Positions 1 through 20,000 of a stretch of 20,000 nucleotides of DNA are shown one piece after another. Source of the DNA: an uncultured virus (IMG/VR IMGVR_UViG_3300027732_002873) (taxonomy: Duplodnaviria; Heunggongvirae; Uroviricota; Caudoviricetes); the IMG/VR virus record IMGVR_UViG_3300027732_002873, positions 57,436 through 77,435 of that record, one strand, 5' to 3'. The position numbers and the translations under genes are program-made. The notes beneath the pieces were generated by a model. The model searched no databases, was not told where the DNA came from, and saw only the letters and a list, made by a program, of their open reading frames with translations. How positions within the stretch are numbered: position 1 is the first letter of the stretch; each line of letters begins with the position of its first letter.

Positions 1-57
1 GATCATTGTGCGATCACTGTGCGTAAGTGTAACAACATTAGAACACCAATTAGGCAT
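1..57 (-). CDS. 5' part of a DUF1281/YubB ferredoxin-like family phage protein (runs off the window)
   Basis: Manual translation MPNWCSNVVTLTHSDRTMI...; the MPNWCxN start is typical of this family; SD AAGGAG at 65-70. Confidence 0.65.
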   Translation of the reverse strand, partial: MPNWCSNVVTLTHSDRTMI

Positions 58-175
58 ACGCAATCTCCTTGACATAGTAACCGCTATAGGGATAGTTTTC
101 GTGTAGCCATTCAAGTAGGCCTGGTTCCCAGGGATAGTTGATACTGCCTTCCCGATTTGTAATAAATTTAATCAT
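50..175 (-). CDS. Hypothetical protein, 41 aa
   Basis: Manual translation MIKFITNREGSINYPWEPGLLEWLHENYPYSGYYVKEIAYA; ATGA overlap with the upstream stop; below the ORF-track cutoff. Confidence 0.65.
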   Translation of the reverse strand: MIKFITNREGSINYPWEPGLLEWLHENYPYSGYYVKEIAYA

Positions 176-369
176 GCCATTTTATCTACGTTTTGTCCAT
201 TGCGATTCATACGACAATTCATTTCCATGCGTTTTTGTTCTGCAATAGTTGCATTTTCTTTAGCTCTGCGCTCTTCAAGCACTCGCTCTGTGTGACGAAT
301 GTCTGCTTGTTTAGCCAAATTACGATTATATATCTCAATCGATTGTTGAGAAATTCTGCTTACTTCCAT
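172..369 (-). CDS. Hypothetical protein, 65 aa
   Basis: Track ORF 172..387; ATG at 369 follows AAGGA and the upstream stop. Confidence 0.7.
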   Translation of the reverse strand: MEVSRISQQSIEIYNRNLAKQADIRHTERVLEERRAKENATIAEQKRMEMNCRMNRNGQNVDKMA

Positions 370-370
370 T

Positions 371-1042
371 TTAGATCCTTTTGACACGGGTTAACCAAGT
401 TTCCTTGACACCAGTGTATTTGTCAACGTCATGACGCTTTACACTTCCTTTAACACGAATCTTTTCGTTGGCAGGGAAAATATCCTTGCCATGTGCTGTG
501 GAGAACTTAAATATATTTACTCCATCTGTAGCAGTATTGATAAAAATATTATAGTTTTTGCTATAAAATGTATCAATAATTTCTACGTCAAGTTCGTGCT
601 TGCTGGCTTCTGTGCCAACGAACATTGAAGTGGCCATGAATGTTTGTTTCTTTTCCTGCTTGACTTCACGCTCAAGGTCCTTACGATATGTCTGCACTAA
701 ACAGGACATGCAAGCGATTTCATATTTTCCCACTGACTCCATGGCAACAATATTAGCAATGGTGGCCATAAAGCCGTTGGCAATCGGACCTGACAAAGTT
801 TTAAACAGTAGGCCTGAAAAATGCTTGGCAAGTTTTTCACCAAACTCTTTATCTTCATCTGTAAGGGCACCGGGATTTTCGCAGAGGCTCATGGCCAAGT
901 CTTTGTTAAACTTGGCGCCTTCTGGAAAGGGGTGAGTATTTTGATTGATATATCGGCCTTCGTTGATACGATCGGCGGCAGAGATAGCCGACCATGCAAG
1001 GCTAATGGGAAAAGATACTTTTTTACTAGTTGAGTATGCCAT
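371..1042 (-). CDS. Phage protein with a probable C-terminal OB-fold (nucleic-acid binding)
   Basis: 223 aa; beta-rich C-terminus FVG...IRVKGSVKRH...ETWLTRVK resembles phage OB-fold domains; has its own sigma70 promoter. Confidence 0.6.
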   Translation of the reverse strand: MAYSTSKKVSFPISLAWSAISAADRINEGRYINQNTHPFPEGAKFNKDLAMSLCENPGALTDEDKEFGEKLAKHFSGLLFKTLSGPIANGFMATIANIVAMESVGKYEIACMSCLVQTYRKDLEREVKQEKKQTFMATSMFVGTEASKHELDVEIIDTFYSKNYNIFINTATDGVNIFKFSTAHGKDIFPANEKIRVKGSVKRHDVDKYTGVKETWLTRVKRI

Positions 1043-1070
1043 ACAACCCCCGTTTTGTTACAATACAAGT

Positions 1071-1099
1071 ATTATAGCATAACAGGGAGTTTATGTCAA
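1071..1099 (-). promoter_or_regulatory. Early sigma70 promoter (copy 1, divergent spacer)
   Basis: TTGACA (1099-1094), 17-nt spacer, TGcTATAAT extended -10 (1076-1071); upstream TAA abuts the -35. Confidence 0.85.
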
Positions 1100-1393
1100 T
1101 TAAATTGTTTCTTTAGCCGCAAAACTCTCTGTTATATTATTATTATAATTGTACAGCTTTCTTGTCGAAATTCCGTTTTGAATAGTATCATCACTGATAA
1201 AACTTGCATATGCCTCAAAATCTGGGTATATTATAGTATATGTTCTGACCAATCCATTTGCACTATCTTGAAAAGATGACGTACGATTATGATTAGTTGA
1301 CATGTATGCGAAGTGTGTCTCTGCTTGTGCGGTGCTATTGAACCACGGTGTGTTTGTGCTCTGACGTGTATAAGATTTAGTTACTTTAACCAT
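1100..1393 (-). CDS. Hypothetical protein, 97 aa
   Basis: ORF with SD AAGGAG; GATAAATA late-like motif at 1422-1429. Confidence 0.75.
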   Translation of the reverse strand: MVKVTKSYTRQSTNTPWFNSTAQAETHFAYMSTNHNRTSSFQDSANGLVRTYTIIYPDFEAYASFISDDTIQNGISTRKLYNYNNNITESFAAKETI

Positions 1394-1469
1394 ATCTACT
1401 TCTCCTTAGTTATTTGTTAATTATTTATCTTTTTCTATTAAATAGACAATTTTGTTGGCGAAGCAGGTA

Positions 1470-1477
1470 TATAAATA
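1470..1477 (+). promoter_or_regulatory. T4-type late promoter TATAAATA
   Basis: Exact T4 gp55 consensus just before ATGATG (1480/1483); no SD. Confidence 0.65.
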
Positions 1478-1479
1478 AT

Positions 1480-1980
1480 ATGATGAATAAACTGTTTATA
1501 CAAGAAACTACATACGATTTCCTTAAGACTTTTGAAGATATATTGTTGCAAGACAATGTATTTTTAGATACTTCATTTTACACTAATGGTATAGAAAAAG
1601 AAGATGCCAATCATTGGTATTTTATAGCCAAGATTAACGATGAATTCGCAGGGTGTAGTGCCTTAGTTAAATATTTCAACATCAATGATCAAACATGGAA
1701 AATCTATCATAGATTATCATATACGGTTCCTAAATTTAGGAAAATGGGTGTTTGGAATGCGTTGATGGAATTCAAAGTCAAATTGTGTCACGAAAACAAA
1801 CTAAACAATAGTGATAAAACATCACATCATGTTTCATGTGATCTAAGTGATTGGAGATATAGAAAAACCGGTTGGCGCCTACACGGTGCCAAAGAACTTC
1901 AATTAAAAGATAAAAGAATTTTTCAAGCTACTTGGTTTTTAGATTGGATCGAACTTAAAAAATTATATAACCTGGAATAG
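1480..1980 (+). CDS. GNAT-family acetyltransferase
   Basis: Acetyl-CoA motif A-like YTVPKFRKMGVWNALM preceded by FIAKINDEFAGC beta strands; start moved from 1414 to the ATG after the late motif. Confidence 0.7.
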   Translation: MMNKLFIQETTYDFLKTFEDILLQDNVFLDTSFYTNGIEKEDANHWYFIAKINDEFAGCSALVKYFNINDQTWKIYHRLSYTVPKFRKMGVWNALMEFKVKLCHENKLNNSDKTSHHVSCDLSDWRYRKTGWRLHGAKELQLKDKRIFQATWFLDWIELKKLYNLE

Positions 1981-1981
1981 G

Positions 1982-2338
1982 TTATCTAGTCATGCAACTT
2001 TGATAGTGCTGGCGAGCATCCTCTATGCACATAGCACGGGTATCTCGGTATTGCATGTTCCAACAATTACGTTCTCGGTCTGCGTATTGTTGGCATTGAT
2101 AACTGCGATTTGGCACAATGACTTGTCGCTCCACATACACGGTTTGGCCACGCTGAGTTGGTTGTTGGCCACCAATTATTGTTCCTACACCAGCGCCAAG
2201 AATGGCACCGCCAGTGCCACCAAGCTGACGACCAATTACTCCGCCGACGACTGCACCAGTTAATTCATTACTTTGCTGATGTGTGGCACAACCCGAAAGG
2301 GCAATTAGTACTAAAGTACCATATACTATTTTACGCAT
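1982..2338 (-). CDS. Glycine-zipper outer-membrane lipoprotein
   Basis: Signal peptide with lipobox LSG-C; GAVVGGVIG...GAILGAGVGTIIGG zipper; four Cys in the C-terminal region. Confidence 0.8.
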   Translation of the reverse strand: MRKIVYGTLVLIALSGCATHQQSNELTGAVVGGVIGRQLGGTGGAILGAGVGTIIGGQQPTQRGQTVYVERQVIVPNRSYQCQQYADRERNCWNMQYRDTRAMCIEDARQHYQSCMTR

Positions 2339-2690
2339 AATCAACTTCCTTTACATGTTTACAAGATTTTCTAAATTGAAATCCACTGCAAGTGCAATGA
2401 CTTTTACCAGAATTAACTGTTACTGTATAAGTATCGCCTTTACTGCCTTTGACAGTAAAAGTTTTAACCGTAGATTCTTTTTGTTCTATTGTTTGATTAT
2501 TTATTGAAACAATAGTTGACCTATTTAATACTCTAAATGGGAATTCTGGATTGCCAGTGCTCAACGCAATCTGTCCTGGATTTAGCCATTTGACCTGTAC
2601 CTCATCACCTTCATATTCGAAGAATTCGGGTTGGTCAAACATCCAAATGCCAGGACGATTAAACTGCGGATTTTGTACTTTAACTTTCAT
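2331..2690 (-). CDS. SWIM zinc-finger protein
   Basis: GSKGDTYTV...CTCSGFQFRKSCKH (CxC-xn-CxH). Confidence 0.8.
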   Translation of the reverse strand: MKVKVQNPQFNRPGIWMFDQPEFFEYEGDEVQVKWLNPGQIALSTGNPEFPFRVLNRSTIVSINNQTIEQKESTVKTFTVKGSKGDTYTVTVNSGKSHCTCSGFQFRKSCKHVKEVDYA

Positions 2691-2696
2691 ATGTAA

Positions 2697-2725
2697 AGTA
2701 TAACACCAAAATCAATTCATGTCAA
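2697..2725 (-). promoter_or_regulatory. Early sigma70 promoter (copy 2), probably giving a leaderless mRNA
   Basis: TTGACA (2725-2720), N17, TATACT (2702-2697); ATG at 2690 lies at the expected start site; no SD. Confidence 0.8.
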
Positions 2726-3241
2726 TTAAAGTTTAGCACCCAGTTTGGTCAACTGCTCGCGTAGAATTTCTTCCACAAATTCGTTGAATGTCAAATCACG
2801 CTCATGTGCCATTTTCATCAAAGTAAAGACCAAGTCGTCTTCCAAGTCCAAAGGAATAACAACACGAGTATCATAGTCCTCACCTGCAACAATGGCCAAG
2901 GCCTTTTGAATCCAATCATCATCTGTTTCCAAATCAACATAGTTGACATCGTCCCATGCTTGGTTCAATGCCACGTTTCGGTCAGTGCTTTCAGTGTCAC
3001 GTTCTGATTTGAAATCAGGATTGACTAAACGATAAGCACGTTGAGCCCTATAATCATGACTTTGAACTTCGTAGACAACTTGTGTCTTTGTATCAAAGAT
3101 GACTGTGAAGCTATTCCCGTCTTGTTCACCGCTCCAACTGTCTAGACTGTAAGAGTCTGCTCCATAGCAATCCCAGCAAAAGTTGCTGCCTTCAGTAACA
3201 CGATACTCGACCACTTCCATCCATTCTTTTAGCGTAATCAT
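2726..3241 (-). CDS. Conserved-looking phage hypothetical protein, 171 aa
   Basis: ORF with SD AAGGA; acidic; C-terminal helix pair could be ribbon-helix-helix-like. Confidence 0.8.
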   Translation of the reverse strand: MITLKEWMEVVEYRVTEGSNFCWDCYGADSYSLDSWSGEQDGNSFTVIFDTKTQVVYEVQSHDYRAQRAYRLVNPDFKSERDTESTDRNVALNQAWDDVNYVDLETDDDWIQKALAIVAGEDYDTRVVIPLDLEDDLVFTLMKMAHERDLTFNEFVEEILREQLTKLGAKL

Positions 3242-3249
3242 ATTTGTCC

Positions 3250-4098
3250 TTAAATGTTAATAAACTTAGTTTTGTCCCAACCACTGTCTGGCTCGTGTCC
3301 TTCATATCCTCTAGGATTGCAAAAAACACGAGTCTCACCTATAACATAATCAAAACAATAATGAGTATGTCCATGTGTCCATATTACAATCTGCGGATGA
3401 TCTAATATAAACTCTTCTAATCTGCTATGATAAGCACCATTCATAATAGACTCGTCTTTATACATCTCATGAGTGCTTAAATGACTGGGACTATGATGCC
3501 CAACTACCACGCACTTCTTGTCCTTATGTTCTGTGACAATCTGTTTAATATAACCCAAAGTCTGTGTATGGCGAACAACAGTGTCTTCGGGTTTTAAATT
3601 AGTAAAGCCTGCTTTATCTTTTTTAATAACTCTAAAGTCGTTCATCATATCACGCACAGCATGAAGTGTCAACGGATCGTGCTTGTTCATATCTGTCCAA
3701 AGAGTGCCGCCGACAAATACCACATCATCGATGACTTTCATATCTCGTTCTAGAAAATATACATTGTTGAACTTAGCACATTCTTCACGTAGATGATCCA
3801 AGCTGGCATCCCATCTTCCGTGATAGAATTCATGATTACCTGCCACATAAACTACATGCGGGAATTGAAAACTGCAACGTTTTAGGAAATCACGGAATCG
3901 CTTGGCCACGGCTTGTCTACGACCCAAGTTATCCAAATTGACATTACTGTACATACCATAACTAGACTCGGGATGGTCGTGCAGGTCCTCGGCTGTCATA
4001 ATGTCGCCGCTGAGGATGAGAACATCACAGTTCTCATCATTGGGAATATTAACGTCACTGAACTCTAAGTGTAGATCAGAGACAACTTTGATTTTCAT
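3250..4098 (-). CDS. Calcineurin-like metallophosphoesterase
   Basis: Motifs SDLH, GD, GNHE, HH, GHTH. Confidence 0.9.
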   Translation of the reverse strand: MKIKVVSDLHLEFSDVNIPNDENCDVLILSGDIMTAEDLHDHPESSYGMYSNVNLDNLGRRQAVAKRFRDFLKRCSFQFPHVVYVAGNHEFYHGRWDASLDHLREECAKFNNVYFLERDMKVIDDVVFVGGTLWTDMNKHDPLTLHAVRDMMNDFRVIKKDKAGFTNLKPEDTVVRHTQTLGYIKQIVTEHKDKKCVVVGHHSPSHLSTHEMYKDESIMNGAYHSRLEEFILDHPQIVIWTHGHTHYCFDYVIGETRVFCNPRGYEGHEPDSGWDKTKFINI

Positions 4099-4319
4099 TT
4101 TGAAAGTTTATTTATTAGACGCTCATGCATCCATTCTTCTTCACCGGAAAACTTTGGTGACTTTTCAATTAGGTCCTCAAGAAGAAACTTAATTTCCATT
4201 AAGTCCTTCTTAATTTCAAATTGTGTGAAGCCGTCATTTCCAGGATAACAGCATTCACGACTCATCATCTGGAGGTCACCTTTAATTTTGCTAACACTCC
4301 AAGACACGTTAAATCCCAT
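4095..4319 (-). CDS. Hypothetical protein, 74 aa
   Basis: ORF coupled to both neighbours (TAATG and ATGA overlaps). Confidence 0.75.
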   Translation of the reverse strand: MGFNVSWSVSKIKGDLQMMSRECCYPGNDGFTQFEIKKDLMEIKFLLEDLIEKSPKFSGEEEWMHERLINKLSK

Positions 4320-4498
4320 TATGCAAAGCTGTATGGCTTGCGAACTTTAACTCGCTTGGATTTACCCAAGTTAGTTTTAATCTCCGCACTACGGTCCTGT
4401 AGCCACGATTCCTTTTCTGCCTCGGCCTTTGCTGATTGGAAGTCTTCAAACACTTTGCGGAATTTGCCACAAGTTACTGTCCAAGTCATATTTGACAT
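4319..4498 (-). CDS. Hypothetical basic protein, 59 aa
   Basis: Manual translation MSNMTWTVTCGKFRKVFEDFQSAKAEAEKES...KPYSFA; SD AGGA; directly downstream of promoter copy 3. Confidence 0.7.
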   Translation of the reverse strand: MSNMTWTVTCGKFRKVFEDFQSAKAEAEKESWLQDRSAEIKTNLGKSKRVKVRKPYSFA

Positions 4499-4531
4499 TT
4501 TACTATCCTATTAAATTAAAAACACAGCCTA

Positions 4532-4561
4532 ATTATAACACTAATTCAAGTGGGCTGTCAA
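4532..4561 (-). promoter_or_regulatory. Early sigma70 promoter (copy 3, divergent spacer)
   Basis: TTGACA (4561-4556), N18, TGtTATAAT (4537-4532). Confidence 0.75.
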
Positions 4562-4569
4562 CACTTAAA

Positions 4570-4890
4570 TTATTTAAAATCAAACATTTTCATTTGAGTT
4601 TCATCAGCAACCACTGCTTTGCCTTTGAACCTAGCTTCACAACGTTGCTTGACTTCTTCAAAGTTACTGCCTTGTGCAATAAATTCTCGGGTATCTTTTT
4701 CGTACAAATAAAACATATTATCATGTTTTTCAATGTCGACGCGAATAAAATTATTTTTAATTTGATCAGCCATTCCTTTGATCTCTTCTTCTAAAATGAT
4801 ATTCTTAGCAGTAAGATACTTTTGCCATATTTTTATAACCAGCCAAAATACAACTACCCAAAAGATTGTATCAGTGAAGAAGTCCATCAT
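4570..4890 (-). CDS. Hypothetical protein with an N-terminal membrane anchor, 106 aa
   Basis: [14 protein letters not shown] hydrophobic stretch; ATGA coupling to clpP. Confidence 0.75.
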
Positions 4891-5507
4891 GGTCGTTTGT
4901 AAATTACTTGGTCGGCCAAACCGCTTGCCACTGCTTCTTCTGCTGATAGGAAAGTATCAAACTTCATTGTAGCAAACAGTTCGTCATATGTCTTGCCAGC
5001 GGTATTGTGACGCACATACAATTCTGTCAATCTTTTGTTGATTCGCACACTTTCCTCAAAGCTACGTTTTTGATCTTCAAACTGTAGATCCTGTACGTGA
5101 ATAGATCCACTGGTGCCACGTGTGCCCGAACTAACACGATGGATCATTGTACGACTTTCTGGTAGCACAAAACGCTTACATGGTGCACCTGCCTGCGCTA
5201 GAAATGAACCCATGCTTGCTGCCTGTCCCATGACATAAGTAGATACATCTGGTTTAATAAACTGCATAGTATCGTAGATAGCCAAGCCAGCCGTTACACT
5301 GCCGCCGGGACTGTTGATAAACATTGTAATGTCTTTACCAGCATCTTCGCTTTCAAGGAACAATAGCTGACCCACGATAAGGTTAGCCATTTGATCTTCT
5401 ACTTCGCCTTCCAACATGATGATTCGGTCTCGCATTAAGCGACTATACAAATCCATGGCACGTTCTGTATTACCCGTGCGCTCTAGAACCATTGGAACTA
5501 AACTCAT
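4887..5507 (-). CDS. clpP: ATP-dependent Clp protease proteolytic subunit
   Basis: [25 protein letters not shown], catalytic Ser in AASMG, His in MIHR, Asp in [10 protein letters not shown]. Confidence 0.95.
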
Positions 5508-5533
5508 AAACTTCCTTTTTGTTTTAAAAATTA

Positions 5534-5562
5534 ATTATACACTAAAATCTTTTATATGTCAA
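5534..5562 (-). promoter_or_regulatory. Early sigma70 promoter (copy 4) driving clpP
   Basis: TTGACA (5562-5557), N17, TGTATAAT (5539-5534); SD AAGGA follows. Confidence 0.85.
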
Positions 5563-5580
5563 ATCATTGATAAACTTCAT

Positions 5581-5901
5581 TTATGAAATACTAAATTCTT
5601 TTTCTAAATCTTCGTCACTATAAAAGAATCCCTGTCCTTGATCATATTTATTCTGTGACAATTCTTTGAATGCTTCTCCGTTGTAATAACGTTCTATGAC
5701 CATGCGCCAAGATTCTTCTGGGCGATCAATTAGTTCGAAACCATCGACTCGACCATAACCATCATAGGTGCCGCTGATACGATCGCCATTTTTAAACAGT
5801 ACAATAACATCGCTGGCAAAACTCCAAGGAGTTCCTTGTACTGCAACTTCTGCCATCACTGGTTTTTCAGATTTGGCACACTTCCAACTAAAAAATCCCA
5901 T
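5581..5901 (-). CDS. Hypothetical protein (GxYDGYG motif), 106 aa
   Basis: Track ORF; ATG at 5901 downstream of GGAG. Confidence 0.75.
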   Translation of the reverse strand: MGFFSWKCAKSEKPVMAEVAVQGTPWSFASDVIVLFKNGDRISGTYDGYGRVDGFELIDRPEESWRMVIERYYNGEAFKELSQNKYDQGQGFFYSDEDLEKEFSIS

Positions 5902-5903
5902 TA

Positions 5904-6137
5904 TCAAATCTCCGGAAATTTATATACTTGCCATTCAGGTTCTTCGCCAAAATGAGCTTCGGTCAACGCACGAGCCGCATCAGTGTAGCCATGATTGATT
6001 AATACTTGGATACAATCCTCGACAGTTAACTTGCCAAACTTTTCAATGGACTTGTGAGCGTAGTCATCCATTTCATCCCAACAGCCAGTGGCAGTGAGTC
6101 CGGACTGATACATCAAGTCTTCGATTCTATTATTCAT
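5904..6137 (-). CDS. Hypothetical protein, 77 aa
   Basis: Track ORF; ATGA overlap. Confidence 0.75.
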   Translation of the reverse strand: MNNRIEDLMYQSGLTATGCWDEMDDYAHKSIEKFGKLTVEDCIQVLINHGYTDAARALTEAHFGEEPEWQVYKFPEI

Positions 6138-6310
6138 TTGAATTCGTAGGAGTCAAGAATTATAGCACCGCCAATGATCAACCATAACAATGCTAGGCCA
6201 TAATTTCCTTGGACAGCGAAATTGATTCCGCTTAACACATTAACGCCGCCAATACTGTAACCAATAGCTTTGCGATTATTACCAAACCAAACAATGAATT
6301 TATCTAACAT
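6134..6310 (-). CDS. Small membrane protein, 58 aa
   Basis: Manual translation MLDKFIVWFGNNRKAIGYSIGG...LALLWLIIGGAIILDSYEFK; SD AGGAG. Confidence 0.75.
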   Translation of the reverse strand: MLDKFIVWFGNNRKAIGYSIGGVNVLSGINFAVQGNYGLALLWLIIGGAIILDSYEFK

Positions 6311-6328
6311 TTTTATCTCCTAAAAGTA

Positions 6329-6538
6329 TTACTCTTTACCACGCCAATGTTTTTCACTGACGCATACTGTTAAAATTTTGTGACGATCAACACCTTCAAT
6401 TGGGCTAGGGTATCGCCAAATACCAGTCTTGTCTTTAACACAACTATGCTCCACAGTACCTTTCATTTGAACTGCTACCTTATCCACACTTTCACCTGTG
6501 GGCAATGAAAGGAAGATAATTAAAAACCAAGTAGACAT
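6329..6538 (-). CDS. Hypothetical protein with a hydrophobic N-terminus, 69 aa
   Basis: ATG at 6538 (TAATG overlap, SD GGAGG); MSTWFLIIFLSL. Confidence 0.65.
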   Translation of the reverse strand: MSTWFLIIFLSLPTGESVDKVAVQMKGTVEHSCVKDKTGIWRYPSPIEGVDRHKILTVCVSEKHWRGKE

Positions 6539-6819
6539 TAAACAACCTCCAACATACTTGCAGGCACTCTCCAAAGTCCACGAGCAGATGAATCACGAAC
6601 CGTGACATACTTGATGGCAATCTTTTCCACAGTACCAACATAAGTCATACCATTGCGGTTGCTGGTGAACTTGACTGTACTGCCAAGGGTCACACTTCTT
6701 TTGACCTGCTTGACCAGTTGGGCACGATTAAACTTGAGCGCATCACCGATGCTGATCAGTTCCTCGTTGCTGAACTTGCCAAACATAATTGCTTTATTAA
6801 TTTCTTGAATTGTCAACAT
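6538..6819 (-). CDS. Hypothetical protein, possible SH3/KOW-like C-terminus, 93 aa
   Basis: ORF with SD AAGGA; LGSTVKF...YVGTVEKI...VTV...WRVP beta pattern. Confidence 0.75.
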   Translation of the reverse strand: MLTIQEINKAIMFGKFSNEELISIGDALKFNRAQLVKQVKRSVTLGSTVKFTSNRNGMTYVGTVEKIAIKYVTVRDSSARGLWRVPASMLEVV

Positions 6820-6829
6820 TATAAGTCCT

Positions 6830-6904
6830 TTAGATTTTAGTTAAAAGCCAAAACTTGATTGCAATAAAAACAATCACTCCGATAAACATTAGTATTGTGT
6901 CCAT
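6830..6904 (-). CDS. Putative 24-aa single-pass membrane peptide
   Basis: Manual translation MDTILMFIGVIVFIAIKFWLLTKI; fills the intergenic gap exactly. Confidence 0.5.
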   Translation of the reverse strand: MDTILMFIGVIVFIAIKFWLLTKI

Positions 6905-6906
6905 GA

Positions 6907-7086
6907 TCAATCAACTTGGACATCTGCAATTTCGCCATTTCGAAAAATGTAATAGCAGTTGACCAAACCATAGTTAACCCAAATGCAATCATTGCCTGCT
7001 TGCATATTATAATTCTTTATGCCACGCTTTTCTAAATCAATTTGCACTTGCATGACTTCAATGGGATTCAATAATTCTTTTATCAT
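6907..7086 (-). CDS. Hypothetical protein, 59 aa
   Basis: Manual translation MIKELLNPIEVMQVQIDLEKRG...YYIFRNGEIADVQVD; ATGA overlap. Confidence 0.7.
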   Translation of the reverse strand: MIKELLNPIEVMQVQIDLEKRGIKNYNMQAGNDCIWVNYGLVNCYYIFRNGEIADVQVD

Positions 7087-7349
7087 GCCAAGTTTACCTG
7101 AACATCAATGTCAACGCCTTGGAATGTACTACGAGTTCCAAAGCCTGTTGGCATGTCTTTTCTGCCTGTGCTCTTGTGCAAATCACGGTCGCATTGTAGA
7201 TGCTGTAATGCTGAAATAACTGCAACACGATATGAGCTAGTAGCAAAGTTTTCAATGTCAGAGACCTTGCAATACATGCCAAAGCCGTTGACAATAAAAC
7301 GGATCTTTTGGCTGTTATTCATTCCACTGACGATTTGTTGTTTACGCAT
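7083..7349 (-). CDS. Hypothetical early protein, 88 aa
   Basis: ATG at 7349 follows the cassette RBS AAGGA. Confidence 0.75.
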   Translation of the reverse strand: MRKQQIVSGMNNSQKIRFIVNGFGMYCKVSDIENFATSSYRVAVISALQHLQCDRDLHKSTGRKDMPTGFGTRSTFQGVDIDVQVNLA

Positions 7350-7408
7350 TTTCAAGTCCTTTTGTTGCTGTATGTATATATTATACTACCGAAACCAATT
7401 TGTGTCAA
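7350..7408 (-). repeat. Promoter-leader-RBS cassette (copy 5)
   Basis: TTGACA (7408-7403), N17, TATAAT (7385-7380), leader ATATACATACAGCAACAAAAGGACTTGAAA; near-identical to 8146-8205. Confidence 0.9.
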
Positions 7409-7750
7409 TTAATCTATATACTGCAAATCTGACAGGATTTCAGCGCAGGCCGACAACTCATATTGTTCCATGAGGTTGCTGGTTGGGCTAGAGCTTTGTG
7501 CAGGGTACTTGCTACGATGCAAAACACGATCCATCAATGTGGATTTGATGTTGTCTATGTCTGCGTGGCCTGCTTCCAATGAACCAACAATTTGATTCAG
7601 AACTTTAAGAGTTGCGGCACTGCGGAAAGCATCCAAGCCCCAAGTAAGAGCGTGAGCAGGATCTTTGTCCAGGGCCAGCTTGAACTTGGCAAGCGTGGCG
7701 TTCTGTGATTCAACTTGACGTTGGAAGCGAACTAGTAATTTATTAGACAT
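7409..7750 (-). CDS. Hypothetical protein, 113 aa
   Basis: ORF with SD AGGAG; its stop abuts the next -35. Confidence 0.8.
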   Translation of the reverse strand: MSNKLLVRFQRQVESQNATLAKFKLALDKDPAHALTWGLDAFRSAATLKVLNQIVGSLEAGHADIDNIKSTLMDRVLHRSKYPAQSSSPTSNLMEQYELSACAEILSDLQYID

Positions 7751-7761
7751 AGTGTCTCCTA

Positions 7762-8145
7762 TTAAACTGTTTGGGTTTGTTTAGCAAAGTAACGATAGGG
7801 CAAGCCCAAGGTCCAAGCAAGGTAGCTGTCGTCACCGTTGGTCTCTTCAGCTTCGTGTATCCAACGCAGGGCCATCTCATAATCTTTGGCACCAATGCTG
7901 ATCAATTCAGCAACACGGCGCTCAAACTTTTCAATGGCAAGGGCTTCTTCGATGCCTTGATGGATATCGTTGGCTTTCATCACTTCCGACAACTCAACGA
8001 ACTCTTGCTCGAATTGAGCAAGTGTCCAGGTAGAAGTATCAACGTGGCGTGGACGGAAACCATGAGCATCCTTGTACATATCCCAGAATGTGCTCTGGGC
8101 TTGTTCCAACTCTGTCATTTCTTCCCAAGTAGTAAATGTTGTCAT
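7762..8145 (-). CDS. Phage hypothetical protein (DMYKDAHGFRPR motif), 127 aa
   Basis: ATG at 8145 after the cassette RBS; the longer track ORF reads through the promoter. Confidence 0.8.
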   Translation of the reverse strand: MTTFTTWEEMTELEQAQSTFWDMYKDAHGFRPRHVDTSTWTLAQFEQEFVELSEVMKANDIHQGIEEALAIEKFERRVAELISIGAKDYEMALRWIHEAEETNGDDSYLAWTLGLPYRYFAKQTQTV

Positions 8146-8205
8146 TTTCAAGTCCTTTTTGTTGCTGTATGTGTATATTATAACGCCAAAATCAATTTGT
8201 GTCAA
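8146..8205 (-). repeat. Promoter-leader-RBS cassette (copy 6)
   Basis: TTGACA (8205-8200), N17, TATAAT (8182-8177); same leader as copy 5. Confidence 0.9.
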
Positions 8206-8637
8206 TTAAACCTTTTCAACGATGTAAGGCTTGTTCCACTTGCCAATGTTGATGTCAATGTAATGACTGCAATGAAAGTAGTCAGTTTGAGCATCTGTGT
8301 GGTCGAAGAACTCTGGACCTTTCATAGCTGAAATCATTTCAGTTAAAAACTGTTTGGCCTTGCCCGAATAGTGTTCGTGAGCCCAATAAGTATTTACATC
8401 CAGGCTTTGGTTTTTGCGAATGTGGGCAATAGTGTCTGGAGACATTTTATTTGCTACAACCTTGTCTGCATCAGTTTTGATGTAGTTTTCGATAAAGTCA
8501 ATCTTGCCTGACTTGACGTTTAGAACAAGTGTAGAGTGATGACGAACTGCAATAGACGCTTTAATACCATGCTTCTTGCAGATAGCTTTGATTGTGGGTG
8601 ATAACTTTGACTTCAATTCTTGGGAAACGTATGCCAT
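8206..8637 (-). CDS. Phage protein, possibly LPD29-like
   Basis: 143 aa; KASIAVRHHSTL N-terminal strand and D-x-x-TDYF...YIDINIG C-terminal motif recall LPD29-type domains (from memory). Confidence 0.6.
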   Translation of the reverse strand: MAYVSQELKSKLSPTIKAICKKHGIKASIAVRHHSTLVLNVKSGKIDFIENYIKTDADKVVANKMSPDTIAHIRKNQSLDVNTYWAHEHYSGKAKQFLTEMISAMKGPEFFDHTDAQTDYFHCSHYIDINIGKWNKPYIVEKV

Positions 8638-8710
8638 CTTCGACTCCTGTTTTGTTGCTGTATGTGTATATTATACTACCAAAATCAATTTGTGTCAATT
8701 AAATGGATTT
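8638..8710 (-). repeat. Promoter-leader-RBS cassette (copy 7) with a stem-loop around the -35
   Basis: TTGACA (8698-8693), N17, TATAAT (8675-8670), AGGAG; arms 8682-8691 and 8701-8710 are 9/10 complementary. Confidence 0.9.
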
Positions 8711-8939
8711 ACCATTCTTTCTTGTTGCCGTTGGCTTCGTTGTCTCGATAGCCTGCGGTGTATGCTACGATTTCATGCACTGACATATCTGTCAATTCAA
8801 TCTTTGAGCTACTGAAAGACTCGCCAGTGAAATAGTGTGGGTTATATTCACGACCGTAATAACTGTCTGCCTGGCCACGATCATATGCACCACCATGACG
8901 TTCGTTGTAATAAACTGACTGTGATTGTTCTAGTAACAT
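8709..8939 (-). CDS. Hypothetical protein, paralogue of 11499..11747
   Basis: HGGAYDRGQADSYYGR..NPH...YTAGYRDNEANGNKKEW versus HGDPFDRGMSDSYYGR..NPH...YGAGYSYNEAEGDKKEY. Confidence 0.8.
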   Translation of the reverse strand: MLLEQSQSVYYNERHGGAYDRGQADSYYGREYNPHYFTGESFSSSKIELTDMSVHEIVAYTAGYRDNEANGNKKEW

Positions 8940-8970
8940 GTCTTCTCCTGTTTATTTCTGTCTATGTGTA

Positions 8971-8999
8971 ATTATACTACAAAAATGAATTTGTGTCAA
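8971..8999 (-). promoter_or_regulatory. Early sigma70 promoter (copy 8)
   Basis: TTGACA (8999-8994), N17, TATAAT (8976-8971); SD AGGAG follows. Confidence 0.88.
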
Positions 9000-9005
9000 T
9001 AAATA
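8998..9005 (+). promoter_or_regulatory. Late-type promoter motif AATAAATA, back-to-back with the copy-8 -35
   Basis: 7 nt upstream of the SD-less ATG at 9013. Confidence 0.5.
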
Positions 9006-9012
9006 ATAGTAC

Positions 9013-9666
9013 ATGACCACACAAATATATAATCAAAGAATAGTTGTTTATGACCATGATAATATGGGCATACTATGTGTTTCCCCCAGTGACGAGATTG
9101 CATCGATTATCTGTATGGGATTATTAAATTCTCGCTGGCTATCAATTTCTAGACATAATGAATTTTTTAATACCTACAAAGATATTAATTTTGATGATTT
9201 ATCATCAAACTATCAAATAAGTTTGTCAGAAAAAGGCGTTAGTATATTTCTTATGGAAGATAGATTATCGAATGAAGAATGGAAAGAAAAAAGAAAATTA
9301 ACTCTTGAAAAAAGAAAATTGATAACATCATGGGAATGGCTGTGCAGAACTTCAGTTTCCAGAGTCAATACTTACTATGGATGGCCAACACTACTACCTT
9401 TTCTAGTTAAAGAATTATCTAAATGTAACATAAAAGAAGAAATATATACTCAATCAATTATCGAATGGTCTAATATACAAGAAGTTACACCGGCAGCGGC
9501 TGTTAGAGAATTAGAAATGCAGGTCGACGGCATCGGTTTAGCTTATATGAAAAACTTTGCGTTCTACGATAAGTTTGCTAGACAAATTACCATGTCTAGT
9601 AGTCTAACAGAATTACATGCTAATTTTAAAGTAGCACTTGAAAATAGAAGAAGAGGATTAAATTGA
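9013..9666 (+). CDS. Hypothetical protein, 217 aa, coupled to the PP-loop gene
   Basis: Long AT-rich ORF; TTGA overlap with the downstream start. Confidence 0.8.
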   Translation: MTTQIYNQRIVVYDHDNMGILCVSPSDEIASIICMGLLNSRWLSISRHNEFFNTYKDINFDDLSSNYQISLSEKGVSIFLMEDRLSNEEWKEKRKLTLEKRKLITSWEWLCRTSVSRVNTYYGWPTLLPFLVKELSKCNIKEEIYTQSIIEWSNIQEVTPAAAVRELEMQVDGIGLAYMKNFAFYDKFARQITMSSSLTELHANFKVALENRRRGLN

Positions 9667-10763
9667 CAAACGGATTATATATAGCAAATGTTCGGGGATT
9701 AAAAAATTTAGATAGACCGGACGTATCTAAGTGGTTAAACGTATTTGACATGATTGGATCTGGAACTAGCTTAGTTGATAGGCTTGACTATGTTAAGATG
9801 CCATATAGATTTGAGATATATGAACCATTTAAAATGCCACATCAATTGGAGAATTTCTCATATTCTTATTCAGATTGTTGCCTAGAACGTGCAGAAGAAT
9901 TGTTGAATTTGGCAAAGAAAACAGACAAAAAATTAGTCTTATTATATTCTGGTGGAATAGACAGTACAACCGTCTTGACTGCATTTATGAGAGTAATGAA
10001 TCCGGAAGAATTAAAAAATAAACTTACTGTAGCATTGACTATGGATAGTATAAATGAAAATGCCGATTTTTATTACAATCATATAAGACATAAGTGTAGT
10101 ATAATTTCCAGCGAGTATTTAACTTCTTTATTTAATAAAGAAACAATAATAGTAGGCGGCGAACATAACGATCAATTGTTTGGTAGTGATATACTTTTAA
10201 AAATGTATTATTACATGACCAGTGATAAATTACACCAGCCCTATAGCAGAGACTTTGTAGTAGGATGGATGTCTAGGCATATGGATATTGCTAATGCAAA
10301 TTTTTGGTATGATCTTTTAGATGATCATATTAAAAAGGTTGCGCCCTGCGAAGTAACAACCAATTATCATTTTTTCTGGTGGTATAATTTTTGTTTTAAA
10401 TGGCAAAATGTATATTTCAGAATGTTAACTATACTAGGTAATGAGCAACAAAAAATCATTGATCATGATTTTTTGAAAACGAACTATTATCATTTTTTCA
10501 ACTCTACATCTTTTCAAAAATGGAGCATGTTAAATCATGACAAGAAGATTGGTAATTCTTGGAGAGACTACAAGTTAGAATCTAAAAAATTTATATATGA
10601 TTATAACAAAGATAAAAATTATCTAGATAATAAAATAAAAATTGGTAGTCTTATGAATTTGTTTATACAGAAAAAACCATATTCCGCCATAACCAGCGAC
10701 TTAAAGTTTATTGGCAAAGAAGATTTAGAACTATACTACGATAATAATAATAGTTTTAACTAA
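9663..10763 (+). CDS. Asparagine-synthetase-like (AsnB C-terminal) PP-loop ATP pyrophosphatase
   Basis: LLYSGGIDST PP-loop; GGEHNDQLFG matches the AsnB SGEGADELFG motif; no glutaminase domain. Confidence 0.75.
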   Translation: MTNGLYIANVRGLKNLDRPDVSKWLNVFDMIGSGTSLVDRLDYVKMPYRFEIYEPFKMPHQLENFSYSYSDCCLERAEELLNLAKKTDKKLVLLYSGGIDSTTVLTAFMRVMNPEELKNKLTVALTMDSINENADFYYNHIRHKCSIISSEYLTSLFNKETIIVGGEHNDQLFGSDILLKMYYYMTSDKLHQPYSRDFVVGWMSRHMDIANANFWYDLLDDHIKKVAPCEVTTNYHFFWWYNFCFKWQNVYFRMLTILGNEQQKIIDHDFLKTNYYHFFNSTSFQKWSMLNHDKKIGNSWRDYKLESKKFIYDYNKDKNYLDNKIKIGSLMNLFIQKKPYSAITSDLKFIGKEDLELYYDNNNSFN

Positions 10764-11420
10764 TCATTTTTCTAGATAAGTGCGGTTCAGCATTGTGTGA
10801 TTGTGGTCAGTTGGTCCCCAATCTCCATCAGGATGAAACGCAATCACGGTCATGGTACTGTCAGTAGTTCTGAATCGATGACGTTCCTGTTCATGTAAGC
10901 AGAAACTAGCACCAGTGGTAAGCTGATCTTCTCTTTCACTATTGTGTTCTCCGTGTGAGCTATAACCATTTCCTTGAATGACACAACCCAAACGAATACT
11001 TGGATGTCTGTGAAAAGTCTGATTGATACCAGGTGGAAAATATAAAAAATTCAAACTACTGTCCCCGAGACGTGCAGGATATACCAACAAACTATCACTG
11101 CACCCGTCGATATAACTTAGTCTTCCTTGTTGTTCTACCCAACCAATTGTATTAAGAACCATGTAACCTAATCTGATTATCAAAAAAAGTTTAGTAGTTG
11201 CTTTTATTGTTGCGGACTCTTTAACGCTGAGACCAAAATATTGTCCTTGTTCAAGTTGAATTTGTTTACCGTCGATGTTTAAAATATTATTGCCAAAACT
11301 ATAACCGTAAACAGAACAATGCTTTGCATAAGTAGGTAATATCATTTCCTCATTTTCTAACATGTATCCTTCTGTCGGGTACATAGAATTTAGTTGATTT
11401 AGTCGATTGTCAATTTGCAT
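10764..11420 (-). CDS. Cupin-domain protein
   Basis: FPPGINQTFHRHPSIRLGCVIQGNG (HxH motif 1) and LHEQERHRFRT (motif 2); GGAG and CTAAATA upstream. Confidence 0.75.
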   Translation of the reverse strand: MQIDNRLNQLNSMYPTEGYMLENEEMILPTYAKHCSVYGYSFGNNILNIDGKQIQLEQGQYFGLSVKESATIKATTKLFLIIRLGYMVLNTIGWVEQQGRLSYIDGCSDSLLVYPARLGDSSLNFLYFPPGINQTFHRHPSIRLGCVIQGNGYSSHGEHNSEREDQLTTGASFCLHEQERHRFRTTDSTMTVIAFHPDGDWGPTDHNHTMLNRTYLEK

Positions 11421-11450
11421 ATATTAAGGTTAACTCCAATTTAAATGTAT

Positions 11451-11502
11451 TTAGTTAACGGCAGACATTTTCATGATGACAGCCAAACCCAATTTGTGTC
11501 AA
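11451..11502 (-). pseudogene. Deletion scar: truncated promoter copy fused to the last codons of a paralogue of the 11757..11954 gene
   Basis: 11481-11503 = 14520-14542 (23/23); 11463-11486 = 11766-11789 (23/24); reads LAVIMKMSAVN* versus LAVIMKMSNV*; -10 box missing. Confidence 0.75.
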
Positions 11503-11747
11503 TATTCTTTCTTGTCGCCTTCAGCTTCGTTGTAGGAGTATCCGGCACCATAGTCTAGTTGTTCCTGCAGACTCATTTCGTTGCGTTCGATGCGTGGACC
11601 ACTATTGCCACCAACTCCACCTTTATGTGGGTTGCGGATGCGACCGTAATAGCTGTCTGACATACCGCGATCAAATGGATCGCCATGTTTGAATGTGTAT
11701 GAGCGGCTGTTGTACTCTACCTTATATTCTTGAATTACATTAATCAT
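11499..11747 (-). CDS. Hypothetical protein, paralogue of 8709..8939
   Basis: Shared motifs as above; SD AAGGAG. Confidence 0.8.
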   Translation of the reverse strand: MINVIQEYKVEYNSRSYTFKHGDPFDRGMSDSYYGRIRNPHKGGVGGNSGPRIERNEMSLQEQLDYGAGYSYNEAEGDKKEY

Positions 11748-11756
11748 ATCTGCTCC

Positions 11757-11954
11757 TTAGACGTTAGACATTTTCATGATGACGGCCAACTCATCGTTCT
11801 CTACATAGAAGTCTGTGGTCGGATCGTAGTAAGCACCTTCTTTTGGATCGTAGTACAGAACGCGACCATCGTAGTTGAAAGGACCTTCCAAGCCTGCACG
11901 GGCACCATACTTTTCACGCATATTGTCCACAGAATTCATAACACGATATCCCAT
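11757..11954 (-). CDS. Hypothetical protein (YYDPKEGAYYDP motif), 65 aa
   Basis: ATG at 11954 after AAGGAG. Confidence 0.8.
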   Translation of the reverse strand: MGYRVMNSVDNMREKYGARAGLEGPFNYDGRVLYYDPKEGAYYDPTTDFYVENDELAVIMKMSNV

Positions 11955-11967
11955 TGTCAACTCCTTG

Positions 11968-12777
11968 TCAATTCCATTTAGATTTTATAGTAGCAGTAAC
12001 CCAACCACCTGATGTAGTTGATCGAGCATACTTGTTATCATTTTGATAATTTGCCTGGACTCGACGATCTTTACATTGCACACCATTTATAAAAGGTGTT
12101 GCAAAAGATACTTGCATATCTGGAAAAGATTTTTTATCACCTGAATATATTTCAACAAAGGAAGCTAAATCTTTTCCCAGTCTTAATTCTTTACCTTCAA
12201 ATTTCAATTTGCCAATTTCGTATCTTTCATTAGTAGAAAGATTCTCAACACTGGCTACTAACCAAGATGACTTGCCATCATTATCTGGTTGTACATCTAG
12301 GCTATACACATAAACATGTTCTCCTGGTTGCCATTCAAACTTTTTTCTTACACTAACAAACGATCCTTCATACATTGCTGATTCATATAATGTATTACTA
12401 TCGCCACCTGCATAATCCAATGACAGTGGATTATTGTCTACGGCCCAGCGAGAGAATATTCCACCTTTGCCTACCTTAACAATTTTTCTTTCTTCTTTTG
12501 ATTTCCAGCCACCTGTGTTTGTTTGTATGCCGCCGTAAAATTTAATACCATTCACTTCAGCTAAACCTACAGGTGCAATGTATATTCCACTAATATTATC
12601 AAAGTCACCATTTACCTTAAATGGTACAGATATATTGGTTAATGGTTTATTGTCACTGCAACCTTTCCACCAGTAATCCACAAAATGTAATGGATATTTT
12701 TCTGGGGTAGTTTGTGCTTGAGCTGGAATAATTGACCCGGCAAACAAACTTAAAGCGATGAAAAGTTTTTTCATCAT
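11968..12777 (-). CDS. Secreted/periplasmic beta-rich protein, possibly DUF3472/DUF5077-like
   Basis: Signal peptide MKKLFIALSLFAGSIIPAQA; FYGGIQT...GIFSRW motif; family assignment tentative. Confidence 0.55.
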   Translation of the reverse strand: MMKKLFIALSLFAGSIIPAQAQTTPEKYPLHFVDYWWKGCSDNKPLTNISVPFKVNGDFDNISGIYIAPVGLAEVNGIKFYGGIQTNTGGWKSKEERKIVKVGKGGIFSRWAVDNNPLSLDYAGGDSNTLYESAMYEGSFVSVRKKFEWQPGEHVYVYSLDVQPDNDGKSSWLVASVENLSTNERYEIGKLKFEGKELRLGKDLASFVEIYSGDKKSFPDMQVSFATPFINGVQCKDRRVQANYQNDNKYARSTTSGGWVTATIKSKWN

Positions 12778-12783
12778 TGATCC

Positions 12784-12951
12784 TTAAGCAAAGAAAGCAG
12801 AGGCCTCTGCGGTAAACACACGATAAGCGTCCATGGTTTTTTGAGTTTGAGCCAATGGGTTATCCCTGACAAATTTGATATAGCTGAGAAAGTTCATACC
12901 CAAAAATTTGGCATCTTTTTCTAAAACTGAAATTGCTGTGGTAAGTTTCAT
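12784..12951 (-). CDS. Hypothetical protein, 55 aa
   Basis: Manual translation MKLTTAISVLEKDAKFLGMNFLSYIKFVRDNPLAQTQKTMDAYRVFTAEASAFFA; SD AAGGAG after promoter. Confidence 0.75.
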   Translation of the reverse strand: MKLTTAISVLEKDAKFLGMNFLSYIKFVRDNPLAQTQKTMDAYRVFTAEASAFFA

Positions 12952-12976
12952 GTCTACTCCTTGTTGCTAAGTATTA

Positions 12977-13005
12977 ATTATAACACCAAAACCAATTTGT
13001 GTCAA
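12977..13005 (-). promoter_or_regulatory. Early sigma70 promoter cassette copy
   Basis: TTGACA (13005-13000), spacer CAAATTGGTTTTGGTGT, TATAAT (12982-12977). Confidence 0.9.
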
Positions 13006-13269
13006 TTAAGCCTGGTAACTGCAATAGCCACGAATCTTGCTGGACTTATTGGTAAAACTTTCGTCGAACTTGACAGTATAGCCTTTTGCCTTTAATGTTG
13101 TCATCAACGTTGACAAATCGCAGTCTTCTTCCAAAAAGGCATTCACACCATTTTGATAACTGAAGGGAGTGATCTTATCAGCGATGCCAAGTTTGACCAA
13201 GCGAGCTTTTGGAAAGCGGGCCCAAGCATGACCTGGATCTCCGAATACTTTAATTTTGATTTCTTTCAT
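13006..13269 (-). CDS. Phage hypothetical protein (DPGHAW...LEEDCD motifs), 87 aa
   Basis: ORF with SD AAGGAG; its stop abuts the next -35. Confidence 0.8.
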   Translation of the reverse strand: MKEIKIKVFGDPGHAWARFPKARLVKLGIADKITPFSYQNGVNAFLEEDCDLSTLMTTLKAKGYTVKFDESFTNKSSKIRGYCSYQA

Positions 13270-13293
13270 ACCATCTCCTTGTTGCGATAATGT

Positions 13294-13322
13294 ATTATAA
13301 CACCAAAACCAATTTCAGTCAA
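13294..13322 (-). promoter_or_regulatory. Early sigma70 promoter cassette copy
   Basis: TTGACT (13322-13317), N17, TATAAT (13299-13294); spacer almost identical to the 12977 copy. Confidence 0.88.
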
Positions 13323-13323
13323 T

Positions 13324-13542
13324 TTACCAATAAAAATTTGACTTGAATCCAAGAGCACTATAGACACATTCTCGTACCGCTGTGTCTGTGGCTTCTGTGT
13401 AAGCATCATTTCTAGACAGGGATTCCAGGCAACGACAAGTTTCGGGCCAAGTAAGTCCTGCCACTCGGGCATAGTTGACCAAGGCCGCAACGGCAAGATT
13501 GCCTTGATCTGTAAACATACTGTATTCTGTGCTGGTAATCAT
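13324..13542 (-). CDS. Hypothetical protein, 72 aa
   Basis: ORF with SD AAGGAG between two promoter copies. Confidence 0.8.
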   Translation of the reverse strand: MITSTEYSMFTDQGNLAVAALVNYARVAGLTWPETCRCLESLSRNDAYTEATDTAVRECVYSALGFKSNFYW

Positions 13543-13570
13543 TTTGACTCCTTGTAATTACAATACAAAC

Positions 13571-13599
13571 ATTATAGCACTAAAATTAATTTTAGTCAA
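13571..13599 (-). promoter_or_regulatory. Early sigma70 promoter cassette copy
   Basis: TTGACT (13599-13594), N17, TGcTATAAT (13576-13571). Confidence 0.85.
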
Positions 13600-13619
13600 T
13601 TAACTGATATTTTTGACGT

Positions 13620-13646
13620 AAAAAAACCCGGATAGTCCGGGTTTTT
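13620..13646. terminator. Rho-independent terminator, possibly bidirectional
   Basis: A7-CCCGGA-TAG-TCCGGG-T5 hairpin. Confidence 0.85.
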
Positions 13647-13663
13647 AAATGTATACTTCTATA

Positions 13664-13888
13664 TTAATTATTAGTAAGAGCGTATCGTGTCCAATATTCG
13701 TTAAATTTTGGATTAACATTATTATAAAATGTGCATCTTTCGTCATCAGTAGACCATGTTGGTGGATTTACCGAAATATTTGCATTTGATGCAATTAATT
13801 TATCTTGATATTCCACGCCCAATTGATTGCACTCTTCTTGCTCTTGTTCCGTCAAATTTGCCGCTTGCCATTCTTTAAATGTTGCCAT
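13664..13888 (-). CDS. Hypothetical protein, 74 aa
   Basis: ATG at 13888 with SD AGGAG; GATAAATA late-like motif at 13909-13916. Confidence 0.7.
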   Translation of the reverse strand: MATFKEWQAANLTEQEQEECNQLGVEYQDKLIASNANISVNPPTWSTDDERCTFYNNVNPKFNEYWTRYALTNN

Positions 13889-13944
13889 GTTTGTTTCTCC
13901 TAACATTATATTTATCATATTGCAACATTTTTCGATGTTCATAG

Positions 13945-14181
13945 TCAATTATTGGCAAATTTTCCTTGTTGGAAGAACTTCCACATACACCAAGTAGAAT
14001 CATTCATTCCCATTAGAATACCTTCATATTCAAGGTATGAGCAATGTGCCCATTCTGGCACAGGTCGGCCGCGCCAATTCAATTCTTTGTTATGACGAGT
14101 GACCTGTGACTTGGCCACGGATTCGGTTTTGTAATACCGTTCTCCTCGGCCGTTTTCTTTGTTATAAACTACAAAACCCAT
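13945..14181 (-). CDS. Hypothetical protein, 78 aa
   Basis: Track ORF in operon orientation. Confidence 0.7.
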   Translation of the reverse strand: MGFVVYNKENGRGERYYKTESVAKSQVTRHNKELNWRGRPVPEWAHCSYLEYEGILMGMNDSTWCMWKFFQQGKFANN

Positions 14182-14190
14182 GACAGTTAC

Positions 14191-14481
14191 TTAACGTGGT
14201 TTGTCCATGTATTCAAACATGATCCACTTAGCACGATTAATCGCTTGACGAGCATCTTCAGCTCGCATATAATCAACTTCGCCGTACTCTGTGTTAATCA
14301 TTTCTTGTGCATCGCTGAGAATGCCTGCGGCCATCATCATAGGTCCAGAAAGTTTGAAAGTAATTGAACTTTCAACTGCTTCACGCATACCCTTTTCAGT
14401 GACGCCATACATACGAACTTCACGTTTTTCTTGTTCGTTCAAAGTAATCATCTCACCCAATGTGTCGTATCTTAAACCCAT
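14191..14481 (-). CDS. Hypothetical protein, 96 aa
   Basis: ORF with SD AAGGAG after a promoter copy. Confidence 0.8.
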   Translation of the reverse strand: MGLRYDTLGEMITLNEQEKREVRMYGVTEKGMREAVESSITFKLSGPMMMAAGILSDAQEMINTEYGEVDYMRAEDARQAINRAKWIMFEYMDKPR

Positions 14482-14512
14482 TTTCGAACTCCTTTTTGTT
14501 TACTATGTATGT

Positions 14513-14553
14513 ATTATAAAGCCAAACCCAATTTGTGTCAATTAATTGGGTTT
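14513..14553 (-). promoter_or_regulatory. Early sigma70 promoter cassette copy with a 10-bp stem-loop around the -35
   Basis: TTGACA (14541-14536), N17, TATAAT (14518-14513); arms AAACCCAATT (14524-14533) and AATTGGGTTT (14544-14553). Confidence 0.88.
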
Positions 14554-14746
14554 AGAAAGCAAACGTGCGAACCCAGTCAAATCGGGTGCTTGCAGGTACC
14601 CAACGGAATTCGCTTTTCTTGCGTTCTGCTTTTTCAAAGTCGAAACAGACCATGACCCAGCCACGCTCGGTGGAAAAGGAAACAGTGTCTGCGACTCTGA
14701 CAACTTCGACAACTCTGTCGTTCATTCTTGCTACAGTAACAGTCAT
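14552..14746 (-). CDS. Hypothetical protein, 64 aa
   Basis: ORF with SD AAGGA between two promoter copies. Confidence 0.75.
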   Translation of the reverse strand: MTVTVARMNDRVVEVVRVADTVSFSTERGWVMVCFDFEKAERKKSEFRWVPASTRFDWVRTFAF

Positions 14747-14769
14747 ACTATTTCCTTTCGTAAAATAGT

Positions 14770-14798
14770 ATTATATTACCAAAATGAATTTGTGTCAA
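14770..14798 (-). promoter_or_regulatory. Early sigma70 promoter cassette copy
   Basis: TTGACA (14798-14793), N17, TATAAT (14775-14770); the GT2 stop abuts the -35. Confidence 0.88.
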
Positions 14799-15509
14799 TT
14801 AACTCCAATATTTTGAAGAGTCTAAACTGTCCCAGTATGCTTTATTGTTGCGGTTGACAAAGTTTTTTACAAGATACTTGGCCATGCCCATATAACCCAT
14901 CTTCTTGAACCTGCGACTATCTTGTCCAAAATGATGTCGGACAATTCTAAACTTTCGTGGGCTGTACTTGCGGCTCAAGAAGTAGTCTTCGCTGGTTGAA
15001 AAGTTTTCAGGGAAGCCGCCATATTCTTGAAACCTGTCTCTGCGTGTCAGCATGAAAGCTCCAACTGCAAAAGGTGAAAAATACTTCATGGCATGGTTTA
15101 TAGTATTAAAAATAATGAATCCAAGATGGGCTCTTGGATCACGATCATAACATTTGATTTTCAATCCAACTAAATCTAAATTCTTTGATTCGATAATATT
15201 AACAGCGTCTTGTATTACTGAGTCCTTGAAGAATCGAACATCAGCATCGATGAATAAGATATAAGGAGTAGTGACCATTGCGGCTCCATTGTTCTTGGCC
15301 AAAGACACAGGGCCTCCGTCGATGACTTCAACATTCAATTCGCCTTTCATTATTTCTATAACTTCTCGTGTATTGTCCGTACTACAATCTGCAATGATAA
15401 TTCTAGTATTGCCAATTGATTGCTGGCGCAAATGCACTAATAAATGTGCGATGTAGTTTTCTTCATTCTTGCAGGGTACTACAATGGTAATTTTATCACT
15501 GATTTTCAT
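14799..15509 (-). CDS. Glycosyltransferase family 2 (GT-A fold)
   Basis: ITIVVPCKNEE, IIIADCSTDNT, AKNNGA, LFIDAD (DxD), GGFPE...SEDY, SRRF. Confidence 0.9.
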   Translation of the reverse strand: MKISDKITIVVPCKNEENYIAHLLVHLRQQSIGNTRIIIADCSTDNTREVIEIMKGELNVEVIDGGPVSLAKNNGAAMVTTPYILFIDADVRFFKDSVIQDAVNIIESKNLDLVGLKIKCYDRDPRAHLGFIIFNTINHAMKYFSPFAVGAFMLTRRDRFQEYGGFPENFSTSEDYFLSRKYSPRKFRIVRHHFGQDSRRFKKMGYMGMAKYLVKNFVNRNNKAYWDSLDSSKYWS

Positions 15510-15676
15510 TTTTTTATACACCTTCCTTCAATTTTGAATTGATTAAACTTTAACCAATAAGTCATAGTTTGTAAACTTTGTTCACAGGATACCTTATCTT
15601 GGAATGTTAGTTCTATTCGTCCCGGAACATCTTTTGGATCATTGCTGTGAATTGCTAATAGGATCAATAACCACAT
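15506..15676 (-). CDS. Small hypothetical protein, 56 aa, hydrophobic N-terminus and two Cys
   Basis: Manual translation MWLLILLAIHSNDPKDVPGRIELTFQDKVSCEQSLQTMTYWLKFNQFKIEGRCIKK; SD AAGGAG; ATGA overlap with GT2. Confidence 0.7.
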   Translation of the reverse strand: MWLLILLAIHSNDPKDVPGRIELTFQDKVSCEQSLQTMTYWLKFNQFKIEGRCIKK

Positions 15677-16430
15677 TGTCTTTCTCCTTGGTCCATGTAA
15701 TGATTTCCCAGTGACCGCTGTGATGTTCTACTAAAGCAGTACAACTTTCGACCCAGTCACCATCATTCATATATTTAACCCCGTCAATGTCTTTGATTTC
15801 TGCGTGATGTATATGTCCGCAAATAACTCCGTCAAAGCCACGCTTCTTACAATAGCCAGCAAGATTTTGTTCGAACTTGAACATAAAGTCTATGGCTTTT
15901 TTTACTCTATGTTTGAGATATTTACTAAGACTAAAATACCCAAAACCAAAGCGATGGCGTATCCAATTGAACTTGCTATTAAGCGATAAAATGAAATCAT
16001 ATGCCCTGTCTCCTAAAAATGATAACCAAGGTGCCAGTCTTGTAATACCATCAAACAAATCACCATGAACAACAAGATATTTTAGTCCATCCACACCGGT
16101 GTGATTTGTTTGATTACAAATCTCAATTGATCCAAAGCTAAATCCATAGGGTATCATTGGTCTAAGAAATTCATCATGATTGCCTGCTACATATATAACT
16201 CGTGTGCCTCTTTTTGCATGTCCTAGTATTCTACGAACAACATTGGTATGACTTTGTTTCCAACGCCATTTATTTTGTTGTATTCGCCATGCATCTATTA
16301 TATCACCCACTAGATATAAGGTATCGCAGGTATTATGTTTTAAAAAGTTATTTAGTTTTTCTGCTTTACAATCTCTTGTACCTAAATGTATGTCACTGAT
16401 AAAAATACTGCGATATGTTTTAGTCGTCAT
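15639..16430 (-). CDS. plcP: PlcP-type Mn-dependent phospholipase C (LpxH2-like metallophosphoesterase)
   Basis: YRSIFISDIHLG, LVGDIIDAW, GNHDEFLR (His, not the LpxH GNRD Arg), HGDLFD, GDRAYD, GVICGHIHHA, GDWVESCTA; runs collinear with proteobacterial PlcP as recalled. Confidence 0.8.
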   Translation of the reverse strand: MTTKTYRSIFISDIHLGTRDCKAEKLNNFLKHNTCDTLYLVGDIIDAWRIQQNKWRWKQSHTNVVRRILGHAKRGTRVIYVAGNHDEFLRPMIPYGFSFGSIEICNQTNHTGVDGLKYLVVHGDLFDGITRLAPWLSFLGDRAYDFILSLNSKFNWIRHRFGFGYFSLSKYLKHRVKKAIDFMFKFEQNLAGYCKKRGFDGVICGHIHHAEIKDIDGVKYMNDGDWVESCTALVEHHSGHWEIITWTKEKDNVVIDPISNSQQ

Positions 16431-16472
16431 AGTAATATTTAACCAAAATTCGATTAGAACGCTGTTAACCAT

Positions 16473-16496
16473 AAAAAAAGAGCCCATGGGGCTCTT
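16473..16496 (-). terminator. Rho-independent terminator upstream of plcP
   Basis: AAGAGCCC-CAT-GGGCTCTT followed by a T tract on the minus strand. Confidence 0.8.
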
Positions 16497-16537
16497 AGTG
16501 TCAGCCATTTATCACATTATACGCCGCTGACCAGCGA
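16473..16537 (-). ncRNA. Candidate ~65-nt small RNA or attenuated leader
   Basis: GC-richer non-coding island between TTAAATA (16549-16543) and the terminator; competing pairings CGCTG/CAGCG and GTCAGC/GCTGAC. Confidence 0.4.
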
Positions 16538-16559
16538 TGTTATATTTAATAGAAATGCT

Positions 16560-16577
16560 ATTACAATAAGATTACAG
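16560..16577 (-). promoter_or_regulatory. Putative Pho box (PhoB binding site)
   Basis: CTGTAAT-CTTA-TTGTAAT: two 7-mers with 11-bp period, close to CTGTCAT-N4-CTGTCAT; 10 nt upstream of TTAAATA and facing plcP. Confidence 0.6.
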
Positions 16578-16595
16578 GCTAAAAGAATTTGTGCT

Positions 16596-16603
16596 AATAA
16601 ATA
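16596..16603 (+). promoter_or_regulatory. Late-type promoter motif AATAAATA
   Basis: 5 nt upstream of the SD-less ATG at 16609. Confidence 0.5.
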
Positions 16604-16608
16604 TTGGT

Positions 16609-17262
16609 ATGAAGCAGAATATAGTATTGTTCAGGCATCATCCAGAATGTTCGCAAGACTGCTGTGATGGAATCATACAATCGCTGGGTAATAATTATAA
16701 TGTCACTTTATTCTCTGAAAACGAACTTAATCAAGACTTGCTCGATAACGCCGACGTCATAGCCTTTCCCGGAGGCATTGGGGACAGTGAAAGTTATAAC
16801 AACTTTTTTAAACGAAAAAAGGAAAATCTAGTAGCAGACTTTGTTGCCGCTGGTGGATACTATCTTGGAATTTGCATGGGTGCTTATTGGGCAGGTAGCA
16901 ATTACTTTGATATTTTAGACGGCGTCGAACCTAAACAATATATCACTAGACCCAATGCAGATGTTCGTAGAAGTTATTCAACTGTGGCCACAGTGAATTG
17001 GAAAGGCCAACAAGAAAAAATGTTCTTTTATGATGGATGTGCCTTAGTCGGTGATACTAGTAAATTCAAAACTGTTGCCACTTATGCCAACGGAGATGCC
17101 ATGGCTATCATACAAAACAGAATTGGTGTAATTGGATGCCATCCAGAGAGTCAACAGTACTGGTATGAAGAGCCTAGACAATATATTAAAGAATATTGGC
17201 ATCAAGGACATCATCACAATCTCTTGTTAGAGTTTGTCAATGAATTAACCGCCCAGCATTAA
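16609..17262 (+). CDS. Class I glutamine amidotransferase-like protein (BPL_N-like)
   Basis: FPGG oxyanion motif, YLGICMGAY nucleophile elbow, CHPE His-Glu. Confidence 0.8.
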   Translation: MKQNIVLFRHHPECSQDCCDGIIQSLGNNYNVTLFSENELNQDLLDNADVIAFPGGIGDSESYNNFFKRKKENLVADFVAAGGYYLGICMGAYWAGSNYFDILDGVEPKQYITRPNADVRRSYSTVATVNWKGQQEKMFFYDGCALVGDTSKFKTVATYANGDAMAIIQNRIGVIGCHPESQQYWYEEPRQYIKEYWHQGHHHNLLLEFVNELTAQH

Positions 17263-17436
17263 CTTTGCTACTAGTGCATCTTCAGGATCGATGAAATGAA
17301 AAATCATATAATCTTCAGTAAGTTGAGTTTCGTATTTGTTGCCAGGCAATCCAAAACGTTCTAACACACTGATACATTTTTTATCCCAAAGGGGAACATC
17401 GTCTCCGGCTTGCCAATCCACTCGTACTTCAGTCAT
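17245..17436 (-). CDS. Small paralogue-family protein, 63 aa
   Basis: C-terminus FHFIDPEDALVAKLMLGG; ATG at 17436 overlaps the peptidase stop. Confidence 0.7.
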   Translation of the reverse strand: MTEVRVDWQAGDDVPLWDKKCISVLERFGLPGNKYETQLTEDYMIFHFIDPEDALVAKLMLGG

Positions 17437-18196
17437 GTACATGTACGTTGAACATTTCGTTGATGACACCGGTGCGCTGTCTGACATCTTTGTTACCCAA
17501 TGTGATCATGGCATACAGCACACCATTCTTTTCTACTAGCATGGCCAAACAGCGGCCAGCGGCGTTGGTAAATCCTGTTTTAGTCAGTACAATACTGTCA
17601 TAGGTAAAAATCTGTGGATTAGTATTCCTTAATTGAATAGTTATTGTACGTTTACTCTTTGGTGGTTGATATTTAACCGAATATATTTTGTCACTGCTAT
17701 AATATCTAATGATATCTATCCTGCGTAATATAAACAAAAACTCTTTTAGTTCATCCACTGTGCTGACATTGCCTGCCAGTAAGCCTGTGGGATCTACAAT
17801 TTTAGTTTCTTTAAACCCGTTGAGTCCGAGATGCCAATTGATGTCTGCAATAAACTTGTCATAACCTCCGGGGTGGGCGTGAGCCAATGTTTCTGCGGCT
17901 AAATTATCACTGCTCATTAACATGGCCCGCATCAATTCACTGCGTTGTAGATAAGAGCCACGAGCAAATCTGCCAGAAGATTTCCCCTGTACTTTGACTT
18001 TTTCATCTAAATCTACTAAACTCATTACAACTGCGTAAGCTGTGAATAGTTTTGTTATGCTGGCAATACTGCGGACGTCTGTGGTATTTCTGCTGTGCTC
18101 ATATCGAACGTTGTCAAAGTCGTAGAGCCCGTAGCTGTTGGCATATACGCTGTTTGCAAATAGCAAACAAAATGTTAATATAATTCGTTTAAACAA
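17429..18196 (-). CDS. D-alanyl-D-alanine carboxy/endopeptidase (peptidase S11, PBP5/PBP7-like)
   Basis: SxxK (ASITK), SxN (SDN), KTG motifs; signal peptide; TTG start at 18196 with GGAG (track start 18208). Confidence 0.9.
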   Translation of the reverse strand: MFKRIILTFCLLFANSVYANSYGLYDFDNVRYEHSRNTTDVRSIASITKLFTAYAVVMSLVDLDEKVKVQGKSSGRFARGSYLQRSELMRAMLMSSDNLAAETLAHAHPGGYDKFIADINWHLGLNGFKETKIVDPTGLLAGNVSTVDELKEFLFILRRIDIIRYYSSDKIYSVKYQPPKSKRTITIQLRNTNPQIFTYDSIVLTKTGFTNAAGRCLAMLVEKNGVLYAMITLGNKDVRQRTGVINEMFNVHVHD

Positions 18197-18377
18197 TTTC
18201 GGCTCCAAAGGTTAATTTAAATATCATCGCTTGTTCTCTGTTTGATATACTTATGTCGTAGATTGCACTGAATGGACGATTATTAGATAACTTCATTGTG
18301 TAGTGCCATCCTTTGTTTTTTAGCCAAGTGGCGGCGGCAACTGCTGGGCCATGCCCTTTAATTTTCATTGCAGTCAT
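18189..18377 (-). CDS. Small paralogue-family protein, 62 aa
   Basis: C-terminus ISNREQAMIFKLTFG; ATGA overlap. Confidence 0.7.
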   Translation of the reverse strand: MTAMKIKGHGPAVAAATWLKNKGWHYTMKLSNNRPFSAIYDISISNREQAMIFKLTFGAEIV

Positions 18378-18823
18378 CCTCCGCCCCACTTTAATGTAAA
18401 CATAAAACAATCTTCTTGGCTCTTAAACACGAAAAACAATGCATCACCACCGCCAATGTCATTCAACTCCCATTCGTTGCCAGTACTTGGTGCTCGAATA
18501 ACTCTATGAATATCACTGCGGAATTTATCTTTACAGTTTTTTTGACACCACCTTGATAAAGCCTGGTAGCCTTCTACCCAACTGGGATATCTTGTCCATG
18601 GATCGCCACGGGAACTTTCGAATACCACAATATGTGGATATCCGTGATAGTAATCTTTAATACGGGAGGCACGTAGATTTCTATCAGGATCTTTATAGTC
18701 TTGATATTGCTCTTCAGTCCAGTTCTTTTCTTTTAAGTAAGCGGCATGACGATAGAAGTCCCACCGACTTTTTAAATTTTCGGTTACATTGTCTATGAGA
18801 TTTTTTATGTCTGTGGTTTTCAT
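18374..18823 (-). CDS. Paralogue-family protein, 149 aa
   Basis: WC motif; C-terminus FVFKSQEDCFMFTLKWG; ATG at 18823 by ATGA overlap. Confidence 0.75.
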   Translation of the reverse strand: MKTTDIKNLIDNVTENLKSRWDFYRHAAYLKEKNWTEEQYQDYKDPDRNLRASRIKDYYHGYPHIVVFESSRGDPWTRYPSWVEGYQALSRWCQKNCKDKFRSDIHRVIRAPSTGNEWELNDIGGGDALFFVFKSQEDCFMFTLKWGGG

Positions 18824-19185
18824 TTTCCAAACTTTAGCACTAACAACATATAAAGTTCTTCGGTAATATCGAATGCATACACATACATATCCCACCTAGC
18901 ATCGATGTGCTGATGCCATTCTTTGTCTTCGCATGGTTGTTGCCTGATCCAAGCGGACACATCTTTGCCACAGTGAACCGTATACCAAGGTTTATTATCT
19001 ACCAAGGCTTGTCTGTGGACTCGATAGTTCGTAGCATCATCCGGAAGCCATTGTATCCACTGATTTACACGGCTTTTTCCTAGTTGTCTGCCTGAAGAAA
19101 TAATAGTCATCTCACCTGGTTTGATACCGCCTGATGTAATATCTTTTAAGATTTGCTGTTGGTAAGGGTATAATTTATGATCCAT
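18820..19185 (-). CDS. Paralogue-family protein with an N-terminal P-loop-like remnant, 121 aa
   Basis: LYPYQ...SGRQLGKS N-terminus; C-terminus DITEELYMLLVLKFG. Confidence 0.7.
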   Translation of the reverse strand: MDHKLYPYQQQILKDITSGGIKPGEMTIISSGRQLGKSRVNQWIQWLPDDATNYRVHRQALVDNKPWYTVHCGKDVSAWIRQQPCEDKEWHQHIDARWDMYVYAFDITEELYMLLVLKFGK

Positions 19186-19393
19186 ATTTCAGCGCAAACA
19201 TCATTGCTTGTTCGTCATTGTAAAAAGTAAAGACGACATGTTTCTTATATTGTTCTTCGTGATAAAATCCGTGGTTGTTTTCTGGAATCCACGTGAAATC
19301 GAAGTCCTTGCCCTGCTGTATTCCTTGACTACGTAAGGTATAAACTATATCCAATACTTTGTCAAGACTACGGTATATTTTAAATTCAGTCAT
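19175..19393 (-). CDS. Small paralogue-family protein, 72 aa
   Basis: C-terminus FTFYNDEQAMMFALKYG. Confidence 0.75.
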   Translation of the reverse strand: MTEFKIYRSLDKVLDIVYTLRSQGIQQGKDFDFTWIPENNHGFYHEEQYKKHVVFTFYNDEQAMMFALKYGS

Positions 19394-19692
19394 GACCATT
19401 TTAATGTAAAAAAGGCAGCATCTTCTGGTTCAGCTAAGTACAGTCTTGCTCGATATTGGTCATTGATCCAAGACCAATGGTTATTTTTGTCAGGTGTATC
19501 TTTATAATCTAAACTATATTGATCAACTTCTCGACTGGGTCCCCAAGTTTCCCAGCACCATAGTCTCAATTCAAAAAACTTTTCGTGTACATCAATTCTT
19601 TGCGGCCGGCCATCATACTTGACTTCAACGTAGTATTTAAATCTGTTGTGAGCAGTGTGCCGCTTGTCCGTGCGCTTAATTTTTATTTTCAT
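19390..19692 (-). CDS. Paralogue-family protein, 100 aa
   Basis: WCWETWGP motif; C-terminus LYLAEPEDAAFFTLKWS. Confidence 0.75.
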   Translation of the reverse strand: MKIKIKRTDKRHTAHNRFKYYVEVKYDGRPQRIDVHEKFFELRLWCWETWGPSREVDQYSLDYKDTPDKNNHWSWINDQYRARLYLAEPEDAAFFTLKWS

Positions 19693-19888
19693 GTGTCAGT
19701 CTATATAAAAATATAAATTCTTCTGCTGTTTTTTGATCTTTGAATTCCCACATGTTGTATGCAGTGCGTCTTGATTGATGTTCTTTGGCCAAGGCAACGA
19801 CAGCATCCACTGTTTCAGTTAAGTGGATGCTGTAGAATTCTTCAAACTCTAAAATACATTTACCGTTGGGCTTTGTTTTGATTTTCAT
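19676..19888 (-). CDS. Small paralogue-family protein, 70 aa
   Basis: C-terminus WEFKDQKTAEEFIFLY. Confidence 0.7.
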   Translation of the reverse strand: MKIKTKPNGKCILEFEEFYSIHLTETVDAVVALAKEHQSRRTAYNMWEFKDQKTAEEFIFLYRLTHENKN

Positions 19889-20000
19889 CGTAGGTCAACT
19901 TGGCCAAGAACATAAAATGATCATAGGCTTCTTTTACTGCGGAATTTTGCATGAGTTTATCTGCTTCTACCTGCATGGCATTGACTCCAGCTTCTGCTAA
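19860..20000 (-). CDS. 3' end of a hypothetical protein (starts outside the window)
   Basis: Open frame ...LAEAGVNAMQVEADKLMQNSAVKEAYDHFMFLAKLTYDENQNKAQR*. Confidence 0.65.
   Translation of the reverse strand, partial: LAEAGVNAMQVEADKLMQNSAVKEAYDHFMFLAKLTYDENQNKAQR

Follow-up and report, generated by a model that had tools for sequence, protein, structure and literature searches.

A plcP-glycosyltransferase cassette in lake jumbo phages with a predicted role in exchanging host phospholipid for glycolipid

The closest described counterpart of the locus reported here is the bacterial PlcP-Agt pathway of lipid renovation, as set out in the pertinent parts of PMC4796936 and PMC8528852. For P. 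aeruginosa the latter source assigns PlcP to PA3219 and Agt1 to PA3218; in the same part it gives 46-47% identity among the characterised PlcPs. A published working criterion for membership is a BLASTP E-value below 1e-40 to the PlcP of Phaeobacter MED193 (relevant passages of PMC4796936 and PMC6030836). In some marine bacteria plcP is followed by putative glycosyltransferases other than Agt (Sebastian et al. 2016, their types 3 and 5; PMC4796936, in the part dealing with gene arrangements), and one of these has been confirmed as the processive enzyme Pgt (Devers et al. 2011) according to the same part of PMC4796936. The PhoB box is an 18-bp element of two direct 7-bp repeats, for which PMC8528852 quotes the consensus CTGTCATNNNNCTGTCAT.

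The DNA examined in this work, hereafter the window, is a stretch of 20,000 nucleotides from a 77,435-bp contig of an uncultured tailed phage, and its matches come from lake and freshwater metagenomes. A reading made from the letters alone (the sequence-only reading) had claimed a minus-strand run of a metallophosphoesterase gene, a 56-aa open reading frame and a GT2 glycosyltransferase gene. This run was found to be present, with all three genes overlapping, and the following features were assigned.

14799-15509, minus strand: GT2 glycosyltransferase with a GT-A fold and a DAD motif, 236 aa, proposed diacylglycerol glycosyltransferase (PF00535)
15506-15676, minus strand: conserved 56-aa open reading frame, apparently coupled translationally to both neighbours (from the overlaps and from relatives)
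15639-16430, minus strand: plcP, 263 aa, encoding a predicted Mn-metallophosphoesterase of the PlcP type, the phospholipase C of lipid renovation (Pfam and similarity to PlcP)
16436-16470, minus strand: putative plcP-proximal promoter in a leaderless layout, with a degenerate Pho box GGTTAAC-AGCG-TTCTAAT (16470-16453), 11 nt, TAAATA (16441-16436) and the ATG 5 nt further on
16471-16536, minus strand: conserved stem-loop (arms 16531-16526 and 16505-16500, loop GGCGTATAATGTGATAAATG), then at 16496-16471 a terminator-like hairpin and its T-run, from covariation and a terminator scan
16543-16577, minus strand: distal Pho box CTGTAAT-CTTA-TTGTAAT (16577-16560), 11 nt, TAAATA (16548-16543), probably a relic pstS promoter

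The start of plcP was placed at the ATG at 16430, giving 263 aa, and alignments of relatives begin at residues 1-6 of this short form; a 289-aa form from the ATG at 16508 was rejected, as its reading would cross the terminator hairpin. The ATG of the 56-aa frame lies 38 nt inside the 3' end of plcP and is preceded at 7 nt by AAGGAG, while its stop codon is overlapped by the GT2 ATG at 15509 as ATGA, and these overlaps are as expected for translational coupling. For the GT2 this ATG (236 aa) is a more likely start than the GTG at 15521, judging from the majority form among the 120 homologues listed. None of the three reading frames is interrupted, and two other contigs, of 111 kb, carry them at 99-100% identity. 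Contigs from RNA libraries of four studies match plcP, the junction of plcP with the small frame, and the GT2 gene with 0 or 1 mismatch; as such libraries can contain DNA, this is weak evidence of expression. None of the contigs from four RNA runs spans 16340-16630, which carries no weight as evidence. Against cultured phages, the nucleotide search returned a sole match, 154 nt of phage Mosig.

The plcP product matched the Pfam Metallophos family (E=2.7e-12) and fell below both LpxH equivalog cutoffs, with 43.8 bits for NF003743 (cutoff 134) and 33.1 bits for TIGR01854 (cutoff 190). It is 47.3% identical over 245 aa (2e-85) to an S. meliloti protein, presumably SMc00171, judging from its neighbouring genes; the gene lies 2.8 kb from a pair encoding a LuxR-family regulator and an AHL synthase, which we take to be sinR/sinI. 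Identity to the PA3219-type PlcP of P. aeruginosa reaches 55.6% over 243 aa (4e-96), this record having been taken as PA3219 from its neighbouring genes and from the pertinent part of PMC8528852. Its gene has an adenylate/guanylate cyclase gene as one neighbour and is followed, at the Agt1 position, by a gene for a family 1 glycosyltransferase. Both E-values are below the published limit, which was applied here to the P. aeruginosa and S. meliloti proteins instead of that of MED193. Calcineurin-type dimetal sites are built from the motifs DxH, GD, GNH[D/E], H and GHxH. Across 22 aligned homologues the metal-site residues D13, H15, D43, N84, H85, H122, H206 and H208 were invariant, as were GNHD (G83-D86) and NDGDW-E, with V-SCT nearly so; the GNHD/GDWVESCT signature and the Pho-box-like repeat that had been noted from the letters were both found in the sequence.

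Comparison with LpxH was pursued through structure, paralogy and phylogeny. When the AF2 model (pLDDT 77) was compared with the PDB, the 25 top-ranking folds were all LpxH, with a sequence identity of about 19%, and the predicted fold follows LpxH including the helical insertion, with GNHD aligning to GNRD of the K. pneumoniae enzyme. The SAR86 and Aliikangiella genomes, three gammaproteobacterial genomes, possess a true LpxH (280-281 bits) plus a PlcP paralogue (41-61 bits), and in two alphaproteobacteria the PlcP paralogue is the only match to the LpxH models. A quick tree, built from every fourth phage locus and with near-duplicate bacterial rows left out, put LpxH on a separate, fully supported branch from the PlcP clade, within a topology of long branches and few bacterial rows. 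By scores, paralogy, tree and identity alike, the window protein does not group with LpxH, in agreement with the earlier claim that it is PlcP. Its family placement is PlcP-type, and its enzymatic role is predicted.

The relatives studied were the best 80 IMG/VR loci, on lake jumbo-phage contigs of up to 524 kb. Among these the gene after plcP encodes a GT2 in 56, an Agt-like GT4 in 22 and both in none, the remaining two being truncated, so that a glycosyltransferase partner accompanies plcP in 78/78 informative phage loci as well as in SAR86. The linkage had been proposed as a point on which the idea could fail, and it proved to be conserved. The claim that a GT2 stands in place of Agt is strongly backed by the alternation of GT2 and GT4 in one slot (56 versus 22), never together. 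In the 22 sister-phage loci the GT4 is a GT-B-type match (Glyco_transf_4 plus Glycos_transf_1), 37-41% identical to the plcP-adjacent GT4 of Kordiimonas and 39.8% to Agt1 of P. aeruginosa; no GT4 was found on the 77-kb contig of the window. The bacterial gene order is plcP-GT4 in Kordiimonas and GT2-plcP in SAR86, where the GT2, 59-61% identical to the phage GT2, overlaps plcP and the pair adjoins phoX. Phages Mosig and S-SRM01 carry plcP with no adjoining glycosyltransferase, and in Mosig plcP is divergent from pstS. At the level of sequence, the identity of the genes, their family placement and their linkage are established.

The GT2 matched only GT2-type families, PF00535 with E=4e-19 and 69.5 bits, which outscored a match to PF13506 (GT21) over residues 79-194 (29.7 bits, cutoff 21.7). 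The DxD motif, D88-A-D90, is invariant; the protein thus displays the GT-A domain and DxD that define a GT2, and not the GT-B fold of GT4 that defines Agt. Its fold matches are to the GT-A enzymes TarP/TarS. The model is confident in the N-terminal half only, pLDDT being below 50 in the C-terminal half, and the Foldseek and PDB profile matches, generic GT-A enzymes and wall-teichoic-acid or polysaccharide transferases, cover only the nucleotide-binding half. No membrane-spanning C-terminus of the GtrB type is predicted. In a search of 401 class-level and 121 order-level genomes, close homologues were found only in SAR86 (1 and 2 genomes, respectively), and the protein search in cultured phages gave weak partial matches only. 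Diacylglycerol is the proposed acceptor, a proposal drawn entirely from gene context.

The 56-aa frame is present in 55 of the 80 best related phage loci at 46-100% identity, with M1, W2, A8, D16, P18, C31, E32 and C53 invariant. With pN 0.28 against pS 0.80 and a median dN/dS of about 0.17 (taken over the 51 pairs, out of 136, for which dS was finite), it is under purifying selection as judged from these substitutions. The protein had no match in Pfam, NCBIfam, PHROGs or PADLOC; its 60 representative clusters are every one small, and in the ESM Atlas it falls in viral hypothetical clusters only. An open reading frame overlapping the plcP end in Mosig gave no convincing alignment to it. The predicted complex with PlcP scored 0.02, a value uninformative either way.

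PhoB boxes have an 11-bp period, replace the -35 element and lie about 10 bp upstream of the -10 element. The distal site of the window (16577-16543) fits this rule by its sequence, and in the whole 77,435-bp contig, both strands included, TGTMAT-N5-TGTMAT occurs only in its box. Among 66 unique upstream regions of plcP, the looser pattern TGTMA-N6-TGTMA occurs within 120 nt of the gene in 36, against 0.0025 per 120 nt elsewhere, and is absent in 30; in 25 of the 66, TAAATA stands exactly 11 nt beyond the box, and in 20 of those 25 an in-frame ATG comes 4-7 nt after TAAATA. The pstS genes of three relatives (L079, L023 and L045) have the same promoter architecture, with pstS lying between box and stem-loop element. 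Judged over these upstream regions, the architecture is conserved in the family. For SAR86, Kordiimonas, Hyphomonas and Aliikangiella, the region before plcP has no match to the loose pattern; repeats resembling a box can be picked out there by eye and were left out of the counts.

The plcP-proximal box of the window has lost both TGT cores and keeps its spacing and the -10 element; relative L020 has CTGTAAT-AAAA-CTGTAAT at this position. The 6-bp stem of the upstream element is paired in 13 of 13 distinct copies, with 5 of 6 pairs changed on both sides, and the stem-loop and terminator region folds with -30.2 kcal/mol (z=-2.5); apart from a chance snoRNA hit (E=0.32), Rfam gave no match in 14300-16800. 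This element ends pstS in relatives and follows the distal box in the window, and no pstS was found on the 77-kb contig, which is a fragment of the genome. The distal box is therefore best read, from this arrangement, as the relic promoter of a deleted pstS, with the terminator standing before plcP. Hence the Pho-box claim of the sequence-only reading holds in part: the repeat is real and a box precedes plcP in many relatives, but in the window it does not lie directly upstream, the stem-loop and terminator coming between. As pstS seems to have been deleted and the proximal box has decayed, phosphate control in the window genome is doubtful, while in the phage family the cassette and the neighbouring pstS would be driven by host PhoB.

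Several other explanations of the locus were weighed. Automatic annotation and virome surveys assume a true LpxH, which would here act with the GT2 in lipid A or LPS synthesis; many relatives are named LpxH by one source, in phage records their annotation is UDP-2,3-diacylglucosamine hydrolase or diphosphatase, virome papers count lpxH as an LPS gene, and LpxH is the closest solved fold. This reading is nevertheless extremely improbable in view of scores far under both equivalog cutoffs, a paralogue found alongside genuine LpxH in each of three gammaproteobacterial genomes and as the sole match in two alphaproteobacteria, GNHD in place of the GNRD of K. pneumoniae LpxH, an identity of 47-56% to characterised-type PlcP versus only about 19-26% to LpxH, and the linkage to pstS and Pho boxes. 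It is also conceivable, if unlikely, that PlcP scavenges phosphorus and the GT2 serves a different acceptor, such as polyprenyl phosphate, LPS or a surface glycan, for example in a receptor change against superinfection. Shared operons with plcP in 56 phage loci and SAR86, the Agt-like GT4 that takes the GT2 position in 22 loci without co-occurrence, and the absence of a predicted membrane-spanning GtrB-type C-terminus argue against such an acceptor, and the matches that would favour it are confined to the generic nucleotide-binding half: weak PHROGs hits (7e-6, limited to residues 10-67) on GtrB-like families of O-antigen conversion, and TarS/TarP-type wall-polymer transferases as best PDB sequence and fold matches. 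One source, in addition, labels relatives as "involved in cell wall biosynthesis".

The state of the window itself raises the question of whether the cassette is here a decaying passenger, its genes intact and its regulation or use lost with pstS and the proximal box. The degenerate proximal box, the relic promoter and terminator upstream and the missing pstS would fit such decay, the last point being read on a contig that is a fragment; three open frames 99-100% identical in two 111-kb contigs, a retained -10 element with leaderless spacing, near-identical RNA-library contigs (0-1 mismatch) in four studies and purifying selection on the 56-aa frame render it quite improbable. Very improbable, in our judgement, is a PlcP that degrades the inner membrane for lysis or host takeover, apart from any phosphorus economy. 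A phospholipase is able to damage membranes and plcP stands alone in Mosig and S-SRM01, but this account leaves unexplained the glycosyltransferase partner in 78/78 informative loci, the Pho-box promoters common to plcP and pstS, and the pstS neighbour in Mosig.

It thus seems fairly probable that the locus is a phage-borne lipid-renovation cassette, acquired from bacteria and carried by an abundant lake jumbo-phage group, which strips phosphorus from phospholipid and back-fills with glycolipid. Its substrates and products, its dependence on PhoB and its benefit to the phage we infer as follows. Transcribed from a Pho-box promoter in the family as a leaderless mRNA, plcP would yield a metallophosphoesterase of the Mn type whose lipid-binding cap resembles that of LpxH; this enzyme would split host glycerophospholipids into diacylglycerol and phospho-headgroup, and the membrane phosphorus so freed would go to replication of the very large phage genome. 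The co-translated GT2, in the role that the Agt-like GT4 would have in sister phages and bacteria, would turn the diacylglycerol into a phosphorus-free glycolipid, and by this back-fill the membrane would, it is proposed, stay intact until lysis; the 56-aa protein may be an accessory. A wider proposal, to which we give slightly less than even credence, is that abundant and cosmopolitan lake jumbo phages possess a Pho regulon under host PhoB (pstS, leaderless plcP, the 56-aa gene, the glycosyltransferase and sometimes an acidic 214-aa protein) that would convert phospholipid to glycolipid under phosphorus scarcity and feed genomes of ~350 kb. On this view the GT2 would represent a novel class of diacylglycerol glycosyltransferases, compact in size and otherwise confined to SAR86, and the 56-aa protein would be a novel component of the pathway.

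Phosphorus is the limiting nutrient in many lakes, and cells hold a large reserve of it in their membrane phospholipid; a phage genome of 350 kb amounts, by arithmetic from its size, to about 700,000 phosphate groups per copy. If the proposal is true, phages would have a third phosphorus route, besides uptake (pstS, phoA) and breakdown of host DNA, and in phosphorus-poor waters some of the PlcP signal and some of the glycolipid pools could stem from infected cells. As the homologues examined here are PlcP-type, assignments of viral "lpxH" to LPS in virome surveys need re-checking. The GT2/GT4 alternation amounts to a natural experiment through which a function could be cleanly assigned to a GT2 subfamily so far uncharacterised.

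No described phage PlcP was found in the open-access papers searched on phage PlcP, viral LpxH, lipid remodelling, pelagimyophages and Mosig, and the announcement of Mosig (PMC7892664) has no word starting with "phosph", "lipid" or "hydrolase"; the earlier doubt over any characterised phage version stands. The likeness to bacterial PlcP-Agt systems (S. meliloti; plcP-agt of Phaeobacter MED193 and SAR11 HTCC7211; PA3219-PA3218/PA0842 of P. aeruginosa) consists in a PlcP 47-56% identical followed by a glycosyltransferase, in the Pho-box promoters of the phage family and in the Agt-like GT4 of sister phages. The phage cassette, known here from its genes, differs in a 236-aa GT2 for the GT4, in the 56-aa frame between the two and in the leaderless plcP. 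The marine systems with other glycosyltransferases provide a precedent for a non-Agt partner, and the phage GT2 passes the Pfam cutoff for GT21, the family to which Pgt presumably belongs; we take the phage protein to be much shorter than Pgt. LpxH has the same fold, with the helical insertion over the dimetal core and the best PDB matches, and differs by its identity of about 19%, by GNRD against the phage GNHD, by the model cutoffs and by being a separate paralogue in genomes with both. Cyanophage pstS and phoA are reportedly under host PhoB control (Zeng and Chisholm, 2012) and resemble the present case in that a Pho box of host type precedes a phage gene, and pstS lies beside plcP in relatives and in Mosig; they import phosphate, whereas PlcP would mine an internal store, the membrane lipid. 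Lipid desaturases are likewise said to be encoded by cyanophages (Roitman et al., 2018, as cited in PMC12282109), a further case of host membrane lipids edited by a phage gene; these alter the saturation of acyl chains, whereas the cassette would concern the head group and the phosphorus content of the lipid.

The gene run described in the sequence-only reading, a metallophosphoesterase, a 56-aa ORF and a GT2 glycosyltransferase overlapping on the minus strand, was recovered with the following coordinates, together with a stem-loop element.

14799–15509, minus strand: GT2 gene, whose ATG overlaps the TGA of the small ORF as ATGA
15506–15676, minus strand: 56-aa ORF, starting 38 nt inside plcP, with AAGGAG ahead of its start
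15639–16430, minus strand: plcP, overlapping the 56-aa ORF
16471–16536, minus strand: stem-loop element upstream of plcP, with the conserved loop GGCGTAYAATRKGATAA and a terminator hairpin

At 14770–14798 and 14513–14541 lie two promoters that match the sigma-70 consensus perfectly (TTGACA-17-TATAAT), both on the minus strand and embedded in the common context AATTGACACAAAT; each precedes an RBS-bearing small ORF, of 64 aa (14552–14746) and 96 aa (14191–14481), respectively. These sites look like phage early promoters and set the plcP cassette apart as a unit of its own. The window also carries a second metallophosphoesterase gene, unrelated to plcP (3250–4098, minus strand; phrog_1649, E = 8.8e-52), and a phage-borne gene for a PbpG-like D-alanyl-D-alanine endopeptidase (17429–18208, minus strand; Peptidase_S11, 2e-29), which scores 132 bits against NF008668, under the 294-bit cutoff.

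The plcP product widely missed the cutoffs of two NCBIfam LpxH equivalogs, scoring 43.8 bits against a cutoff of 134 and 33.1 against 190. Aliikangiella and two SAR86 genomes encode a genuine LpxH (280–281 bits) elsewhere in the genome, and there the homologue of the phage plcP scores 41–61 bits on LpxH models; Kordiimonas and one further alphaproteobacterium have the low-scoring paralogue alone, with no high-scoring LpxH. Phylogenetic placement, a check proposed with the earlier reading, gave the same division, as the two LpxH rows were separated from the rest with full support in a quickly inferred maximum-likelihood tree (32 rows). The jumbo-phage PlcP sequences formed a single clade in this tree (SH-aLRT 99), which should be read with caution as its branches are long and the bacterial sister group is unsettled.

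Homologues were located in two PLSDB records. In that of P. aeruginosa the gene directly precedes one annotated 'glycosyltransferase family 1' and adjoins an adenylate/guanylate cyclase gene, and in that of S. meliloti (CP090106.1, 3.7 Mb) it is separated by 2.8 kb from genes for a LuxR-family regulator and an AHL synthase, a pair taken to be the chromosomal sinR/sinI. The latter record is labelled pSymB in PLSDB and looks like a mislabelled chromosome. The window PlcP is 55.6% identical to the P. aeruginosa homologue and 47.3% to that of S. meliloti; identity to LpxH is about 19–26% only. According to Jones et al. (PMC8528852), PA3219 is PlcP, PA3218, the gene immediately downstream, is Agt1, and the characterised PlcPs share 46–47% identity, so that on sequence identity the phage protein is no further from the characterised PlcPs than those are from each other. 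These identities and the missed LpxH cutoffs bear out the assignment as PlcP rather than LpxH.

Among the aligned homologues, residues of the dimetal motifs and of the NDGDWVESCT block vary little or not at all, and GNHD in the phage protein aligns with GNRD in K. pneumoniae LpxH. The 25 top PDB matches of an AF2 model of PlcP (pLDDT 77) were all LpxH, over the whole length and with the helical insertion included. In LpxH this insertion accommodates acyl chains, and the model is thus compatible with a lipid substrate for PlcP.

Locus counts are based on the best 80 (L018–L097) of at least 597 viral stretches encoding a plcP relative. A survey of these loci, also suggested earlier, revealed conserved plcP–glycosyltransferase linkage: the slot after plcP, directly or past the small ORF, is occupied by GT2 in 56 of the 80 (67–100% identity) and by a GT4 of ~333 aa (Pfam Glyco_transf_4 and Glycos_transf_1) in 22, assigned by Pfam on 13 ORFs from 11 loci and in the remainder by tblastn with one GT4. 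The other two loci terminate short of the slot, and none of the 80 has both types. The phage GT4 shares 37–41% identity with the GT4 after plcP in Kordiimonas aquimaris and 39.8% with P. aeruginosa Agt1; in two loci, plcP or the small ORF is separated from GT4 by a RimK-like ATP-grasp gene (L056:6758–7648, L069:6904–7794). The strongest argument for the proposal that GT2 stands in for Agt is this position-for-position swap with an Agt-type GT4, which suggests that GT2 glycosylates diacylglycerol. The phage GT2 clears the Pfam cutoffs of both GT2 and GT21, and structure and PDB searches resolved it no finer than 'GT-A fold with DxD'.

In SAR86, a GT2 59–61% identical to that of the phage overlaps the plcP start in the order GT2–plcP, with phoX adjoining divergently; close cellular homologues of this GT2 are otherwise rare, those found being from SAR86 (1 of 401 class-level genomes sampled, the query centre itself, and 2 of 121 at order level). 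Sebastian et al. (PMC4796936) include SAR86 among PlcP carriers and report bacterial plcP preceding non-Agt glycosyltransferases, one confirmed as a di-/tri-glycosyl diacylglycerol maker. PlcP-type genes annotated LpxH occur also in the cultured marine phages Mosig and S-SRM01, with no glycosyltransferase adjoining plcP in either; in S-SRM01, a Synechococcus phage, plcP is set among psbA and hli genes.

The 56-aa ORF is present in 55 of the 80 loci, accompanies either glycosyltransferase type and is missing where PlcP is 11 residues shorter. Beyond the plcP overlap non-synonymous changes are far rarer than synonymous ones (median pN 0.28 vs pS 0.80, 136 pairs); for the 51 pairs whose dS is finite, dN/dS is 0.17. 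Searching 1.84 billion representatives with a profile gave 60 clusters, nearly all stand-alone proteins of about 56–60 aa and none a known family; H10, C31, E32 and C53 are conserved.

Among the relatives the promoter is highly regular. TGTMA-N6-TGTMA occurs within 120 nt of the plcP start in 36 of their 66 distinct upstreams, against a background of 0.0025 per 120 nt in the same loci. In 25 of the 66, a full box (TGTMAY-N5-TGTMAY) stands exactly 11 nt ahead of TAAATA, and in 20 of these 25 an in-frame ATG lies 4–7 nt further on, which is the sequence layout of a leaderless mRNA with the Pho box replacing the -35. Pho boxes accompany both glycosyltransferase types (16 of 43 GT2 loci, 8 of 21 GT4 loci). 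A third gene stands behind a Pho box, 11-nt spacer and TAAATA directly after the glycosyltransferase in 16 of the 80 loci (L032:7716–8360; also L025, L030, L034, L036, L039, L048 and L084, among others). Its product, of about 214 aa, is acidic and rich in Ala, Val and Glu, with ends resembling coiled coils; the gene is absent from the window and its contig. Five of the 80 loci have pstS no more than 6 kb away, and L079, L023 and L045 run in the order Pho box, pstS, stem-loop element with terminator, second Pho box, plcP. In the Pelagibacter phage Mosig (L001, 4842–4995), a plcP homologue 50% identical is divergent from pstS, and the intergenic region contains a TTAACA-N5-TTAACA repeat.

The Pho-box-like repeat reported upstream of the cassette (CTGTAAT-CTTA-TTGTAAT, 16577–16560) is indeed present and is the sole TGTMAT-N5-TGTMAT in the contig on both strands; however, it is followed by 11 nt and TAAATA as in the pstS promoters of relatives, and at once by the element found after pstS in these, a hairpin succeeded by a terminator-like one with seven T. 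The simplest reading of the sequence is a deletion of pstS in which its promoter and 3' end stayed behind. The promoter proximal to plcP retains the spacing, TAAATA (16441–16436) and an ATG 5 nt further, but its box is degenerate (GGTTAAC-AGCG-TTCTAAT vs CTGTAAT-AAAA-CTGTAAT in the related locus L020). As the intact box precedes a terminator-like element and the proximal one is altered, it is uncertain whether plcP responds to phosphate in this genome. A divergent class-I glutamine-amidotransferase-like/BPL_N-like gene (16591–17262, plus strand) adjoins the relic box; 25 of the 80 loci have a homologue of it no more than 6 kb from plcP, with no fixed side or orientation.

Copies of the stem-loop element also occur after pstS (L023, L079), GT4 (L027, L042, L050, L075) and GT2 (L055, L063). 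In an alignment of 13 distinct copies from sites upstream of plcP and after pstS, GT2 or GT4, a 6-bp stem was paired in all 13, with both sides changed in 5 of 6 pairs; the copies also have the loop and the terminator hairpin in common, and Rfam gave no match. The element marks the ends of these phosphate-linked units, and it may be a 3'-end or module-boundary element. Promoter–stem-loop cassettes of T4-type phages have reportedly been proposed as recombination points for module exchange, and by analogy this element may act likewise.

The window is the final 20 kb of a 77,435-bp record and includes a ClpP-type prohead protease (4887–5507) 62% identical to that of Pseudomonas jumbo phage PA5oct and 52–55% to those of Sinorhizobium phage Phosso and Agrobacterium phage Atu_ph07. 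IMG/VR contigs with close plcP relatives reach 345–524 kb. The closest species-genome matches, MAGs labelled Haliscomenobacter, Polynucleobacter and Fischerella, carry a phage-type plcP–glycosyltransferase cassette (76–86% identity); because the labels contradict one another and the neighbouring genes are phage-type, these contigs are probably mis-binned jumbo-phage DNA. The cassette genes are intact and recur at 99–100% identity in two further contigs of 111 kb, and 14 DNA runs from lake and freshwater metagenomes contain at least half of the window's words. Four RNA libraries yielded contigs that match plcP (15869–16156, 16009–16190), the plcP/small-ORF junction (15592–15757) and GT2 (14829–15060) with 0–1 mismatch, showing presence in such libraries, short of proof of transcription.

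Gene identity, linkage and promoter architecture are established, and no more than these; the cassette chemistry and the gain to the phage are extrapolated from the pathway in bacteria (PMC4796936, PMC8528852, PMC9804370). Under phosphate shortage host PhoB would activate the genes; PlcP would convert phospholipids to diacylglycerol and phospho-headgroups, and GT2 (GT4 in sister phages) would turn diacylglycerol into glycolipid, maintaining the bilayer while phosphorus is freed for nucleotide synthesis. Virome papers count viral lpxH as an LPS gene, and a 2025 paper on infected cells under phosphate limitation (PMC12282109) describes lipid remodelling in them as little known. In keeping with the sequence-only reading, which knew of no characterised phage version, the literature searched (subscription journals and supplements being outside its scope) held no account of a PlcP or a lipid-renovation cassette encoded by a phage; lipid renovation as a pathway is already known, and so are phage genes under Pho control.
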